Assembly: GCA_964540055.1 (NCBI GenBank)
Contig: CAZILC010000006.1
Coordinates: 8,228 to 72,227 of the forward strand
Source: an uncultured Gammaproteobacteria bacterium
GTDB lineage: Bacteria; Patescibacteriota; Microgenomatia; Levybacterales; UBA12049
Direction of reading: 5' to 3'
Length of the DNA: 64,000 bases
A program made the position numbers and the translations under genes. The notes under the pieces are model-generated. The model worked only from the letters and a program-made list of their open reading frames with translations, ran no database searches and had not been told where the DNA came from. Positions 1 through 64,000 of the stretch are shown piece after piece. Every line of letters starts with the position of its first letter. Within the stretch, counting starts at the first letter, position 1.

Positions 1-86
1 GTTGTTTTTCCCGCGTCAATGTGAGCAATGATGCCGATATTACGAATTCGGTCGAGTGGATATAATCGAGTTTTTGCGTCTGCCAT
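1..86 (-). CDS. fusA: Elongation factor G, N-terminal fragment (gene runs off the window start)
   Basis: Reverse-strand translation of 86..1 gives MADAKTRLYPLDRIRNIGIIAHIDAGKT(T). AHIDAGKTT is the EF-G-type G1 motif. The ORF track misses it because the window edge truncates it. Confidence 0.7.
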   Translation of the reverse strand, partial: MADAKTRLYPLDRIRNIGIIAHIDAGKT

Positions 87-106
87 AATGAAAAAACATC
101 CCCGCA

Positions 107-946
107 ATGGGGACTGCAAAAGAGTATACCATATCGCCTACAAGTTTTAAAGGATTTATTTATAAAAATAATAAATATGCGATAATAAAGTTAGTAAAAA
201 CTTTTATGGCAGAATTTAATGAAGCACCAATTGCACCTCCCAAACAAGAACGGCCGACTGTGAGGCAACGGCTAAAGAACGTAGGAGGAAGAATAATGCA
301 GTTTGTTAGACCAAACAGGAATTTTAAACTCCCCGAACAGGCATTTATGCCTGCTGCAGCTGCTGAATCAGATAAAAAAATAAATCCCGAACGTGCTTTG
401 CACATCAGTGAAGCAGGCTGTGGAGTACGGGCAATTATGTCAGCTGCCGCTTTTGCATCAGGAGAAAATAATATTAGTGCTACCACAAGTAATACAGCAC
501 CTATTGGCGAAGAAGGAGAATGGGACATGCGAATTAAACAAATCAAAGAAGGTAGAAAACCGGTAGAATTACTGAGCAAAGACCTTATGGATTTATATGC
601 TGCCTATGCGAGGCATTCTACTTCTCTTGGGAATGCATTGAGGCAAGTAAAAATTACTCAATTTAATTTAGAAGGAAAAGATATGATCAAAAATCGAATT
701 AAAGCCGGAGAACAGATAATGGTGTTTAGACCTGATAGCGATCCGAAAAAATCCCATATCTGTCATGTAGGCCTTGATAAACGAGGACGCTTTATCTCTT
801 TCAGTGATGAAAAGCGAAGTAAAAAAAGATATCAACCGGCAGATCTTTCCGGAGGAGGGCTTGTTGTTTTCAGTGTTACACCAAATGGCGTAGAACCTCT
901 TCCTACCAATGTAAGGAGTGATAAGCAACTTGCTTTAGCAGCATAA
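107..946 (+). CDS. Hypothetical protein, possible papain-fold (NlpC/P60- or CHAP-like) Cys/His hydrolase; start uncertain (alternative Met at 206)
   Basis: 279-aa ORF. A candidate nucleophile lies in ISEAGCGVRAIMSAA and a His in GEQIMVFRPDSDPKKSHICHVGLD, resembling the GD.v.f...HVg.. layout of NlpC/P60 and CHAP enzymes. Confidence 0.45.
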   Translation: MGTAKEYTISPTSFKGFIYKNNKYAIIKLVKTFMAEFNEAPIAPPKQERPTVRQRLKNVGGRIMQFVRPNRNFKLPEQAFMPAAAAESDKKINPERALHISEAGCGVRAIMSAAAFASGENNISATTSNTAPIGEEGEWDMRIKQIKEGRKPVELLSKDLMDLYAAYARHSTSLGNALRQVKITQFNLEGKDMIKNRIKAGEQIMVFRPDSDPKKSHICHVGLDKRGRFISFSDEKRSKKRYQPADLSGGGLVVFSVTPNGVEPLPTNVRSDKQLALAA

Positions 947-975
947 ATCTACTTAAAAACACCTCCTCAATTTCT

Positions 976-1004
976 TTGACATTTCCCTGTAAAAGCCATA
1001 GACT
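976..1004 (+). promoter_or_regulatory. Sigma70-type promoter candidate for the pilN operon
   Basis: TTGACA (976-981), a 17-nt spacer, then TAGACT (999-1004), 37 nt before the pilN ATG. Confidence 0.4.
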
Positions 1005-1041
1005 AGAATTAAGCCGCATTGTTTTTTGTGGCTAAATTGCT

Positions 1042-1644
1042 ATGGCTGAAAAAACACCTACAATAAATCTCTTGCCCAACAGTGGCGGCGACAGTTTTTT
1101 GACACAATTTTTTAATTGGGCGCTCACCATCGGAAGACTTCTCATCATTCTCACCGAAATGGTTGCGCTCGGGACTTTTATTTATCGATTTAGTCTTGAT
1201 ATGCAAATTGTCGATCTCCACGATAAAATAAAGGCTGAAAGCTTTATTGTTGACAATTTTAAAGTACAGGAAGCAACATTTCGGGATGTTCAGGACAGAC
1301 TGGCAACCATCAAACGCTATAACTCAGTCGGTTCTGTTACAACGAACATTTTTACGGATGTTGCGAATATGGGCAAAGGCAAGGTTACGTTTAAAGATCT
1401 ATCTGTCTCAACAAATTCCGTTAAAGTCGAAATAGCAGCTCCCAATGCATCCGCACTCTCACAATTTGTTGATTCTCTTAAAAATTATCCCGCAGTCGAT
1501 ACGGTCTCAATTGATAAAGTAGAAAATAATACCACAAGCGCACAAATAATAGTCAACGTTAGCGCAACACTTAAAGAACAAGCATTTGCACCGCAGCCAA
1601 CGAGCACAATTCCAGGCCAGAATCAACAGGTTCTCAATCCATAA
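1042..1644 (+). CDS. pilN: Type IV pilus assembly protein PilN-like
   Basis: N-terminal INLLP motif, then a single TM segment (WALTIGRLLIILTEMVALGTFIY), then a periplasmic-type domain. PilO-like gene follows immediately. Confidence 0.6.
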   Translation: MAEKTPTINLLPNSGGDSFLTQFFNWALTIGRLLIILTEMVALGTFIYRFSLDMQIVDLHDKIKAESFIVDNFKVQEATFRDVQDRLATIKRYNSVGSVTTNIFTDVANMGKGKVTFKDLSVSTNSVKVEIAAPNASALSQFVDSLKNYPAVDTVSIDKVENNTTSAQIIVNVSATLKEQAFAPQPTSTIPGQNQQVLNP

Positions 1645-1648
1645 CACT

Positions 1649-2266
1649 ATGCAATTACCAAAAAATTATTTTGAAAATTTAACAGCGACAAAATACAGGG
1701 AATATCTCAAAATTCTCCCAAATATGCAGCAGGAGCATGCGCAGTCTCTTTTGACCTTGATACTGACTTTTGCAGCCTTGAGTTTTTTCGGCATCTTTGC
1801 CATCAATCCTACCCTCTCAACAATTGCCAATCTCAAAAAGCAACTTGCCGATGACACAGAAGTAAATCAAGAGTTACAAACAAAAATTAATAATCTCAGT
1901 TCCCTGCAGACGCAATACACAGAGCTTGGACCAAATCTCACAAATATTTTAAACGCAATCCCACTAAATGCCAATGCACCGCTACTTTCTGGACAAATTG
2001 CAGCTCTTATTAAAAAACATAAATTAACGGTTTCTTCCTACCGGATTGATGAGGTACAGCTCGCATCAACTCCAAAAATTGTCAAAACACAGTCATATAT
2101 TTTTACCCTGCAAACAGAAGGAAATTATAACGATATGATGGCTTTTTCAAAAGAGCTGAACAATCTCAACCGTATCATCACCGTTGAAACAATGGAAATT
2201 GGCAAAGATACTCAGACCAATGATTTGATACTGACTGTACGTGGGAGAGAGTATTTTAAACAATGA
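1649..2266 (+). CDS. pilO: Type IV pilus assembly protein PilO-like
   Basis: Start taken at ATG 1649 (MQLPKNYF), just after the pilN stop. Has a TM segment (LLTLILTFAALSFFGIFAI), a coiled-coil stretch (LKKQLADDTEVNQELQTKINNLSSLQTQY) and a C-terminal alpha/beta domain. Confidence 0.5.
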   Translation: MQLPKNYFENLTATKYREYLKILPNMQQEHAQSLLTLILTFAALSFFGIFAINPTLSTIANLKKQLADDTEVNQELQTKINNLSSLQTQYTELGPNLTNILNAIPLNANAPLLSGQIAALIKKHKLTVSSYRIDEVQLASTPKIVKTQSYIFTLQTEGNYNDMMAFSKELNNLNRIITVETMEIGKDTQTNDLILTVRGREYFKQ

Positions 2267-2646
2267 AACAAAAACGTAGTCATATACAAAAAGATATACT
2301 ATTTATATTTATTTCCTCATTTATTGTGGTTGTTGCTTGGATTGGATTTAATATTTATCATATCTATGCCACAACGACCATCAGCGAGGAAATTCAGCTA
2401 CAATTAACACCAATAAGTCCCAACTTTGATCAAGTGACGATGCAACAACTTAAAACCCGTGAGAATATAGACCCGTTCTATGATAGTCTTAAAGCCAGTG
2501 TTTCCGTAACACCACAACCTGGTCAAGCCACTATAACACCGACTCCCACAACATCCCTTACTTCTTCTCAATCAACCTCTCAATCTGCCTCCGATGCATC
2601 TCAGCTCGCACCTGTTAACTCACCGATTAACCGATTGGGGCAATGA
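2263..2646 (+). CDS. Small membrane protein with S/T/P/Q-rich tail (pilus-operon associated)
   Basis: 127 aa with an N-terminal TM segment (ILFIFISSFIVVVAWIGFNIY). ATGA overlap with pilO (2263-2266) and with the next gene (2643-2646) indicates translational coupling. Confidence 0.5.
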   Translation: MKQKRSHIQKDILFIFISSFIVVVAWIGFNIYHIYATTTISEEIQLQLTPISPNFDQVTMQQLKTRENIDPFYDSLKASVSVTPQPGQATITPTPTTSLTSSQSTSQSASDASQLAPVNSPINRLGQ

Positions 2647-4007
2647 GACATGCGCAGCACAGACCAGTATTAGAAAAACAACTCCCCGCCTATCTAGGTT
2701 TTGTTGTCTTGCTCGTTGCCTTGGGTATAACAATTCTATTAAGCGGTAACACCGTCCTTTTTATTACGAAAGCAACTGTTGGCAGTGAACCCAAAAATAT
2801 TCAAATCAGCAACATCACCGATTCCTCCTTTACGATTTCTTATACAACCGATGTGCCGACAAATGGGTCTATTTCTTATAGCCCTGATCCATCGCTTTCC
2901 CAGATTGCTCTTGATGACAGAGATCAACAGGCGAGCGGCGCGGCCAATCATCAAGTGCATTTTATAACGGTTAAAAATTTGGCTCCTGAAACAAAATATT
3001 ATTATGCCATTAATTCCGGAAGCCAAAAAACAGAGAATAATGGTGCACCCTTTGAAATCTCTACAACGCAGTGGTCACAAGGTCAGACAGGCTCATCAGC
3101 TCCAACACTTTCAGGAAGTGTTGCCTTAAGCGATGGCAGTGTACCAACAGAGGGCATTGTCTATGTAAAAACAGACGGCTCACAACAACTCGCAACAACT
3201 ATTTTACCTGATGGCAGTTATCAACTCTCGCTTGACGGTTTGCAATCTTCAACAAGTGCCACACTTTCTCCGGATACTGTTTTACAAGTGCAAGCAGAGA
3301 CAGCAACGCAGCAATCAAGTGCAAAAGTTCTTGTCAGTGAAGCAGACCAGGTACCCAAAATCATTATTCCGCAAAATTATGATTTCACCCTCGGCACAGA
3401 GCCTTCAGTTGAGCCTTCTCAAACTGCTTCGCAATCAGGCGGCTTTCCGGAAGATACACCAGCACCTGTCAATTCTCCAGTAATAACATCACCCACCGAT
3501 CAACAGGCATATAAAGATCAGCAGCCCCTTTTTACCGGCATGGCTTTACCAAATACGGAGGTTGATATCACGATCAAATCGCAGCAAGAAATCTCTGCAA
3601 AAGTCACCAGTGATGATTCCGGCTCTTGGCAATTCCGGCCACCGGTCAGTCTCGCGCCCGGTAATCACACGATAACTATGTCGTCACTTGATGCCAATGG
3701 CATCCTCCAAACCATTTCTCGCTCCTTCACCGTGTACGCTCAGGGGAGTAAATTTATCGAACCATCAGTCTCGCCTATTGCACAACCTTCACCTATTGCA
3801 ACTCCCACAGCTGTTATGACACCAACAACAGCTCCGACTGCAACACCCACGCCAACCATATCCATCCAACCAACAATTCCTGCACCTCAGAAACCCACAC
3901 CCACGCTTGCTCCTGTTCCAAAAACCGGAAGTTCTGCTGTCATAACAGGAGTTATTTCAGGAATGGCAATACTCGGCATTGGCGCTTTACTATTCTTTGC
4001 TTTATAA
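2643..4007 (+). CDS. Multi-domain cell-surface protein with sortase-type C-terminal sorting signal
   Basis: N-terminal signal anchor; Fn3-like segment ([25 protein letters not shown]); carboxypeptidase-regulatory-like segment ([31 protein letters not shown]); Ig-like segment. A P/T-rich linker follows, then VPKTG plus a hydrophobic tail ([25 protein letters not shown]). Confidence 0.6.
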
Positions 4008-4029
4008 TACGAACTTATCGGAATTTCCT

Positions 4030-5331
4030 ATGAAAGTCGCAATTATCGGAGCCGGATTTACCGGATTATCTGCCGCGTATCAACTGGCCAAAAAAGGCCA
4101 CTCAGTTACTGTTTTTGAAAAAGATGATAAGCCCGGTGGACTTGCCGTCGGTTATCAGGAAAAGAATTGGGACTGGACGATGGAGAAGCATTACCATCAC
4201 TGGTTCACCAATGCTAACGATGCCGTGAACCATGATCAATCAGTCCTCAACCTTGCAAAAGAGATCAAGCATGATGTCCTCATAAGAAGACCCAAAACTT
4301 CAGTGTATGTCGATGGAGAAATTTTCCAATTTGATTCTCCGCTCAAAGTACTACAATTTCCCAAACTATCCCTTTTTGATCGAATCCGAATGGCAGGTGT
4401 TGTCGGAGTCATACGGTACGATCCATTTTGGAAGCCGCTGGAAAAAGTCAATGCAAATACGTTTCTCCCAAAAATGATGGGTACAAAAGCATATAAAATG
4501 ATCTGGGAGCCGCAATTTATCAATAAATTCGGCAAATACGCATCTGATGTCTCACTCGCCTGGTTTTGGGCCCGACTTGCTTCACGAACACCATCACTTG
4601 CCTATCCAAAAGGAGGATTTCTCAAATTTGCACAAGCATTGGTAACGGAGATTGAAAACAGAAACGGAACGCTTCATTTCAACGCTGAGGTACTTGAAGT
4701 GAATGAAAATAAAACAGTAACAGTTACCTGGAAAATGGCAAATGGCAAAAGAAAAACGGAAAATTACGATAAAGTCATTTTCACATTACCATCTTTTCTA
4801 TTTTTGAAAACTGTCCCACAGCTTCCGCAGTCATATAAAAAACAATTTAAAAGTTTAAAAAGTCTTGGCGCAACCAATCTCATTCTCCGTCTCAAAAAGC
4901 CATTTTTTACTGACAATACCTACTGGCTCAGTGTTTGCGATCCCACATCTCCTGTCATGGCAATTGTTGAACATACCAATTTCATGGATAAAACCCATTA
5001 CAACAATGAACATTTACTGTATCTGGGGAATTATCTCACACAAGATGATCCGAAATTCATGATGACAGCAGATGAACAATTGAATCTCTTTGATCCATTC
5101 CTCAAAAAAATTAATCCCGATTACAAAAAAAATCTCATCGGCTACCACCTCTTCAAAGCCCCATTTGCCCAACCCGTCATCCCACCAAATTATTCACGAC
5201 TGATTCCACAAATGACAACACCACTCAAAAATGTGTATTTGGCAAACATAGATCAAGTCTATCCATGGGACCGGGGGACGAGTAATGCTGTTTATTTGGG
5301 AGAAAAAGTAGCAAAGCTTATACAAGATTAA
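4030..5331 (+). CDS. FAD/NAD(P)-binding oxidoreductase (amine-oxidase / phytoene-desaturase-like fold)
   Basis: Start at ATG 4030. The N-terminus [37 protein letters not shown] is a classic GxGxxG-..E..GG dinucleotide-binding motif. Confidence 0.75.
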
Positions 5332-5390
5332 TTTTCAATTTCCAACTTTCAAAGTTGAAACATTGATTCATTGTAAATTGATTGAAAATT

Positions 5391-7082
5391 ATGAAACACT
5401 TATTTAACAAGAACATAATAATAATATTAATCTTGACCCTCATCGGTGGCTTTCTCCATTTTTACAATCTCAATTGGGGTGCGCCTTTCTACTTTCACCC
5501 GGATGAGCGCAATATCGCAAGCTCTGTCGCCCAATTACATTTTCCAAGTCACATGAATCCGCAATTTTTTGCCTATGGATCACTTCCAATATATGTCATT
5601 TATTTCACCGGATTGGCCACCAACTATATTATTTCAATTCTCACAAATCAACCAACACAGCTTGATCCCAACTTCGCCCAAGCCATTCTGGTGAGCCGGA
5701 TCTACTCCGCACTTTTAGCAACCCTTCTTATTCCGCTACTTTACCTTATTGGGAAAAAACTGTCGGAGAAAAACGACTCAGCAGGTTTGCTTGCAGCATT
5801 TTTTGCAACTGCGAGTGTTGGATTCATCCAATTCGCGCATTTCGGCACCTTTGAAATGTGGCTGACTTTTTTCTCCACACTCCTTTTCTGGAGTTGTCTG
5901 CAAATGATAAGAAAGAATAATCTTGAATACTGCATTCTGCTTTCACTTATTTTTGGTGTTCTTGTCTCAGTTAAAGTATCATCACTCGCGCTTTTGCCAA
6001 TTCCTATCTTTGTAATTCTCTTTACAGCATTTCAGCATTCCGGAAATACCAAGCATTTTGCATTTCTCAAAAATAAACATGCAATACTTATGAGTCTTCT
6101 GCGATTTCTCAAAAACATGTGTCTGTTTATCTTTCTCGTAACTCTAACGTTTATCGTGACCAATCCTTACTTCATTTTCGACCAGAAAGATTTCATCTCG
6201 AGTATGCAGTATGAATCAGGAGTAGCGCTCGGAACAACCAATGTATTTTATACCGCCAATTTCCAAAATACAGTTCCAGGAGTTTATCAGCTCCTGCATG
6301 TTTATCCTTTTCTCATCAATCCTCTCATGACAGTCCTACTTCTTGGATCTTTCTGTTATGTCTGTTTTGTAGCCATCAAAAAACGAAACCCCAACTACCA
6401 GCTACTAGTTGCCATCTTCTTAATTCTTTTCGCTTCAAATGCATTTCTCTATGTGAAATGGACTCGCTACATGGTCCCGACTCTGCCTTTTATCATGCTG
6501 ATGATTGCCTTAGCGCTCAATGCCCTCACCCAAACCAACCGTCATCTTGCCAAACTGCTCAATTTTGAAATTATCATTTTGATCTTCCTCAATTGTCTGG
6601 TCGCATTTTCCTATTTCAAAGTTGCCTTTATCGATATAGACTCAAGAATTCTCGCCGTTCTTTTCGCCCAACGCGCCCTCCCGCAAAACGCACAAATTCT
6701 TTCAGAACCAGCAGATCTGGGCGCACTGCCTTTCCAGGAAGCATTCCCACATTTTGACACTTTTAATTTTTATGAACTGGACAACAATTCTATGGATGCA
6801 ACAGAAGGACAACTCCAGGAAAAAATTGCAAACGCTCAGTACATCATCCTTCCAAGTCAAAGAATTCTCCAATCCCGCCTCGAAAATCCCCAAAAATTCC
6901 CCAAAGGGTATGTGTTCTATAAAACGCTTTTGAATGGGGGATTGGGCTATAAAAAAATCTATGAATCCCCATGCGACGCCTTCTGCACAATAGCCTACCT
7001 AGGCGACCCAATCTACTGGTGGGAACAAACCGCCTCAGTCTTTGATCACCCGACGGTGATGATATTTAAGAAGGAAAAATAA
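5391..7082 (+). CDS. GT-C fold membrane glycosyltransferase (family 39/PMT_2-like), paralog 1
   Basis: Polytopic membrane protein with first-loop motif FYNLNWGAPFYFHPDERN. Paralogous to 13602..15284 (shared HPDER loop and C-terminal VFDHPTVMIFKK). An alternative TTG start lies at 5382. Confidence 0.65.
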   Translation: MKHLFNKNIIIILILTLIGGFLHFYNLNWGAPFYFHPDERNIASSVAQLHFPSHMNPQFFAYGSLPIYVIYFTGLATNYIISILTNQPTQLDPNFAQAILVSRIYSALLATLLIPLLYLIGKKLSEKNDSAGLLAAFFATASVGFIQFAHFGTFEMWLTFFSTLLFWSCLQMIRKNNLEYCILLSLIFGVLVSVKVSSLALLPIPIFVILFTAFQHSGNTKHFAFLKNKHAILMSLLRFLKNMCLFIFLVTLTFIVTNPYFIFDQKDFISSMQYESGVALGTTNVFYTANFQNTVPGVYQLLHVYPFLINPLMTVLLLGSFCYVCFVAIKKRNPNYQLLVAIFLILFASNAFLYVKWTRYMVPTLPFIMLMIALALNALTQTNRHLAKLLNFEIIILIFLNCLVAFSYFKVAFIDIDSRILAVLFAQRALPQNAQILSEPADLGALPFQEAFPHFDTFNFYELDNNSMDATEGQLQEKIANAQYIILPSQRILQSRLENPQKFPKGYVFYKTLLNGGLGYKKIYESPCDAFCTIAYLGDPIYWWEQTASVFDHPTVMIFKKEK

Positions 7083-7088
7083 ATATTT

Positions 7089-7421
7089 CTAATTCTTTTT
7101 AGAAAAATTTTTAATAAATTTCTTTACATCCTCTAAATCTCCTGGTATCTCTTTCCACTTTTCTAAAGATTCTCCATATTCAAATATTGCTTGATTTTTC
7201 GCTTGTTCAAGATCAGGATGCCACGTATCACCACAAAATTCTCCATATTTGGTATATCTATAGAGATAAAATCCTTTAGTACTCTGCACATCTTGTACGA
7301 TAATTAATAAATCCGGAAGTGACATCATTGATTGATGGGTCAAACTTCCTGACCAATGATGAGTTTTTCTTTGAAATGTATCTTTATCTAAAATTTTAAT
7401 TTCCGTAAATAACTTAATCAT
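7089..7421 (-). CDS. Hypothetical protein (110 aa)
   Basis: Third gene of a tight three-gene minus-strand unit (gaps of 4 and 8 nt). No recognised motif; low-GC island. Confidence 0.5.
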   Translation of the reverse strand: MIKLFTEIKILDKDTFQRKTHHWSGSLTHQSMMSLPDLLIIVQDVQSTKGFYLYRYTKYGEFCGDTWHPDLEQAKNQAIFEYGESLEKWKEIPGDLEDVKKFIKNFSKKN

Positions 7422-7425
7422 GGCT

Positions 7426-7680
7426 CTACTTTACATCTTTAACCCAATAGCTCAAATAATCTGGATCTGTAATTACCTCTCCTGTACTTTTTAGAGTATA
7501 CTCACCTGATTTTGCTTTTTCCAAACCTCTCAAGTCTGGTGGAAGTGTGAAAATATCTTTTCCTTTCGGAGGTTGTATCACAATACCTTCTTTCTCATTT
7601 ACTCGAATTATTACTCCATGTCTTTGTTCAAATTTTACGATCTTCCCATCCGGTTTTTTATGTTTATAACCGGCAATCAT
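7426..7680 (-). CDS. Hypothetical protein (84 aa)
   Basis: Second gene of the three-gene unit. No recognised motif. Confidence 0.5.
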   Translation of the reverse strand: MIAGYKHKKPDGKIVKFEQRHGVIIRVNEKEGIVIQPPKGKDIFTLPPDLRGLEKAKSGEYTLKSTGEVITDPDYLSYWVKDVK

Positions 7681-7688
7681 GTATTTGC

Positions 7689-8174
7689 CTACAAGTGATT
7701 TTGCAAAAGTTTCATCGTAAGGTGTAATTTCGCCAATTTATCATAGGGCTCCTGCTGAAGAGAATGAGCCATTTTTTTAACATCTCGTAAAGCTTTTTCG
7801 TCTTTTTCACCTATGTAGGTAAAGTAGAGAAGCATATTTACTTTTGCTAATTTGTAGTTTCTGCTAAAAAACCCTTCTTCAGTTGTCTCATCGTACTCAT
7901 AAACAATCCACTCATTAACCGAATACTTTTTTATAATCGCAGGATCAATATTGTTCTTTTTAAACACAGCATGCATATCGGGTAATTCATCTTTGTCATT
8001 TGTAAAAAGATCAACCATGATTACTCCTTGTGGATGAATATCTTTTACAAAAGTGAGAGAATGATGAGGATTTTTATCTTGAACCCAACCTTTTGATGGT
8101 ACAAAAGAAAAACTCGTTTCGCCAAAAGTCCATTTTGTGCGCGAATTTGGTTTAAATATCCAATTTGATTTCAC
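7689..8174 (-). CDS. Hypothetical protein (161 aa), GTG start
   Basis: First gene of the unit. The GTG at 8174 lies 7 nt downstream of a TGCTATAAT box. Confidence 0.5.
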   Translation of the reverse strand: MKSNWIFKPNSRTKWTFGETSFSFVPSKGWVQDKNPHHSLTFVKDIHPQGVIMVDLFTNDKDELPDMHAVFKKNNIDPAIIKKYSVNEWIVYEYDETTEEGFFSRNYKLAKVNMLLYFTYIGEKDEKALRDVKKMAHSLQQEPYDKLAKLHLTMKLLQNHL

Positions 8175-8221
8175 AGGAGGGATTATAGCAGAGACGAGGC
8201 TAAAAATAAACTTATAGTAGT
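8172..8221 (-). promoter_or_regulatory. Leaderless promoter cassette, copy 1
   Basis: Minus strand reads ACTACTATAAGTTTATTTTT-agcctcgtc-TCTGCTATAAT-ccctcct-GTG. Confidence 0.5.
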
Positions 8222-8255
8222 TTTACATGCTGGTACATGATATAATCTCAACAAT

Positions 8256-8924
8256 ATGGACTGGGCCGGACTAGAAACCTCTCTCATCTTCATTGGCATT
8301 CTATTAATACCTCAAATAGGCATACTATTTCTTATTGGACTAGTTATTAGCATCATTTTAGATATTAAAAAAAGAAGATTTAAATTTTCTAAAATAGCAT
8401 TAATCACAATTACCTCAACAATTGGTTTAATTATTGGCATATTTTGGCTTCTGGATTATCTAGCCCGTCCTCCTTCCACTAAAGATCTCACTGAAAATTA
8501 TTTTAGACATAAAACTGAATTTAATCAGCTCGCACATAGAATTCAAATTGACCAGAAAAAAGGACTAGAAAGAGTAGATAACGATTGGACAAGGCCTGAA
8601 AATGTTACAACTATTGGCTTATCTGGAGATGACATAAAGAATTATCGAAGTGAATTTGGGAAACTCGGAATACCAAGAGGATTTTACGCCTATCAGGATA
8701 GTGTAGATTTTATTGCATATGCTTTTGGATTATCAGTCTCCGGATCGGATATGGGATATTTATATTCTGAAAAACTTCCACAAAATTATTTCAAAAAAAA
8801 CTGTGGTTATTCATTAAAGCCATTCAAAAGACTTGAAGACTATAAAGGCTGCCAAGGTTCAGGGGCATACACCATTTATCAAAAAATTGATAATAACTGG
8901 TATATTTATGACGAGTTGGAGTGA
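8256..8924 (+). CDS. Hypothetical membrane protein (222 aa)
   Basis: About three N-terminal TM segments followed by a soluble domain. TGATATAAT lies 9 nt upstream of the ATG. Confidence 0.5.
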   Translation: MDWAGLETSLIFIGILLIPQIGILFLIGLVISIILDIKKRRFKFSKIALITITSTIGLIIGIFWLLDYLARPPSTKDLTENYFRHKTEFNQLAHRIQIDQKKGLERVDNDWTRPENVTTIGLSGDDIKNYRSEFGKLGIPRGFYAYQDSVDFIAYAFGLSVSGSDMGYLYSEKLPQNYFKKNCGYSLKPFKRLEDYKGCQGSGAYTIYQKIDNNWYIYDELE

Positions 8925-8938
8925 AGATCTTAAAAATT

Positions 8939-9709
8939 TTACTTCACCAATGCAGTACCCCACCCATCATAAACAGCATTGTACTTTTCTGCTAAATCGA
9001 TAAGGATATCTGTTGAATTGTTTATTAAATCCGCTTTTAATGGAGATTTAACTGAAACTTCCAAAAAAAATGTTTTATTTTCATCATCAAACTCTTGATA
9101 TTTTTCTATTGGGAATTTCGCTTTTTTCAATGCTGCAAAATACTTTTTTCTGTCTTCTTTTGATTTAAAAAGAATACCATGATCAATACTATGTTCTTCA
9201 TCTGGATTATCTCCTTCTGCAGCAATATTTCTTAATAATACAGATGTCTGATATCTTTCTTTTTGTTTTGCAGGTGGATATATCGTGTCAAAATATAACT
9301 TCCAATCTTTATCCTCTTTTTGAACAAACTCGTAGGGGAACGTGAACTCCTTAACTAGACCTTCTAATTTTTGCTTTATTTTATTGGTATTATTTGTGTA
9401 TATGAGGTAATATCCTTCCCCATTAGTAATAAATCTTCCAGTATATTTTCCAGTATTTTTATTAGCAATTTTCTCTAATTTATCTTCAAAAGAATATATT
9501 TCTTCAAATTTTTCTCTTGTTGGAAATCCGTTTCTACTGGCGCCGAGATCATGGATAATAATTGCAATAAAGTCATGCAGTTTTTCTGTTTCAGGATTGC
9601 GTGCATTACAATCCACATTAACTGAAGCCGGTTTATGATCAATAAGACTCATCCACCCACACCAATCAGCTTTCATTTTTGATTTCTTGTTAAGTAATTT
9701 TGAAAACAT
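8939..9709 (-). CDS. Hypothetical protein, possibly DUF695-like N-terminus plus RraB-like C-terminus
   Basis: 256 aa. The C-terminal end ...LIDLAEKYNAVYDGWGTALVK resembles the YDGWE/G ending I recall for RraB-family domains. Weak, from memory only. Confidence 0.4.
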   Translation of the reverse strand: MFSKLLNKKSKMKADWCGWMSLIDHKPASVNVDCNARNPETEKLHDFIAIIIHDLGASRNGFPTREKFEEIYSFEDKLEKIANKNTGKYTGRFITNGEGYYLIYTNNTNKIKQKLEGLVKEFTFPYEFVQKEDKDWKLYFDTIYPPAKQKERYQTSVLLRNIAAEGDNPDEEHSIDHGILFKSKEDRKKYFAALKKAKFPIEKYQEFDDENKTFFLEVSVKSPLKADLINNSTDILIDLAEKYNAVYDGWGTALVK

Positions 9710-9723
9710 AATACTAATTAATA

Positions 9724-10698
9724 TTACTTCAAAGAAGCTGCAGGAGTTGCTTTTGAAGTTCTATTGAAAGTTAAAGTCCAGATACCAATAGAATATCCTG
9801 TTGTGAATTTAACTTGTATATCGTCGACTTTATGTTTATCTAAATAATACTTTTTTGCTTGTTTTTCTAATTGAGTACCTAATTTATTTATTTGTTCGTC
9901 ATCAAAAAATGTATTTCTGTCGACCTCAGCTCGGATCACCAAAGATGTATTAGTTTCATCTCCTGACCAAGAGCGAAAAGTACTTAAATCATATCCTGAA
10001 GTTATAACACCCTTATCCGAATTCATAGCTTGTATGAACTGCTCCGTACCATTAAATATACCTAAATTAAACGGATTAATGATACTTGCTGCAAAAAACC
10101 CAATACAAATTAACCCTGTCAAAATGAAAGATATTTTTTTAGGTTTATTACTACTTACTTTTGCTTTAAAATACTTTTGTTTTTCAAGTTTAGTTAGTAA
10201 TGTAATTTGTTTTACTTTTATACTATATACTCCGCTCACTATATCGTGTAGACCTCGATGCTGCGGATGAAATAAAATATAGACTAAGTCTGCAACAACA
10301 AAGGAAGCCACGATTGCACTGATAAAACTTTGTATAAATATATTTGTAGTTAAAGGCATCATCGCAAGAATATGGGAATTATTTATTGCCAAAAGTAGGA
10401 GAAAATTTCTCAATAAAGCTTGGTTTAATGAAAGAAACTCGCCTTTTTTATTTACCAAAGCAATTCGTAGTAATTTAGCTCCCAAAGTCTGACCCTTGAA
10501 ATAAGTCTGAAGAAATGAAAAATACAGTAAAGAGATAACTAACCCCACCCACCAACCGTTGAATCCGAGTGAAAAAAAGTAATCACCGAATGGAAAACTT
10601 AATAACATTCCAATTACTCCAAGAATGCATATATCTATACCGAAGGCAAGCCATTTCCTAAATACGCCGGCTGTCACCAAAGTTATTTTTTTATTCAT
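9724..10698 (-). CDS. RDD-family membrane protein with extra C-terminal domain
   Basis: N-terminal polytopic region ending in HRGLHDIVSGVYSI, typical of RDD domains. A further TM segment and a soluble C-terminal domain follow. Confidence 0.55.
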   Translation of the reverse strand: MNKKITLVTAGVFRKWLAFGIDICILGVIGMLLSFPFGDYFFSLGFNGWWVGLVISLLYFSFLQTYFKGQTLGAKLLRIALVNKKGEFLSLNQALLRNFLLLLAINNSHILAMMPLTTNIFIQSFISAIVASFVVADLVYILFHPQHRGLHDIVSGVYSIKVKQITLLTKLEKQKYFKAKVSSNKPKKISFILTGLICIGFFAASIINPFNLGIFNGTEQFIQAMNSDKGVITSGYDLSTFRSWSGDETNTSLVIRAEVDRNTFFDDEQINKLGTQLEKQAKKYYLDKHKVDDIQVKFTTGYSIGIWTLTFNRTSKATPAASLK

Positions 10699-10745
10699 GA
10701 GGGGAATTATAGCAGAGTTGAAACAAAAAATAAACTTATAGTAGT
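10696..10745 (-). promoter_or_regulatory. Leaderless promoter cassette, copy 2
   Basis: Minus strand reads ACTACTATAAGTTTATTTTT-tgtttcaac-TCTGCTATAAT-tcccctc-ATG. Confidence 0.5.
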
Positions 10746-10826
10746 AAACCCGTCAATTTGATTATAACAAAAAAATATCTCATAGTTTGAAATTTAATTA
10801 AATCTCTGCTATACTTGCGCTTCAAA

Positions 10827-11753
10827 ATGAAAAATAATAAAAATATAGTACAAAAACTTTTGCAAGAAGCGTCCTTTTTTGAAGACCGGGGCAAAACCGC
10901 TGATGCTGCAAAAAAATATGCTGAAATATTAGAGCATTCACCAAATAACATAAATGCTTTATATGGCTTAGGTATGTGTCTTATAAACCAAAAAGAATTT
11001 GCTGACGGAGAAAAACTGTTACAAAAAGGTATGACTCTCTATCCACATACAGATTGGTTTTATGACGCTCTCTATGTCCATGAAAACGTATTTAATAACC
11101 ATAAAGAAGTCTCAAACATTATCAAGTTATGGTTAAAAAATATACCTAATAGTGGTTTAGCACATGCAAGAAATGCTGATTTCTTAATGAAAAACAAATC
11201 AGGAAACTACACAGAAATTCTGCGAGAAGCAAAAGAGGGAATTAGACTAAACCCAGTTAATTCTACTTGTATTGAAACTATGGCATTTGCCCTTTGGAAA
11301 GCTAAAGGAGAAATAAATGAAGCAAAAGAATATTTTATACACGCATTAAAATTGGATCCTCATGATGCTATCCTACATAATAATTTTGGCCATTTCTTAC
11401 TAATGACAGGAGATCCACGAAGAGCCCTTGATGAATTTAGGATGGCTTTGCGACTAAACCCAACTTTGAAAGTTAGTGTCAACAATTTAGGAAAAGCACT
11501 TTATGCAACGAATCGATTTCTTGGATGGAGATATAATATATCTGTTTTCATGACACGTCATCCTGTATTTAATAGACTCAACGGAGTAATCGCATTTTTT
11601 GTTATTAGAGGTTTAATTGAATTAGAACAAAAGGGAATTATTTCAAGTTTTGTATTGTTATCAATCTTAATACCTTACCTTATATATTTGCTTTTTTCTT
11701 ACTTCGGATACAGTACATTTATGTATTTATTTAAAAAAGGATGGATAGTTTAA
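10827..11753 (+). CDS. TPR-repeat protein with C-terminal membrane anchor
   Basis: Start at ATG 10827 (MKNNKN). Repeated A..Y..AL..P TPR-like units (e.g. AKKYAEILEHSPNNINALYGLG, AKEYFIHALKLDPHDAILHNNFG) and two C-terminal hydrophobic segments. Confidence 0.6.
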   Translation: MKNNKNIVQKLLQEASFFEDRGKTADAAKKYAEILEHSPNNINALYGLGMCLINQKEFADGEKLLQKGMTLYPHTDWFYDALYVHENVFNNHKEVSNIIKLWLKNIPNSGLAHARNADFLMKNKSGNYTEILREAKEGIRLNPVNSTCIETMAFALWKAKGEINEAKEYFIHALKLDPHDAILHNNFGHFLLMTGDPRRALDEFRMALRLNPTLKVSVNNLGKALYATNRFLGWRYNISVFMTRHPVFNRLNGVIAFFVIRGLIELEQKGIISSFVLLSILIPYLIYLLFSYFGYSTFMYLFKKGWIV

Positions 11754-12934
11754 ATAAAACAATACAATTTCTAAAAGAAGCACTTGTAGATGAGCCAGAC
11801 AATATTGAATTACGTTTCAGGCTTGCTTCCACGTATTTTCAAAATTCAGAGCTTGAAAAAGCTATTAAACAGTGTCAAATTATTTTAAAAACACATCCTG
11901 AGAATAAAGAAGCACTTATGCTGTTACAGCATTGTCAAGAAAAACATACAGGTACGATGGAAAAAAACACTCTTTCGGAAAATAATGAAAGTTTACCCTC
12001 AATAGATAGTTCAAATAGTACACCAACAACAGATTTGCCAAACAAAAATTCACAAGATCTGCAGAAATATATTGAAAAAGCCAAAATTACTTTCTCTGAT
12101 GTTGGAGGCATGCAAGAATTGAAAGAAGAAGTGAAGTTAGGAATCATTTATCCATTTGAAAAGCCTGAACTCTATGCTAAATATGGTAAAAAAACAGGCG
12201 GCGGATTACTTTTATACGGTCCTCCCGGTTGCGGTAAAACATATATTGCTCGTGCAACAGCTGGTGAAATTGAAGCAATGTTTATGTCAATTTCTATTGA
12301 TGATGTATTAGATATGTATATCGGTCAAAGTGAAAAGCGCTTGCATCAACTATTTCAAACCGCGCGGGAGGTAAAACCAACGGTACTGTTCTTTGACGAA
12401 ATAGATGCATTAGGTATTGATAGAATGAAAGTTAGCTCTGCAGCAAGTATTGTAGTTAATCAGTTTTTAGTAGAAATGGATGGTATTGATAACAATAATG
12501 ATCAAGTAATGATAATAGGTGCTACAAACACACCGTGGCAAATTGACTCAGCATTTCAAAGACCAGGTAGATTTGACAAAATTATCTTTGTGCCTCCGCC
12601 TGATGAAGCTGCGCGTGCCGAAATTTTTAAAATTTATCTAAAAGATAAACCTACAGAGAATATTGATTATGTCGAGCTGGCAAAAAAAACAAATCTCTAT
12701 TCAGGAGCTGATATTGCCAAAATCGTCGATAGTGCAATTGAGCGTGTAATGAAAGAAGTAATTTCAGGAAAACCTGAACGCGACATTACAATGAAAGATT
12801 TAACAGAAGTTATTAATAAAACATCACCCAGTACAAAAGATTGGTTTGCCACTGCTAAAAATTTTGCGAGGTATGCGAACGAGTCAGGCAACTATACTCC
12901 GGTACTTCAGTACATTAAAGAACAAGGGCTGTAA
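11741..12934 (+). CDS. TPR-AAA+ ATPase (classical AAA clade, Cdc48/FtsH/Vps4-like module)
   Basis: N-terminal TPR units. Walker A GPPGCGKT, Walker B VLFFDEID, second region of homology ATNTPWQIDSAFQRPGRFD. Overlaps the upstream TPR gene by 13 nt. Confidence 0.85.
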   Translation: MDSLNKTIQFLKEALVDEPDNIELRFRLASTYFQNSELEKAIKQCQIILKTHPENKEALMLLQHCQEKHTGTMEKNTLSENNESLPSIDSSNSTPTTDLPNKNSQDLQKYIEKAKITFSDVGGMQELKEEVKLGIIYPFEKPELYAKYGKKTGGGLLLYGPPGCGKTYIARATAGEIEAMFMSISIDDVLDMYIGQSEKRLHQLFQTAREVKPTVLFFDEIDALGIDRMKVSSAASIVVNQFLVEMDGIDNNNDQVMIIGATNTPWQIDSAFQRPGRFDKIIFVPPPDEAARAEIFKIYLKDKPTENIDYVELAKKTNLYSGADIAKIVDSAIERVMKEVISGKPERDITMKDLTEVINKTSPSTKDWFATAKNFARYANESGNYTPVLQYIKEQGL

Positions 12935-12950
12935 GTCACATCTTACTCCT

Positions 12951-12970
12951 CATGCTACAATATCCATATG
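12951..12970 (+). promoter_or_regulatory. Extended -10 promoter with leaderless ATG (cyclase gene)
   Basis: CATGCTACAATA, with 6 nt between the TACAAT hexamer and the ATG at 12968. Confidence 0.5.
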
Positions 12971-13582
12971 AAGCTGATCGATCTCTCAGTCCCCATTTCT
13001 GCAAATATGCCAGTCTATCCCGGTGATCCGCATGTGGTTATAAAACCCGCCGGCAAATTGGAAAAAGATGGTTTTGAAGATCATTATCTCAGTATCGGAA
13101 CGCATGCTGGAACGCATATCGATGCGCCGCGGCACATGATCTCTGATGGCAAAGGACTTGATCAATTTCCTCTTGAAAAATTTACCGGCAGGGGAGTGGT
13201 AATCGATATTTTGGACAAACACTTTGATCTAGGAAAAATAAAATCGGCAAATATACAACCCGACGATATCGTATTCTTCCGTACTAGTATGAGTGATTTT
13301 TTTGATAAACCTGAATATTTTGATAACTACCCTGCTATTCCTGAAGATGTTACAAAGTATCTTATAGAGAAAAAAATAAAAATCGTCGGCGTTGATATGT
13401 GCAGTGTCGATCATGAAGAATTTATAGCACACAAACTTTTTCTCCAAAACGAAATTCTGATCATCGAAAATCTTACCAGTCTGAAAGCCTTACAAGATAA
13501 ACAATTCACCATCTACGCCTTCCCATTAAAACTCGATCTCGACGGCTCCCCTGTCCGCGTTGTTGCTGAGATTGAGGAATAA
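12968..13582 (+). CDS. Cyclase-family protein / kynurenine formamidase-like
   Basis: Motif HAGTHIDAPRHM (HxGTHxDxPxH) and the overall size are typical of the putative cyclase / arylformamidase family. Confidence 0.75.
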   Translation: MKLIDLSVPISANMPVYPGDPHVVIKPAGKLEKDGFEDHYLSIGTHAGTHIDAPRHMISDGKGLDQFPLEKFTGRGVVIDILDKHFDLGKIKSANIQPDDIVFFRTSMSDFFDKPEYFDNYPAIPEDVTKYLIEKKIKIVGVDMCSVDHEEFIAHKLFLQNEILIIENLTSLKALQDKQFTIYAFPLKLDLDGSPVRVVAEIEE

Positions 13583-13584
13583 TC

Positions 13585-13604
13585 CATGCTACAATACAAG
13601 AGTG
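13585..13604 (+). promoter_or_regulatory. Extended -10 promoter with leaderless GTG (GT-C paralog 2)
   Basis: The same 12-mer CATGCTACAATA, with 6 nt between the hexamer and the in-frame GTG at 13602. Confidence 0.45.
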
Positions 13605-15284
13605 GTAAAAAGAATTCTTGATCAAAGTAAAATTTTGCTGCTGCTAATTGTCTTCCTCGGCGCATTTTTCAGGTTTTATGATGTCAATTGGGATCAAAAT
13701 CAGCACCTCCATCCTGATGAGCGCTTCCTCACCATGGTCGCAACAGACATGAAAACTCCGCCCAATTTTGCCACCTATCTTGACCCATCAGTATCTTCAA
13801 TGAATCCAGCCAACATTGGGCATTCCTTTTATGTCTACGGCGTTTTCCCGGTGGTAGCGGACAAACTACTGGCAATCGGCACAAAAGCAGATAACTATAA
13901 CGACATCACCCTTTTGGGAAGAATGCTTTCTGGATTTGTGGATCTACTCATGGTCGCACTCGTTTTTAAAACAGCCCAGCTTTTTGAAAAGAAAGACAAA
14001 CTTCATCCATCGGTGAAATATTGGGCCGCATTTTTTTATGCTATCACAGTTCTTCCGATCCAACTCTCTCATTTTTTTACCACAGATACATTCTTAAGCG
14101 CTTTTACTTTCCTGTCTTTTTTCTCCGCCCTTTCATTTTCCTATTCCAAACGAATCTACTGGCTACTTTTGAGCGGTCTATTTCTGGGACTGGCAATTGC
14201 TTCCAAAGTCACAGCAATTTTTGTTTTTCCGCTGCTTCTGTACTTTTTTATAAATGCTTACAGTGAAAAACGAAAAATTTTAAAGAAAAATCTTCTTCGT
14301 TTACTGGGGGATCTACTGCTTTTTGGAATAACAGCATATTTATCCGTACGCATTGCCGATCCATATTTATTCCAAACCGGAAATGTACTAGATCCGACCC
14401 CAAGCCAACTTTTTTTAAAAAATCTCAAAGATCTCCAAGCTTGGAGTGATCCCAAAGCGTGGTATCCACCAGGCGTCCAATGGATTCACAAAACACCAAT
14501 TCTTTTTGCTCTGAAAAATCTGACTCTCTATGGAATTGGTATAGGCTATGCCATTTGTGTCTTACTTGGGGGATTTTTTCTTATTAAAAAAATAAGACAT
14601 GCTCAGTTGTATGTAATCGGCGGGTGGGTCATACTATTTTTTCTCTATCAATCACTGCAATCAGTCCAGACCATGCGCTACTTTATTATGCTCTATCCAT
14701 TCCTGGCTCTTTTTGCCGGCATTGGTTTTGCTTATTTGTTCAAACAATATTCCAAACTCTTCTCAGTTCCGTTACTTATTTTTGTCATTATCTGGCCGCT
14801 GCTTTTCTTCTCAATTTACACCAAACCAATTACCCGATACAGCGCATCTGATTGGATTTATAAAAATCTCCCCACCAATAGTGTTATTCTGACAGAAAGT
14901 TGGGATGACGGATTGCCATTGCCAATCTATGATATGTCGGCGAGAAATTACAAACCAGAACAACTGCCGGTCTTTGATCCCGACACACCCGATAAATGGA
15001 TGAAAATGGATGGACTATTGAAACAAGGCGACTACCTAATATTATCCTCAAACCGCGGATGGGGGAGTATCCCAACAGTCCCGGAGCGCTTCCCAATGAT
15101 GAAAGCATTCTATGCTAGTCTTTTTGCCGGAAAAACAGATTATCAAGAAATAAAACAATTTACCTCCTATCCCTCCCTCACATACCTTGGCATCCCACTC
15201 ACCATCCCCGATGACAACGCCGAAGAAGCCTTCACAGTCTACGACCACCCAAAAGTCATTATTTTTAAAAACAAAAATAAATAG
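13602..15284 (+). CDS. GT-C fold membrane glycosyltransferase (family 39/PMT_2-like), paralog 2, GTG start
   Basis: FYDVNWDQNQHLHPDERF loop and C-terminal VYDHPKVIIFKNK match paralog 1. Start set at the in-frame GTG 13602, 6 nt after TGCTACAAT, rather than the overlapping track start at 13560. Confidence 0.65.
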   Translation: MVKRILDQSKILLLLIVFLGAFFRFYDVNWDQNQHLHPDERFLTMVATDMKTPPNFATYLDPSVSSMNPANIGHSFYVYGVFPVVADKLLAIGTKADNYNDITLLGRMLSGFVDLLMVALVFKTAQLFEKKDKLHPSVKYWAAFFYAITVLPIQLSHFFTTDTFLSAFTFLSFFSALSFSYSKRIYWLLLSGLFLGLAIASKVTAIFVFPLLLYFFINAYSEKRKILKKNLLRLLGDLLLFGITAYLSVRIADPYLFQTGNVLDPTPSQLFLKNLKDLQAWSDPKAWYPPGVQWIHKTPILFALKNLTLYGIGIGYAICVLLGGFFLIKKIRHAQLYVIGGWVILFFLYQSLQSVQTMRYFIMLYPFLALFAGIGFAYLFKQYSKLFSVPLLIFVIIWPLLFFSIYTKPITRYSASDWIYKNLPTNSVILTESWDDGLPLPIYDMSARNYKPEQLPVFDPDTPDKWMKMDGLLKQGDYLILSSNRGWGSIPTVPERFPMMKAFYASLFAGKTDYQEIKQFTSYPSLTYLGIPLTIPDDNAEEAFTVYDHPKVIIFKNKNK

Positions 15285-15304
15285 CATTACAATATTTCGG
15301 CAAT

Positions 15305-15445
15305 AATGCGCGCAACGTCAAAAAAATTTATGAAATGAAGCGTTAAAAAAACCGAACGGTTTTTAGCATAATGGAATAAATTTTTAGCGAGCACATCCTT
15401 GCCGAGAGTTTTGGTACTTTGGCGGCCCAAAGTACAAGAAATAAT
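15305..15445. repeat. Structured intergenic repeat, copy A
   Basis: Aligns with 21027-21202. The last 48 nt (15397-15444) match 21154-21201 at 47/48 positions. Contains the TGCGCGCA palindrome, an A/U-stem hairpin, a TTTTTAGC direct repeat, and the perfect hairpin GTACTTTGG-cggc-CCAAAGTAC (15414-15435). Confidence 0.75.
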
Positions 15446-15447
15446 AT

Positions 15448-16944
15448 ATGAAAAAATACTTCCTAAACAACTGGCAACTCATAGGTATCTTATTGGTATA
15501 CCTATGTGTCGCTCTCTACCAACTCGATTCAATCCCCGGTGAAATCTGGGGCGACGCAATCTCCCATTACAATCTTGCAGAAAAAGTGCTTCATGGAGGC
15601 TTCTTTTATGATTACGAATTCGGTGGCGACGGCCCGATATTCACCTATCTAGCAGTTGCAGTCTCGTACGTCACGCATCTTTCATTTTATAGTTTGAAAC
15701 TTACGTCTGTAATAATCGGATTCTTTTTCGTCCTGTCCATGTATTTTCTCGCAAAAGAATTTTTTAAAGAAAAAACAGTCGCGCTTTTATCAGCATTTAT
15801 CAGTGGCATCTCCTTCTGGACCCTTGTTTTTGCTAAACAACCCCATGCGCGTATCCTCGTCCCGCTTTTTATCTGCCTGACGCTCATTTATACTCTCAAA
15901 AAGAAAAATATTGTCGCCGGAATTTTCCTTGGACTGGGGATGTACACTCAAGCAAGTTTTTGGGGAATGATACTTACTTATTGGCGCAACTGGAAAACAC
16001 TTCTCATCGGAGTAATCCTCACCATACCTCTTATCTTTGCATTTATTTACAATCCAGTCAGCTTCTTCTCAAAAGATTCCTATTTCGGCGAAAAACTTGC
16101 CGTTCATACACCATTTACTCAGGATCTCTACGCATTTTTCTATAACGTTCAGGCAAATCTATTATCATTTAACGTCAAAGGCGACAGTATTTTCCGCATG
16201 AATATTCCTCACCATCCGCATCTGGATGTCATAAGTGGCTTGCTTTTTGTTTTTGGATTTCTTTTCATTCTTGTCCAAAGTATTAGAAAAAAACAAAAAG
16301 AATTTATTCTCTATTTTATTCTGCCCTTTTTCTTTATTCAGGTTCCCTCATTTCTGGATATTCATAATTACTTCTCCCAGCCAAACATCTCACGCATGAT
16401 AGGTGTTATTCCGTTTGTTTATATGAGTGTTGCCTATGGTATTTTTAAATTAAACGAGTTGCTAACGAAAAAAATTCACAACCAAACTGCTAGGGAATAT
16501 GTGCCATATTTCATGTATATCGGCCTGCCTATCTTTATTTTTATTCTCAATTTTTATAACTACTTTTATATTTTTCCTCTGACTCTCCCGAACAGCAACA
16601 CGCCGTTTGGTAAATTAATTGCTGAGGCAATCGATGATACAACCCCACAAACCCATGCGATAATCATTGGTGCCGGGTGGGGACAATATGTCCAACCGGA
16701 AGTTGCGGGCATTCCAATGGTGCAAACAACAGTGCACCAGGAAGATTTTTTTCAAACAGTTGATCAAACAACCCAATCGCTTTGTCAAACCACACAGCAC
16801 GGAACACCTATTCTTATAGCTAGTAATCCCGCATTTGCAAGCCAGTTACAATCCGCAAATATGTGTATCAATAAAACAAAATCATATATGCTCAGAAGTA
16901 ACGGTTGGGATGTGGCATATATTATTGAGGGTGTGCAGAAGTAA
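15448..16944 (+). CDS. GT-C fold membrane glycosyltransferase (ArnT/GT39-like)
   Basis: 498-aa polytopic protein with about 10 or more hydrophobic segments. Has an early loop GEIWGDAISHYNLAEKVLHG and a soluble C-terminal domain. Confidence 0.55.
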   Translation: MKKYFLNNWQLIGILLVYLCVALYQLDSIPGEIWGDAISHYNLAEKVLHGGFFYDYEFGGDGPIFTYLAVAVSYVTHLSFYSLKLTSVIIGFFFVLSMYFLAKEFFKEKTVALLSAFISGISFWTLVFAKQPHARILVPLFICLTLIYTLKKKNIVAGIFLGLGMYTQASFWGMILTYWRNWKTLLIGVILTIPLIFAFIYNPVSFFSKDSYFGEKLAVHTPFTQDLYAFFYNVQANLLSFNVKGDSIFRMNIPHHPHLDVISGLLFVFGFLFILVQSIRKKQKEFILYFILPFFFIQVPSFLDIHNYFSQPNISRMIGVIPFVYMSVAYGIFKLNELLTKKIHNQTAREYVPYFMYIGLPIFIFILNFYNYFYIFPLTLPNSNTPFGKLIAEAIDDTTPQTHAIIIGAGWGQYVQPEVAGIPMVQTTVHQEDFFQTVDQTTQSLCQTTQHGTPILIASNPAFASQLQSANMCINKTKSYMLRSNGWDVAYIIEGVQK

Positions 16945-16946
16945 TC

Positions 16947-18086
16947 TTACCTCTTTATAAACTCTTCTGCATGGTGAACAATTTTTTCAGTATCCAACAG
17001 CTCTCGAAGTTTATTTTCATTTTTCATGATATCCGATTTTTGCTTTTCAAAACGGATAATTGCTTCTGCCAATTCTTCAGGTGATTCGGTTTTAAAAGTT
17101 AAACCAAATCCTGATTCTTTTACCAAATACCGAAGCCCAGGAATATCGCTCACAATTGCTGGTGTCCCGCAAAGCATTGCTTCTGCTTGAACTAAATTAA
17201 AACAATCTGACCGTGACGGAACAATAATTGCATCAATTCCCTGATAAAAACTTTTCAATCCCGAATCATCCAATAACCCAAGAAATGTCAGATGATCTTT
17301 GACTTGCTCAAATAATTTCTTGTTCTTTCCAAAAAAATCTTCATAAGACATTTCTTGCCCAGCAATAACAAAGTGAGCGCTTGGAATTTTTTCTAAGATT
17401 TTAGGAATTGCACGAAACAAAATATCAAAACCTTTCTCTTCAACAAACCGCCCGGCAAAACCAAAAATAAGCTTATGTTGTTTTTGTAATATTTCAATTT
17501 TGTCTAATGGTTTAGCAACATTTTTAGATTGCAATACAACAGGTAACAAAATGGGAGTAAATTTTTTCAAATGCGGCTTGAGAATTCGTGAATGCCTGGC
17601 ATAATCCGCTGTATATGTGCTGACTTTATCAGCAAGGGACAATGAAATAAAACAAGAAAGATCAAATACTTTTTCAATTACTTTGTTGATTAAACTCGGA
17701 GGAAGAATTAAATCACCCTGATGAAAAATCAATAATTTTTTACCGAAAAGTTTGGCAAATAAGGAAAAGAAAACAATATTTGCACTGGGCGAATTGATCA
17801 TTACGCAATCATTTTTTGAAACATTCTGTAAAAAATCCCATAAAATTGCTAACGAATACTTAGATCTGCTAATCGATAACAAATAATCACTTCTCAAAAC
17901 TCTCACTTTACCCAAGTTCTCCGACTTCCCCAACTTTTTATCAAAACTGACAGTCAAAACGGTTATTGTAAACCTATCCTGCAAGGCCTGAGTTAACGAA
18001 AAAACCGATTTTGCTATGCCTGTCCAGTGAGGATAAAAAAAATCGGTAACAAGCAGAACGCGCATTTGCTTTTCCTGTGTTGTCAT
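16947..18086 (-). CDS. Glycosyltransferase family 4 (GT-B, glycosyl transferases group 1)
   Basis: C-terminal domain FGFAGRFVEEKGFDIL...VPSRSDCFNLVQAEAMLCGTPAIVSD carries the E-x7-E-type GT4 signature region. Confidence 0.85.
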   Translation of the reverse strand: MTTQEKQMRVLLVTDFFYPHWTGIAKSVFSLTQALQDRFTITVLTVSFDKKLGKSENLGKVRVLRSDYLLSISRSKYSLAILWDFLQNVSKNDCVMINSPSANIVFFSLFAKLFGKKLLIFHQGDLILPPSLINKVIEKVFDLSCFISLSLADKVSTYTADYARHSRILKPHLKKFTPILLPVVLQSKNVAKPLDKIEILQKQHKLIFGFAGRFVEEKGFDILFRAIPKILEKIPSAHFVIAGQEMSYEDFFGKNKKLFEQVKDHLTFLGLLDDSGLKSFYQGIDAIIVPSRSDCFNLVQAEAMLCGTPAIVSDIPGLRYLVKESGFGLTFKTESPEELAEAIIRFEKQKSDIMKNENKLRELLDTEKIVHHAEEFIKR

Positions 18087-18123
18087 GGTTAAGTAATATT
18101 ATATAATAAAAAGACTAAATTCT

Positions 18124-18669
18124 ATGAAAATCGGTTTTGATCTGGACAAAATTTTTATTAATACGCCGCCTTTGGTCCCCATTTCGATCATCAACAAATT
18201 TTACAAACAGCGAGATAATGGCATATTACTGTATCGAATTCCAACGCGACCCGAACAGCTCTTTCGAAAAGCAACCCACGTGCCGCTTCTTCGCCAACCT
18301 ATTAAAAATAATCTTAGCTTACTCCGAAATCTTGCCAAAAATAAAAATAACCAACTGTTTTTAATATCAAGCCGTTTTAAATTTCTCGAACCTGAAACCG
18401 CAATGCTTGTCAAAAAATATGGCCTTGATCAAATATTTGATAAACTTTATTTTAATTATGAAAATAAACAGCCGCATAAATTTAAAAACGAAATTCTCCA
18501 GCATTTAAAACTGGATATTTTTGTCGATGATGATTTGTCCCTTGTCCGTTTCGTTGCCAAAGATAATCCGAAAACCCAATTTTTCTGGCTTAATGAACAA
18601 AAAATTGAAAAAAAACTCACTGACAATATCACAGCAATTTCAAAATTAGGAGAAATTATTAAAAAATAA
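18124..18669 (+). CDS. HAD-superfamily-like hydrolase
   Basis: N-terminal FDLDKI (DxD motif I) and C-terminal FVDDD (motif IV-like). Small size. Confidence 0.45.
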   Translation: MKIGFDLDKIFINTPPLVPISIINKFYKQRDNGILLYRIPTRPEQLFRKATHVPLLRQPIKNNLSLLRNLAKNKNNQLFLISSRFKFLEPETAMLVKKYGLDQIFDKLYFNYENKQPHKFKNEILQHLKLDIFVDDDLSLVRFVAKDNPKTQFFWLNEQKIEKKLTDNITAISKLGEIIKK

Positions 18670-20936
18670 TGAATCAATCAGATATTATTGCCGTCCTTCA
18701 ATGGTGGCTTGTCATTTTCGTTTTGGGAGTCGGTTTTACACCTGTTACCTTTAGATTATTTTCGCCATTTTTTGATAAAGGATATCTTTACTCGCGTCTG
18801 GTCGGACTTGTTCTTGTCGGCTTCTTTGTTTTTGTTCTCGGGACATTTCATATCGCAACCTTCTCAAATCCGACAATTATTATTACGGCACTTATTATTG
18901 CTGCAGTTGCTTTTTTCTTTTTCAAGCCACTTTGGAAACTTCTTATCATTTTTAAACAAATGTGGTACATCTTTATCCTTGAAGAATTACTCTTTTTAGG
19001 AATTCTTTTTATGTGGGCGTATATTCATTCCTTTTCACCCGATATCCACGGACTTGAAAAATATATGGATTTCGGATTTGTTAATTCACTTCTGCGATCC
19101 GATTATTTCCCACCTAAAGATATGTGGTTCACACCTTATACGATAAATTATTATTACTTCGGCCATTTACTCACAGCGCTTCTGACCAAACTTTCCGGAC
19201 TTCCTTCGTATATATCGTTTAATTTGATGCTTTCAACGATCGTCGCATTTTGTTTTACAACGACATTCTCACTTGGCGCAAATCTGTATTATTTCCTGGT
19301 CAAAGCGGAAAAATTTAGTAAATTAAAACTTGCTCTTGCCGGTCTTTTGACAGCTGCTTTGACAACCTTTGCCGGCAATCTGCATTTGCTGTATGGATTT
19401 TTTAAGCCGTACAACACCGACAATCCTGTGCCAATGTGGGATTTACCATTTAAACCTTTCAATTTCCCGAATAGCTACTGGTATCCCAATGCGACACGGT
19501 TTATTTATCATACCATCCATGAATTTCCTATCTATTCCTGGACCGTTGCGGATCTTCACGGGCATGTTTTGGATATTCCTTTTGTCCTTCTTACTGTTTC
19601 ACTTCTTTTCTCATTTTATATAATGCACAGTGAAAATCCGGATGCTGAAAAAACAGTAGGACAAACATTTATCGTCCACCCATTGCATTTACTCTTCATT
19701 GGGGTGTTACTTGCGGTTATGTATATGACCAATGCCTGGGACGGGGCAATCTACTGGGCGCTTGCTGCGATGACTCTTGCAGTCATTCACGGACAAAAAA
19801 AGTATCAATACAAAGCAGCATTTGATAAAAATGAATCAGCATCGGTTGTTAAAAACGGCAAAAAGCAAACTCGATTTGGCAAACTCCAATCTTGGCAAAT
19901 AGCATGGGTCCGTGATTTTTCTCTATCAATACTTGTCGTAACAGCTGCATTTCTTCTTTTTTCAACCCCATATAATATCCATTTCAAACCGTTTGCATCA
20001 GGAATCGGAGTCATCTGTGCACCTGACGTCTTGACCAAAATAGGCAAAATCGGGCCGTTTCTTTTTGAAGCGGATCATTGCCAGCGTTCTTACTGGTGGG
20101 AACTCGCAACACTTTACGGGTTTTTCTATTTCTTTGTCATTGCTTTTGGCGTTTTTCTGGTTCGCGCCAAACGTCACTCACCAACAGATGTTTTTGTAGC
20201 CCTACTTATCATTCTTTCAACCTTGCTAATATTTATTCCGGAATTCTTTTATTTGAAAGATATCTATCCGACTTATTACCGTGCAAACACCATGTTTAAG
20301 CTCGTCTTTCAGGCTTTTATGATGCTTTCAATTACGAGTGCCTACGTGATCTATCGTATGACAATTCTGATTCCTTATCAACGATTAACGAAAAAAATCT
20401 TTCTCTTTATCTTTTTCCTAGTATCAGCAATGCTTGTTTGTGTGGTTTTAACGTATCCATATCTTGCCGTAAATGCCTATTATAATAATTTAAAAACATA
20501 TCAAGGACTTGATGGCATCACCTATTTAAAAAACCAGTATCCTGATGACTACTTAGCAATTCAATGGCTCAATAAAAATATCAAAGGCCAACCAGTGATT
20601 CTTGAAGCGCAAGGAGATTCCTACACGGATTATGCCAGAATTTCAGCAAATACAGGCCTCCCAACAGTTCTCGGCTGGACCGTTCACGAATGGCTTTGGC
20701 GCGGAACCTATGATATCCCTGCTCCAAGAATAGAAGAGGTAAAAACGCTTTATGAAACAACAAATATGCAAACTGCCAAAGACCTCATTCAGAAATACAA
20801 CGTTCAGTATGTCTATATCGGATCCCTCGAGTTCCAAAAATATCCAAACCTCAATGAATCCAAATTTGCTCAACTAGGCCAACTTGTCTACAATCACGGT
20901 ACAGTAAAGATATATAAAATAAATCAATACCACTAG
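18669..20936 (+). CDS. YYY-motif membrane protein (DUF2298 / Chlor_Arch_YYY family, GT-C-like)
   Basis: 755-aa polytopic protein containing TPYTINYYYFGHLLTA, the motif that names the family. Confidence 0.7.
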   Translation: MNQSDIIAVLQWWLVIFVLGVGFTPVTFRLFSPFFDKGYLYSRLVGLVLVGFFVFVLGTFHIATFSNPTIIITALIIAAVAFFFFKPLWKLLIIFKQMWYIFILEELLFLGILFMWAYIHSFSPDIHGLEKYMDFGFVNSLLRSDYFPPKDMWFTPYTINYYYFGHLLTALLTKLSGLPSYISFNLMLSTIVAFCFTTTFSLGANLYYFLVKAEKFSKLKLALAGLLTAALTTFAGNLHLLYGFFKPYNTDNPVPMWDLPFKPFNFPNSYWYPNATRFIYHTIHEFPIYSWTVADLHGHVLDIPFVLLTVSLLFSFYIMHSENPDAEKTVGQTFIVHPLHLLFIGVLLAVMYMTNAWDGAIYWALAAMTLAVIHGQKKYQYKAAFDKNESASVVKNGKKQTRFGKLQSWQIAWVRDFSLSILVVTAAFLLFSTPYNIHFKPFASGIGVICAPDVLTKIGKIGPFLFEADHCQRSYWWELATLYGFFYFFVIAFGVFLVRAKRHSPTDVFVALLIILSTLLIFIPEFFYLKDIYPTYYRANTMFKLVFQAFMMLSITSAYVIYRMTILIPYQRLTKKIFLFIFFLVSAMLVCVVLTYPYLAVNAYYNNLKTYQGLDGITYLKNQYPDDYLAIQWLNKNIKGQPVILEAQGDSYTDYARISANTGLPTVLGWTVHEWLWRGTYDIPAPRIEEVKTLYETTNMQTAKDLIQKYNVQYVYIGSLEFQKYPNLNESKFAQLGQLVYNHGTVKIYKINQYH

Positions 20937-20957
20937 CTTTTAACTTAAATCGTAAAA

Positions 20958-21012
20958 CTCAAATCTCAAAGTTACATCTCAAATTTCAAATCCAATAAAC
21001 TCAAATATCAAT
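20958..21012. repeat. Degenerate direct repeats of about 20-21 bp built on CTCAAAT
   Basis: CTCAAAT-type heptamers at 20958, 20965, 20978, 20985 and 20999, arranged as pairs 7 nt apart that recur every 20-21 nt. Confidence 0.4.
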
Positions 21013-21026
21013 CTTGAATCGGCATT

Positions 21027-21202
21027 TACTGCGCGCAGCGTTAAAAAAATTTTCGTAGTGGAGCGTATAATAAAAACGAACGTTTTTTAGCGGAACGGAG
21101 AAAATTTTTAGCGAGCGCCACCATGAAATGACAAGTACTCTTGGAGTGCACAGCCTTGTCGAGAGTTTTGGTACTTTGGCGGCCCAAAGTACAAGAAATA
21201 AA
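21027..21202. repeat. Structured intergenic repeat, copy B (with roughly 35-nt insertion)
   Basis: Has the same modules as copy A (CTGCGCGCAG; AAAAACGAACGTTTTT; TTTTTAGC x2; hairpin at 21171-21192), plus an extra segment at about 21116-21153. Confidence 0.75.
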
Positions 21203-21209
21203 ACTTACT

Positions 21210-22430
21210 CTATTCTTTAACTGAAGCAGTAGATTGAGGTTTGGGCGTAGGCGTCACAATGCCATACTGCCCCACAACACAATTCCCCGCAGCAATCTGA
21301 CACGCAACATATCTCTGAATCTCAGAATAATCAGTCGCGCCAGCACGAGGAGCCAATACCCAAGCCCCTCCGTAATCGACAGTTGGCGGATTAATTAACA
21401 AACCATAACTCTCAGTCTCCGAATCCCCAGTATCGAGAACATTACTGACAATTTTTGCACCCTTCATATCTTGGGCAAGCCTTATGAAATCAGCATATTG
21501 GCCTTGCGTGATATCCGTCTCCAGACTTCCCGAAAGCGTATTCACCAGATCAATAACCTTAACGGGATTGAGAAGTGTTCCTACAGAAAAGAGCTTGGCC
21601 TTAAAAGCACTGATAACTAAGGCTTGACGTCTGGATCTGGCAAAATCCGATCCTTCAGGACCCAGTGCATGACGAGACCGTACATATTCCAAAGCTGTCT
21701 CCCCATCCATATGTGTTGAGCCTTTATCATAATGAATATGCTTGTATCTGCAAGGGAAAGAGTCAAGTTCTGTTGCACTGCCTGATGCAATTGCCGCCGA
21801 ATCACTGGCAATTTGCGCATCAGTTAATCCACACGTCGCATCTTCCTGACCTGTAATCGGATACGCATAATCATCAAATGTCCTCTCAACATTTATATCC
21901 AGCCCGCCAAGAATATTCACAGCTTTAACAAAACCCCCAAAATCAATTTTCACGCCATAATCAATATGTTGACCGAGAATTTTACCGACTTCTGTTTTCA
22001 TTACCGACAAACCGCTGCCGGGATTTTTTTCTGACGCAAATGTATAGGTTGCATTTATTTTTGCTCCAATATCAGGTACCCACAAATCCCGCGGAAGCGA
22101 GACAAGCGTTACTTTTTTATGAATCGGATCTATATGCATAAAAATAATAGTATCCGTCAAATCCGGTCCTTCATGCGTTCCACCGCCGATACCCAAAAGG
22201 AGAATATTAACTGGTTTGAGAGGTGGAGCATTAATATGCGCAATTTGCGTAACACTTGTATCCCAGAATGCAGAAAGAATCGCGCTGCTTTTCCAAATTA
22301 GAACACCGCAAATAAGAATAATTGCTACCCAAAAAGCCACTATCACACGCTTGCGGATGGGTTTTTTTCTTCTGTGTGGCACAAGCCTCGATGATTGCAA
22401 CCGGGATTCCGGTCTGTATCCATTATCCAT
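21210..22430 (-). CDS. LytR-CpsA-Psr (LCP) family protein
   Basis: N-terminal TM segment, then NILLLGIGGGTHEGPDLTDTIIFMHIDPIHKKVTLVSLPRDLWV, the LCP core signature. Confidence 0.85.
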   Translation of the reverse strand: MDNGYRPESRLQSSRLVPHRRKKPIRKRVIVAFWVAIILICGVLIWKSSAILSAFWDTSVTQIAHINAPPLKPVNILLLGIGGGTHEGPDLTDTIIFMHIDPIHKKVTLVSLPRDLWVPDIGAKINATYTFASEKNPGSGLSVMKTEVGKILGQHIDYGVKIDFGGFVKAVNILGGLDINVERTFDDYAYPITGQEDATCGLTDAQIASDSAAIASGSATELDSFPCRYKHIHYDKGSTHMDGETALEYVRSRHALGPEGSDFARSRRQALVISAFKAKLFSVGTLLNPVKVIDLVNTLSGSLETDITQGQYADFIRLAQDMKGAKIVSNVLDTGDSETESYGLLINPPTVDYGGAWVLAPRAGATDYSEIQRYVACQIAAGNCVVGQYGIVTPTPKPQSTASVKE

Positions 22431-22462
22431 GAGCTAATAGTTAATAGTAGAACAAGTAATCT

Positions 22463-23173
22463 TTAAATACTCTTAATTATAGAGACAAATTTCTCCACAT
22501 CCAAACTTGCCTGTCCGGGAAGTCCACCAGTTACATGTTCCAAACCGAATATTGTAGAAGCATTATCAGGATTGACACTTCCTCCGTAAATGGTAACTAC
22601 GTCTTTTCCAATCATTTTTCCTATGGCTGCAGTATTCACATCGATATCTTTAGGATCTACCGCATGAAAAGCTCCGCCGCCGCTGATGGCACTTGGCGGC
22701 TCATATACAAAGATAATTTTATCAGCATTTGAGACGAGTACATCATCTTCTTTCATGTAAAACTCCAACTGCTTCATGTCGCTAATACAAAGAACTGGAG
22801 TGATTTCTTGTGCGAGCAATTGTTTTAACTTTGCCAAGACATCGGCATCTGTCTCATGGAAGTATTTTCTCCGTTCGGAATGGCCCACTAGTGCATGAGT
22901 AACAATCCCTTTAACCTGCCTTGCAAAGATAGCACCGGTATAAGCACCTTCTTCAAATGGGGAAATATCCTGTACACCGAGTTTGAGTGGCAAATTATTC
23001 GACTCGATATATGCCTTCATTTCAGTGAGAAAAGGAAATGGCGGACAGATAATTACTTCTTTTTCTTCAGGTGTAAACGCAGGAGCTAATTCTTTAAATT
23101 TCTCAAGCCAAGCAATCGCATCGGAGAGTGTTTTGTATGATTTCCAATTGCCAACAATAAAGAGCTTTTTCAT
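22463..23173 (-). CDS. tpiA: Triosephosphate isomerase
   Basis: GNWKSYK near the N-terminus, VGHSERR, and the YEPPSAISGG region. Confidence 0.9.
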   Translation of the reverse strand: MKKLFIVGNWKSYKTLSDAIAWLEKFKELAPAFTPEEKEVIICPPFPFLTEMKAYIESNNLPLKLGVQDISPFEEGAYTGAIFARQVKGIVTHALVGHSERRKYFHETDADVLAKLKQLLAQEITPVLCISDMKQLEFYMKEDDVLVSNADKIIFVYEPPSAISGGGAFHAVDPKDIDVNTAAIGKMIGKDVVTIYGGSVNPDNASTIFGLEHVTGGLPGQASLDVEKFVSIIKSI

Positions 23174-23196
23174 ATGCTATTATACCATTATAACAA

Positions 23197-23703
23197 ATGC
23201 CCAACCAATTTTCGCACCCTTGGAAGAAGAAAGATATAGATTTTCTTATAACTAACTTTCGTCTTATGTCATACCAAGATATTGGTACTCACCTGAACAG
23301 AAGTTATAGCTCAGATTTACTCGTACTTGGAATCACACCGAGAAAAAGTTTAATAATTAAACCACCAAATATACCTAATAAATATTTTTGGCATTACATA
23401 AGAGGTTTTTTTGATGGAGATGGCTGTGTCCATCTTTTTCGAAATCGATATCCAAGTCATCTTAATACATACTTTTATACAGGAAGTCCTTATATGGCAG
23501 AATTCCTTTGGCAAAAACTTTCAGGATATTTAGTTGACTATAAAGGCACCATAATGAAAAAGCGTAACAAAAATGCTTTTGTAATTCATTTCGGTCAAAA
23601 ACATAGTGAAGTAATCTTTCGTTATATGTATAATAATGCAACTATCTTTATGAATCGTAAATATTCTATATTTTTGAAAGGGATTAATACCAATGGATCT
23701 TAG
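23197..23703 (+). CDS. Free-standing LAGLIDADG-type protein (single-motif homing-endonuclease-like) with N-terminal HTH-like segment
   Basis: YIRGFFDGDGCVHLF is a LAGLIDADG dodecapeptide. The N-terminal WKKKDIDFLITNFRLMSYQDIGTHLNRS looks like a DNA-binding helix-turn-helix. The 3' end overlaps pcrA by 11 nt. Confidence 0.55.
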   Translation: MPNQFSHPWKKKDIDFLITNFRLMSYQDIGTHLNRSYSSDLLVLGITPRKSLIIKPPNIPNKYFWHYIRGFFDGDGCVHLFRNRYPSHLNTYFYTGSPYMAEFLWQKLSGYLVDYKGTIMKKRNKNAFVIHFGQKHSEVIFRYMYNNATIFMNRKYSIFLKGINTNGS

Positions 23704-25579
23704 CGGACTCAATAAAGAGCAACAAAAAGCTGTATTAGCTACAGAAGGACCAGTGATCATTCTAGCTGGAGCTGGATCGGGTAAAACTCGAGTTCTGACT
23801 TATCGAATATTATATTTGCTTACTGATAAACATATTGATCCATCAAGTATTCTTGCCATCACATTCACCAACAAAGCTGCCTTGGAAATGAAAGAGCGGA
23901 TGAAAAAATATCTGCCCGACAGGCCGCTGCCATGGATCGCGACGTTTCATGCCATGTGTGCCAAAATACTCCGTCGGGAAAGCCATCACCTGGGCTTTTC
24001 GCACAATTTTATTATTTATGACTCAGCAGATCAGCTAGAAGCGATAAAAGAAGCTATGCGGATACTCAATATCTCAACCCGTGATTTCAAACCTCATTCA
24101 GTCCATGCCACCATCTCTCAAGCCAAAAATGAAATTATTATGGGAAGTGAATATAAAAATTTTGCCCGCGGCTATTTCCAGGAAACAGTTGCAAAAATTT
24201 ATCCTGTCTATCAGACAATTCTGAAAGAAAATGATGCGCTTGATTTTGATGATCTTATTCTGCATACGATTAAACTATTCCGCGATCATGAGCAAATCCT
24301 GAAGAAATATCAGAATAACTTCCGCTACATTCTTATCGATGAATATCAGGACACCAACCGTGCGCAGTATGTACTGACCAAACTGCTCGTTGGCACGAAT
24401 CCGAATAAACAAAATATTTGTGTCGTTGGAGATTTTTCCCAAAGCATTTACAGCTGGCGAGGAGCGGATTATCGCAACCTCAGCCGGTTTAAAGACGATT
24501 TTGCCGGTACGAAAACATTTTCACTTTCTCAAAACTACCGCTCCACACAAAAAATCCTCGACGGCGCGACAACAGTGATTTCCAAAAATACCAGCCATCC
24601 AGTCCTCAAGTTATGGACGGAAAATGCTGAAGGCGAGGAAATTGACCTCTATGAAGCGGATAATGAAGGTGATGAAGCGGATTTTATCATCAGAACTGTT
24701 GCTAATTTGGGACTCAAACGACTAAATCAGGTAGCGGTTCTGTACAGAACCAATGCTCAATCCCGTGTCATCGAAGAAGCGCTTTTGCATCATGGGCTTC
24801 CGTATCTGCTCATTGGCGGGACGAGATTTTATGAAAGAAAAGAAATTAAAGACATACTTGCCTATCTTCGCGTTATCAGTAATCCTAAAGATTTGGTGTC
24901 ATACAAACGGATTGAAAAATTGGGGAAAGGCAGACTTGAGCGCTTTTTGGAATTGAACGAAACATTAAAAGTTACAAAAAAACCTGAAGTTGAGCCTGAC
25001 CCAGCAGGCAATGCATTTACCGATTCATTAGGTGCTCCGGATAAAACTGACAGACCTGAAAAAACAATCGATATCCTCGATAGTGTCGTCAAAGCTACAA
25101 ATTATCTTGATCTGTATGATGATAAAATTGAAGAAGATCGAGCGAGACTTGAAAACATTAAGGAATTACGCTCTGTTGCGATTGAATTTCCCAATCTGAC
25201 TGACTTTTTGCAAAATGTTACGTTGGTGGAACAGGAATATCATTCGGATCGACAAGCAGACGGTGAAAAGAAAAACGCGATAACCCTTATGACGCTTCAT
25301 GCGGCAAAAGGACTTGAGTTCCCGATCGTTTTTATGATCGGCATGGAAGAAGGGCTTTTTCCGCATTCGCGGTCTCTTATGGATAGGGGAGAGCTGGAAG
25401 AAGAAAGAAGACTTTGTTATGTCGGGATGACACGGGCAAAAGAAAAACTGTTTCTCACGTACGCTCGACGCCGGCTCTTTTTTGGGCAACGGACTACCAA
25501 TGTCGTCTCGCGTTTTGTCACAGAACTGCCCGAACACCTAATAACCCAACGGGTCTCAGAAAACGACAGATATTTCTAA
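23693..25579 (+). CDS. pcrA: UvrD/PcrA/Rep-family ATP-dependent DNA helicase
   Basis: LNKEQQKAV...ILAGAGSGKTRVLTYRI (motifs Q and I), ILIDEYQDTN (motif II), and C-terminal motifs LMTLHAAKGLEF and YVGMTRA. Confidence 0.9.
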   Translation: MDLSGLNKEQQKAVLATEGPVIILAGAGSGKTRVLTYRILYLLTDKHIDPSSILAITFTNKAALEMKERMKKYLPDRPLPWIATFHAMCAKILRRESHHLGFSHNFIIYDSADQLEAIKEAMRILNISTRDFKPHSVHATISQAKNEIIMGSEYKNFARGYFQETVAKIYPVYQTILKENDALDFDDLILHTIKLFRDHEQILKKYQNNFRYILIDEYQDTNRAQYVLTKLLVGTNPNKQNICVVGDFSQSIYSWRGADYRNLSRFKDDFAGTKTFSLSQNYRSTQKILDGATTVISKNTSHPVLKLWTENAEGEEIDLYEADNEGDEADFIIRTVANLGLKRLNQVAVLYRTNAQSRVIEEALLHHGLPYLLIGGTRFYERKEIKDILAYLRVISNPKDLVSYKRIEKLGKGRLERFLELNETLKVTKKPEVEPDPAGNAFTDSLGAPDKTDRPEKTIDILDSVVKATNYLDLYDDKIEEDRARLENIKELRSVAIEFPNLTDFLQNVTLVEQEYHSDRQADGEKKNAITLMTLHAAKGLEFPIVFMIGMEEGLFPHSRSLMDRGELEEERRLCYVGMTRAKEKLFLTYARRRLFFGQRTTNVVSRFVTELPEHLITQRVSENDRYF

Positions 25580-26472
25580 TCTTCACTGTACCTGCTATAC
25601 AACCACACACCGATAACGACCAACCAGGCGCCGAAGAATTCCACATAGGAAATGCTTTCACCATATAATAAATAGCCCAAAATTAATGAAAATAAATTAC
25701 TTACAAGCAATAATTGCGTAGCGACGACCGCATTTAACTTCTGAAATCCGAAATTCTGGAGTTTGGTAACGAGCACAATGATAAATCCACTCACAAGTAG
25801 TCCATATAAAGCAATAGAATTTAAAAAGCCGGAAACAGGTAATGACTCACCAATAAAAAACGCGGTAATTACAGAGCAGATAAAAGCAAAAAACAAGACA
25901 ACAACAGCAATTTCAGTATTATTGAGTTTATTTGAAAGAAATTTTCGACCTAGTACATAAATACCTATCCCTGCCGCGTAAAGTAAAACAAAAAAGTCAC
26001 CACTATTAAACTGGGATAATGATGGAATTAAAGATTTTGTCGCAAGGACAAAAACGCCGTAAATAGTGATTAATAAAAACAGAAGCAGATTTAGTTTAAA
26101 AGCTTTCCTGAGAACCAATATCGTAAACAGAAAGACAAAAAGCGGCGTTGTTGAGCTCATTACAGCCACATTAAGCAATTTTGTATGAAGAACACCAAGT
26201 GTCACAAAATCCACTGCAAGTCCATAACCTAAGGTCCCCATTAAAACAAGTAAAATCCAATCTTTCCGGCTTATTTTTCCAAACTTTTTAAAATCAATCT
26301 TCTTATAAAAAAGCCCTATGGTCAAAAGCAAACCCAACGCGATCCGTAAATATACCTGGGTGAAAGGCCCAAAACCTGCATTTATTATCCGGACAGAAAT
26401 ATTGAGGAGAGTAAAACACAAAGCAACAATACACATTGCTACAATTGCTTTTTGCTTTGAAGTTAAGCTCAT
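25576..26472 (-). CDS. EamA/DMT-family transporter
   Basis: 298 aa with about 10 TM segments in two homologous halves, typical of drug/metabolite transporters. Confidence 0.75.
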   Translation of the reverse strand: MSLTSKQKAIVAMCIVALCFTLLNISVRIINAGFGPFTQVYLRIALGLLLTIGLFYKKIDFKKFGKISRKDWILLVLMGTLGYGLAVDFVTLGVLHTKLLNVAVMSSTTPLFVFLFTILVLRKAFKLNLLLFLLITIYGVFVLATKSLIPSLSQFNSGDFFVLLYAAGIGIYVLGRKFLSNKLNNTEIAVVVLFFAFICSVITAFFIGESLPVSGFLNSIALYGLLVSGFIIVLVTKLQNFGFQKLNAVVATQLLLVSNLFSLILGYLLYGESISYVEFFGAWLVVIGVWLYSRYSED

Positions 26473-26487
26473 TTCTCAAGTATATCA
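26470..26487 (-). promoter_or_regulatory. Extended -10 promoter with leaderless ATG (EamA transporter)
   Basis: Minus strand reads TGATATACT-tgagaa-ATG. Confidence 0.5.
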
Positions 26488-26543
26488 GGTTTTATGTTCT
26501 TATTTTTTTCTTACTATTTTACAACTCCATCCTTGCGTGAGGC

Positions 26544-26561
26544 TGCTATTCTTGAGCCATG
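26544..26561 (+). promoter_or_regulatory. Extended -10 promoter with leaderless ATG (26559 gene)
   Basis: TGCTATTCT-tgagcc-ATG. Confidence 0.45.
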
Positions 26562-27362
26562 GTTAAAAGCGCAGTAATTTTTTCTGACGAAGATCAGGAA
26601 AAAAAAGAAGAAAAAAATTTCCGTTCAAATAGGCAGGAATCTGTCAATTTATCCCGTGAAGAATATAGACAGCTGATAAAAGAAGCTTATCACGAAGGTA
26701 GAGAAGAAGCACTGAATGAACAGCATAAACAACCTGGCGAACAACTGAATCAAACTGCAGATAATAAAACCCAATCGAAAAAAAGACCGAATAAATTAAT
26801 GCAGCAGCAAGAGAAAAATAGGAAGCGTTTTAAAGAAGCTATTGTCCCTGAGGCAGAAAAACAAAACCTTGAAGTTGAAGGCAAAGAAGATGCGATGCGA
26901 CTACACGCCAAAGAAGAGCAAGAAAATCTGCAACGTTTTAAAACAATCACTGAAAGACATGAGATTGAGATTATGCGGGCAAAATCCGTATGGCCTTTTT
27001 CTTTGTTCACCGATACATTGGTTATAGATACAACAAAAGTAACTATTGCCCATAAGCAGATGTTTGCTACAGAATATGTCGCAACAATTCCTCTAAAAGA
27101 TTTAGCAGACGTAAATATTCAAACCGTGCTTTTTCTAGGAACCGTGTTGATAAAATATATGCCGCAATCGGAAAGTCCCGGCATGACGAAACCTGTTGAG
27201 GTCCGAATTCCCAATCTTACGAGAGAAAATGCCGTCAAGGCAAAAAATATCCTTAAAGGAGCACTCGTAGCAAAAGCCGAGGAGATTGATATCGCCAAAT
27301 TACCGCCTGATGAAGTCGTAAAAGTACTTGAGAAATTCGGAGGCAACGAAGGAGTAGTTTAG
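26559..27362 (+). CDS. Hypothetical protein: K/E/Q-rich N-terminal half plus bacterial-PH-like C-terminal domain
   Basis: 267 aa. The C-terminal segment WPFSLFTDTLVIDTTKVTIAHKQMF...VNIQTVLFLGTVLIKY resembles YdbS/YdbT-type PH folds (weak). Confidence 0.45.
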   Translation: MVKSAVIFSDEDQEKKEEKNFRSNRQESVNLSREEYRQLIKEAYHEGREEALNEQHKQPGEQLNQTADNKTQSKKRPNKLMQQQEKNRKRFKEAIVPEAEKQNLEVEGKEDAMRLHAKEEQENLQRFKTITERHEIEIMRAKSVWPFSLFTDTLVIDTTKVTIAHKQMFATEYVATIPLKDLADVNIQTVLFLGTVLIKYMPQSESPGMTKPVEVRIPNLTRENAVKAKNILKGALVAKAEEIDIAKLPPDEVVKVLEKFGGNEGVV

Positions 27363-27375
27363 AAGGGTAAAGGAC

Positions 27376-27975
27376 TTATTTCCCTCTTTGTTTATCCGAA
27401 ATTAAAGAAAGAAAGTATTCATGCAGGCGCGTATCATGCGTAAGTTCCGGATGGAAAGATGTTGCGAGCATATTGTTTTGTTGTGCGGCAACAATAGTAC
27501 CATCAGTTAGTTGTGATAAAACTGTGACTTTTGGACCAGCTTCGATTATTTTCGGCGCCCGGATAAACGTAGCATGTAAAGGCTTATCATCAAGAACTGA
27601 TATAGAAAGTGGCGTTGCAAAACTGTCAATTTGTCGTCCAAAAGCATTGCGGTCAACGACAATATCCATAAGGTTAAGAGGCGCTGGCCTTAGTTGGGCC
27701 AATTTTCTGGCCAGTAGAATCATCCCGGCACAGGTTCCCCAGACTGGCATACCACTCTTAATCCTCTGTCTTAATGGCTCCCGTAAATTAAAAACCTCAA
27801 GTAGTTGTGCTATTGTGGTACTTTCACCACCCGGAAAAATTATTCCATCAATTGATTCTAAATCCCGGGGGAGTCGTACTTCTTTTGTAGCTATCCCCAA
27901 CTTTTTAAGCGTTGTTATGTGTTCTAAAAAATCTCCCTGAAGCGCGAGTACTCCGATTGTTGTAATGTTTACCAT
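27376..27975 (-). CDS. pdxT: Pyridoxal 5'-phosphate synthase glutaminase subunit
   Basis: [12 protein letters not shown], the catalytic GTCAGMILL, and the C-terminal FHPELT region. Confidence 0.9.
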
Positions 27976-28877
27976 CCTCTTTTTGCGAGCAATTGTTCTT
28001 CCGGCAAGGTGCGGACATCAATACTCTGCATTGCTTCGCCCAAGCCTTTTGAAACTTTGGCGATGATTTCAGGATTTTGATATTGGGTCGTCGCAACGAC
28101 AATTGCCTTTGCTCGCTTGAGTGGATCACTTGATTTAAAAATACCTGATCCGACGAAAACCCCATCTGAACCGAGCTGCATCATGAGAGCCGCATCAGCT
28201 GGCGTTGCGATGCCACCTGCAGCAAAATTAACAACGGGAAGTCTTCCTAATTTTGCAACCTCTTCAACTAGGTCAAACGGAACTCTATATTCTAATGCTT
28301 TTGCCTCTCGTTGTTTCTTACTCAAATTCTTAAGAGCTACTATTTCACCAGTTACTGTCTTTTGATGCCTAACTGCTTCAACAATATTTCCTGTTCCAGC
28401 CTCACCTTTCGTTCTGATCATCGAAGCGCCCTCATTGATTCTTCGAAGTGCTTCCCCTAAATTGCGACATCCGCAGACAAACGGGACGTTAAAATTATGC
28501 TTATCTACATGCGCTTCTTCATCAGCAGGAGTGAGAACTTCCGACTCATCAATATAATCAACACCCAATGCTTCAAGAACTTGCGCCTCGACAAAATGAC
28601 CAATTCTGCATTTTGCCATAACAGGAATTGAAACCGCATCCATAATTTTTTGGATCATTTCAGGATCAGACATTCTGGCAACTCCTCCTGCCACTCTTAT
28701 ATCTGAAGGCACTCGCTCCAATGCCATCACTGCGCATGCTCCAGCATCTTCAGCGATCTTTGCATGCTCAACATTAACAACATCCATAATGACGCCGCCT
28801 TTAAGCATTTGTGCGAGACCTTTTTTGACTTCAAAAGTCGCAGTACTCTTCACTGTTGTGCTTTTTCCGTTTTTCAC
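27969..28877 (-). CDS. pdxS: Pyridoxal 5'-phosphate synthase lyase subunit (GTG start)
   Basis: [33 protein letters not shown] and [10 protein letters not shown] motifs. Overlaps pdxT by 7 nt. Confidence 0.95.
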
Positions 28878-28922
28878 AGTTTAGTTTATACCTTACTTTG
28901 GGTATAAAAACAACCCCGGGTT

Positions 28923-28941
28923 TGTTAAGATAGAAGATATG
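28923..28941 (+). promoter_or_regulatory. Extended -10 promoter with leaderless ATG (femAB-like)
   Basis: TGTTAAGAT-agaagat-ATG. Confidence 0.45.
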
Positions 28942-29982
28942 CAAATAGTACCAATACAAACTGAAGATAAAGATATCTATAACAACCTCGTCACTCACCC
29001 GCTGCAGGCGTTTGAATGGGGACAATTCCGTGAGGAGGAAGGAGTAAAAGTTATCCGACGGGGTTTTGTTAATGGCGACAAACTTGTTTCTGGCTTTCAA
29101 TTAACTATCCATAAAGTGCCCAGAACAAATTTCACCATAGGATATCTCCCGAAAGGGGAGATGCCGACTAAAGAATTACTTGACGAACTAAAAAAAATCG
29201 GCAAAGAAGAAAACTGCATTTTTATTCAATTGGAACCAAATGTAACAACAAAAGAAATGGAAAACGGAAAACGGAAGATGGAAAGTTTCGGACTACGTCC
29301 TGCAGCTCACCCATTATTCACCAAATTTACTTTTGTCTTAGATCTTACTAAAACTGAAGAAGAACTTCTTGCATCAATGCATCCAAAAGCCAGATACAAT
29401 ATCAAAGTTGCCAAGAAACATAATGTGGAAGTGAAAGAAGATGATTCAGATAATGCTTTTAAAGAATACTGGAGACTCACCGAAGAAACAACCAAACGCC
29501 AAGGATTTTACGCGCATACGAAACATTACCATGAATTACAATGGCAGACAATTCCTCACGCGCTAACTACCAACTCCCAGCTACCAACTACAAATAATCT
29601 GACATCCCATTTATTTACTGGAAAATATGAAAATAAAACCTTAACTACCCTGCTCTTTTTTGTCTTTCACGACACACTATATTATCCTTATGGAGCATCA
29701 AGCAATGAACATAGAAATGTCATGCACTCCAATCTCACGATGTGGGAAGGAATATTATTTGGTAAAAAACTCGGGCTGAAAAAATTCGATATGTGGGGAG
29801 CACTCGGCCATGAACCCGATCCCAAAGATCCCTGGTATGGCTTCCACGATTTCAAAAGAAAATTCGGCCCCGAACATGTGGAATTCATCGGGAGTTATGA
29901 TTTAGTAATTAATCAAGCGATGTATCAAGCATACAAAGTTGCGGATAAACTCAGATGGCTTTATTTGAGAATGAAAAAATAA
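28939..29982 (+). CDS. FemAB-family peptidyltransferase (peptidoglycan interpeptide-bridge formation)
   Basis: Size and motifs (FEWGQFRE, MHPKARYNIKVAKKHNVEV, KRKFGP) are typical of FemX/FemAB-family enzymes. Confidence 0.75.
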   Translation: MQIVPIQTEDKDIYNNLVTHPLQAFEWGQFREEEGVKVIRRGFVNGDKLVSGFQLTIHKVPRTNFTIGYLPKGEMPTKELLDELKKIGKEENCIFIQLEPNVTTKEMENGKRKMESFGLRPAAHPLFTKFTFVLDLTKTEEELLASMHPKARYNIKVAKKHNVEVKEDDSDNAFKEYWRLTEETTKRQGFYAHTKHYHELQWQTIPHALTTNSQLPTTNNLTSHLFTGKYENKTLTTLLFFVFHDTLYYPYGASSNEHRNVMHSNLTMWEGILFGKKLGLKKFDMWGALGHEPDPKDPWYGFHDFKRKFGPEHVEFIGSYDLVINQAMYQAYKVADKLRWLYLRMKK

Positions 29983-29983
29983 A

Positions 29984-30934
29984 TTAGGCAGCTAATCGGG
30001 CAAGTGGCGTAGAACCTAACTCGGCAAACGCTTGTACAACATCTTTTGCCTCTTCAGGATGACCATATCTTACTGTCCCTTCTATTTCTTTTCTTTTATT
30101 TCTTTTCCCTACTAAGACAGAATCCTTTACCAAAATATGGGCATTGTCAAAAGGAACATCAACAGGTGTTCCAATAATCGAATGTTCAACTATGCCGCCA
30201 AGAACACTTGGAAAAACATCTACTGTCCCGTAAATTACACTATTAATCACGTCAACTCCTGCGGTTTCCTGTGATTGAATCGCGGGGATAATCCAACGAT
30301 CAACAACTCTCGCTGTCTCTGCCATTTTTCCAAACCCTTCATATTCATCATTAGCTCTTGCTCTACCAAATGACGAATACGACATATCCTTATCAAGAAG
30401 CTTATCAATCTCTCGTAAACTTCTCCTCACCATTCCACTATTTGTATTTCTTATACCGTCCGCCATCGCAATAAGTGATTCAAAATGAGACGCAGTAAAT
30501 TCAGGAGGATTAGCGCCTCTTACAGCTCTTCCCAGTACAAATGCTCCAACAAGTAACTCGTCTGAAACCTGAGGATTCCTCGCTGATCTGAGAATATTAG
30601 AAGATGCAAAAATTACTCCACCTGATAAACTAGCATCAACTGACTCTGCAAGAACAGATCTTCCTTTTATGGACTTCCCACTCGATGAATAACCTTGTAA
30701 AGGACCTGCCAGAAGAGTTTCTGAATCAAGTTCTCCCCAAAGTGGAAGTAAGTCTCTTCTCATAACAGTGCCTTTTCTCCCTTGCCTCCGCCTTGCCATT
30801 GTAGCAGAGCTGAATTCGTGTTCTTTCCAATGCGGTTGATCAATGACGATCAGCCTCTTCAATGCAGGTTCAATAACTCCTGTATGAACCATCACATCTA
30901 AAGGTACTCTTGCTCTTGCGTCTACTTTTGCCAT
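29984..30934 (-). CDS. Hypothetical protein (316 aa), no recognised domain
   Basis: Long uninterrupted ORF, soluble and Arg/Ser/Gly-rich. Own promoter-like TAGTATAAT lies 11 nt upstream of the ATG. Confidence 0.5.
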   Translation of the reverse strand: MAKVDARARVPLDVMVHTGVIEPALKRLIVIDQPHWKEHEFSSATMARRRQGRKGTVMRRDLLPLWGELDSETLLAGPLQGYSSSGKSIKGRSVLAESVDASLSGGVIFASSNILRSARNPQVSDELLVGAFVLGRAVRGANPPEFTASHFESLIAMADGIRNTNSGMVRRSLREIDKLLDKDMSYSSFGRARANDEYEGFGKMAETARVVDRWIIPAIQSQETAGVDVINSVIYGTVDVFPSVLGGIVEHSIIGTPVDVPFDNAHILVKDSVLVGKRNKRKEIEGTVRYGHPEEAKDVVQAFAELGSTPLARLAA

Positions 30935-30990
30935 AATAAGAGGAAATTATACTATAAATAAAAACAAATACAACCTATAAGAATAGCTAG

Positions 30991-31572
30991 TCAATATTTA
31001 CTTCGTGGCTCATGCTTCTGATGGGGGATTTCGTAGCAATACAACTCCGCTTTATCATCCTTCGCAATAAGTGGCAGATCCATTTGGTAAACAAAGGTTA
31101 CAATTCTTGTTCCCGGTTTGAGTTCTTTGAGAAATCTCGGACGGAGCTTCACAAGTGTCTTGGGAATCAGATACATAAAAATAACTGACGCTTTGGAAAT
31201 GTCCTGATTCCAGAAATTATCTCTTCTGATTTCAACCTGTTTCGAAACTCCCGACAATTTTACATTGATTTTCGAAATCCACGCACGAAACGGATCTATT
31301 TCAATCCCCACTCCCGTTGCCCCGTATTCCTTGGCTGCAATGATGAGTGCAGTCCCTTCACCAGAACCCAAATCATAGATCACATCACCTTTTTTTACTT
31401 TCGCCAGATTGCATTCAATCCGCGCACGTTCAGGAGTAGTCCGCCACCAGGGAGACCAGGGACTATCTGGTGGCCAGAGCATCGAGAGAAGAAAAAGCAA
31501 AATAACAAGGACAACAAAAGAAAGAACTATGACAGCCATACTTTCCCTATTATAGCGCTTTTTTCGACCCAA
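30991..31572 (-). CDS. Membrane-anchored class I SAM-dependent methyltransferase
   Basis: N-terminal TM segment (VIVLSFVVLVILLFLLSMLW) and SAM motif I VIYDLGSGEGTALIIAA. Overlaps the sodX-like gene by 46 nt. Confidence 0.65.
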   Translation of the reverse strand: MGRKKRYNRESMAVIVLSFVVLVILLFLLSMLWPPDSPWSPWWRTTPERARIECNLAKVKKGDVIYDLGSGEGTALIIAAKEYGATGVGIEIDPFRAWISKINVKLSGVSKQVEIRRDNFWNQDISKASVIFMYLIPKTLVKLRPRFLKELKPGTRIVTFVYQMDLPLIAKDDKAELYCYEIPHQKHEPRSKY

Positions 31573-31847
31573 CCAAAGACTCTACTATCAGTACTCGCAT
31601 TTTTGTTATCCCCCTGGACAAAATACCTTGTTCCACTTTTTTTCGTAATTCTTTTAATAAGCATTTTGCCATCTCTTGGATCAAGAAGAACAATAATGTC
31701 ATTTTTCTGTGGATGTCTTAACCAAAAACTCATGCGATTTACCAGAACAGTCTCGCCTGCTTTTATTGTTGGTTCCATACTTATTCCTTGAATGTTGCAT
31801 TTATAAATAGGGGAGAGGAAGAGAATTTTTTTTAAAACACTAAACAC
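31527..31847 (-). CDS. sodX: S26-family signal-peptidase-like protease, NiSOD maturation protease candidate (GTG start)
   Basis: GISMEPTIKAGE (catalytic Ser region), IKRI and GDNKNASTDSR S26 motifs. Lies immediately downstream of sodN with a 1-nt overlap. Confidence 0.7.
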   Translation of the reverse strand: MFSVLKKILFLSPIYKCNIQGISMEPTIKAGETVLVNRMSFWLRHPQKNDIIVLLDPRDGKMLIKRITKKSGTRYFVQGDNKNASTDSRVFGWVEKSAIIGKVWLS

Positions 31848-32260
31848 TATTTTGCAGCTTTAGTTTCTTTAAATATCTTATCTATTTCAGAAATAAGATC
31901 CAAAAGCTTTTGCCCGACTGATGGATCTACTGATTTTTTGGTATCTCCTGCTGCTTTGGTTGCACGCCAGAAGATATCGTGAAGATTGGGATATTTTTCA
32001 ACGTGTTCGGGTTTGAAATAGTCAGTCCACAAGACCCAAAGATGATGCTTTACGAGTTCTGCACGTTGCTCTTTGATAAAAACTGCCCGCCACTTTTGCT
32101 CGTCTTCATGTAGTCCCGCATATTTTTCCATAATCTTCATCACACTTTCAGCCTCAATTCTCGCTTGTGCGGGATCATAGACACCGCAAGGAAGATCACA
32201 ATGAGCGAAAGCTGTTTGTGTTGGAAGCATTTTGGACAAAAGTGTAAGAGCGGAGTTCAT
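31847..32260 (-). CDS. sodN: Nickel superoxide dismutase precursor
   Basis: The leader MNSALTLLSKMLPTQTAFA is followed by the Ni-hook HCDLPCGVYDP. Start set at ATG 32260, 7 nt after a TATTAT box, not at the track start 32416. Confidence 0.9.
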   Translation of the reverse strand: MNSALTLLSKMLPTQTAFAHCDLPCGVYDPAQARIEAESVMKIMEKYAGLHEDEQKWRAVFIKEQRAELVKHHLWVLWTDYFKPEHVEKYPNLHDIFWRATKAAGDTKKSVDPSVGQKLLDLISEIDKIFKETKAAK

Positions 32261-32323
32261 AACAAAAATAATAGCGCTTCTCTGAACAGATTGCAAGACA
32301 TAATTCAGTAAGAGCACAAAGTG

Positions 32324-32341
32324 TGTTACTATAAAAACATG
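32324..32341 (+). promoter_or_regulatory. Extended -10 promoter with leaderless ATG (membrane protein 32339)
   Basis: TGTTACTAT-aaaaac-ATG. Confidence 0.45.
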
Positions 32342-33046
32342 TTCAATCTCCTTACCAAAGAACGACTTCTGGCAGTTGCTTTTATTTTCATTGCTTTGAT
32401 TCTTTTGATAACACAAGGCAATCTTTCTTTTATCGTTTTATTACCAATTCTTGTGCTAATGTTAATCATTAGCTGGTATCTTTATAAAGAAATACAACGA
32501 GATAACGAAGAAAATCTTAAGCAGAGTATCAAATATATGCAGGAAGAAGCACAAGCACAAAAATGGCTGCACAGATCATTTGTTCCCAAAGCCCGAAGGC
32601 TCGCAAAAAAAGAGCTAGGAAGCATCATTCTCGCGAGTGGCATAACCCTTTTGACCTTCATATTTTTCTGGAGTTATTTTGTAAGCGGCCTTACTGCAGC
32701 ACTTCTTAATACCCTTTTTGGTTTATTTTTCTTTGTAGGATTTACATTATATACACTCTACGCGCCAAAAGAATTTACAAAAATTTTCAAACACGTCCCG
32801 ACCCGTTATCAGCATCACAGCAAAAATGATTGGGTGCATGCTTACCTGCTTTTGTTGCCTTTTGCCCTTGCGGGATATATTATTTATTCGCTTACCACAA
32901 CAGGGGAGGGAATAGGAAGAATTTTAATTGAAACGCTCGCCTTCTTTTTTTCGTATACATTTCTTTTTATCTGTATGTATTCTATATGGTTTTTATATAA
33001 GGAATATCAAAAAGAACAAGTTGGATTATTTAAAAAACTCCGATGA
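32339..33046 (+). CDS. Hypothetical polytopic membrane protein
   Basis: Start at ATG 32339, 6 nt after TGTTACTAT. About 6 hydrophobic segments; no recognised motif. Confidence 0.5.
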   Translation: MFNLLTKERLLAVAFIFIALILLITQGNLSFIVLLPILVLMLIISWYLYKEIQRDNEENLKQSIKYMQEEAQAQKWLHRSFVPKARRLAKKELGSIILASGITLLTFIFFWSYFVSGLTAALLNTLFGLFFFVGFTLYTLYAPKEFTKIFKHVPTRYQHHSKNDWVHAYLLLLPFALAGYIIYSLTTTGEGIGRILIETLAFFFSYTFLFICMYSIWFLYKEYQKEQVGLFKKLR

Positions 33047-33583
33047 GAACAATGATGGCGCTATAGCTTGCGCAGCATACATTTCATTCCAATACGTTGA
33101 AGGCACTTTTTCTAGAAGCTCTGCATTAATAAACCCACCCTGTTTAGAAACTTCTTTGAATTTTTCAAATGACACCGGATATGGGACCCATTGATTACCC
33201 TCATCGGTATTGTATTCAACAATCAATAATTTGCCGTTCGGTTTGAGTAAATCCCGAATTTTGGTCAGAAAAGCAGGTTGCTCTTTTACATAATGAAGAG
33301 AATTTGCCATGAGAATGCCATCTAATTCAGGCAAATTTATTTGATTGGTAAAATCTTTATGAATAAAACGGACATCAAAGCTCGAAAACATTTTATCAAA
33401 AGCATTTTCCTGGACCCGCAAACGGCTTTCGTCTTTATCAATTGAGAAAATTCTGGTTAGGGGTCCTGCAAGGTCACGAAGCGCGAGAGTAAAAGCGCCA
33501 TCACCGGAACCAAAATCCGCCCATGTGCCGCCCTTTTGAGTAATCGCCTTTTTAATCAGATGTACATGTTCATCGTGTGTCAT
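33026..33583 (-). CDS. Class I SAM-dependent methyltransferase
   Basis: WADFGSGDGAFTLAL (motif I) and LKPNGKLLIVEY (post-II/III region). Confidence 0.8.
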   Translation of the reverse strand: MTHDEHVHLIKKAITQKGGTWADFGSGDGAFTLALRDLAGPLTRIFSIDKDESRLRVQENAFDKMFSSFDVRFIHKDFTNQINLPELDGILMANSLHYVKEQPAFLTKIRDLLKPNGKLLIVEYNTDEGNQWVPYPVSFEKFKEVSKQGGFINAELLEKVPSTYWNEMYAAQAIAPSLFSSEFFK

Positions 33584-34197
33584 ACTTTTGCAGCCAAGCT
33601 ATTGGCCAAAGAATCTGCTCTCTCGTTATTGGGATCACCTGAATGCCCAAGGACTTTTTTATAATCCACCAGTAAATTATTCTCTTGTATCACCTTTTCG
33701 ATATCTTCAAAAATTTCACGATTTGCGATCACTTTACTTGCAGGCTTTTGAAGATTAAAAAGTGAAATCTGGCTATCCGTATACAACAATATGTTTCTAA
33801 AATTCTGCTCAGCCGCCCATTTAAGAGCATAATAAATAGCCAAACCTTCAGCTCTGTTATTTGTTTGTTTACCTTCCACGCGGCCTGCAGCTTCTGTTTT
33901 ACCAGAGACAAAGGCCCAAGCTGCTCTAGCCTTAGGTGTTCCATTATATACGCAAGCCCCATCTGTCCAAATCTCAGCATCATATCCCGTCAAACTTTTT
34001 GTTTGTGATCCTGAAAAGAGGGGAGAGGTTTGGGGATTCGTTACTTTAAACTTATCATCATGATACAACTTATTGCAATTGGAACAATAATAATATGCTG
34101 AATAATAAAATGGTTTTTGTAATTGCTGAGGAGTACGTTTAGTCTGTTTTTCAACCAACCTCTTACCGCAATTTTTACAAGTTCTCTGTTCTTCCAT
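33580..34197 (-). CDS. rnhA: Ribonuclease HI with N-terminal zinc-ribbon
   Basis: IWTDGAC...NNRAEGLAIYYAL...YTDSQ...GHSGDPNNERADSLA carries the RNase H DEDD residues. The N-terminus has CKNCGK...CSNCNK (two CxxC pairs). Confidence 0.85.
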   Translation of the reverse strand: MEEQRTCKNCGKRLVEKQTKRTPQQLQKPFYYSAYYYCSNCNKLYHDDKFKVTNPQTSPLFSGSQTKSLTGYDAEIWTDGACVYNGTPKARAAWAFVSGKTEAAGRVEGKQTNNRAEGLAIYYALKWAAEQNFRNILLYTDSQISLFNLQKPASKVIANREIFEDIEKVIQENNLLVDYKKVLGHSGDPNNERADSLANSLAAKV

Positions 34198-34360
34198 ACT
34201 TTTTATTATTATATCAGGAATCTACAAATAGAGGCTAAATAGTTTAATAAAAACACTATATCTATATATTAACTATATCAGGTACACTATCGGTCTTATG
34301 GAACTCTATGTGTCCAGCAATATCTAATGGTACAATGAAGTAAAGTACACAAACTAAAGC

Positions 34361-34792
34361 ATGATATTTATTAAAATTACGACAAAAATGTCACGAAAAC
34401 TCTTTTCATTTAGTGAGAAGGTATGGAAAACGGCAGATGTTCAATATTACGGAAAACAAATTGATTGGAAAAAAGAGATGCTCATCATTCAGGCATATAA
34501 TAAAGATGAGCTTGCCGGCGTTCTAGAACTTTATATGCAGGCCGGAGTGATGCACATACAGGATCTCGTTGTAGATTTTGCGCAGCAGAAACAAGGGATA
34601 GGAACAGCACTCATGAATAAGGCTGAAGAAATCGCAAAACAAAACAACATGCATAAAATATATCTAGAAACAGGAAAAACATGGGGAGTCAGAAAATTTT
34701 ATGAGAAACTCGGTTTTAGCCTGACAGGAGAATTACCCAAACATTATGCCAAACAAGATTACGTGGAGTACACCAAACTACTTAATTTATAA
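34361..34792 (+). CDS. GNAT-family N-acetyltransferase (start 34361 or 34388)
   Basis: QQKQGIGTALMNKAEEIA (acetyl-CoA motif A, Q/RxxGxG/A) and the C-terminal FYEKLGF. Confidence 0.8.
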   Translation: MIFIKITTKMSRKLFSFSEKVWKTADVQYYGKQIDWKKEMLIIQAYNKDELAGVLELYMQAGVMHIQDLVVDFAQQKQGIGTALMNKAEEIAKQNNMHKIYLETGKTWGVRKFYEKLGFSLTGELPKHYAKQDYVEYTKLLNL

Positions 34793-36928
34793 TTCTATTT
34801 TTCCATCTTTCACCTTAGGCTCGATGGTATCTCCAGGTTTGATTGTTCCTTCAATAATCCTCGTTGCGATTTCATCAACCAGCTTTTCCTCAATTGCCCG
34901 ACGTAGAGGGCGTGCACCAAAGACTGGATCGTAACCGACTTCTGCGAAATACATTGCAAGATCATCGCTTATTTTAAGGGATACACCATTTTCAGCCATC
35001 CGTTCTTTAACCTCATCAAGCTGCTGCTCGGCAATATGGAGAAGATCTTTGGGGGAGAGGGGATTGTAAATGACTACTGAATCTAAACGATTGAGAAATT
35101 CAGGTTTGAAATGTGCATGCAGCAACTCCCAAACACTTTTCTCAGCAGATTTTTTATCTTTGGCCTCACGAATCACATCTCCGCCAAGATTGCTCGTCAT
35201 GATAATAATAGTATTACGAAAATCAACCGTCATACCCTTGCTATCCGTGAGTCGTCCGTCATCAAATATTTGAAGAAAAATATTGAAAACCTGCGGATGA
35301 GCTTTCTCAATTTCATCAAAAAGAATTACCGAGTATGGACGACGCTTTACAGCCTCAGTAAGCTGTCCGCCTTCATCATAGCCGACATAGCCTGGAGGAG
35401 CACCAATCAATCGCGCAACGGAGTGAGACTCCATATACTCGCTCATATCAATCCTTGTCATGGCATGCTCATCAGTAAAAAGAATGCGGGCGAGTGCCTT
35501 GGCAGTTTCAGTTTTACCAACACCAGTCGAACCAAGAAAAAGAAATGACCCAATTGGCTTGTCTTTACGGCCCAATCCTGATCGAGAACGCCTGATGGCA
35601 CGAGAGACAACTGATGTAGCTTCATCCTGTCCAACGACATATTTTTTGAGTTCATCTTCTAGGTTTAGTAGTCGCTCAGATTCCGTTGAAAGGATTCTTG
35701 TTGCAGGGATACCTGTCCAGCGGGAGACAACCCGCGCAATATCATCTTCATCAACTTCTTCGCGCAGAACACGTTCCTCAGATGGAATTTTTTTCCATTG
35801 TGCATCAGCTTCCTGTAATTTCTTCTCAAGCTCAGGAATTTTGCCGTATTTAATCTCCGCAGCTTTCTGGAGATCAACAATTCGTTCAGCTTTATCCAAT
35901 TCAATACGATAAGCATCAATTTTGGCACGGATATCCTGAATTTTTTGAATCAGATCTTTTTGTGCTTTCCAACGATCTTCTATAACCGATGCTTCCTTTT
36001 TGAACTTTTCGAGTTGTTCTTCCTGTTGTAATTTGCGGGACTTAGCAATCTCTGTTTTATCACGCCGAAGTGCTGCTAATTCAATCTCTAATTGCATTAT
36101 GTGCCGCTTAAGTTCATCAAGTTCTGCCGGCATACTTTCAGTTTCAATTTTTATCGCAGCTGCTGCTTCATCAATTAGATCAATTGCTTTATCAGGCAAG
36201 AATCTTTGGGGGATATACTGAGCGGACAATTTAGCTGCAGCAATGAGTGCATTATCTGTAATTCGTATTCCATGATGTAATTCATATTTTTCCTTAATGC
36301 CGCGCAAGATTGAAATGCTATCTTCAATTGTTGGCTCATCAATAAGAACTTGTTGAAAACGACGGGCGAGTGCGGGATCTTTCTCAATATATTTACGATA
36401 TTCGGTAACAGTTGTTGCGCCGATCATACGGAGTGTGCCGCGTGCAAGGGCCGGTTTGAGGATATTGGCGGCATCATTTGAGCCTTCTGCAGCTCCCCCA
36501 CCTACTAAAGTGTGAAGCTCATCGATAAACATAATATATTTACTATCGGCTTCTTCTACAGCTTTAATCACGCCCTTAAGACGTTCTTCAAATTCACCCC
36601 GGAATTTTGCACCAGCTAGTAATAATGCAAAATCCAATACGACAACTTCTTTATCTTTAAGTGGTGTTGGAACCGCATTTTCAACTATTTTTTGGGCCAA
36701 ACCTTCAACAATTGCTGTCTTACCAACGCCAGGATCGCCAATGAGGACGGGATTATTTTTCGTCCGACGCGATAATATCTCCATTACCCGACGAATTTCC
36801 ACTTCGCGACCAATGACAGGATCGATCTTACCGGAGCGTGCAGAATCGGTTAAATTAATGGTAAATTTCTTTAATGCAACGAGTGGCTCAACCGGTTTGA
36901 GAAAGTCTGGGACTTGATTACTATCCAT
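34787..36928 (-). CDS. clpB: ClpB-type AAA+ disaggregase lacking the N-terminal Clp_N domain
   Basis: Two AAA modules ([15 protein letters not shown]; [15 protein letters not shown]), a long coiled-coil M-domain between them, and the signature [25 protein letters not shown]. At 713 aa it starts only about 30 aa before NBD1. Confidence 0.9.
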
Positions 36929-36972
36929 ACTACCCTATTTTAGAATTAGCAAACTAAGTTGTCAAGTGCTAA
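36926..36972 (-). promoter_or_regulatory. clpB promoter (TTGACA-N17-TAAAAT-N8-ATG) overlapped by a CIRCE-like inverted repeat
   Basis: Minus strand reads TTAGCACTTGACAACTTAGTTTGCTAATTCTAAAATAGGGTAGTATG. The inverted repeat TTAGCACTT-N9-GTTTGCTAA compares with the CIRCE consensus TTAGCACTC-N9-GAGTGCTAA. Confidence 0.5.
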
Positions 36973-37079
36973 AGTTAAAGGATAAATAATCCTCCCTATC
37001 GGACAGGTGCGGTAAATACGGTAAAAAATGAACTCAATACTCCTAAGATGTGTTTTTCGATAAATGCTAACATGATTTT

Positions 37080-37254
37080 CTTTAGTCCCCTCCTCTCTTC
37101 AGTTTTGGGGCAGCGAGTTAATTTTAGGAATGGCTATCAGTCATAACCGAGCGTTGGTCTCTTGCGAGGTTCGCTTCAGAATGGCTTAGTGATAACCGCT
37201 CCCCTTTTCACGATGCATCATAGACATCTTAAATATCATATGATGTGGGACTAA
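37080..37254 (+). ncRNA. Candidate structured small RNA (unclassified; 6S-like architecture is one hypothesis)
   Basis: GC-rich patch in a 516-bp ORF-free gap. Nested helices: 37082-37089/37247-37254; 37107-37115/37197-37204; an apical hairpin at 37149-37176; a side hairpin at 37215-37246. Five G-U pairs exist only on the + strand. TGCTAACAT ends at 37073. Confidence 0.35.
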
Positions 37255-37332
37255 GAAATACGCAAATAGTACGTAAGAATTTGGCAAGAAATTTAATTTG
37301 TGATATACTATAGTATAAAGTGTTGTAAATAT

Positions 37333-37361
37333 TTGACAACTAAGTTAAAAAGTTGTGTAAT
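37333..37361 (+). promoter_or_regulatory. Promoter candidate for gdh-proBAC
   Basis: TTGACA (37333-37338), a 17-nt spacer, then TGTAAT, about 85 nt upstream of the gdh ATG. Confidence 0.35.
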
Positions 37362-37444
37362 ATAAAAATACTCAAGATTTTATAGTCATATTCTCTCTAT
37401 AAAAAGGTATTAAAAGTAACCACTTAGTTAGCAAATAGCTAAAT

Positions 37445-38686
37445 ATGTATACAAATAATCCTTGGACTCGTGCCCAAAGACAACTGAAGAAAAATGCGTC
37501 GATGTTATCAATCTCACCTCTTCTCGTCGAGCGATTAACTCATCCCCAACGAGTCATCGAAGTAGCACTCCCTGTCGCATTGGAAGACGGAACAGTAAAA
37601 ACATTTATGGGCTACCGTGTACAACACAGTAATATTAGAGGCCCATTTAAAGGCGGTCTTCGTTATCACTCTGATGTATCAATGGATGAAGTTAAAGCTC
37701 TCGCCTTCTGGATGACGATGAAAAATGCAGTTGTTGATGTACCATTTGGTGGTGGAAAAGGTGGGATAACTGTTGATCCAAAACAATTAACAGAAAACGA
37801 TTTAAAAAATCTTACTACCCTCTTTACCAGTCGTCTGGGCGGCAATATAGGCCCACAAATTGATGTTCCGGCACCTGATGTTAATACTAATCCAAAAGTT
37901 ATGTCATGGATCGCCAATGAATATAGCAAAAGTGCTGGCAAGGACAGCCTCGCTGTCGTTACCGGAAAACCCCTTGATAAAGGTGGTTCTTTGGGAAGGA
38001 CTGAGGCAACGGGGCTGGGTGGAGCGTATGTTTTATTATATGCTTTAAAAAAACTCAATAAAAATCCTAAAAATTTAACTGTTGCTATACAAGGATTTGG
38101 GAATGTTGGCCGTTATGTTGCCGAATTCCTCACCCAATTCGGACTTAAAATTGTTGCAGTTTCAGATTCAAAAAGCGGTATCTATCTTCCAAGTGGCATT
38201 AAAGATATTGCGATGCTTGAAAATTATAAAAAGGAAAAGGGTACGCTTGAAGGCTTTTCCTCTGCAGCGAAAATTACTCCTAAAGAGTTACTCAAGCTTC
38301 CAGTTGATATCGTAATTCCTGCAGCTTTGGAAAATGTAATTACCGAAGATAACGCCCAAAAAATTAAGGCATCTATTATTCTTGAGCTTGCAAATGGACC
38401 CACAACTATTGAAGCTGATACTATTCTTCAGAATAAAAATATAAAAGTTATTCCTGATATTCTTGCGAATGCAGGTGGAGTTGCAGTGAGTTATTTTGAA
38501 TGGTATCAAAATATCAATACTATTCACTGGACAAAAGAAGAAGTTTTTAAAAAGTTAAAAAAGAAAATGGATGTCGCAACAAAAGAAGTTTTTGCTTTTA
38601 GCACAAAACATCACGTACCTCTTCGTGATGCAGCGTATTTACTTGCCCTGACACGTATTCAAAAAGAATGGGAAACTCGTAGCTGA
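37445..38686 (+). CDS. gdhA: Glutamate dehydrogenase (Glu/Leu/Phe/Val dehydrogenase family)
   Basis: FKGGLRYH, PFGGGKGG and GFGNVG (Rossmann) motifs. Confidence 0.95.
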   Translation: MYTNNPWTRAQRQLKKNASMLSISPLLVERLTHPQRVIEVALPVALEDGTVKTFMGYRVQHSNIRGPFKGGLRYHSDVSMDEVKALAFWMTMKNAVVDVPFGGGKGGITVDPKQLTENDLKNLTTLFTSRLGGNIGPQIDVPAPDVNTNPKVMSWIANEYSKSAGKDSLAVVTGKPLDKGGSLGRTEATGLGGAYVLLYALKKLNKNPKNLTVAIQGFGNVGRYVAEFLTQFGLKIVAVSDSKSGIYLPSGIKDIAMLENYKKEKGTLEGFSSAAKITPKELLKLPVDIVIPAALENVITEDNAQKIKASIILELANGPTTIEADTILQNKNIKVIPDILANAGGVAVSYFEWYQNINTIHWTKEEVFKKLKKKMDVATKEVFAFSTKHHVPLRDAAYLLALTRIQKEWETRS

Positions 38687-38706
38687 GATCTCTAAAGAGG
38701 AACAAA

Positions 38707-39447
38707 ATGAAAAAAGTAGTAGTAAAATTAGGAAGAAGTATCGCAACATCTGAGAATAACACGATTGATGAAAATCAATTTGAAAATCTCTCTAAGCAAA
38801 TAAAATTACTTCACGAACGCAACATTTTTGTTATTCTTGTTGTATCTGCTGCAGTATCATGCGGCGAACAAGAACTAGGACTGATCGGTCCATATTCTGT
38901 AACAAAACATCTTGTTGCCGGAGTCGGTCAGGCAGCCATTATGGCAGATTTACATCGTATTTTCCGAAAAAATCATTTAAAAATTGCCCAATTGCTCGTG
39001 ACAAAAAGTGACTTACAAGAACGGCAAAAACGCGAAAATATTAAACAAGTTATCCACCAAGCTGCTGAAAGAAATATTGTCTTGGTAGTAAATGAAAATG
39101 ATATCGCTGAGCTGCATAGTTTTGAAGGCAATGATTATCTCGCAGCAGAAATTGCCAAACTCGTTCACGCAGATAGTCTCCTCTTTCTCACCGATGTCCA
39201 GGGAGTTTTAGATGATCATATGCAAGTCATGAAAGTGTATTCAAAAAATAAGAGCCTTGCTCAAGTTATCAAAACGAATGGTAGAGGTGCCGTAGGAGGC
39301 ATGCAAGCAAAACTCGACTCAGCAACAAGTGCTGCGACAAATGGTATAGACACATGGATTTCTAATGGAAGAATGCAAAATCTTCTTATTAGAATACTTC
39401 TTGAGAATGAACACATCGGCACAAAGATCTCAAATGACACGTTATGA
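38707..39447 (+). CDS. proB: Glutamate 5-kinase (no PUA domain)
   Basis: Amino-acid-kinase fold (VVKLGRS...VVSAAVSCG...NENDIAEL) located upstream of proA and proC. An AAGAGGA SD-like element precedes the ATG. Confidence 0.75.
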   Translation: MKKVVVKLGRSIATSENNTIDENQFENLSKQIKLLHERNIFVILVVSAAVSCGEQELGLIGPYSVTKHLVAGVGQAAIMADLHRIFRKNHLKIAQLLVTKSDLQERQKRENIKQVIHQAAERNIVLVVNENDIAELHSFEGNDYLAAEIAKLVHADSLLFLTDVQGVLDDHMQVMKVYSKNKSLAQVIKTNGRGAVGGMQAKLDSATSAATNGIDTWISNGRMQNLLIRILLENEHIGTKISNDTL

Positions 39448-40691
39448 ATGACCTTGATGGCAAATTAAAAAAAGCAAAACAGGCTTCTTTTGAAATAGCC
39501 AAACTTACAGCAAAGAATAAAGCAACCCTCCTTCTTACAATTGCAGCAACTTTAAGACAACACAAAAATGAAATTCTTGAAGCAAATGCTTTGGATGTTT
39601 CTCAAACAAAAGAAAAAGGAGCAAGCAGCGCATTTATTGATAGACTAACCCTCTCAGAAAAAGGCTTTGCGGGGATGATTTCCCAACTTGAAACCGTTGC
39701 TCACTTACCTGAAGTACTTGATGAAGTTATTGAAGAAAGAACACTTACGAATGGTGTGCTTTTAAAAAAAGAAAGATTTCCCCTTGGCCTTATTGCTATG
39801 ATTTATGAATCCCGTCCAAATGTAACTGTTGATGCAGTAGGATTATGTCTTAAAGCTGGAAATGCGGTAATTCTTAAAGGTGGATCAGAGGCTGCACATA
39901 CCAATAGAATGCTCGTGCATTATATCCATGAAGTGCTTACCCAACACCAGATCTCACAAGCAGCGGTTACTCTTTTGGATAAAGCAACTCATGCAGATAT
40001 TGATGAAATGCTTACACGAAATGATGTTATTGATGTTGTAATTCCAAGAGGAAGTTACGCACTTACCACAGCTGTAGCAAACAAATCCCGTATACCTATA
40101 CTCTATCATTCCGCTGGAGGAGCACGGATGTATGTTGATAAAAGTGCTGATATAGAACAAGCGCTTGAGATATGTGTAAACGCAAAAACAAATAGAACAG
40201 GCGTATGTAATGCCCTTGATATGGTCCTCGTTCACAAAGAAGTTGCTGAAAAATTTCTTAAGAAGTTAGATGAAGTAATAACTGCAAAAGGATTTGAAAT
40301 CCGCGCAGATGCAAGAGCAAGAGAATATATGCCTAATGCAAAACAAGCAGCGGAGAAAGATTTTTCAACGGAATTTTTGGATACTATATTGGCAGTAAAA
40401 ATTGTTGATGATGCACCGGAAGCGATACAATTTATTAAAACCCATACCCATGGTCATACAGAAATTCTTGCGACCAAAGATGAGGATATTGTTAACACAT
40501 TTATCCATGAGATAGATGCGGCAGGACTCATGATTAACTGCTCTTCTCGTCTGCATGATGGCGGAGAATTTGAAATGGGCGCTGAGATGGGTACTGCAAC
40601 AGGAAAACTTCATGCGCGTGGTCCCGTGGGCGTACGTGAGCTAACAACGTATAAGTGGATTGCATTTGGAAATGGACAAATAAAGCAATAA
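39444..40691 (+). CDS. proA: Gamma-glutamyl phosphate reductase
   Basis: Aldehyde-dehydrogenase-type protein with typical ProA regions (IYESRPNVTVDA, ILKGGSEA, NAKTNRTGVCNALD). ATGA overlap with proB. Confidence 0.9.
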   Translation: MNDLDGKLKKAKQASFEIAKLTAKNKATLLLTIAATLRQHKNEILEANALDVSQTKEKGASSAFIDRLTLSEKGFAGMISQLETVAHLPEVLDEVIEERTLTNGVLLKKERFPLGLIAMIYESRPNVTVDAVGLCLKAGNAVILKGGSEAAHTNRMLVHYIHEVLTQHQISQAAVTLLDKATHADIDEMLTRNDVIDVVIPRGSYALTTAVANKSRIPILYHSAGGARMYVDKSADIEQALEICVNAKTNRTGVCNALDMVLVHKEVAEKFLKKLDEVITAKGFEIRADARAREYMPNAKQAAEKDFSTEFLDTILAVKIVDDAPEAIQFIKTHTHGHTEILATKDEDIVNTFIHEIDAAGLMINCSSRLHDGGEFEMGAEMGTATGKLHARGPVGVRELTTYKWIAFGNGQIKQ

Positions 40692-40695
40692 TACA

Positions 40696-41466
40696 ATGCG
40701 TGAGCGAATTGCAATCATCGGGTCAGGAAACATGGGGCAAGCCATCGCTCGTGGACTGCTAGATAACAAAATAATTACCCAACAACAACTTTTCTTAACG
40801 AATTCTCAAACCGGCAATAAAGAGGCTATCACAAAAGCAGATATTATTATTTTGGCAGTAAAACCGCAAAATAAAGATACTGTCTTTGAAGAAATAAAAG
40901 AAGTAGTCACTAATCAACTTATAATATCAGTAATGGCCGGAATCACCATCGAATCGATCCAAAACTCACTTGGTGGAAAAAATAGCATAATTCGAGTGAT
41001 GCCAAATATTGCGGCAAAGATTGGCAAATCTATGTCTGTCTGGATAAAAAATCCACAAGTTTCCTCGACACAAACTGAGAAAATCAAACTAATACTTGAA
41101 GCCATTGGCCAGCAACTGGAATTGCACACAGAAGATCAAATCGATAAAGCAACAGCGATTTCAGGCAGCGGACCTGCTTACATTTTTTATCTTACAGAAA
41201 TTTTGGAAAATGCTGCTATAAAAATTGGGTTTTCTGACCGAGAGGCAAAATTATTAGCTGAACAAACTCTCATAGGAAGCGCTGAATTGTTACAGAAATC
41301 AAAAGAATCAGCAACAAATTTACGAAGTGCTGTTACGTCCAAAGGCGGTACAACTGAAGCTGCGATAACTATCTTACAGAAAGAAAATATACAGAATATT
41401 TTTAGCAAAGCTATTACAGCAGCATATACCAGAGCTAAAAAGCTCGGGGAAAACCTACGTAAGTAA
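40696..41466 (+). CDS. proC: Pyrroline-5-carboxylate reductase
   Basis: IAIIGSGNMGQAIARGL Rossmann motif and the C-terminal SKGGTTEAAI signature. Confidence 0.9.
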   Translation: MRERIAIIGSGNMGQAIARGLLDNKIITQQQLFLTNSQTGNKEAITKADIIILAVKPQNKDTVFEEIKEVVTNQLIISVMAGITIESIQNSLGGKNSIIRVMPNIAAKIGKSMSVWIKNPQVSSTQTEKIKLILEAIGQQLELHTEDQIDKATAISGSGPAYIFYLTEILENAAIKIGFSDREAKLLAEQTLIGSAELLQKSKESATNLRSAVTSKGGTTEAAITILQKENIQNIFSKAITAAYTRAKKLGENLRK

Positions 41467-41518
41467 CCACCATTTTCACTTTACTTATCCCCTATTTTAT
41501 TTTATGCTGGAATAAGCC

Positions 41519-42313
41519 ATGAAGATTGACATTTTTTCTGCTGCAATGATCAAAACATTCCTTTATGCCGGGATTACCCTTCTTATTGCAGTATTATTGG
41601 ATTATATTCTCAGATCGCTCATCAGAGTTCCTAAACATTTTAACAATAAAAGAACCCAAACCGTAGCCGCGGTGACGCGTAATATAATAACAATCATTAT
41701 ATATGTGTTCGCAGGATATATTATCATTACTCTTTTTGGCATCAATTTGACCCCACTTCTTGCCAGTGCAAGTATTATTGGTATCGTTCTTGGAATCGGC
41801 GCTCGTGAGATCATAGAGGATTTCGCTAACGGATTTTTTCTCTTATCTTTGGATTCGATAGCAATTGGAGATTATCTACAAATTGGTACCAACTTTATTC
41901 AAGGTGATAATACGCTAGGCACTGTTGAAAATATTGGTGCTCGGACGCTGACTATCAAAGCTGATGACGGTTCATTTCATATAATCCCAAACGGTCAAAT
42001 CAAAAAGATCATAAACTATTCCAGACATCGATTTAATATTTTTATTGATCTTCCCGTGAAGGCAAATCAGGATATTGAGAAAGTGACAAAAGCAGCAGAA
42101 AATGCCATGAAACAGCTGCATAGTGATCAAGAATTTACCGAGGCAATACTCACCGGCTCACAAGTAAATGGCATTGAAAGTTTCGCAACTGGTGAAGTTA
42201 TGATATTTAGAACTACAATAACAACTTATCCATCACGACGTATAGAAATAGCAAAACAATATCGCTTACTCGTTAAAAAAGAATTTGAGAAACACAAAAT
42301 TCAATTTGCATAA
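41519..42313 (+). CDS. Small-conductance mechanosensitive channel (MscS family)
   Basis: Three TM segments, then GIVLGIGAREIIEDFANGFFLLSLDSIAIGDYLQIG, the MscS pore and beta-domain junction. Confidence 0.8.
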   Translation: MKIDIFSAAMIKTFLYAGITLLIAVLLDYILRSLIRVPKHFNNKRTQTVAAVTRNIITIIIYVFAGYIIITLFGINLTPLLASASIIGIVLGIGAREIIEDFANGFFLLSLDSIAIGDYLQIGTNFIQGDNTLGTVENIGARTLTIKADDGSFHIIPNGQIKKIINYSRHRFNIFIDLPVKANQDIEKVTKAAENAMKQLHSDQEFTEAILTGSQVNGIESFATGEVMIFRTTITTYPSRRIEIAKQYRLLVKKEFEKHKIQFA

Positions 42314-44835
42314 TGGCCGATTTATTACAAGAAAAAGAATATTGGCAGAAATCACCTGATCAAATTCTACAAAAATTGCAAACAAGCATTTCAGGACTAA
42401 CGGAAAAAGAAATCCTAACCCGGCAAAAACAATATGGACTCAACACAATTCACAAAAGGAATGTCAATCTTCTAACGCTTTTTATCAGACAATTCACAGG
42501 AAATCCTCTTATTATTATCCTCGCGGTCGCGACATTTGTTTCCTACCTCCTTGGCCAACATATTAGCTCTTATTATATTTTTGGGATGATTATTCTCAGT
42601 GTTTTTTTGGGTCTGTGGAATGAATATAGCGCTGTCAGAACTGTTGAAAATCTTTTGAAAAAAATATCCCCTACTGCACTTGTTGAAAGAAACGGAGAAA
42701 AACTAGAAATTCCCGTCACACATCTGACAGTTGGTGACATTGTTCTACTCTCACAAGGAAGTATTATCCCGGCAGATGTTCGCCTCATTGAGACAAAAGA
42801 TATGGAAGTGAATCAGTCAGCTCTCACTGGTGAAGCAAAAACTGTTTTTAAAACAAATGAAGCACTCACTGATGCACCCAAAAGCGCTACCAATATCGAT
42901 AATATCGGCTATATGGGAACTATTGTTGAGAGCGGTTCAGGAAAAGGAGTTGTGATTCAAATCGGTAAAGACACCGCCTTTGGGAAAATTGCTCAAACTT
43001 CTTCATTCGTCAGACCAATTACCGATTTTCAAAAAGGGCTTATTACTTTTGGTGATCTCATTATAAAAGTAATTATCATAATGACCATTGTCATTTTTGT
43101 AATAAATTGGCTGTTGGGACATGCACTGATTGACTCTCTCCTCTTTTCACTCGCAATTGCAGTCGGTCTGACACCCGAAATGCTCCCTGTTATTGTAACA
43201 GTAAGTCTTGCTCATGGTGCTGGTAAACTTGCGAAAAAACATATTGTTATCAAACAACTTATTTCAATTGAAAACTTAGGAAATATGGATGTCTTATGTA
43301 CCGATAAAACAGGTACATTAACTGAGGGTAAAATTGATGTAATCGACTTTTTTGATGTACACGAAAAAAGAAATATCGATGTTCTTAAATTAGCGCTCAC
43401 TTGTAATACAGCGATCGTCCATCATAAAGTTCTAGGCAACGCTATAGATGTATCCCTATGGGAATATGCTATTAAGAATAATATTAAGCTCGATAAAGGA
43501 ATTAAAAAAGTAGATGAAGAGGCATTTGACTATAACAAAAAAGCTATGTATACAGTTATTGAAAAACATGGTGAAATAATCTTAGTTGCGAAAGGTGCTC
43601 CTGATAATATTATTGCGCTTTGCAAAAATATTCCGGACAAAAAGAAATTACATGAAAAATTAATGAGTCTCAACAATAGCGGTTTGCGTATGGTTGCAGT
43701 CGCGACTAAAAAAATAAAAAAACAAACAGAATACAACTGGGATGATGTCGCTGATTTACAATTTGAGGGGTATATAACTTTTCTTGATATCCCCAAGAAG
43801 AGTGCCAAAGAAGCATTAGAAAAATTACACAATCTCAATGTCCAGACAAAAATTATTACCGGTGATAATGAAATTATTACCAAACGTATATGCCATGAAG
43901 TTGGCATCCCTTTTGATCAGGTGCTGATTGGCTCAGAAATTGAAAAATTATCCGATCACGAGTTAATGGCAAAAGTAAATGATGTTGATATTTTTGCCCG
44001 AGTAAGCCCCGATCAAAAACTGAGAATTATTCAAACGTTACAAAAGCATGGCCATACTGTGGGGTATATGGGAGACGGTATCAATGATTTACCATCCCTG
44101 CATAGCGCAGATGTTGGTATTTCGGTGAATACTGCAGTTGATGTAGCAAAAGACGCTGCTGCAGTTGTTCTTCTTCACAAAGGTCTTGATGTGATTGCCG
44201 ATGGTATAACAGAAGGCAGAAAAACGTTTAACAATACAATGAAATATATCTTGATGAGTACCAGCTCTAATTTTGGCAATATGTTCTCAGCTGCCGGTGC
44301 ATCTTTTTTCCTCCCCTTTTTGCCGATGACTCCGGTGCAAATTTTGCTTACTAACGGACTGTATGATATTTCACAATTAAGTATTCCAACAGATAACGTC
44401 GATGCCGAATCGCTTCTCAAACCCCGGCACTGGAATGTTGATTTTATTAAAAATTATATGATGTTCTTTGGACCGCTTTCCAGTATTTTCGATTTTGCCA
44501 CCTTTAGCATTATGCTTTTTATTTTTCATGCAAGCGGATCGTTATTTCAAACAGGATGGTTTGTTGAATCCATTGCCACAGAAATTCTCGTTGTTTTTGT
44601 CATACGTACCGCACGAACTCCTTTTTTCAAAAGCACACCCGGCAAATGGCTTCTTATCACTTGCATTACAATGACTACAATCGGAATTCTTTTACCATTT
44701 ACTCCGCTTGCTCAACCTCTGGGGCTTGTTGCTCCCCCACTTCGATATTTTGGAATTTTACTGGTTCTCATAGTTGCTTATCTCTTCCTTGTTGAAACAA
44801 TTAAAACTGTCTTTTTGAAAAAATTCAACCTCTAA
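42313..44835 (+). CDS. P-type cation-transporting ATPase (MgtA-like / type II-III)
   Basis: CTDKTGTLT phosphorylation motif, TGDN, and the MGDGINDLPSLHSADVGISV hinge, with about 10 TM segments. Confidence 0.9.
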   Translation: MADLLQEKEYWQKSPDQILQKLQTSISGLTEKEILTRQKQYGLNTIHKRNVNLLTLFIRQFTGNPLIIILAVATFVSYLLGQHISSYYIFGMIILSVFLGLWNEYSAVRTVENLLKKISPTALVERNGEKLEIPVTHLTVGDIVLLSQGSIIPADVRLIETKDMEVNQSALTGEAKTVFKTNEALTDAPKSATNIDNIGYMGTIVESGSGKGVVIQIGKDTAFGKIAQTSSFVRPITDFQKGLITFGDLIIKVIIIMTIVIFVINWLLGHALIDSLLFSLAIAVGLTPEMLPVIVTVSLAHGAGKLAKKHIVIKQLISIENLGNMDVLCTDKTGTLTEGKIDVIDFFDVHEKRNIDVLKLALTCNTAIVHHKVLGNAIDVSLWEYAIKNNIKLDKGIKKVDEEAFDYNKKAMYTVIEKHGEIILVAKGAPDNIIALCKNIPDKKKLHEKLMSLNNSGLRMVAVATKKIKKQTEYNWDDVADLQFEGYITFLDIPKKSAKEALEKLHNLNVQTKIITGDNEIITKRICHEVGIPFDQVLIGSEIEKLSDHELMAKVNDVDIFARVSPDQKLRIIQTLQKHGHTVGYMGDGINDLPSLHSADVGISVNTAVDVAKDAAAVVLLHKGLDVIADGITEGRKTFNNTMKYILMSTSSNFGNMFSAAGASFFLPFLPMTPVQILLTNGLYDISQLSIPTDNVDAESLLKPRHWNVDFIKNYMMFFGPLSSIFDFATFSIMLFIFHASGSLFQTGWFVESIATEILVVFVIRTARTPFFKSTPGKWLLITCITMTTIGILLPFTPLAQPLGLVAPPLRYFGILLVLIVAYLFLVETIKTVFLKKFNL

Positions 44836-44874
44836 GCTGTACTATATGCTATAATTAGTCTTATAGGAGAAACT

Positions 44875-45516
44875 GTGGACAAAAATAATACCACAAACAA
44901 ACCAAAACGGGACAAAATCGAAGTCTTTTCTTTTGCTGCTTATAAAAAACATCACGATTCAATAAAGCCACAGACACTAAGAGAAAAAATCACTCACAAA
45001 ATAAAACATCACAAAGTCACCAAATCCGAATATGAAAAAATATATGAAGAATTAAAAGAAATGGATCCTGATGAACCTATTATCTGGATGGGAAAACCAT
45101 CTCAAGTTACGAATTTATTTGGATATGTAGTATGTTTTCTCTTTTGCTGGTTAGTATTTCCTCTTATTCTTGCATATTATTTATATTTACGCACGAAGTT
45201 TACAGTGTATGTTCTTACCGCTCAACGACTGCGAGTTTACTCGGGAGTATTTATTAAACGAATTGATGATGTTGAGTTATATCGGGTAAAAGACACAATT
45301 TTTCTACAACCCTTTTTTCTTGCATGGTTTGGCCTTTCAAATATCCAACTCATCACTTCAGATTCTACATGGGGAGATGCTATGATAATGGGCATTACAA
45401 ACGGAAGAATGTTGAGGGAAAAAATTCGAAGTATTGTTGAAGTTGCCCGAGAGAGAAAAGGAGTTCGCGAAGTTGATTATTATACGCGGGGTGAACCAAT
45501 GCCTGCCGGACTATAA
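44875..45516 (+). CDS. Bacterial PH-domain (bPH_2/YdbS-like) membrane protein, GTG start
   Basis: Two-TM hairpin, then TAQRLRVYSGVFIKRIDDVELYRVKDTI...IQLITSD, typical of the DUF304/bPH_2 family. AGGAGA SD lies 4 nt before the GTG. Confidence 0.6.
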   Translation: MDKNNTTNKPKRDKIEVFSFAAYKKHHDSIKPQTLREKITHKIKHHKVTKSEYEKIYEELKEMDPDEPIIWMGKPSQVTNLFGYVVCFLFCWLVFPLILAYYLYLRTKFTVYVLTAQRLRVYSGVFIKRIDDVELYRVKDTIFLQPFFLAWFGLSNIQLITSDSTWGDAMIMGITNGRMLREKIRSIVEVARERKGVREVDYYTRGEPMPAGL

Positions 45517-45560
45517 TAAACTTGACATTACTTCAAATTTTTGCTCTACTAAAATTAGAC

Positions 45561-46022
45561 ATGAATAAAAAAACTGCTCCCAAAAAATCTACTGTAAGAA
45601 AATCCGTCAAACGCACAATCCCCCGCTCCCATACTTCACGAAGCAATCAAACCATTCTTATTAGAAGAATTGTAATTTTTAGCGCATGTCTCGTTATGGT
45701 TATCGGCATTGCAGCAACGTTCAATCGAGGTTCTGCAAGCCAGGCAGTCGCAGGTGCAGCTATCACACGGGGATTATTTAATCAAACAACCATTTGGATT
45801 CCATCAGTACCTAACGCGACAGGATATAATATCTATTACAAGCAACAGGGTGAACAGAAATTCACCAATGCAGTACGCAATATTCCAGTGAACGTTCACC
45901 AATACACAGTTTCTTACTTAAAAAGAGGTGTTACCTATCAATATACAGAAGCCGCGATTGTCGGCGGAAAAGAAGTCAATTTCACTCCGATCACAACCAT
46001 AACAAATCTCCAATCAATGTAG
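45561..46022 (+). CDS. Hypothetical secreted/anchored protein with Fn3-like domain
   Basis: Start at ATG 45561 (MNKKTAPKK). Basic N-terminus, a TM segment (IVIFSACLVMVIGIAA), then a beta-rich segment (PNATGYNIYYKQQGE...YTVSYLKRGVTYQY). Confidence 0.45.
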   Translation: MNKKTAPKKSTVRKSVKRTIPRSHTSRSNQTILIRRIVIFSACLVMVIGIAATFNRGSASQAVAGAAITRGLFNQTTIWIPSVPNATGYNIYYKQQGEQKFTNAVRNIPVNVHQYTVSYLKRGVTYQYTEAAIVGGKEVNFTPITTITNLQSM

Positions 46023-46086
46023 TTTTCTAATTTTTTAAACTAAACTCTTACAGATTTCCTTGACAAGTTTTATATAATATAACTAT

Positions 46087-46641
46087 ATGAGTTCTGATAC
46101 TCTACAAACTGCAACGTTTGCCAACGGCTGCTTCTGGTGCACAGAAGCTATCTTTAAACGCATAAAGGGAGTAGAATCGGTTATGTCAGGCTACTCTGGC
46201 GGTACAATTGAAAACCCCACTTATGAACAAGTTTCAAGTGAATCTACTGGACACGCAGAGTCAGTTCAGATTACTTTTGATCCAAAAATAATTTCTTATG
46301 AAACTATAGTAGATGTTTTTTTTGCAACACATGATCCAACTACACTGAATCGACAAGGCAATGACGTAGGAACACAGTATCGTTCTGCCATTTTTTACCA
46401 CAATGAAGAACAAAAGAAATTAGCTGAAAAAGCAATCGAAAAGCTTGAAAAATCAGGAAAATATCATGATCCTATTGTTACAAAAATTGAAAAGTTCACA
46501 AAATTTTACCCTGCAGAAGAGTACCACAAAGAATATTATGATTCTCATCGCTCCGCTCCTTATTGTATGGTCATCATTGATCCAAAAATAAGAAAATTAA
46601 TGGAAAACTTTAAAGAGAATGTAAAAGAAGAATATAAATAA
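46087..46641 (+). CDS. msrA: Peptide-methionine (S)-S-oxide reductase
   Basis: GCFWC active-site motif and the [12 protein letters not shown] and YHKEYY regions. Confidence 0.95.
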
Positions 46642-46655
46642 AACCACCCGGCATT

Positions 46656-47522
46656 TCATCCTGCCAAACGAATAGTACTATTTTTAATTATTATAAAACC
46701 TTCAGCTGCTAATTCATCAAGCAATTTCTGCAACCACTCTTTTTCATTATCTATATAATCTTTTTTAATGAGTAATCCCACATCTTGAATTGCTACTTTT
46801 TTCTTCTGCAACAATAATTTGAGAATCTGCCCTCGATAATATCTGCGAGACCCATGAAATTTTGATTGTTTAGGAATTGGAATTTTTTCTTTTTTCAACA
46901 TCGCAGCTGAATAATCCATCAATGCCTGATTCCATTCATAAGCCTTCCCTATTGGCAATAACTGGGTTGCTATTTCATACATTTTTTTGTCATCAATTTT
47001 ATTTTCCAAACTATCCTTACTATCTGATAACCTTAAGTTTTGTTTTTCTACTTTTTCTGAATTTAGAAGCTGTGTTAGGATAACTTTTCTCACATTTGTA
47101 TCCACCACCGCAATTTGCTGATCAAAAGCAAAACACAAAACTGCACGCGCGGTATACTGTCCAATTCCAGGTAAAGATACTAATTCTTTCTCATCTTCTG
47201 GAAATTTTCCATGATACTTTTCAGAAATAATTTCAGCTGTTTTTTTCAAATTAAGTGCACGTCTGTTGTACCCCAATCCGCTCCAATACTGAAGTACCTC
47301 AGCAACTTTTGCCTTTGCCAAACTTTGAACCGTTGGGAATTTCTCAAGCCAAGCTTCATATTTGGGAACAACACGGGAGAGTTGCGTTTGTTGAGACATA
47401 ACTTCAGAAATTAATATCTTGTATGGTTCTCTTGTTTCTCTCCAAGGCAAATCGCGTTGATTTTTTTGATACCACTCAAGAATAAGATTTTGGAAATCGA
47501 CAATTTTTTGTTGTGGAATCAT
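46656..47522 (-). CDS. HhH-GPD DNA glycosylase, MutY/Nth-like, lacking the 4Fe-4S cysteine cluster
   Basis: LPWRETREPYKILISEVMSQQTQ, the HhH-GPD region LPGIGQYTARAVLCFAF, and VVDTNV (catalytic Asp). The protein has a single Cys, so no Cx6Cx2Cx5C loop. The C-terminus is not NUDIX-like. Confidence 0.75.
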   Translation of the reverse strand: MIPQQKIVDFQNLILEWYQKNQRDLPWRETREPYKILISEVMSQQTQLSRVVPKYEAWLEKFPTVQSLAKAKVAEVLQYWSGLGYNRRALNLKKTAEIISEKYHGKFPEDEKELVSLPGIGQYTARAVLCFAFDQQIAVVDTNVRKVILTQLLNSEKVEKQNLRLSDSKDSLENKIDDKKMYEIATQLLPIGKAYEWNQALMDYSAAMLKKEKIPIPKQSKFHGSRRYYRGQILKLLLQKKKVAIQDVGLLIKKDYIDNEKEWLQKLLDELAAEGFIIIKNSTIRLAG

Positions 47523-47537
47523 TTTTGTATTCTAGCA
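47520..47537 (-). promoter_or_regulatory. Extended -10 promoter with leaderless ATG (MutY-like)
   Basis: Minus strand reads TGCTAGAAT-acaaaa-ATG. Confidence 0.5.
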
Positions 47538-47589
47538 AATAAAATATGAACTTTAAAACAGTTATTATTACTCATATATAAAATATCCA

Positions 47590-47607
47590 TGATATACTTG
47601 ATAAATG
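47590..47607 (+). promoter_or_regulatory. Extended -10 promoter with leaderless ATG (EEP nuclease)
   Basis: TGATATACT-tgataa-ATG. Confidence 0.5.
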
Positions 47608-48381
47608 TTACTTAAAATCTTACAGCTCAATATGAATGCAAATAACTACTGGAATACTTTAATTCCATTTCTTACCTCACATAATTTTGACATTATTAAT
47701 TTACAAGAATTAACAGGAAAAAACACAGTGAGTGGAAATATGAATTCACAAATCGATGTCTTTGAAGAATTACAAAAAATACTTTCTACTCAATACAACG
47801 GTGAACTTTCAATCAATACACGATACTCATCAGATCCCCAAAATTCATATATGGGAAACGCAATTTTTTATAAAAAAACATTTACCTTAAAAGGTGAACA
47901 TATTTTGACCCTCCATAAAAGAACTGAACCATTCCCTGCAGTACTTACTCACTATGAAGAATTAGGAAGAACTGCAATGCATTTAAAATTAGCTATTGAT
48001 GGTACAATCATTTCAATTATTAATGCTCATCTTGCCTGGGCAAAAACACCAGTTGAGGAGCCGCATCAAACAAAACAAGGAGAAAAATTCTTAGAATTTT
48101 TAAAAACAATTCACTTACCATTTATCCTAACAGGAGACTTTAATTTGGACCCTGATCAACCGCTAGTCCAAAAAATAAATAAATTGGCAAGAAATCTTAC
48201 AAGTGAATTTCATGTTACCAATACGTTAAATCCTCGAACTCATCGCGCAAAAGTACTTTTTCCAAAAGGAGTTGCAGTTGATTATATATATATTAGTAAC
48301 GATTTGAAAGTAAAAAATTTTTCAGTTATTGAGGAAGATATTTCTGATCATTTGGGATTGATTGCTGAAATAGAAATTTAA
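47605..48381 (+). CDS. Endonuclease/exonuclease/phosphatase (EEP) family protein
   Basis: ILQLNM...IINLQEL at the N-terminus, TGDFN, and a C-terminal SDH motif (DISDHLGL). Confidence 0.8.
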   Translation: MLLKILQLNMNANNYWNTLIPFLTSHNFDIINLQELTGKNTVSGNMNSQIDVFEELQKILSTQYNGELSINTRYSSDPQNSYMGNAIFYKKTFTLKGEHILTLHKRTEPFPAVLTHYEELGRTAMHLKLAIDGTIISIINAHLAWAKTPVEEPHQTKQGEKFLEFLKTIHLPFILTGDFNLDPDQPLVQKINKLARNLTSEFHVTNTLNPRTHRAKVLFPKGVAVDYIYISNDLKVKNFSVIEEDISDHLGLIAEIEI

Positions 48382-49385
48382 AGTAATCCCATTTTTTCTC
48401 TCACTTCTTTTACTGTCTCTTTAGCAATCGCGCTTGCCTTTTCATTCCCTTCTTCTATAATACGGTCAACTTCTTGAGGGTTGCTCTCCAGCTCTTTTCG
48501 TTTTTCTTGGATTGGTTGAAGTTGGTTGTAAATGGCTTGGGATAATTCCCTCTTTAAATCACCATATCGTATGCCTTCATGCTGATAGTCTTTTTCATAT
48601 TCTTTACGTTTGTCTTCACCTTGAAATAATTGTACAAAGGAAAGAAGTGCTGAAACTCCTACTGGCATTGCCTCAAGACTTCCCTTTCCAGAGTCAGTTG
48701 GAGCTTTAGCTAATTTTCCTTTAATAGTTTCCAAATCATCTGTAAGGTTAATAAAACTTCCCTCAACACTTTTACTCATCTTACCTTCCCCCGTCAAAGA
48801 TGGCACATACTCTCCAGTTGTTTTAAATGTCTGGGGTTCGGGAAAATCTGTTCCAAAATCTTGATTCATACGTCGGGCAATTTCTCTTGCAACTTCCAAA
48901 TGAGGTTCCTGATCAACCCCCACTGGCACTGATGATGCCTTATATGCCAAAATGTCAGCAGTCATTAAAATTGGATAATTCAGAAGAGCCATTGTTGAAT
49001 GTTGAGGATGTTGTTTTACTTTGTCTTTAAACGTTGGCAGATGCTGCATTTTTGCAATAGTTACGACGCTTGAAAGATAAAATGCCAATTCTGGATGATG
49101 AGGATTTGCTGCTTGCTGAAATAGTATACTTTTTTGTGGATCAAGACCTGCAGCAAGATAATCAACTATCACTTCCCGCCGATTTTTTTTTAATTCTTCA
49201 ACATTATATGGTGTCGTAATGGAATGCAAATCTGCAACCATATAGAGAGTTTCATAATCCGGATCATCTTGCAAAGCAAGCATTCCTTTAATAGCTCCTA
49301 GATAATTTCCCAAATGCAATCTACCTGTTGCGCGTATTCCTGATAAAACTCGTTTCTTCATACTGTTGTATTGTATGTCATCCAC
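48378..49385 (-). CDS. trpS: Tryptophanyl-tRNA synthetase (start 49385 or 49361)
   Basis: GIRATGRLHLGNYLGA (HIGH-type) and KMSKS (GEGKMSKSV) class I motifs. Size is typical of TrpRS. Confidence 0.95.
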   Translation of the reverse strand: MDDIQYNSMKKRVLSGIRATGRLHLGNYLGAIKGMLALQDDPDYETLYMVADLHSITTPYNVEELKKNRREVIVDYLAAGLDPQKSILFQQAANPHHPELAFYLSSVVTIAKMQHLPTFKDKVKQHPQHSTMALLNYPILMTADILAYKASSVPVGVDQEPHLEVAREIARRMNQDFGTDFPEPQTFKTTGEYVPSLTGEGKMSKSVEGSFINLTDDLETIKGKLAKAPTDSGKGSLEAMPVGVSALLSFVQLFQGEDKRKEYEKDYQHEGIRYGDLKRELSQAIYNQLQPIQEKRKELESNPQEVDRIIEEGNEKASAIAKETVKEVREKMGLL

Positions 49386-49390
49386 AAAAC

Positions 49391-50188
49391 TTATTCAATG
49401 GATAAGTCTTTGATAAATTGTTTTATTGATTCAGCTCTCTTATTTTTATTAGTTTTATTAATAACATCAATAATTGCACTTCCAACAATCGCAATATCTG
49501 AATAACCCCTTAGCATTTGAATGTGTTCTTTTTGCGAAATTCCAAAACCAACAGCAACTGGAATTGAAAAATATTTTTTTATTTTTTTAAGATAGGTCAT
49601 AAGTTGGGGATCCAATTCTTTTTTTGCGCCAGTTGTTCCTTGTTTCGCAGTGAAGTATACAAACCCTCTAGCTTGTGATGCTATTTTGCTAAGCCGTCCT
49701 TCTGTTGAGGCAGGTGAAACTACATAGATTGGATATAATTCGAACTTTTTTGCAAACGCATAAAAATGTTCATACGCTTCTTCATCAATCGGCATATCCG
49801 GAACAATCAAACCACCTGCACCTGCATTTTTTGCATCATGGCAAAATTTTCCAACACCATATCGAAAAATAGTATTATAATATGCCATAAAAAGAAGGGG
49901 TATACTAACTTCTGAAGAAAGCGTTTTCATAACTTGAAACGCATCTTTCACTTTTGTACCATTTGCCAGCGATTCTTCACATGCTCTCATAATAGTTGGC
50001 CCATCAGCCAGGGGATCTGAAAACGGAATTTGTAATTCGACAAAATCGGCCCCACTCTCAACCATTGTTTTAACAAGAGTTACTGTTTCTTCCAGACTTG
50101 GATAACCGATAACTACATGCGTCATCAGCCCCATTCGATTCTCTTTTTTTATTGCTATTAACTGTTGATCAATATTATTCATAACCAT
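49391..50188 (-). CDS. trpA: Tryptophan synthase alpha chain
   Basis: GADFVELQIPFSDPLADGPTI and the VGFGIS region. Confidence 0.9.
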   Translation of the reverse strand: MVMNNIDQQLIAIKKENRMGLMTHVVIGYPSLEETVTLVKTMVESGADFVELQIPFSDPLADGPTIMRACEESLANGTKVKDAFQVMKTLSSEVSIPLLFMAYYNTIFRYGVGKFCHDAKNAGAGGLIVPDMPIDEEAYEHFYAFAKKFELYPIYVVSPASTEGRLSKIASQARGFVYFTAKQGTTGAKKELDPQLMTYLKKIKKYFSIPVAVGFGISQKEHIQMLRGYSDIAIVGSAIIDVINKTNKNKRAESIKQFIKDLSIE

Positions 50189-51392
50189 TTTTTACTTCCT
50201 CTTTAAGAAACTCATAAAACTTTTTATCTTTAAAAGCTTTCGTCAGAATAAACAAATCCTTGTCTCCCCTACCTGATACATTTACAACAATTATTTTATT
50301 TTTAGAAAGAGACGGTGCAAGTTTTATTGCGTAAGCAACTGCGTGAGCAGATTCTAGAGCTGGAATAATTCCTTCAGTTCGTGCCAATGTTTTCACTGCA
50401 GCCAATACCTCATTATCAGATGCAGATACAAATGAAACTCTTCCAGAATCATGTAAATAACTAAGTTCCGGACCAATACCGGGATAATCAAGACCCGCTG
50501 AAATGCTATGTGTTTTTTGCAAATTTCCATCACTGTCTTGCAAAAAATATGATTTGTACCCTTCAACGACCCCCACTTTTCCGTTTAAAAACCTGACAGC
50601 ATGTTCCCCCACCTTTTTCCCTTTACCACCTGCCTCGACACCGATTAAGCTAACACTTTCTTCTTTTATAAACTTTGTAAATGCTCCCATTGCATTGCTG
50701 CCACCACCGACACAAGCTATTACATAATCCGGCAAAATTTTCTCCTGTTCGCGAAGTTGCTCTTTTATTTCTTTTCCTACAATTGACTGAAAATCACGAT
50801 TCATAGTCGGAAATGGATGTGGACCGAGCGCTGATCCAAGCAAGTAATGTGTATCTTGTACATTTTCTATCCAATCTTTTAGAGCAGCATTTACCGCATC
50901 TTTCAGTGTTTTAGTTCCTGCATCAACGGAAATAACCGTTGCTCCCAATTGCTCCATTAGAAAAACATTTGGACGCTGTCTGGCAATATCAACAGCTCCC
51001 ATATAAACAGTGCAAGAGAATCCTAATTTTGCAGCAACCGTTGCAGTTGCTACGCCATGTTGTCCAGCACCTGTTTCCGCAATCAATCTTTTTTTACCCA
51101 ATCTTTTAGCAATCAACCCCTGCCCTATGCAATGTGTTATTTTATGTGCACCTGTATGATTATGCCCCTCATTTTTTAAATAAATTTTTGCCCCACCCAG
51201 TTCTTTTGTTAGATTTTCTGCAAAAACAAGAGGAGTCGGTCTTCCAGAAAAGTTTGTAAGCAAATTCTTAAACTCTTTCTGAAACTTTGGATCTGTCTTG
51301 GCAGTCCCGTATTCTTTTTCCAATTCAATAAGAGCTGGCATCAACATTTCCGGTACATATCTTCCACCATATTGTCCAAAATGGCTTTTCAT
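50175..51392 (-). CDS. trpB: Tryptophan synthase beta chain
   Basis: FGQYGGRYVPE, HTGAHKIT (PLP lysine) and GGGSNAMG motifs. Confidence 0.95.
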   Translation of the reverse strand: MKSHFGQYGGRYVPEMLMPALIELEKEYGTAKTDPKFQKEFKNLLTNFSGRPTPLVFAENLTKELGGAKIYLKNEGHNHTGAHKITHCIGQGLIAKRLGKKRLIAETGAGQHGVATATVAAKLGFSCTVYMGAVDIARQRPNVFLMEQLGATVISVDAGTKTLKDAVNAALKDWIENVQDTHYLLGSALGPHPFPTMNRDFQSIVGKEIKEQLREQEKILPDYVIACVGGGSNAMGAFTKFIKEESVSLIGVEAGGKGKKVGEHAVRFLNGKVGVVEGYKSYFLQDSDGNLQKTHSISAGLDYPGIGPELSYLHDSGRVSFVSASDNEVLAAVKTLARTEGIIPALESAHAVAYAIKLAPSLSKNKIIVVNVSGRGDKDLFILTKAFKDKKFYEFLKEEVKNGYE

Positions 51393-51979
51393 ATTTCTAC
51401 TCCTTTCGCATTAATAATAAACTGTTTTATTTTCTGCAAATCTTCCCTGCCGTTTGTTTCAATTCCGGAAGCCACATCCACTGCAAATGGTTTCACTTTC
51501 TCAATTGCTATTGCTATATTATCCGGAGTCAAACCACCTGCAAAAAAAATAGCATTTTTTTCTGCCAGATCTTTTGCATATGTATAATCAACCATTTTCC
51601 CTTTTCCTTGAATTTTTCTATCTACGAGTAAAAATTGCGCATATATAGGTGTTATTTTTTGCATTCTGTTAATACTTTTTATTACCGGATAGTGTAACTG
51701 TTTGATGTATGTATCATCTTCATTCCCATGTAATTGAATATAATCCAAATTAAGTTTTTGTGCTATACTTTTTACTTCCCGTATGTCAGCATTTCTAAAT
51801 ACTCCCACAATTTTTATTTTACCTCTGATTTGATTAATTATCTTTAAGCTTTTTTCCGGGTCAATATATCGACCTGCTGATGGTACAAAATTAAAACCGA
51901 TAAATTCCGCACCTTCATTACTAGCAACAAGTGCTGATTCCAAACTTCGAATACCACAAATTTTTACTTTCACTTTCAT
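51389..51979 (-). CDS. trpF: Phosphoribosylanthranilate isomerase
   Basis: VKICGI...GAEFIGFNFVPS...QLHG...FAGGLTPDN pattern, and its position between trpC and trpB. Confidence 0.85.
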   Translation of the reverse strand: MKVKVKICGIRSLESALVASNEGAEFIGFNFVPSAGRYIDPEKSLKIINQIRGKIKIVGVFRNADIREVKSIAQKLNLDYIQLHGNEDDTYIKQLHYPVIKSINRMQKITPIYAQFLLVDRKIQGKGKMVDYTYAKDLAEKNAIFFAGGLTPDNIAIAIEKVKPFAVDVASGIETNGREDLQKIKQFIINAKGVEI

Positions 51980-52755
51980 ATTTTTAAATCATTTATAAAA
52001 CTTTTAATATCATTTGCTTGCATCAAACTTGTTCCAACCAAAATGCCATTAACTCCTGAATTTTTATATAATGATACCTCTTTGTGTGATGTAACTCCCG
52101 AAAATCCTAGTTTAATAAATTTATCTGGAATTTTTTCAATTAGCTTGCATGCACGTGAAATATCAACAGTAAGAGTTTCTAAATCTCTTGCGTTAACTGC
52201 GATAATATTTGTATTTGTTGTAATAGTTTTTTTTAAATCCTCATCATTATTTATTTCAACAACAGGTTCAATATGTAATGACTGACAAAGCGAAACAAAT
52301 TCACTCAATTGTTTATCATTTACTAGTCTGGCTATTAATAATAAAGCATCAGAACCGGCTCGTTTAGCTTCATAAATTTGCTTTGAATCAATAATAAAAT
52401 CCTTTTGCAATATTGGAAGCGCTACTACTTTTCTAACTTGTGCCACAGTTTCTATATCCCCCTTAAAGAAATGTCGCTCAGTTATTAACGATATAACATC
52501 AGCACCTACATCTTCGTATTGTTTTGCCCGATCTAAAAGATCATCGCGTGATCCTAAATGCAAATTTGAAGGTGATGCAAATTTTATTTCGGCTATAATT
52601 TTTAACTTATTTTTTTGTGTTTGAAATACTTCTAAAAACTTTACATTTTTTGCATATTGTCCCTCATGCACAACTTTTTTTTCAGTTTTATGAGATAATT
52701 CTTCTCTTTTGATTTTAACAATCTCTTGTAAAAAATTTTGATTTTTTTTAAGCAT
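51976..52755 (-). CDS. trpC: Indole-3-glycerol phosphate synthase
   Basis: IIAEIKFASPS, ISLITERHFFKG, ILQKDFI and AVNARDL motifs. Confidence 0.9.
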   Translation of the reverse strand: MLKKNQNFLQEIVKIKREELSHKTEKKVVHEGQYAKNVKFLEVFQTQKNKLKIIAEIKFASPSNLHLGSRDDLLDRAKQYEDVGADVISLITERHFFKGDIETVAQVRKVVALPILQKDFIIDSKQIYEAKRAGSDALLLIARLVNDKQLSEFVSLCQSLHIEPVVEINNDEDLKKTITTNTNIIAVNARDLETLTVDISRACKLIEKIPDKFIKLGFSGVTSHKEVSLYKNSGVNGILVGTSLMQANDIKSFINDLKI

Positions 52756-53764
52756 ACTTATTTGTCTCCTTTATAAGGTTTTGTAAAACATTTTTTGCGT
52801 GTCCTTTATCAATAGATTCTTCTGCCAATTTTATTCCTTGATGAACATCTTTTACCTTTCCGGAAACCAACAAGGCAAATGCACTATTCAATACCACAAT
52901 ATCGCGTCTGGCATCTTTTTTACCCGCTAAAATTTCCTTAAGAATTTCTGCGTTCTCATTCACATCTCCACCTTGTATTGTTTTAATTTTTGATTTTTTT
53001 AAACCGAATTCTTGTGGATCTATTTTTCTCCTGCTGATTATGTTCCCTTTGATTTCAAATATAGTTGTTGTTTCATGCAATCCGATTTCATCCAATCCAC
53101 TTTCTCCCGCAATAAGTATGAGATGTTTATAATCAAGATTTACAGCAACTTTTGCCAATTTTTCAGCTAACGCAATTGATGGCACACCAATAATTTGCCT
53201 TTTGACTTGGGAAGGATTTAAAAAAGGTCCTAGATAATTAAAAACAGTTCGTGTGCCAAGAGCCTTTCGTACTGGACCGATTATTTTCATTGCCGGATGG
53301 TAAATAGGTGCAAAAAGAAAAACCATACCGACAGCATCGAAAACGGCTTTTGCCTGAACTGGCGTAAGCGTAATAGTAACACCTAATTCAGATAAAACGT
53401 CTGCACTGCCGCATTTGCTGCTTGCTGCTTTATTACCATGCTTAATAACTGGAAGTCCTACCCCAGCAACAACTAATGCAACAGCTGTTGAAATATTAAA
53501 TGTTCCCAGACCATCTCCACCTGTTCCACAGGTATCAATTGCATTTATAACTTTTGGAAATGAAATACTGTGTTTGCGCATAACATGGATTAATCCGCTT
53601 ATCTCATCAATTGTCTCCCCTTTCATACGGAGTGCCACAAGCAGGGCACTCAGTTGAATTTCCGACATTTCTCCTCTTATACAACTATCTAAAAGAGATT
53701 CTATTTCAAAAGATTTCAAATCTTTTTTTTCAATTAATTTTTCAAGTAAATAAGTATCATTCAT
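52748..53764 (-). CDS. trpD: Anthranilate phosphoribosyltransferase
   Basis: DTCGTGGDGLGTFNISTA and KHGNKAASSKCGSADVLE signatures. Confidence 0.95.
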   Translation of the reverse strand: MNDTYLLEKLIEKKDLKSFEIESLLDSCIRGEMSEIQLSALLVALRMKGETIDEISGLIHVMRKHSISFPKVINAIDTCGTGGDGLGTFNISTAVALVVAGVGLPVIKHGNKAASSKCGSADVLSELGVTITLTPVQAKAVFDAVGMVFLFAPIYHPAMKIIGPVRKALGTRTVFNYLGPFLNPSQVKRQIIGVPSIALAEKLAKVAVNLDYKHLILIAGESGLDEIGLHETTTIFEIKGNIISRRKIDPQEFGLKKSKIKTIQGGDVNENAEILKEILAGKKDARRDIVVLNSAFALLVSGKVKDVHQGIKLAEESIDKGHAKNVLQNLIKETNKYA

Positions 53765-54362
53765 ATCTTTGTGTTAAAAAATTCTCAAGCATTTTTTTAC
53801 CGGCTTCTGTTGCAAAAGATTCAGGATGAAATTGTATTCCTTCAAGCGGCAATGTTTTATGCCGGATTCCCATTATTTCTCCCGTGTCCATTGCTTTTGC
53901 TGAAACTTCAAAACACTTTGGCAAACTTTTAGTTTCAATGATCAGTGAATGATAACGCATTACCTCAATGTCTTGAGGTATAGTTTTAAAAATACCTTTT
54001 TGATCATGAGAAATATTACTTACTTTTCCATGCATCGGTTTTATTGCCCGAACTACTTTACCACCAAAACAATACGCCATTCCCTGCATCCCAAGACAAA
54101 CTCCTAATACTGGAACTGTTTTACCAATCTCTATTATTACTTCTTTACAAACACCAAAATATGCCGGATCACTGGGATCCCCAGGACCAGGAGAAATAAC
54201 TATCTTGTCATACTTTCTTTTTTTAATTTGGTTCAGCGTAATTTTGTCATTGCGAAAAACATCAATAATGAAATTGATTTCTTTTTGTTGCAGTACCTCA
54301 CCAATGTATTGGTAAAGGTTAAAAGTAAAAGAATCGTAATTATCAATAAGTAACACATTCAT
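53757..54362 (-). CDS. trpG: Anthranilate synthase component II (glutamine amidotransferase)
   Basis: IDNYDSFTFNL, GVCLGMQ (catalytic Cys) and the FHPES region. Confidence 0.9.
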   Translation of the reverse strand: MNVLLIDNYDSFTFNLYQYIGEVLQQKEINFIIDVFRNDKITLNQIKKRKYDKIVISPGPGDPSDPAYFGVCKEVIIEIGKTVPVLGVCLGMQGMAYCFGGKVVRAIKPMHGKVSNISHDQKGIFKTIPQDIEVMRYHSLIIETKSLPKCFEVSAKAMDTGEIMGIRHKTLPLEGIQFHPESFATEAGKKMLENFLTQRYE

Positions 54363-55708
54363 GATTCCAATACCTCTCTCATAGCTGCTAATTTATTTTG
54401 AATTTCTTCATATTCTTTCTGTGCAACCGAATCTGCAACAATCCCTCCACTTGTTTGTGCATAGCCATAATTGTCTGAAACAAAAAATGAACGAAGAGCG
54501 AGCGCAAAAGTGCAATCACCATTAAATCCAAAATGTCCCACACCACCACCGTAAGGACCGCGAGCATCAGGTTCATTGGCATCTATAATTTTAATCGTTT
54601 CAATTCGTGGTGTTCCGCAAACAGTCGGCATCGGGAAATTACTTGCCAGACCTGAAAACATATCTTCATTCGGACGAATTAATCCTACTACTTCACTGGA
54701 AATATGCTGCACATGACTAAATTGTTTAATTGTCATAAGATTACGGACCTTTACTGTCCCAAATTTAGCAACTTTTCCGATATCATTTCGATGCATATCA
54801 ACAATCATTGTGTGCTCTGCTCGTTCTTTAGGATCATTGAGTAATTGCCGAACCAAACGTTGATCTTCTTTTGCATCTTTTCCACGCTTTATGGTACCCG
54901 CAAGTGGATTGCTCGTCATTTCACCATCCCTGAGTGAGAAAAGTAACTCAGGACTCGCACCAATTATTTTCTTATCACCGAATTTTACATAATACATAAA
55001 CGGTGAAGGATTAATACGTCGCAACCGTTCATATATCTGCAATGTATCACCGCTCACTTTATATTCTGTTTTAAAACCAACTTCGCACTGAAATGTTTTT
55101 CCTGATAAGATTAATTCTTTAACGCGGTTAACAATGGCTGCATGTTCTTCTTTTGTTAAGCTGTTTCTTATAAATTGAGCACTGAATTTTTGTGGTACAA
55201 TCTTTTTTTTCAGCATTTTATAAATAATATTGCTCCGGTCATTTTGATAATAAAAGTAAAAAACTTCATTGGTTAATTTGTCATAAACTAGTCCATCAGT
55301 ATAAACACCAAAAAGAAATTGATCGAATTTGTCATGAACTTTTGCATTGAGAGAAGTTTCAATATAATTAACTGCTTCATAACTCAAATATCCAACAAGT
55401 CCTCCTGTATATTCTCTGGTAATAGTTTTTTGTGGCATCATTTGTCGGAGAGCATCATAAGGATTTGAGACATGATATTGTATAGTATCTATCGTTAATA
55501 CATTTTCCTTTGCAGAAATTATGTTATCTGGATCAAATCCTATTATCGAATAACGCGAGAACTTCGCTTCCTCTCCAAGCGATTCATATAGAAAACATGT
55601 TGAGAACTCACTGTCAATTTTTCGAAACAATTCAAAAAAATCAATATCATCTGCTATTTTTGTATAATTCGGTTTTTGTCCGATTTTGATTTTTGGTAAT
55701 TTTTTCAT
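54359..55708 (-). CDS. trpE: Anthranilate synthase component I
   Basis: Chorismate-binding C-terminal domain (GASPELL, GTIKRG, PMPTVCGTP, RGPYGGGVG). Confidence 0.95.
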   Translation of the reverse strand: MKKLPKIKIGQKPNYTKIADDIDFFELFRKIDSEFSTCFLYESLGEEAKFSRYSIIGFDPDNIISAKENVLTIDTIQYHVSNPYDALRQMMPQKTITREYTGGLVGYLSYEAVNYIETSLNAKVHDKFDQFLFGVYTDGLVYDKLTNEVFYFYYQNDRSNIIYKMLKKKIVPQKFSAQFIRNSLTKEEHAAIVNRVKELILSGKTFQCEVGFKTEYKVSGDTLQIYERLRRINPSPFMYYVKFGDKKIIGASPELLFSLRDGEMTSNPLAGTIKRGKDAKEDQRLVRQLLNDPKERAEHTMIVDMHRNDIGKVAKFGTVKVRNLMTIKQFSHVQHISSEVVGLIRPNEDMFSGLASNFPMPTVCGTPRIETIKIIDANEPDARGPYGGGVGHFGFNGDCTFALALRSFFVSDNYGYAQTSGGIVADSVAQKEYEEIQNKLAAMREVLES

Positions 55709-55744
55709 AAATTAAAAATAAAAAACCTCTCGCTATGAGAGGTT
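55709..55744 (-). terminator. Intrinsic terminator/attenuator between the trpR-like gene and trpE
   Basis: Minus-strand RNA reads AACCUCUC-AUAGC-GAGAGGUU (perfect 8-bp stem), followed by UUUUAUUUUUAAUUU and then the trpE AUG. Confidence 0.7.
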
Positions 55745-55778
55745 CATTGTTATATTTATATACCTTTAAACACGACAA

Positions 55779-56063
55779 TCAGCCTCTCAAGGAAGACAAA
55801 TTGCGCCACCAAGTAGTTTTTTGAATATTTCCCCGTTGTATTTCTTGTGAACCGCGTGTCACAGTCGCGACACCAACACCGACCTTCTCGGCTATTTCAT
55901 GTTGTGCTGTGCCTTTTTTTAATAACTTAAAAATTTCCAAACGCTTTGGGAGTTCTTCCAATTCTTTCTGAGTTAAAAGCCCATGCAGCAAAGCATCCAG
56001 TTCTTTTTTATTTTTTACATGAATTAACGAATTAAGTAATTCTGAATATAACTGGTCATTCAT
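55779..56063 (-). CDS. TrpR-like (YerC/YecD-family) helix-turn-helix protein
   Basis: 94 aa. LTQKELEELPKRLEIFKLLKKGTAQHEIAEKVGVGVATVTRGS matches the TrpR/YerC HTH layout. It lies directly upstream of trpE and its C-terminus contains WW. Confidence 0.7.
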   Translation of the reverse strand: MNDQLYSELLNSLIHVKNKKELDALLHGLLTQKELEELPKRLEIFKLLKKGTAQHEIAEKVGVGVATVTRGSQEIQRGNIQKTTWWRNLSSLRG

Positions 56064-56082
56064 ACATACTATTATACTAGTA
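56061..56082 (-). promoter_or_regulatory. Leaderless promoter of the trpR-like gene embedded in a TrpR-operator-like palindrome
   Basis: Minus strand reads TACTAGTATAATAGTA-tgt-ATG. TATAAT sits at the centre of the near-palindrome. Confidence 0.5.
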
Positions 56083-56136
56083 TGAGATTAAGTATGCAAG
56101 GGGCAACTTTATTTATGCTTGCTGATAAAAATACGA

Positions 56137-56151
56137 TATAATACAACTATG
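56137..56151 (+). promoter_or_regulatory. -10 box with leaderless ATG (rsmB-like)
   Basis: TATAAT-acaact-ATG. Confidence 0.45.
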
Positions 56152-57105
56152 GATCAATGTAACAATCTACCTTCTCAATTGATTAATCGATGGGAAAATC
56201 TTTTTACTGAAAAAGAATATAAAAAATTATTATTCGTGTTAACAAATAAGTTAATCGCTTCTTTTCGAATCAACACTATACGTACAACTTCAGAAATAAT
56301 TGAGAGAGAATTGACAAAACAAGGCTTCGAGTTTGAGAAAGTTAGCTGGTACAAAGATGCATATATAATGAAAAATAAATCTATACGCGATTTGACAGAT
56401 ACTGAAACATATAAAAATGGCTTTATATATATTCAAAATCTTTCGAGTATGATACCCGCGCTAGTGCTGGATCCGAAGGATGATGAAAAAGTACTGGATA
56501 TAGCAGCGGCACCGGGTAGTAAAGCAACACAAATTGCAGCACTTATGCATAATACCGGTGAATTGACTGCAAATGATATCAGCTTCAAACGGCTTTTTAA
56601 GCTAAAAGAAAATTTAAAACAAATGGGAGTTACTAACGCCAAAGTATTAAATCTTGCAGGTGAATCTTTCTGGAAAAAGCTTCCTGAGTATTTTGACAAA
56701 ACTCTTGTTGATGTCCCGTGTTCTATGGAAGGCCGCATTAAATGTGATGATCCGAAAACGTATAAGGACTGGTCGACAAAAAAAATCAAGCAATTGTCTC
56801 AAATGCAAAAATATCTTCTTCGTTCTGCAGTTTCTGCAACGAAAGTTGGCGGGACCATTGTGTATTCAACCTGTACAATGGCACCAGAGGAAAACGAAGA
56901 AGTAATCGAATGGGTTGTACAGAAATCGCCAAGTGCACTCGTGGTTGAAAAAATAGAAATAGCAAACTTACAAATGCAAAAGGGACTTACTTCATGGAAA
57001 AATAAACACTACAAATATACCAGTAATTGCCAACGAATCATTCCAAGTCAAACCATGGAGGGATTTTTTATTACAAAGCTTCATAAAACTGCATCGACAC
57101 TTTAA
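56149..57105 (+). CDS. RsmB/RsmF-type (NOL1/NOP2/Sun) RNA cytosine-C5 methyltransferase
   Basis: VLDIAAAPGSKATQIA (SAM motif), DVPCSMEGR and YSTCTMAPEENE (catalytic Cys motifs). Start set at ATG 56149, 6 nt after TATAAT. Confidence 0.85.
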   Translation: MDQCNNLPSQLINRWENLFTEKEYKKLLFVLTNKLIASFRINTIRTTSEIIERELTKQGFEFEKVSWYKDAYIMKNKSIRDLTDTETYKNGFIYIQNLSSMIPALVLDPKDDEKVLDIAAAPGSKATQIAALMHNTGELTANDISFKRLFKLKENLKQMGVTNAKVLNLAGESFWKKLPEYFDKTLVDVPCSMEGRIKCDDPKTYKDWSTKKIKQLSQMQKYLLRSAVSATKVGGTIVYSTCTMAPEENEEVIEWVVQKSPSALVVEKIEIANLQMQKGLTSWKNKHYKYTSNCQRIIPSQTMEGFFITKLHKTASTL

Positions 57106-57155
57106 TAAAGTTACTTTTTAAGTTGCGTCATGGGTAGAGTTACGTTAGAATGTGA

Positions 57156-58100
57156 ATGATGAAGAAAATTATTCTACTGGTCGTAGCAATTATTATTATT
57201 TTTGTGGGCGTTATAAACCACAAAGCACTTGGTGACACTGCTTATAACCTCCTCTATCAATCTCCTTGCGCAACGCCAAAAACATTTCGCATCGGGAAAA
57301 TAGATTCAAGATTTGATATCAGTAAAGCAGAACTTTTAGAGGACGCAAAAGAAGCAGGCGGAGTTTGGAAAAACAGTCAAGGAGAAATTCTGATGCAATA
57401 TGACCCTAATTCAGCAATGCCAATTAATATGGTATATGACCAAAGGCAGTATCTCGATACAAAAATTTCAAATTTAAACGACCAGGTTAACCAGCAAAAA
57501 AATTCACTTAAGCCGCAAATTGCTGATTATCAACAAAAAGTTGCCTCTTTTAAAAAAGACAGTGATGATTTGAATAATCAGGTACAATATTGGAATAACA
57601 AAGGCGGTGCGCCGCAAGATGTCTACAACAATCTCGTTGCCAAACAAAAATCTCTCCAGACACAAGCAGCACAATTACAGGAAATGGCAGATCAGCTAAA
57701 TCAGAATACCGACCAATACAACCAGCAGATTCAACAGCTTAACCAACAAGTCGATAATTATAATAATGTGTTAGTAAATAAACCTGAAGAAGGGCTTTAT
57801 ACAAGAGACGGCGCAAATGAATCAATTGATATATATTTTAATAATTCTCGCCGGGAATTAATTCATACACTTGCTCACGAAATGGGTCATAGCCTTGGAA
57901 TGAATCATAACAACAATCCCCAATCAATAATGTATCCTCAAACTAACCTTATCACAACACCTTCCTCTGACGATGAAGATGCATTAGCGCAAGTTTGTGC
58001 AAAACGGAGTATCTTTGTTCTAGCAACAGAAAAACTCATTCTATTCTTAGGGTCATTACATCAGAGTCTGAACAATCTTATAATTCAATACCAACAATAA
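57156..58100 (+). CDS. Membrane-anchored metzincin (matrixin/M10-like) zinc protease with Q/N-rich coiled-coil insert
   Basis: HTLAHEMGHSLGMNHNNN (HExxHxxGxxH) followed by SIMYP (Met-turn). N-terminal TM segment, and a roughly 110-aa Q/N-rich heptad-like region. Confidence 0.7.
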   Translation: MMKKIILLVVAIIIIFVGVINHKALGDTAYNLLYQSPCATPKTFRIGKIDSRFDISKAELLEDAKEAGGVWKNSQGEILMQYDPNSAMPINMVYDQRQYLDTKISNLNDQVNQQKNSLKPQIADYQQKVASFKKDSDDLNNQVQYWNNKGGAPQDVYNNLVAKQKSLQTQAAQLQEMADQLNQNTDQYNQQIQQLNQQVDNYNNVLVNKPEEGLYTRDGANESIDIYFNNSRRELIHTLAHEMGHSLGMNHNNNPQSIMYPQTNLITTPSSDDEDALAQVCAKRSIFVLATEKLILFLGSLHQSLNNLIIQYQQ

Positions 58101-58278
58101 TCTAAAAACTCTGATACTTTAATAAGTATCTCTTACATAAATCTTATTGATTTACCATCAATTCTTAACATAGCACCCCTATGCTACTGACAGATAACTA
58201 CGCTAGAACTCCTTACACTCAGTATCCTATTTAGCAAATAACTCACGCACCCAAATACTTTCAGAAAGGAAAATCTGT

Positions 58279-58887
58279 ATGCAAAACGGAATGATTACCC
58301 GAGGAAACTGGAATATTTTCCTAACACTCAAAGATGAACAACTCCTCCTTGTAAAACGCAAACACCCCTTTGTGGTGCTTACACAAATAATTATTATTTG
58401 TTGTCTCGCTCTTTTTTTTATTTCAAGCGGATTCGTTCTTTTTCAAGACATTATTCATTCCGCTTCACTTTTCTATGTAACAGCACTTCTTCTTATTAGT
58501 ATTGCAATTAGTTTGAGTACCAAAACAATAGTTGATTGGTACTTCCATATGTATATTTTGACAAACCGGAAAATTCTTGAGCTTCGATATACTCCACTTA
58601 CTTCATATATGGTGAATGATGTGATGCTTGATCGGGTCAATTGTACGGAAGTTGATCTACAAACAAGTGGATTTTTCAACGAGATAATCGATATGGGAGA
58701 TATCTGCATTACCTTTGATAGACCAACGAGAAGAGAGGAATTTCTTATTAAAGATATTCAAGGTTCACATGAACTTGCCACCTATTTAACACAACAGTTA
58801 CTTGATAGTGCGCCCCAATCTACTAGAATGCAACAACAAAATACAATATGGTTTAGACAACCTAATACGAATCATTCAACTTATTAA
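58279..58887 (+). CDS. Hypothetical membrane protein with PH-like C-terminal domain
   Basis: Two TM segments, then YILTNRKILELRYTPL...GDICITFD resembling bPH folds. AAGGAAA lies upstream of the ATG. Confidence 0.5.
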   Translation: MQNGMITRGNWNIFLTLKDEQLLLVKRKHPFVVLTQIIIICCLALFFISSGFVLFQDIIHSASLFYVTALLLISIAISLSTKTIVDWYFHMYILTNRKILELRYTPLTSYMVNDVMLDRVNCTEVDLQTSGFFNEIIDMGDICITFDRPTRREEFLIKDIQGSHELATYLTQQLLDSAPQSTRMQQQNTIWFRQPNTNHSTY

Positions 58888-58890
58888 AAA

Positions 58891-59124
58891 ATGCTAGATC
58901 TTACGGTAAATCATTTTAAAAGTATAATTTTATTTTTCTATTTATTCGTAGTTATTGTTGTTGTGCTATTTAGCTGGCTGTATCTCAGCAGAACGACACG
59001 CGCAACTAAAGCAATTGGGCTGCATGCTCCTGAGTATCTCAAAATAATGGTACGAGTAAGTATTGCTAATGCCATCCTTACCGCTTTTCTTATCTTCTTT
59101 TTCCTTCTAACAAATATATACTAA
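58891..59124 (+). CDS. Small membrane protein (77 aa)
   Basis: Two hydrophobic segments. Lies 3 nt after the upstream gene. Confidence 0.4.
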   Translation: MLDLTVNHFKSIILFFYLFVVIVVVLFSWLYLSRTTRATKAIGLHAPEYLKIMVRVSIANAILTAFLIFFFLLTNIY

Positions 59125-59146
59125 ATAATTTCTATAGTTGTGTTGG

Positions 59147-59227
59147 CACGGACAGAGAGTCCTCTGCAGCGCGCAGTTCGTTCGAGCAAAGCGAGACTAG
59201 AACGAGCACTGTAGAGTGTAGCCCGTG
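59147..59227 (+). other. GC-rich interrupted 21-bp hairpin (candidate structured RNA or processing/termination element)
   Basis: Helices 59147-59151/59223-59227, 59162-59169/59209-59216 and 59176-59183/59200-59207. Two G-U pairs are specific to the + strand. Confidence 0.3.
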
Positions 59228-59247
59228 ACAGGACCCCCACAATGCTA

Positions 59248-59287
59248 TTGACAAATTTTATACGTATATGTATACTATACGTATATG
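59248..59287 (+). promoter_or_regulatory. Canonical promoter with leaderless ATG (EXLDI gene), flanked by two ATACGTAT palindromes
   Basis: TTGACA-N17-TATACT-N8-ATG. The 11-mer TATACGTATAT is repeated at 59259-59269 and 59276-59286. Confidence 0.55.
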
Positions 59288-59794
59288 GGAAACAAAACTA
59301 TTTATGTGAGTGAAAAAGATGAACAGCTTTTTGACAGGGCAAAAGACCTTGCGGGAGAAGCGTTATCAACAGTTATTGCTCGTGCACTACGTGAATTTGT
59401 CTCCCGACATGAAAAACAAGCACAAGGTATGAAAGAAATCACCGTAAAAGTGGGCCAACTTAATTCTCAACGAGAACAACGTTTTGTGGGCCAGGAAATT
59501 GGTAAATGGTCAGGCTTTTCTGATGATAAAATCTGGCTGATGGATGCAAAAATCTATCGAACGCAAAAAGGTAATTGGGCAATTTTGCTCCACGAATCAG
59601 CAAAAGCCACCCTTCTAACAAATCCTAAAGAATGGTCAAAAAATGCTGACTATCTTGAGCAATCAAAGGGCACAGAGCTATTAGTTGGTGAGAATCTGGA
59701 TACTCTTAAAAGTAAACTGCCTAAATCTCTCTTCTCTACCCTGCAAGATTTAGCAACACGATTTGAAAATCCGGTTGAATACTTGGATATTTAA
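59285..59794 (+). CDS. EXLDI-family protein with N-terminal ribbon-helix-helix-like segment
   Basis: 169 aa ending ...NPVEYLDI, the C-terminal E-x-L-D-I motif that names the family (recalled as a TIGRFAMs family, from memory). The N-terminus IYVSEKDEQLFDRAKDLAGEALSTVIARALREFV looks RHH-like. Confidence 0.6.
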   Translation: MGNKTIYVSEKDEQLFDRAKDLAGEALSTVIARALREFVSRHEKQAQGMKEITVKVGQLNSQREQRFVGQEIGKWSGFSDDKIWLMDAKIYRTQKGNWAILLHESAKATLLTNPKEWSKNADYLEQSKGTELLVGENLDTLKSKLPKSLFSTLQDLATRFENPVEYLDI

Positions 59795-59807
59795 GGAGGT
59801 GACATGT

Positions 59808-59981
59808 ATGACAAACATTGATGATAAACATTTTGAACATTTGGCAAAAATGAGAACACTTGAAAGTATGAATCACTGGTATAGTTGGGAATCACCAATT
59901 GGACTTAGTATATTTTTCTTAACGTTAGTAATTATTGTAGTACTTCTCAAATGGGCATTTTTCCCGCATGTTGGGATCTAA
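59808..59981 (+). CDS. Small single-TM protein (57 aa)
   Basis: ATG 59808 is preceded by a strong SD AAGGAGGTGA (59793-59802). TM segment IGLSIFFLTLVIIVVLL. Confidence 0.5.
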   Translation: MTNIDDKHFEHLAKMRTLESMNHWYSWESPIGLSIFFLTLVIIVVLLKWAFFPHVGI

Positions 59982-59999
59982 ATTCTGGAGCAGAGATTG

Positions 60000-62384
60000 T
60001 TATAAGTGTGAACGCTGAGCAATTTCTGCTTCAACGGTATCAACAGCTTTTCCATATTTGAGCCTAGATAGTTCTTTCACCAATTCCGCAACACGAGGAT
60101 TTTCAAGCGCTTTTTCTTTTTCAATATCCTTAGTAGTATCAAGTGAGAATGGCTGAGCCGGTTCCCCATTAATCAACGTTCTCATAAAACAATTAAATTT
60201 ATCAACATTAATCAAATCATGCTCATTAAAAATAGGTTGGAATTCGTGAGCAAGATAATTTGCATCAGTCACACCAACACGGAATGATGCAACAGTACCA
60301 ACGTTTCCGAAAATCGCGTTTTTGATTTCTTCTTCCATCTGGCCGATAAACTGATTGGCAACAATAAGATTTAAACGATATTTTCGAGCCTCTGAAAGAA
60401 TTTGCGCGAAATCAGGCGTTGCAAAATTCTGAAACTCGTCAACATACAAGAAGAAATCTTTACGTTCACTCATCGGCATATCCTGGCGTGACATTGCGGC
60501 AACCAACAATTTTGGAACCAATACCAAGCCCAAGAAATTCGAATTTTCCTCTCCAATCGTTCCCTTCGAAAGATTGATAAGCAAAATTTTCTGTTCATCC
60601 ATGACTTTACGGAAAGAAAAGGCACTATCTGACTGTCCAATAATATTACGAATCATTTTATTCGTAACGAAGCGTCCGAATTTCGATGTAATATAGTCCA
60701 AAACCTCTGATTTATGAAAATCCGAAGTTTGTGCGATTTGATCGGTCCAATAACGTCTGATAATCGGATCTTGCACTTTTGGCAGTAGTTCTTGAACATA
60801 ATTTTGGTCAGTCAATACACGCATAACCTCAATAAGCGTACTCCCCTTTTCATACATTACTGTAAGCATTGCATTACGTACTGCGTGTTCAAAACGCGGT
60901 CCGACTATACCGGTTTTGTTCGGATCGAACAATTTATACATAAGACCGATGATTGAATTGGCTGCGAAGTGCTTTTGCTGTTCGGTATCTGCTTCGAGCA
61001 TATTAAAGCCCATTGGACGCTCGAAATCTGACGGATCAAAAAGAATCACATCTTCCGCCCGTTTCGGTGGAATAACTTTAAGAATATCTTCAACCAAATC
61101 TCCATGAGGATCAATGACCGCACACCCTTCACCATTATTAATATCCTGAATAATCATACTTTTAAGAAACTCAGTCTTACCAGTACCGGTTTTTCCGATA
61201 ATATACATATGCCGCCTTCTATCATCACGTTCGATAAAGACAGGCCTGGCCAAACCCCGATACGTACTACGCCCCAGGTACAAACCACTTGTTGCGATAT
61301 TTGATGGAGCTGCAGAACGCTTCGCGTTGAGCCAATGAATCCCCGGTGTAACGACACTTTTATTGGGAAAATGGTAAATTGTCGCGAGTTCTTCACTGGA
61401 CATAACAGACGTCCCACGAAACATTGGGAAATAGCGGTAAATAAAATCTGTCATAAAAAGACCTCGGAAAAATTGCCAGCGCTTTTTGAAATGATTCATG
61501 TAGTCAAATTGATTAAATACTCCTCGGATATTACTCAAATGAGCGTTTGCAGCCTCCTGAGTCTCTGCGCAAACAACGACTCGGATGGTGGTATTAAATC
61601 CTGACTTCGTCAATTTATTCTCAACGGCTTCGAGTTCTTTTGCGTCGGCTTTATAGCTAGCTTTTTCAGGATTAGCTTCATTTTTCTTCACATTTCCGAC
61701 ATAACTTCGTCCAATTTTTTTCCAGTGATTGCTTGCCGGTTGAATAATTATCTGGATTGCAGCACCTTCTCCTTCCCGCATTTTTCCGAGAATTGAGGTA
61801 ATCGTTGACATTGGATCAATCGGCAAATCTTTATATGTTTTAATCGGAAGATAATCGGCTCCTTTCAAATTCATCCACATAAAAGCAACTTTTCCATTAT
61901 CCGAAAAGATATTATATTCGGTACCAATTACTGTTCCTCCTCCACGCTGTTTGGCGGCTGGATCATTCACAGATAATATATCAGCTTCAGGATACGCTCC
62001 ATTAATTTCTTTTTCGACAAAATCCCGGTACTTTGCAGGTACATTGACATAAAATCGGATATCTCCCGGCAAACCCACAATTTCAAATGATACATGGGGC
62101 TGAGGTTTGAAATATTCAAATCTGGATGTTCCATATAACGCATATAAACTCGCAAAAAGCTGCTCTGCCGCATCAATTTTGATCTCATTTTCGCGTGGAA
62201 CTGTCACTTGGAGTAAAACGGAATTCAGAGATATATTTTCACGATTGCGGTATCTGAGCCACAAAACGAATATATAAAAACCACCCCAGCAAATAGCGCA
62301 CACGGCAGCAATACCTAAAACAATCAGGATGAGTGATGCTAAAACGTAGGCTAAATTGTGTACTGTTAAATCTTGTAATTGCAT
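60000..62384 (-). CDS. Membrane-anchored P-loop ATPase of the VirD4/TraG coupling-protein / HerA-FtsK superfamily
   Basis: N-terminal TM hairpin and a roughly 330-aa unknown domain. Walker A IIGKTGTGKT...VIDPHGD, Walker B-like FFLYVDEFQNF, and ARKYRLNLIVANQ. Confidence 0.65.
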   Translation of the reverse strand: MQLQDLTVHNLAYVLASLILIVLGIAAVCAICWGGFYIFVLWLRYRNRENISLNSVLLQVTVPRENEIKIDAAEQLFASLYALYGTSRFEYFKPQPHVSFEIVGLPGDIRFYVNVPAKYRDFVEKEINGAYPEADILSVNDPAAKQRGGGTVIGTEYNIFSDNGKVAFMWMNLKGADYLPIKTYKDLPIDPMSTITSILGKMREGEGAAIQIIIQPASNHWKKIGRSYVGNVKKNEANPEKASYKADAKELEAVENKLTKSGFNTTIRVVVCAETQEAANAHLSNIRGVFNQFDYMNHFKKRWQFFRGLFMTDFIYRYFPMFRGTSVMSSEELATIYHFPNKSVVTPGIHWLNAKRSAAPSNIATSGLYLGRSTYRGLARPVFIERDDRRRHMYIIGKTGTGKTEFLKSMIIQDINNGEGCAVIDPHGDLVEDILKVIPPKRAEDVILFDPSDFERPMGFNMLEADTEQQKHFAANSIIGLMYKLFDPNKTGIVGPRFEHAVRNAMLTVMYEKGSTLIEVMRVLTDQNYVQELLPKVQDPIIRRYWTDQIAQTSDFHKSEVLDYITSKFGRFVTNKMIRNIIGQSDSAFSFRKVMDEQKILLINLSKGTIGEENSNFLGLVLVPKLLVAAMSRQDMPMSERKDFFLYVDEFQNFATPDFAQILSEARKYRLNLIVANQFIGQMEEEIKNAIFGNVGTVASFRVGVTDANYLAHEFQPIFNEHDLINVDKFNCFMRTLINGEPAQPFSLDTTKDIEKEKALENPRVAELVKELSRLKYGKAVDTVEAEIAQRSHL

Positions 62385-62388
62385 ACTA

Positions 62389-63234
62389 TTACGCTGCCAC
62401 TTTTTCAGTAGGCGGAACTTTACTCGCTGTTAGCTGGCTCAAATTGACAGATGCTGTTTTAACCGGTACCGTTTTGACAGGAACTGTCTTGACCGGCAGT
62501 TTATTTGCTATAGCTCCTTTAGATACAGGTTTCATCACAGTCATTGCGATATCCGGATTCATTTTTCGCCATAAATATTTAATTTTTTCAAGCAGCCAGA
62601 ATTTTGAACTATGTAACCTATTGGCTTTGATTAATTCTTCTTGTGTAATTGCTTGTGCATACGTTACAGGAATTTTAGGTTTTGAAAGATGCATATCTGC
62701 CGCATCAATTATCCCGGGCCCCGAATGCGTCACGCCGATATTTTTGAGCTCCGTACTAATTTTTGGTTTCTCAAGCTCGTTAACCTCAATAAGTTTTTCT
62801 ACTTCCGGACTTGCTGCAATAACTTCAGGGACTGCCGGCTGAAGCTCAGGCCCAACCTCCTCAACATCTACAACTGCAGGTTGACTGACAATTTGCTGCT
62901 CGTCTTCCTGCAAATCATCCGAGCCTTGCCCCATAACACCGAGATTCTTTTTTTCTTGTGGCGCAACCTGCAATTCATCTTCATCATCGTCATCATCAGG
63001 ATCCTCAGCAGCAATCACTGCAGATCCCGATTCCAAACCGCCGCTTCCTGAGACAGAAATCTGTGTTTTCTGTATTGGAGCAGGTTTAGGCTGCACTGGC
63101 TGCGTTGGTGCTGGCGTATTAGAATTTGGACCTGCTTGCTGCGTTGCATTCTGATCCGACGACATATCGGTTACCGGTTGGGCAGCAGGAGTTTGATCTT
63201 GCACATTTTGAGCAGCAGGTGCACTTGGATCCAT
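62389..63234 (-). CDS. Acidic, low-complexity protein with (PVKTV)x3 repeat
   Basis: 281 aa with a P/Q/A-rich N-terminus, a DDDDDEDE tract, and C-terminal LPVKTVPVKTVPVKTASV. Ends 5 nt before the ATPase gene start. Confidence 0.5.
   Translation of the reverse strand: MDPSAPAAQNVQDQTPAAQPVTDMSSDQNATQQAGPNSNTPAPTQPVQPKPAPIQKTQISVSGSGGLESGSAVIAAEDPDDDDDEDELQVAPQEKKNLGVMGQGSDDLQEDEQQIVSQPAVVDVEEVGPELQPAVPEVIAASPEVEKLIEVNELEKPKISTELKNIGVTHSGPGIIDAADMHLSKPKIPVTYAQAITQEELIKANRLHSSKFWLLEKIKYLWRKMNPDIAMTVMKPVSKGAIANKLPVKTVPVKTVPVKTASVNLSQLTASKVPPTEKVAA
62456..62500. repeat. Coding 15-bp tandem repeat (3 units)
   Basis: GTTTTAACCGGTACC / GTTTTGACAGGAACT / GTCTTGACCGGCAGT encode PVKTV x3 on the minus strand. 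Confidence 0.8.
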
Positions 63235-63278
63235 ACTCTCTATATTAGCATGTCAAGGCTATAGAGGCAATGAAAGGC

Positions 63279-63611
63279 TTATTGATACGTTGCAAGCAAT
63301 TGAGAGAGTGATTCTTTTTGTTGTCCGATAAGTGTTGGGGTTATATCCTTAATAAGTTGGCTAATTGCATCAGCAGATACACTTATTAATTCCTGCAAAT
63401 AAAGTTCCTGAGGGATATATTGCTTTATCTTTTCAGGATCGGCATGGTTTAATTTTATATATTCCCTGACTTCTGGAGTTAACTTTGGCAGAACATTTGT
63501 CAGTGCATCAAGATAATTTAAATATTCGAATTCTGTAACAAACTTTTCTTTATTCGGATGCTGGATAATGTGAAGAATATCTAAGAGCATGTCTCTATAT
63601 GATTTTTGCAT
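63279..63611 (-). CDS. Hypothetical protein (110 aa)
   Basis: Compact helical-looking ORF in the same minus-strand array. No recognised motif. Confidence 0.5.
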   Translation of the reverse strand: MQKSYRDMLLDILHIIQHPNKEKFVTEFEYLNYLDALTNVLPKLTPEVREYIKLNHADPEKIKQYIPQELYLQELISVSADAISQLIKDITPTLIGQQKESLSQLLATYQ

Positions 63612-63634
63612 CGTTCGTTTACTCCCTTTCTTTA

Positions 63635-63934
63635 TTAAGCTCTTGCAACATCAATTGCCGCTTTTCCGGCACCAAGCCCTGTTAAGATACCACCCATGCT
63701 AAGAAGCCATTTTCCGGCAGCATATCCATATCTTGTTAAAGCAGCCTTATTACAAGCTGCTATGGGAATCACAGGTACAATAAGTTTCGTCGCAAGTAAT
63801 ACCCCTACAGCCACAACAGCAGTTCCAATTCCCCAGGCCAATAGATTTTTTGCTATCTTTGACATTCGTCTCCGTTTACTTGTTTCTGCAGCATCAACAG
63901 CAGGATTTTCAGCATGATTTTTTCTCTCAGCCAT
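63635..63934 (-). CDS. Small two-TM protein (99 aa), speculative VirB2/TrbC-pilin-like
   Basis: Basic N-terminus and two hydrophobic segments (LLAWGIGTAVVAVGVLLATKLIV; LLSMGGILTGLGAG). Canonical promoter upstream. Confidence 0.45.
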   Translation of the reverse strand: MAERKNHAENPAVDAAETSKRRRMSKIAKNLLAWGIGTAVVAVGVLLATKLIVPVIPIAACNKAALTRYGYAAGKWLLSMGGILTGLGAGKAAIDVARA

Positions 63935-63971
63935 ATGGAGGATATTATACCACTCAACTATGGGATGTCAA
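63932..63971 (-). promoter_or_regulatory. Canonical promoter for the 99-aa membrane protein
   Basis: Minus strand reads TTGACA-N16-(TGG)TATAAT-atcctccat-ATG. Confidence 0.5.
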
Positions 63972-64000
63972 TGAGGTGACCAACCACATTCGGGGCAGGC

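Follow-up and report, generated by a model that had tools for sequence, protein, structure and literature searches.

The window studied here, meaning the whole stretch of 64,000 nucleotides, carries on its minus strand a small trpR-like gene directly followed by a run of trp genes, with promoter-like elements 5' of trpR. The genes and the upstream elements were as follows.

55779..56063, minus strand: trpR-like gene of 94 codons plus UGA (stop codon at 55781-55779), ending KTTWWRNLSSLRG-stop.
48378..55708, minus strand: eight ORFs, trpE-G-D-C-F-B-A and trpS (assigned with Pfam), proposed to be the regulated genes.
56094..56099, minus strand: putative -35 hexamer TTGCAT of a trpR-trp operon promoter, called from conservation.
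56071..56076, minus strand: putative -10 hexamer TATAAT, called from sequence and from conservation in class-A loci.
56065..56084, minus strand: palindrome CATACTAGTATAATAGTATG, overlapping the -10 hexamer, a putative TrpR operator (autoregulation).

The ORF at 55779-56063 had been described in an earlier note on this DNA as TrpR/YerC-like. A Pfam profile search gave Trp_repressor (PF01371) with 69.3 bits against a cut-off of 27 (E = 2.9e-19), so that the assignment to the TrpR family held, whereas the YerC side of the description was weaker, with 37.6 bits for NCBIfam YerC/YecD (TIGR02531, cut-off 42.2) compared to 54 bits (54.1) for NCBIfam TrpR (TIGR01321, cut-off 67.25), both scores being below their cut-offs. 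The closest PDB sequence matches of the protein were Trp repressors, and its AF2 model had a pLDDT of 92. Judged from these profile scores, the protein is a divergent member of the TrpR family that is nearer to TrpR than to YerC/YecD.

For comparison we used a set of 160 related loci, mostly from Patescibacteria MAGs. The promoter-like arrangement cTTGCA(t/a), 17 nt, TATAAT was conserved 5' of trpR in 13 class-A loci. Its -35 hexamer was not called by a consensus scan, because just three of the six bases match TTGACA; that scan gave 7 promoter-like sites compared to 6.2 expected from shuffles. Since the trpR ATG follows TATAAT after 7 nt in the window (6-7 nt in class-A loci), the trpR mRNA is probably leaderless, with the transcription start placed from the -10 position. 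A conserved palindrome, ATACTAGTATAATAGTAT, overlaps the -10 hexamer and is a candidate operator as predicted from sequence. Its core, (A/G)TACTAGTA(T/C)A(A/C)TAGTA, was conserved among class-A loci, and it includes ACTAGT, the known core of the E. coli trp operator.

The end of trpR and its junction with trpE contain four further features.

55779..55814, minus strand: C-terminal tail TWWRNLSSLRG with the stop codon, resembling a trpL leader and in apparent in-frame fusion to trpR.
55806..55811, minus strand: tandem Trp codons UGG UGG (W85 and W86), invariant in class A, the proposed stall site.
55736..55789, minus strand: predicted antiterminator, with its 5' strand at 55789-55767, loop at 55766-55759 and 3' strand at 55758-55736.
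55714..55745, minus strand: intrinsic terminator GAACCUCUC-AUAGC-GAGAGGUUU (55745-55723) with a U-tract reaching to 55714, found by terminator scan.

The tandem TGG codons that the earlier note had placed at 55811-55806 near the trpR end are present in the minus-strand sequence, and they encode the only Trp residues of the window TrpR, both being located within the tail. The products of trpE-G-D-C-F-B-A and trpS together contain 1 Trp in 2448 residues, and across loci Trp made up 16% of W-tail residues compared to 0.17% of TrpR cores. TrpR homologues at greater distance end 11 residues past the RGS motif and have no tail, nor was the tail found in TrpR homologues lacking a downstream trp attenuator. 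Identity at third codon positions was 0.80 in the tail versus 0.61 in codons 1-82, and codon 92 encodes L, M, T or V, yet its nucleotides 2-3 (UG) are constant. From the first nucleotide of the second UGG it is 19 nt to the 5' strand of the antiterminator, and this strand includes the stop codon; among class A, class B and the Peribacteria locus L050, the distance from the last W codon of the pair (the single W in class B) to that strand was 16-19 nt. No in-frame ATG, GTG or TTG that could serve as a separate leader start was found among the 12 codons preceding WW.

The terminator starts 34 nt past the trpR stop, with 15 nt between the end of its stem and the trpE ATG (55708), exactly where it had been proposed to lie, and it forms a hairpin of 9 bp with a G+C-containing stem. 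With its flanks it reads (G)AACCUCUC-AUAGC-GAGAGGUU(U) at 55745-55723, followed by UUUAUUUUU; the shuffle expectation of the scan was 0.5 +/- 0.7 terminator-like sites. The hairpin had an energy of -12.5 kcal/mol and was 92.9% paired across relatives. The argument of the earlier note that no trpE promoter fits 3' of the hairpin also held, because just 15 nt separate stem and ATG, and the consensus scan found no site between the hairpin and trpE. The sole consensus match for an internal promoter, TTCACA-16-AATATT at 55851-55824 (9/12), was rejected as a candidate; it lies 5' of WW in non-conserved codons, which read G-S-Q in the window versus G-S-L in relatives.

The UGAGAGG segment at 55789-55783, likewise present as noted before, lies immediately 5' of CUGA and hence against the stop codon. 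It had been proposed to pair with CCUCUCA in a 7-bp antiterminator. The pairing proved real but its length did not, as the segment is part of a 20-bp interrupted helix spanning 54 nt, inner hairpin included, with an energy of -20.3 kcal/mol. Its 5' strand holds the last three sense codons together with UGA, and its 3' strand holds the 5' arm of the terminator. Folding 55830-55700, as had been suggested, gave the antiterminator as both MFE and centroid structure (z = -2.7, equalled by 1 of 200 shuffles), with whole-state energies of -22.5 kcal/mol for the antiterminator state and -20.1 kcal/mol for the terminator state. When the RNA 5' of 55767 was masked, mimicking a ribosome at the stop codon, the terminator alone remained. 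The duplex of the terminator 5' arm of the window with its upstream sequence had a z of -2.25. A small ORF of 43 aa starting from UUG at 55778, with GAGAGG as Shine-Dalgarno sequence, was considered as a conserved element and rejected, because spacer length differences among relatives are not multiples of three and the peptide contains no W.

Across the related loci, the W codons, the purine-rich strand at the stop codon and the terminator occurred together in every class-A relative, and the same arrangement was found in >25 distinct class-A loci as well as in other tail classes. The antiterminator helix was 90.7% paired in 22 sequences, compared to 40-53% when the 3' partners were slid by 1-3 columns. 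Compensatory changes occurred at 6 antiterminator pairs, a count attained by 2 of 500 shuffles, although the kinship within class A overstates the independence of these changes. In L003, a U-A to C-G change was seen and the full 15-nt strands, CGAGAGGUUGAUUGU and ACAAUCAACCUCUCG, are perfectly complementary. The co-occurrence and the covariation that the earlier note had asked for in an alignment of relatives were thereby both found. No covariation was seen in the terminator stem within class A; support for the terminator was taken from the comparison across classes, since the class-A arms are nearly invariant. In class B (..GWRPPKSGG*) the layout is unchanged with stem strands GGGGGGUUA and UAACCUCCC, as it is in Peribacteria L050 (KWWKSSRWRD*) with GGCGGGAUU and AAUCCCGCC, and a free leader in L052 (..NWWW..) comes with stem strands GCGGGUGGCGU and AUGCCGCCCGC. 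The residues at the tail end vary (RG, GG, GD, RS, RD), with the pairing retained. L001/L091 and L093 were overlooked or wrongly called by the automatic terminator finder, their hairpins being imperfect or out-scored, and inspection by eye found the element there too.

It was also clear that the sequence able to pair with the terminator 5' arm keeps to the stop codon; 25 of the 30 fused loci have it between -14 and +6 nt of the stop (binomial p = 2e-11). The mean duplex z of the terminator 5' arm against upstream sequence was -2.34 in fused loci (n = 30) and -2.22 in loci with free leaders (n = 41), but -0.30 in loci having no W-ORF (n = 22), with Mann-Whitney p = 6e-6 and 1.5e-5 across these groups. 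The pairing between the ORF end and the terminator arm thus exceeds chance, based on the MFE shuffles, the duplex z and the recurrence in dozens of related loci. A trpE or trpB gene lay at most 350 nt downstream in 33 W-tail loci and was missing at that distance in 10, whereas the corresponding numbers for loci lacking a W tail were 28 and 74 (odds ratio 8.7 by Fisher test, p = 4.7e-8).

Relatives having a tail-less TrpR contain instead a separate small W-rich leader ORF together with a homologous attenuator. The ATG of the leader in L133, MFEINLSTAKTNWWDNLAPLGG, overlaps the trpR stop, with a similar case in L124, and the attenuators of these two loci have 73% nucleotide identity to the window element. 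Such free leaders were found between trpR and the trp genes of other Patescibacteria, in L133, L124, L044, L052, L054, L080, L140, L153, L157, L159 and others, with 25 of 41 starting inside or against the trpR stop (junctions ATGTATAA and ATATGA). They share with the window a homologous or analogous RNA switch, a W-rich peptide and the trpR-trp position, and differ in being separate ORFs of 13-45 codons, whereas the window clade has an in-frame fusion. Many of the 28 loci that have a near trpE or trpB but no fused W tail contain free W-leaders. Within the clade there is also a variant without a terminator, having '..NWR-stop plus G-free spacer' before trpB, which may use Rho or another route. 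Considering the association of the W-tail with trp genes, the strand at the stop codon, the other classes and the free leader ORFs, the sequence evidence indicates that in the window trpR has been fused in frame with a leader of the trpL type.

We regard it as very probable that the last eleven codons of trpR are the leader of a ribosome-mediated Trp attenuator before the trp genes, so that one gene would give both a repressor and an attenuation sensor. Transcription would start from a promoter that probably bears a TrpR operator and yield a leaderless mRNA, on which the first ribosome would translate trpR just behind the RNA polymerase. With charged tRNA-Trp plentiful, this ribosome would clear UGG UGG (55811-55806) and arrive at UGA (55781-55779), where it would mask approximately 55795-55768, i.e. 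the antiterminator 5' strand, letting the terminator at 55745-55723 form; transcription would then stop 15 nt ahead of trpE, giving a monocistronic message of trpR. When tRNA-Trp is in short supply, the ribosome would stall having UGG in the A site and its front edge (about +13 nt) still 5' of 55789, leaving UGAGAGGCUGAUUGU... free to pair with ...ACAAUGAACCUCUCA once made, whereby the terminator 5' arm would be sequestered and the polymerase would continue into trpEGDCFBA-trpS. No pause or anti-antiterminator (1:2) hairpin was identified, with the nascent-RNA fold having just a weak hairpin over the WW codons, and untranslated RNA would for that reason read through by default; the antiterminator could in principle still form once the ribosome is released. 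The size of the ribosome footprint used for assigning covered and free strands is general knowledge, while its placement here, the transcription-translation coupling, the response to Trp and the binding of the operator are what we infer for this locus. The stalled-ribosome attenuator proposed in the earlier note is in this way supported by the comparative tests that the note had proposed, each of which agreed with it, and through the association of the tail with trp genes, the covariation and the free leaders.

Another explanation, which we find improbable, is that the hairpin is the ordinary end-of-gene terminator of an autoregulated trpR with constitutive partial read-through into trpE, that WW is structural, a remnant of TrpR helix F, and that pairing near the stop codon arises merely because the LRG codons look like the 3' arm of the terminator. 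It would agree with the phmmer alignment, in which W85 of the window TrpR stands opposite W99 of E. coli TrpR, and with the AlphaFold model, which is confident for residues 81-90 (mean pLDDT 88) and has short helices over residues 84-87 and 89-92; due to these two observations W85 and W86 may have a second, structural role within the attenuator reading as well, and the conservation of WW may be partly structural. In addition, AACCUCC...GGAGGUU is a generic terminator in these genomes that is found also after tail-less trpR. Such tail-less trpR genes with generic terminators, however, have no upstream complementarity (z of -0.30 versus -2.3), and L133 and L124 have the same peptide and RNA outside of TrpR; that both tail and attenuator are free-standing in relatives argues against the tail being required in the TrpR fold. 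An ordinary terminator would also not agree with end residues that change while the pairing is kept, with a codon 92 that conserves nucleotides rather than its amino acid, with class B, L050 and L052 sharing the layout on unrelated stem sequences, or with a stem-to-ATG gap of 15 nt that leaves no space for a trpE promoter.

Still less probable in our view is a real switch having another sensor, be it an RNA-binding protein (TRAP/PyrR-like, or TrpR itself), uncharged tRNA (T-box-like) or a small-molecule riboswitch. At some related trpR-trp junctions there is indeed a T-box-like motif, GGUGGCACC, and a terminator having a long stem, which shows that other sensors occupy the trpR-trp position in the clade, with the elements of L118 and similar loci scoring 19 bits for the Rfam T-box compared to a gathering score of 93. 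For the window element, however, Rfam gave just a sub-threshold Trp_leader match and generic terminator-like matches, and T-box RF00230 had no match in 55500-56300 even at E <= 10. The switch is 54 nt long without specifier or T-box motifs, the Trp codons lie at a fixed upstream distance in all fused classes, and another sensor would leave the W enrichment (16% in tails, 0.17% in cores) unexplained. A chance coincidence of WW codons, GAGAGG duplication and hairpin in an AT-rich intergenic region, conceivable as the elements are individually short and a repeat of 7 nt would not be unusual within 64 kb, is effectively refuted by the comparative sequence data, namely the recurrence in >25 distinct class-A loci and other classes (p = 2e-11, p = 5e-8) and the homologous free-leader attenuators.

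An attenuator with trpR as its leader gene can be compared with several known systems. The window element gave a full-length but sub-threshold match to Rfam RF00513 Trp_leader at 55817-55718 (23.9 bits, E = 0.004-0.023), and as this is below the gathering score of 41, membership of that family was rejected; nothing in the window attained an Rfam gathering score. The likeness to E. coli trpL is nonetheless extensive. The resemblance of the WWR end to TrpL, pointed out in the earlier note, was borne out, with UGG UGG followed by CGC being identical to UGGUGGCGCA of the Rfam consensus and a stop codon a few codons later. In both systems the antiterminator and the intrinsic terminator share a strand directly before trpE, attenuation is paired with TrpR repression of the promoter (through a putative operator in the window), and the spacing from W codons to antiterminator strand is alike, being 19 nt in the window and about 17 nt in E. 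coli. The two differ in that trpL is a separate ORF of 14 codons, whereas the leader of the window is formed by the final 11 codons of a repressor gene 94 codons long, whose mRNA is probably leaderless, and in that the window has no 1:2 hairpin that we could find, with untranslated RNA expected to read through and not to terminate.

For the intercistronic attenuator of E. coli rph-pyrE, PMC2784333, citing Bonekamp et al. (1984) and Jensen (1993), describes that transcription of pyrE is controlled by translation at the 3' end of full-length rph and by where the rph stop codon lies with respect to the attenuator hairpin. There too, a full-length upstream ORF ends beside an attenuator, as in the window type, where the stop lies inside the antiterminator strand in 25 of 30 fused loci and the switch would depend on the stop-codon position of trpR. 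The signal at rph-pyrE is the UTP-dependent speed of the polymerase and not codon-specific ribosome stalling, a close-following ribosome suppresses the pyrE terminator whereas a ribosome at the stop codon in the window would promote termination through its block of the antiterminator, and rph is not a regulator of its pathway. In Chlamydia trachomatis, trpR is first in trpR-IGR-trpBA with a putative trpL between trpR and trpBA, and Trp codons in the repressor precursor YtgCR link Trp supply to translation and Rho-independent termination (PMC7755916). The window is alike in having trpR at the head of the trp operon and Trp codons in a repressor reading frame with a proposed link to termination. 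In Chlamydia, the effect of the WWW motif is to reduce the amount of a repressor that acts in trans, and the TrpL annotated there is atypical as well as unvalidated, whereas the Trp codons of the window lie at the very end of trpR with a proposed action in cis on the terminator and antiterminator before trpE. In view of rph-pyrE and of Chlamydia as the nearest precedents, the remark of the earlier note that it was aware of no repressor gene doubling as attenuator leader needs modification, and we see the fused trpR leader as a new form of a known attenuation mechanism. Our literature search found no paper joining Patescibacteria, leader peptide and attenuation.

Attenuation by leader peptides in its classical form is textbook matter and is known mostly from Proteobacteria and a few other phyla. 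The present analysis predicts it to be widespread in Patescibacteria (CPR), uncultivated bacteria in which gene regulation and coupling are essentially unstudied, and in the window clade the leader peptide would have become the C-terminal end of the repressor that controls the pathway itself. Both levels of trp control in E. coli, repression and attenuation, would thus be present in one ORF on one probably leaderless transcript. With regards to annotation, attenuator leaders may hide within normal genes, and the compact parts (about 400 nt) could be of use for synthetic Trp-responsive control.

A more tentative proposal, to which we give somewhat less than an even chance, is that the in-frame fusion is functional in itself, with the pioneer ribosome on the leaderless mRNA both making the repressor and sensing Trp. 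If so, Trp starvation would open the attenuator and simultaneously abort the synthesis of full-length TrpR, so that the output of repressor would itself be gated by Trp codons, while Trp sufficiency would give a short, autoregulated trpR-only transcript. We know of no demonstration of transcription-translation coupling in Patescibacteria, and a functional fusion would be direct evidence at the sequence level for tight coupling in these bacteria. Free leaders overlapping the trpR stop, together with the fused leaders, outline a concrete evolutionary path between the two forms, and if the fusion reading is true, the free, overlapping, fused and NWR-stop variants would form a natural series of leader-peptide birth and absorption.

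The 94-codon trpR-like ORF in the window ends in the codons AAA ACU ACU UGG UGG CGC AAU UUG UCU UCC UUG AGA GGC UGA, giving the C-terminal peptide KTTWWRNLSSLRG, and is followed by eight ORFs assigned with Pfam to trpE, G, D, C, F, B, A and trpS. The earlier note had proposed that the 3' end of this ORF serves as leader peptide of a trp attenuator, and its coordinates, when checked against the sequence, were all right on the minus strand. The elements concerned are as follows.

55779-56063, minus strand: trpR-like ORF, 94 codons
55811-55806, minus strand: tandem UGG codons, from sequence
55789-55783, minus strand: UGAGAGG, from sequence
55745-55723, minus strand: terminator hairpin (G)AACCUCUC-AUAGC-GAGAGGUU(U), then UUUAUUUUU, from sequence and consensus scan
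55708, minus strand: trpE AUG, from sequence

Pfam assigned the ORF product to Trp_repressor (E = 2.9e-19). Of the two names in the label "TrpR/YerC-like" given to it before, TrpR proved the nearer and YerC/YecD the less near (NCBIfam 54 versus 37.6 bits, both under the curated cut-offs), and the top matches of a PDB sequence search were Trp repressors. Both Trp residues of this protein lie within its tail, and the eight regulated proteins TrpE, G, D, C, F, B, A and TrpS (48378-55708, minus strand) contain a single Trp among 2448 residues. Since W85 was aligned by phmmer with W99 of E. coli TrpR and the AlphaFold model is confident for residues 81-90 (pLDDT 88, with 92 overall; short helices at 84-87 and 89-92, and residues 91-94 alone poorly defined), the tail Trp residues may also pack on the protein, which would be compatible with a leader role.

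The consensus scan called the 55745-55723 hairpin where shuffled sequence would give 0.5 ± 0.7 terminator-like sites. In the fold of 55830-55700 the antiterminator is the MFE structure and also the centroid (z = -2.7), with UGAGAGG.U.AUUGU.GUGUUUA (55789-55767) pairing with UAAAUAU.ACAAU.A.CCUCUCA (55758-55736); the antiterminator thought earlier to span 7 bp thus exists, but is far larger, at 20 bp and -20.3 kcal/mol by folding. The terminator hairpin has -12.5 kcal/mol, and because the inner hairpin fits both, the full antiterminator and terminator states are nearly iso-energetic (-22.5 and -20.1, respectively), the antiterminator being transcribed before the terminator. Masking the RNA 5' of 55767, to mimic a ribosome whose A site is occupied by UGA, left the terminator alone to fold, and RNA free from 55795, mimicking a ribosome with the second UGG in the A site, folded into the antiterminator, on the assumption of generally accepted ribosome footprint sizes. 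The folds of the window element held no convincing candidate for an anti-antiterminator (1:2) hairpin, so that RNA without ribosomes would be expected to read through by default, in contrast to E. coli trpL. The Rfam Trp_leader model matched exactly 55817-55718, but its 23.9 bits fall short of the gathering score (41), which excludes the element from that family.

We also observed that trpE lacks a Shine-Dalgarno sequence at normal spacing, the sole upstream purine-rich stretch being the GAGAGG of the terminator 3' arm (55726-55731, minus strand), whose end lies 17 nt upstream of the AUG in the window and about 12-16 nt upstream of it in relatives inspected by eye. Because this arm is single-stranded in the antiterminated state alone, trpE translation might, speculatively, be switch-dependent too.

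Metagenome homologues of the window TrpR fell into at least 92 clusters at 90% identity, about two-thirds of which share a KT(S/T)WW(R/Q/H)xLxxxRG tail, with more distant homologues ending 11 residues past the conserved TRGS motif, without a tail. In a scripted analysis of 160 loci, mostly Patescibacteria/Microgenomates MAGs going by record titles, the TrpR tails sorted into four classes.

Class A: ..WWRxLxxxRG-stop (window type); AACCUCUC..GAGAGGUU terminator 30-56 nt past the stop, trpE usually about 65 nt past it
Class B: ..ITEKGWRPPKSGG-stop; AACCUCCC..GGGAGGUU terminator 23-46 nt past the stop, then trpE or a trpB-like gene
Class C: ..NWR-stop; without intrinsic terminator, trpB 90-125 nt past the stop
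Class D: no tail; with trp genes downstream, a separate W-rich ORF plus terminator/antiterminator

In class B (L007, L011, L014, L022, L094, L110, L125, L154) one Trp codon is followed by R-P-P, and a stop-embedded antiterminator, GGGGGGUUA / UAACCUCCC, is shared. A Peribacteria locus, L050, has the tail KWWKSSRWRD-stop, and its arms differ completely: GGCGGGAUU lies at the stop, and AAUCCCGCC is followed by CGGGAUU and a U-tract. The NWR class (L010, L023, L027, L028, L030, L032, L055, L065, L072, L098, L100, L112, L117, L126, L130, L139, L039, L048, L121, L137) keeps a small hairpin, UGGCG(A/U)UAAGCC, whose loop contains the stop codon, followed by a C/U-rich spacer of 60-80 nt, almost without G, that has a conserved UAACC(C/U) motif. 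No intrinsic terminator was found between the trpR stop and trpB in these loci, and this class could represent Trp-codon attenuation that depends on Rho or differs in some other way.

In the class-D loci that have downstream trp genes, the small W-rich ORF and its terminator/antiterminator separate trpR from the trp gene. At L133, which L124 resembles, TrpR ends in GRFKYV and its stop is overlapped by the ATG of the next ORF (ATGTTTGA), encoding MFEINLSTAKTNWWDNLAPLGG; 3' of this leader come UGGGAGGCUGAUUUUCGCGUUUAAA...UUUAAACCGUCUAAUGAACCUCUC-AAAGC-GAGAGGUUUUUUU and then trpE, with 73% nucleotide identity to the window element, as compared with 67-83% for other fused members. Leaders at other loci are unrelated (MWTWWRSFISWRV, ..LLNWWWKKVYPRCGWRF, ..SIWQTWQNLEKEDLL, ..SNWQSLLNREV..) and have their own complementary strands of different sequence, such as GCGGGUGGCGU / AUGCCGCCCGC at L052. 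As the start of 25 of the 41 free leaders overlaps or abuts the trpR stop codon, unfused leaders appear to be translationally coupled to trpR too. That WW might be a feature of this subfamily regardless of context, as the earlier note had considered, is not so, tail-less TrpR relatives having separate W-leader ORFs. The window tail is, judged from these comparisons, very probably a leader peptide fused to TrpR, and such a fusion takes no more than a small deletion or a change of frame.

Other junctions differed. T-box-like loci were seen between trpR and trp genes (L118, 2234-2390; L115, L069, L123, L149, L152), with GGUGGCACC(G) and then a terminator with a very long stem; Rfam gave T-box just 19 bits there (gathering score 93), and no family at gathering score. 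At L003, L005, L008, L083, L154, L160, L050, L013, L076 and L060 the first ORF past the W-leader attenuator is not for trp biosynthesis (DUF3182, Asp/Glu racemase, GNAT acetyltransferase or no Pfam match), trpS often following 1-2 kb further on; these ORFs may have unrecognised Trp-related functions. Generic intrinsic terminators of these genomes read AACCUCC(C)-loop-(G)GGAGGUU plus U-tract (L017, L034, L042, L044, L079, L148 and L153, among others), with arms looking like anti-Shine-Dalgarno and Shine-Dalgarno sequences.

Alignment of the junctions of 22 class-A and free-leader sequences (A3) showed that the antiterminator covaries, with 90.7% pairing versus 40-53% in slid controls and six pairs with compensatory changes, a count reached in 2 of 500 shuffles, although such within-class statistics are generous because class-A sequences are close relatives. 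The terminator is nearly invariant in relatives (92.9% paired). Across classes, scoring the best pairing of each terminator 5' arm with the 82 nt upstream gave mean duplex z values of -2.34 for the 30 fused loci, -2.22 for the 41 that have a free W-ORF and -0.30 for the 22 lacking any W-ORF (Mann-Whitney p = 6e-6 and 1.5e-5), and the complementary strand lay at -14 to +6 nt of the stop codon in 25/30 fused loci (p = 2e-11). In classes A and B and in L050, the second codon of the W pair (the sole W codon in class B) starts 16-19 nt upstream of the antiterminator strand. A trpE or trpB gene was found within 350 nt at 33 W-tail loci and not at 10, versus 28 with and 74 without among no-W-tail loci (odds ratio 8.7, p = 4.7e-8), and W makes up 16% of W-tails versus 0.17% of TrpR cores. 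Conservation at third codon positions is higher within the tail (0.80) than over the remaining codons (0.61), codon 92 encodes L, M, T or V with nucleotides 2-3 (UG) constant, and the final two residues vary (RG, GG, GD, RS) with pairing retained, all of which are signs of RNA-level constraint on the tail.

Class-A loci keep cTTGCA(t/a)-17 nt-TATAAT 5' of trpR (56065-56099, minus strand, in the window; 13 related loci). With the ATG so close after the -10 (6-7 nt; 7 nt in the window), trpR mRNA is probably leaderless. The TATAAT sits within a palindrome, ATACTAGTATAATAGTAT, whose window form, CATACTAGTATAATAGTATG, overlaps the -10 and has an ACTAGT core like that of the E. coli trp operator; from this likeness we infer a putative autoregulatory TrpR operator.

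The window element would work like the E. coli trpL attenuator, likewise combined with TrpR repression, but what would serve as its leader is the last part of a full-length gene, namely that of the pathway's repressor. The W-W-R stretch UGGUGGCGCA (55801-55811, minus strand) is identical to the matching stretch of the enterobacterial trpL consensus (Rfam RF00513), probably by convergence in view of the phylogenetic distance. A full-length gene as attenuator leader is already known from rph-pyrE, with a different signal and opposite logic (PMC2784333, citing Bonekamp 1984). In Chlamydia, trpR comes first in trpRBA, the TrpL assigned to the intergenic region is unvalidated, and termination is tied to Trp through a WWW motif of the repressor precursor YtgCR (PMC7755916). 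Among the papers covered by our literature search, none was found to describe leader-peptide attenuation in Patescibacteria or a TrpR-leader fusion. Folding, conservation, covariation and association statistics, computational throughout, thus support the attenuator interpretation first proposed, and the TrpR tail is very likely the leader of a ribosome-sensed trp attenuator; free and fused attenuators of this kind are, on that reading, widespread in an under-studied radiation.

Follow-up and report, generated by a model that had tools for sequence, protein, structure and literature searches.

A predicted autoregulated trpR gene in the Candidate Phyla Radiation whose 3' end may serve as the leader of a trp attenuator

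Control of the trp genes of Escherichia coli joins the repressor TrpR and its operator to the trpL attenuator, with trpR itself at a separate locus. Elsewhere in E. coli, at rph-pyrE, the full-length gene rph supplies the ribosome that controls an attenuator just 5' of the next gene. The rph-pyrE attenuator senses UTP via polymerase pausing, not a shortage of charged tRNA, and the rph protein is no regulator of its operon. In the trpRBA operon of Chlamydia trachomatis, trpR comes first and TrpR acts as repressor on the trpR promoter; an intergenic region follows and then trpB and trpA (PMC7755916). Within that intergenic region lie another promoter and an operator for YtgR, and the annotated TrpL is doubtful (PMC7755916). 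The small, frequently autoregulated proteins of the YerC/YecD group recognize a palindromic 20-bp operator, cacTTTAn6TAAAgtg (PMC9413887). The initial annotation of the locus described here placed its protein in the YerC/YecD branch and called the function of that branch generally unknown, which is dated, as YerC is the histidine repressor HisR (PMC9413887).

The locus lies in a window of 64 kb, the whole stretch of DNA that was analysed. As the initial annotation stated, its trpR-like gene heads a complete trp operon. The genes are trpEGDCFBA with trpS; the trpA-trpS gap is short, and no terminator was found in it. It is probable, from comparison with related loci, that this gene encodes an autoregulated repressor of itself and of the trp operon and that its 3' end contributes to an attenuator. 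The features concerned are listed in Table 1.

Table 1. Position of regulatory features and genes at the trpR-trp locus of the window
Feature	Position	Strand	Remarks
-35 hexamer TTGCAT	56094..56099	minus	Exactly 17-bp spacer to TATAAT
TrpR-type operator TACTAGTATAATAGTA	56067..56082 (16-mer, 56082-56067)	minus	Two 8-bp units; CTAG and ATAG centres, spacing 8 bp
-10 hexamer TATAAT	56071..56076	minus	Inside the operator
trpR-like gene, 94 aa	55779..56063	minus	Probably leaderless
Tandem Trp codons TGG TGG	55806..55811	minus	Residues 85-86; only Trp residues of the 94-aa protein
Segment 1, 5' half of the putative anti-antiterminator	55793..55806	minus	Starts on the third base of the second TGG
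Segment 2, TGAGAGG-C-TGA-TTGT	55775..55789	minus	Last trpR codons, stop and 4 nt; predicted partner segment 1 or 3
Central hairpin GTGTTTA/TAAATAT	55752..55773	minus	Closes the antiterminator loop
Segment 3, ACAAT..CCTCTCA	55736..55750	minus	Predicted partner segment 2 (antiterminator) or 4 (terminator)
Intrinsic terminator GAACCTCTC-ATAGC-GAGAGGTTT then TTTATTTTT	55714..55745	minus	Ends 6 nt ahead of the trpE ATG
trpE, trpG, trpD, trpC, trpF, trpB, trpA, trpS	48378..55708	minus	Pfam and NCBIfam; overlapping or closely spaced

The minus-strand stretch that carries the operator and the start codon reads cttgcatacttaatctcaTACTAGTATAATAGTAtgtATGaatgac. The initial annotation placed an E. coli-type TrpR operator around the -10 box of a leaderless trpR-like gene, and this arrangement is supported: TATAAT falls within the 16-mer and the trpR-like ATG (56063-56061) follows 7 nt on. 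The TTGCAT-17 bp-TATAAT spacing places the expected transcription start at, or adjoining, the A of this ATG, and on that spacing the mRNA from the operator promoter is probably leaderless for trpR. Comparison with the natural E. coli trp operator, CGAACTAGTTAACTAGTACG (confirmed in 5421 of 5426 E. coli genomes), agrees with the earlier view that the -10 hexamer occupies internal positions 7-12 in both. The two also share CTAG centres 8 bp apart, with the hexamer central. The 13/16 identity given initially had been counted against an idealised palindrome; against the natural operator it is 12/16, or 14/20 when flanks are included. The window operator agrees with the TrpR operator consensus TGTAcTnGTnnACnAgTACA (PMC9413887), and not with the YerC/HisR motif.

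Chance occurrence had been raised as a concern and was checked within the window, where TACTAGN5TAGTA with at most one mismatch has a single match, the operator itself, against a mean of 0.47 in shuffles. With a weight matrix derived from the operators of 97 orthologous loci the window site scores 30 bits, and the window contains no second site of 10 bits or more; 645 kb of sequence flanking the related loci yielded only about four weak extra sites. The conservation in related genomes that the initial annotation had proposed to look for was found, the operator being present ahead of the orthologous gene in 99/99 related loci, mostly from Patescibacteria (CPR), with at least 12/16 matches and in most cases 16/16. 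Among 97 of these loci the -10 slot is TATAAT in 41 and TATACT in 35, the -35 slot is TTGACA or TTGCAT, mostly at 17-bp spacing, and the distance from operator to ATG is 3 nt in 53. In 44 of the 97 a third 8-bp TACTAG unit is added, at the same spacing as in tandem binding by E. coli TrpR (PDB 1TRR, a Foldseek match). That the palindrome is a real, deeply conserved candidate TrpR site is thus well supported.

The 94-aa protein matches Pfam Trp_repressor (PF01371) over residues 7-87 with 69.3 bits (cut-off 27). The best-scoring NCBIfam model is TIGR01321, the trp operon repressor equivalog, with 54.1 bits, which is under its curated cut-off of 67.25; TIGR02531 (YerC/YecD) scores lower, at 37.6 bits, also under its cut-off of 42.2. 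The AlphaFold2 model (pLDDT 91.9) has six helices, and in Foldseek it matches E. coli TrpR 1TRO best (TM 0.78). The top matches, 1TRO and 1TRR, both E. coli TrpR, have TM 0.76-0.79 over 87-93 aligned columns, and the HisR/YerC-type structures 3FRW, 3KOR and 3G1C are also found. These scores and structures do not favour the YerC/YecD placement. Thr31, Arg41, Arg70, Gly71, Ala66, Thr67 and Thr69 show little or no variation among 31 homologues and align with Thr44, Arg54, Arg84, Gly85, Ala80, Thr81 and Thr83 of E. coli TrpR, whereas two contact positions are changed in the window protein, Ile79 to Val and Arg69 to His. The Trp-pocket and DNA-contact residues of TrpR are listed in PMC9413887.

By sequence and model, the 94-aa protein belongs to the TrpR family: its predicted fold is that of TrpR, and the residues that contact Trp and DNA are conserved. 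It is no clear member of the YerC/YecD group. HisR has the Pfam family and the fold in common with it, but differs in its operator (TACTAGTATAMTAGTA here), in lying with his rather than trp genes, and in replacing Trp-pocket residues that are kept here. No HisR-type operator or his-gene context was found at the locus, the neighbours being trp genes. From the gene context and the conserved pocket residues we infer that the protein is an L-Trp-responsive repressor.

Orthologues at operator-bearing loci are approximately 43-94% identical to the window protein in the aligned part, and one scan confirmed at least 513 relatives. A metagenome scan with the single protein gave 12 loci and was complemented by nine exact-protein look-ups. 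The window is placed taxonomically by its neighbours among these relatives, which are labelled Levyibacteriota, Roizmanbacteria, Saccharimonadales and similar; many labels of metagenome-assembled genomes ('uncultured Gammaproteobacteria', 'Acidiferrales') look unreliable. On the same strand, trpR is followed by trp genes in at least 60 of 80 species-level loci, as a full operon, trpB, trpBA or trpS, and two more have tRNA-Trp in their place (at least 62/80 in all). Many CPR loci read exactly trpR-trpB(-trpA), and in many CPR hosts trpB or trpS alone lies downstream.

The earlier view that this is a genuine autoregulated Trp repressor is well supported, being strongly argued by the palindrome, its geometry and a trp-gene context conserved in approximately 100 loci. 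An L-Trp-bound dimer on the 16-bp palindrome would cover the -10 hexamer and abut the start, and so block RNA polymerase; this predicted blocking is inferred from the identical geometry of the E. coli trp promoter. As trpR is the first gene, the repressor would govern its own gene and everything downstream.

Between trpR and trpE there is an intrinsic terminator, which the initial annotation had passed over together with the attenuator-like switch at the trpR 3' end, and the operon is therefore not simply co-transcribed. The terminator folds at -12.5 kcal/mol (z -5.6) and the alternative antiterminator at -20.3 kcal/mol (z -4.9), a value reached by 0/200 shuffles. The 1:2 fold (55812-55770) is weak in the window, at -11.3 kcal/mol (z -1.4), and clear in relatives such as loci L011, L007, L055 and L003. 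The window has no dedicated short leader ORF; the tandem Trp codons sit within the 94-aa trpR ORF, 22 nt 5' of segment 2 (TGAGAGG) and 61 nt 5' of the terminator stem. Most related loci have a TGG 15-26 nt 5' of segment 2. At the gathering threshold Rfam gave no match in the window and nothing relevant in 19 related loci. The best match in the window is Trp_leader (RF00513), full length over 55718-55817, with 23.9 bits against a gathering threshold of 41; in this sub-threshold match the UGGUGGCGCA / UGGUGG codons line up with the Trp codons of the Rfam family. The E. coli leader shares the tandem UGG UGG and CGC, followed by 2:3 and 3:4 hairpins and a U-tract, together with a 1:2 hairpin whose counterpart in the window is weak.

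These elements suggest a layer of attenuation in which the ribosome at the end of trpR would set whether the terminator forms. With ample charged tRNA-Trp, the ribosome would reach the UGA and cover segment 2, segments 3 and 4 would pair, and transcription would stop short of trpE. Under Trp shortage, a ribosome halted at TGG TGG would cover segment 1 and free segment 2, which could then pair with the 5' arm of the terminator as the antiterminator, so that polymerase would read on into trpEGDCFBA-trpS. The C-terminal tail of TrpR would in this way act as the trp leader peptide. The scheme assumes that the first ribosome on the 94-codon leaderless ORF follows close behind the polymerase.

Comparison among relatives argues for such an arrangement. 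A terminator lies within 40 nt past the trpR stop in 29/31 loci with a Trp-containing tail, compared with 4/57 with a Trp-free tail. Where the tail is Trp-free and the terminator more distant, a distinct small ORF containing Trp is present at the trpR stop in 28/29 loci, and the same set of four segments comes after it; in the relatives with such a leader ORF, TrpR is short and Trp-free. The ORF end and the terminator arm co-vary by lineage, as TGAGAGG/CCTCTCA, GGGGGGTT/AACCTCCC, GCGGGATTG/TAATCCCGC, TGGCGGTAA/TTGCCGCCA and CGAGTGGCGT/ACGCCGCTCG. From the Trp codon to the terminator 5' arm, the folds of 57 loci have a median z of -3.1 against shuffles, with 82% below -2. A 7-nt complement alone is not rare (p approximately 0.09 per locus in single-locus shuffles), and the argument therefore rests on position, co-occurrence and compensation across lineages.

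In the hairpin set of 25 relatives, antiterminator pairing holds in 90.9% of cells, against 36-57% with slid partners, and the pairs of the central hairpin are kept in 95%, with G-C/G-U exchange. The close 'WW' group shows little covariation, with five pairs changed on both sides. MAFFT misaligned the 3' arm of the terminator where loop lengths differ, and a covariance model and alignment-free tests were therefore used. The covariance-model alignment held reverse-strand and chance matches; in the filtered subset of 53 rows pairing is 80%, against 34-57% when slid. In 28 distant rows it is 70% against 35-65%, the lower value being due to alignment noise.

A fused attenuator at the 3' end of trpR is thus a likely reading of these patterns. 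The mini-ORF of locus L061 ends NWWGNFSLLRG and that of L092 ends NSWWNNFSYLRG, while the window trpR tail ends TTWWRNLSSLRG. Because of this likeness, and because Trp-free relatives carry a separate leader ORF with the same hairpins, the trpR tail probably doubles as a trp leader peptide. The 94-aa form and the mini-ORFs would be linked by a fusion or a fission event, in either direction. AlphaFold2 models residues 84-92 as a helix (pLDDT approximately 88), and HMMER aligns the first Trp of the tail with Trp99 in helix F of E. coli TrpR, so that the tail may also be conserved for protein reasons. The idea of the tail as a simple add-on leader was dropped, as both results allow a helix F and hence dual use.

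The modelled helix and its Trp99-like residue would also suit a plainer and rather improbable account, in which the locus has only the repressor and operator, the hairpin serves as an ordinary terminator for a transcript of trpR alone, trpE is read from a promoter of its own, and the Trp residues have a structural role in helix F, with no attenuation. The weak 1:2 hairpin of the window is consistent with this, as is a weak promoter-like string, TTGTCG-18-TATAAC, noted by eye within 55778-55749. With only 6 nt between terminator and trpE ATG, however, transcripts initiated there would have their 5' ends at the terminator stem and would terminate nonetheless. A consensus promoter scan of the trpR-trpE gap listed no promoter, and an internal trpE promoter was rejected on both grounds. 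Also against this account, the ORF end varies in step with the terminator arm across lineages, the position of the terminator follows the Trp-containing tail, and Trp-free relatives have a dedicated Trp mini-ORF at the equivalent place.

Other doubts concern the repressor rather than the RNA. The DNA site could be right and the signal different, with indole, another amino acid or no ligand in place of free L-tryptophan. A switch of ligand is known in the TrpR family, YerC/HisR taking histidine (PMC9413887), and the TIGR01321 score below cut-off, the His in place of Arg69 and the many CPR hosts with trpB or trpS only would fit one here. This is nonetheless unlikely, as every recognisable downstream partner is Trp-specific (trp operon, trpB/trpBA, trpS or tRNA-Trp), the operator is of TrpR and not HisR type, and Thr44, Arg54, Arg84 and Gly85 are kept, most of which HisR replaces. 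It is more improbable still that the palindrome is no repressor site at all, and is instead an element of the promoter or of the leaderless start, or is bound by some unrelated factor, and is conserved on account of the unusual promoter. Some conservation would be expected anyway of a sequence with a -10 box inside it and a start codon adjoining, but the two-fold symmetry runs 5 bp past the hexamer in both directions with scarcely any variation, and 44 of the 97 loci have a third copy of the 8-bp unit. The motif is found only ahead of this one gene family, and it matches the site recognized by the family of the adjacent gene.

Read as repressor plus attenuator, the locus follows the same regulatory logic as E. 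coli trp control (PMC7755916). It differs in that trpR is first in the operon and would control itself through the promoter that it shares with the trp genes, the mRNA is apparently leaderless, the putative leader peptide is the C terminus of TrpR and not a 14-codon ORF, trpS is in the operon, and the RNA falls under the Rfam Trp_leader threshold. Compared with Chlamydia trpRBA, the intergenic region would be a compact attenuator read by the ribosome translating trpR. On balance, a CPR-wide tryptophan regulon based on a single compact module is favoured; in this module a leaderless, autoregulated trpR with a near-invariant E. coli-type operator would precede a ribosome-mediated attenuator. In the lineage of the window the C-terminal helix of TrpR, with its tandem Trp codons, would be the leader peptide, so that one ORF would sense free Trp as a protein and charged tRNA-Trp as a translated message; sister lineages would carry the leader as a separate overlapping mini-ORF. 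On the same reading, trpS and tRNA-Trp would also come under the module where the organism cannot make tryptophan.

How bacteria of the Candidate Phyla Radiation regulate their genes has hardly been explored, and full-text searches found no literature linking TrpR, leader peptides or attenuators to this group. The locus provides a candidate transcription factor with its exact operator, a -35/-10 promoter, a predicted leaderless start and a putative RNA switch, conserved in hundreds of genomes. The two-layer repressor and attenuator design of E. coli would then occur far beyond the Proteobacteria, with a likeness that extends even to the UGGUGGCGC codons of the leader, and would be compressible to the point where the repressor gene itself is the source of the leader peptide. 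This implies a testable prediction on the coupling of transcription and translation on leaderless mRNA. A further suggestion concerns the use of Trp control in reduced symbionts, where it may serve trpS, tRNA-Trp and the salvage of indole by trpB.

On the minus strand, the promoter-operator region of trpR reads cttgcatacttaatctcaTACTAGTATAATAGTAtgtATGaatgaccag. The trpR ATG comes only 7 nt after the -10 box, so the transcript should start at or beside the start codon, without room for a ribosome-binding site. The -35 hexamer matches TTGACA at only 3/6 positions, which explains why this promoter was missing from a consensus promoter scan. As in Escherichia coli, the -10 hexamer forms positions 7-12 of the operator 16-mer. 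The natural E. coli promoter-operator (TTGACAATTAATCATCGAACTAGTTAACTAGTACGCAAG...) lies beside trpL in 5421 of 5426 complete E. coli genomes, and the window operator is identical to the natural E. coli operator at 12/16 positions (14/20 including flanks). The E. coli-like operator proposed in the initial annotation is confirmed, although the count of 13/16 given there referred to an idealized palindrome. The operator also fits the gamma-proteobacterial TrpR consensus TGTAcTnGTnnACnAgTACA (PMC9413887). With one mismatch or fewer, TACTAGN5TAGTA has a single match in the 64 kb window (mean of 0.47 in shuffles). With a weight matrix, no second operator site was found in the window, and a further 645 kb of flanking DNA gave only some four weak sites, so the motif is specific to the promoter of the trpR-like gene. 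A divergent gene for an RsmB/RsmF-like rRNA cytosine-C5 methyltransferase shares an intergenic region of only ~84 bp with trpR, and is also the neighbour in most close relatives (L093-L097, L101).

Features of the window in and around the trp operon
Feature	Position	Strand	Remarks
RsmB/RsmF-like methyltransferase	56119-57105	+	probable ATG near 56148
-35 hexamer TTGCAT	56099-56094	-	17 bp upstream of TATAAT
Operator 16-mer	56082-56067	-	from sequence
-10 hexamer TATAAT	56076-56071	-	within operator 16-mer
trpR ORF, 94 codons	56063 (ATG)-55779	-	ORF reading
TGG TGG	55811-55806	-	only two Trp codons of trpR; 22 nt upstream of segment 2
Segment 2, TGAGAGG-C-TGA-TTGT	55789-55775	-	last trpR codons and stop; complementary to ACAAT..CCTCTCA
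Small hairpin	55773-55752	-	closes antiterminator stem (fold)
Segment 3, ACAAT..CCTCTCA	55750-55736	-	partner of segment 2; includes terminator 5' arm
Intrinsic terminator GAACCTCTC-ATAGC-GAGAGGTTT then TTTATTTTT	55745-55714	-	-12.5 kcal/mol, z -5.6; between trpR stop (55781-55779) and trpE ATG (55708)
trpS (tryptophanyl-tRNA synthetase)	48378-49385	-	after trpA; gap ~5-30 nt by start codon chosen

A homology search with the window protein retrieved 92 relatives, mostly metagenomic. Scanning one genome per species gave at least 513 confirmed loci, of which 80 were fetched; a further 22 came from metagenome contigs and exact protein look-ups. Named hosts are nearly all Patescibacteria (CPR), from the Levyibacteriota, Roizmanbacteria, Gottesmanbacteria, Daviesbacteria, Microgenomates, Paceibacterota, Parcubacteria, Peregrinibacteria and Saccharimonadales. 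Many MAGs with a clearly CPR-type locus are labelled 'uncultured Gammaproteobacteria', 'Candidatus Acidiferrales', 'Bacteriovorax' or 'Pseudomonadales'; these labels are probably placeholders or due to mis-binning, and several are plainly unreliable. One related contig has a reverse-transcriptase (RVT_1) gene ~2 kb upstream of trpR (L096:1-634).

The palindrome is conserved in related genomes, the 16-mer being present directly 5' of the orthologous gene, at 12/16 or better and mostly perfect, in 99/99 loci with upstream sequence. Near-invariance extends to 15 of the 16 columns, the exception being position 11 (A or C), which gives TATAAT in 41 loci and TATACT in 35. In the TATACT form, the whole site is the self-complementary 8-mer TACTAGTA repeated once in tandem, and a third copy lies 8 bp off in 44/97 loci; tandemly bound E. 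coli TrpR dimers have the same spacing (crystal 1TRR). A TTGACA -35 box at 17 bp is found in 41 loci, and the ATG lies 3 nt past the operator in 53.

The window protein scores 69.3 bits with Pfam Trp_repressor (cut-off 27), and falls below the cut-off of both the NCBIfam TrpR equivalog TIGR01321 (54.1 bits; cut-off 67.25) and YerC/YecD TIGR02531 (37.6 bits; cut-off 42.2). It is therefore no clear YerC/YecD member, and the original assignment to that family was wrong, the TrpR model scoring higher. Judged by sequence, it is a distinct branch, nearer to genuine TrpR than to YerC/YecD. Among sequences of solved structures, E. coli TrpR and a Staphylococcus aureus YerC-like protein match about equally (33 bits each). 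The Trp-pocket and DNA-contact residues of E. coli TrpR align with invariant or near-invariant columns in 31 homologues; Thr44, Arg54, Arg84, Gly85, Ala80, Thr81 and Thr83 are kept, while Arg69 is replaced by His and Ile79 by Val. A confident AlphaFold2 model (pLDDT 91.9) has six helices, and its best Foldseek matches are the E. coli TrpR-operator complexes 1TRO and 1TRR (TM 0.76-0.79). The description of YerC function as generally unknown is outdated: YerC is the histidine repressor HisR, with the operator cacTTTAn6TAAAgtg and most Trp-pocket residues replaced (PMC9413887). One related locus carries a second trpR-like gene on the opposite strand just past trpS (L065:6919-7128, minus strand; 41 % identity to the window protein).

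In the window, trpE, G, D, C, F, B and A, and then trpS, lie downstream of trpR on the same strand. No terminator lies in the trpA-trpS gap, and the operon probably ends with trpS. A census of same-strand downstream genes in 80 species-level loci found trpEGDCF(BA) in at least 12, trpB then trpS in at least 11 and trpBA in three; a further group has trpS alone, 0.1-2.6 kb downstream. Two loci have, instead of trp genes, a tRNA-Trp (CCA) on the same strand after trpR (L013:4378-4449 and L020:5115-5189). As this begins 10 nt past the attenuator terminator in L013, tRNA-Trp may itself be a regulon member. In related loci, the trpS genes that follow trpR are of two kinds, with 54-72 % and 31-38 % identity to the window trpS; the latter kind possibly corresponds to an archaeal-type TrpRS that has been reported in CPR (PMC5370408). 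Every recognizable downstream partner is tryptophan-specific, and it is mainly from this that we infer tryptophan to be the ligand of the window repressor.

The trpR-trpE arrangement has the same geometry as a classical trp attenuator, with a 1:2 anti-antiterminator, a 2:3 antiterminator and a 3:4 terminator. The antiterminator folds at -20.3 kcal/mol (z -4.9), matched by 0/200 shuffles; the 1:2 structure, between the stretch right after the Trp codons and the stop-codon segment, reaches -11.3 kcal/mol, with a z of only -1.4 in the window. A ribosome stalled at the Trp codons would cover segment 1 and leave segment 2 free for the antiterminator; a ribosome at the trpR stop codon would cover segment 2, and the terminator would form. 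This assumes that the first ribosome stays close behind the polymerase along the 94 codons of the leaderless message. The trpR 3' end is likely to be a Trp-sensing attenuator; both the transcription start site and termination at trpR-trpE are predictions. The best Rfam match of the region is RF00513 Trp_leader, over its full length (55718-55817), with UGGUGGCGCA placed on the model's Trp codons. At 23.9 bits (E-value 0.015 in a 501-nt search), this match stays below the gathering score of 41, which none of the related loci searched reached; the region resembles this family but is no member.

Co-occurrence was assessed in 100 non-redundant loci. In 31, the tail contains Trp (WW...RG or GWR...GG type), and 29 of these have a terminator within 40 nt past the stop; of the other two, L052 lacks one, and in L001 an imperfect terminator can be made out by eye. 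Among 57 loci with a Trp-free tail (core protein ending near KGRFKNV), four have a terminator so placed. The ORF end and the terminator arm change together across lineages (TGAGAGG/CCTCTCA in the window's group, GGGGGGTT/AACCTCCC in L011, GGGAGGTTA/TAACCTCCC in L007, GCGGGATTG/TAATCCCGC in L046, TGGCGGTAA/TTGCCGCCA in L033, GGGTGGCGT/ATGCCGCCC in L048 and CGAGTGGCGT/ACGCCGCTCG in L065). In 25 close relatives, antiterminator pairs are kept in 90.9 % of cells, compared with 36-57 % for slid partners, and true covariation is limited to five pairs changed on both sides. A covariance model from the window's group places the element right after the trpR stop in ~53 loci. From the last Trp codon to the terminator 5' arm, 57 loci fold better than shuffles (median z -3.1; 82 % below -2), a median of 87.5 % of the arm being paired with upstream sequence in the best fold. 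In L003, L005, L083 and L086, a WW-tail trpR and attenuator precede genes other than trpE; the product in L005 (start MKHAIGIIGGMGPEA) looks like an Asp/Glu racemase, and trpS lies ~1.9 kb further on in L003 and L005.

A terminator 41-140 nt downstream is found in 29 Trp-free loci, and 28 of these carry a small ATG-initiated ORF containing Trp codons, which begins at the trpR stop or overlaps it (e.g. AAAAATGTATAG or TAAtATG). Examples are MKNNIDCVNFNWQNLSNREVSFVVI (L055), ..LLNWWWKKVYPRCGWRF (L048) and MKKIINSSYWWIINSFRRVDIFME (L079), and the same four segments follow these separate leader ORFs. The window TrpR tail, TTWWRNLSSLRG, is near-identical to the leader-ORF ends MNKTKAQKRTLNWWGNFSLLRG (L061) and ...NSWWNNFSYLRG (L092). 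The recurring 'NLS' residues are the translation of segment 1 (AACCTCTC), and 'LRG/REV' that of segment 2 (GAGAGG or GGGAGGTT). Either fusion or fission could relate the tail of the 94-aa TrpR to the separate ORF. AlphaFold2 predicts tail residues 84-92 as a helix (pLDDT about 88), and the first Trp falls opposite E. coli TrpR Trp99 (helix F) in the HMMER alignment. Instead of a fused-on leader peptide, the tail may therefore be a structural helix of ancestral origin, with Trp codons that were recruited.

In a third tail class, trpR ends ...GNFSNWR* (L010, L015, L016, L022, L026, L028, L030, L037, L045, L051 and L060). Here TGG CGA TAA gcca makes a tiny TGGC/GCCA hairpin just past the trpR stop, followed by a C-rich, G-poor tract (gccaccacttcatttcacatctaacc...), with trpB beginning 85-160 nt further on. 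The search for an intrinsic terminator past the trpR stop was negative in this class, which could use Rho-dependent or translational-coupling Trp sensing. Small ORFs ending ...GQGLVW(L/F/K)* lie 0-110 nt past the trpR stop in L012, L029, L039, L070, L072 and L080, with one Trp 0-4 codons before the stop and a conserved CAGGGGTTAGTTTGGCTC. A terminator scan after these ORFs found none; trpS is 0.6-2.6 kb downstream in L012, L029, L070 and L072.

A TrpR-type autoregulatory operator is thus very likely in the window, and its combination with a Trp-sensing attenuator is probable. The operator, leaderless start and autoregulated Trp repressor of the initial annotation stand; the family was misjudged, and the terminator and attenuator were missed. 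As in the Chlamydia trachomatis trpRBA operon, trpR is the first gene (PMC7755916). The operator and autoregulation would work like those of E. coli TrpR, and the attenuator like E. coli trpL. E. coli rph-pyrE is a precedent for a full-length gene as an attenuator 'leader'; there the signal is UTP, and the protein encoded upstream does not regulate the operon. In full-text searches, no paper was found that connects TrpR, leader peptides or attenuators to CPR or Patescibacteria. What is new here is the CPR lineage, the leaderless organization, an operon that takes in trpS and at some loci tRNA-Trp, and a leader peptide putatively supplied by the C-terminus of the repressor itself.
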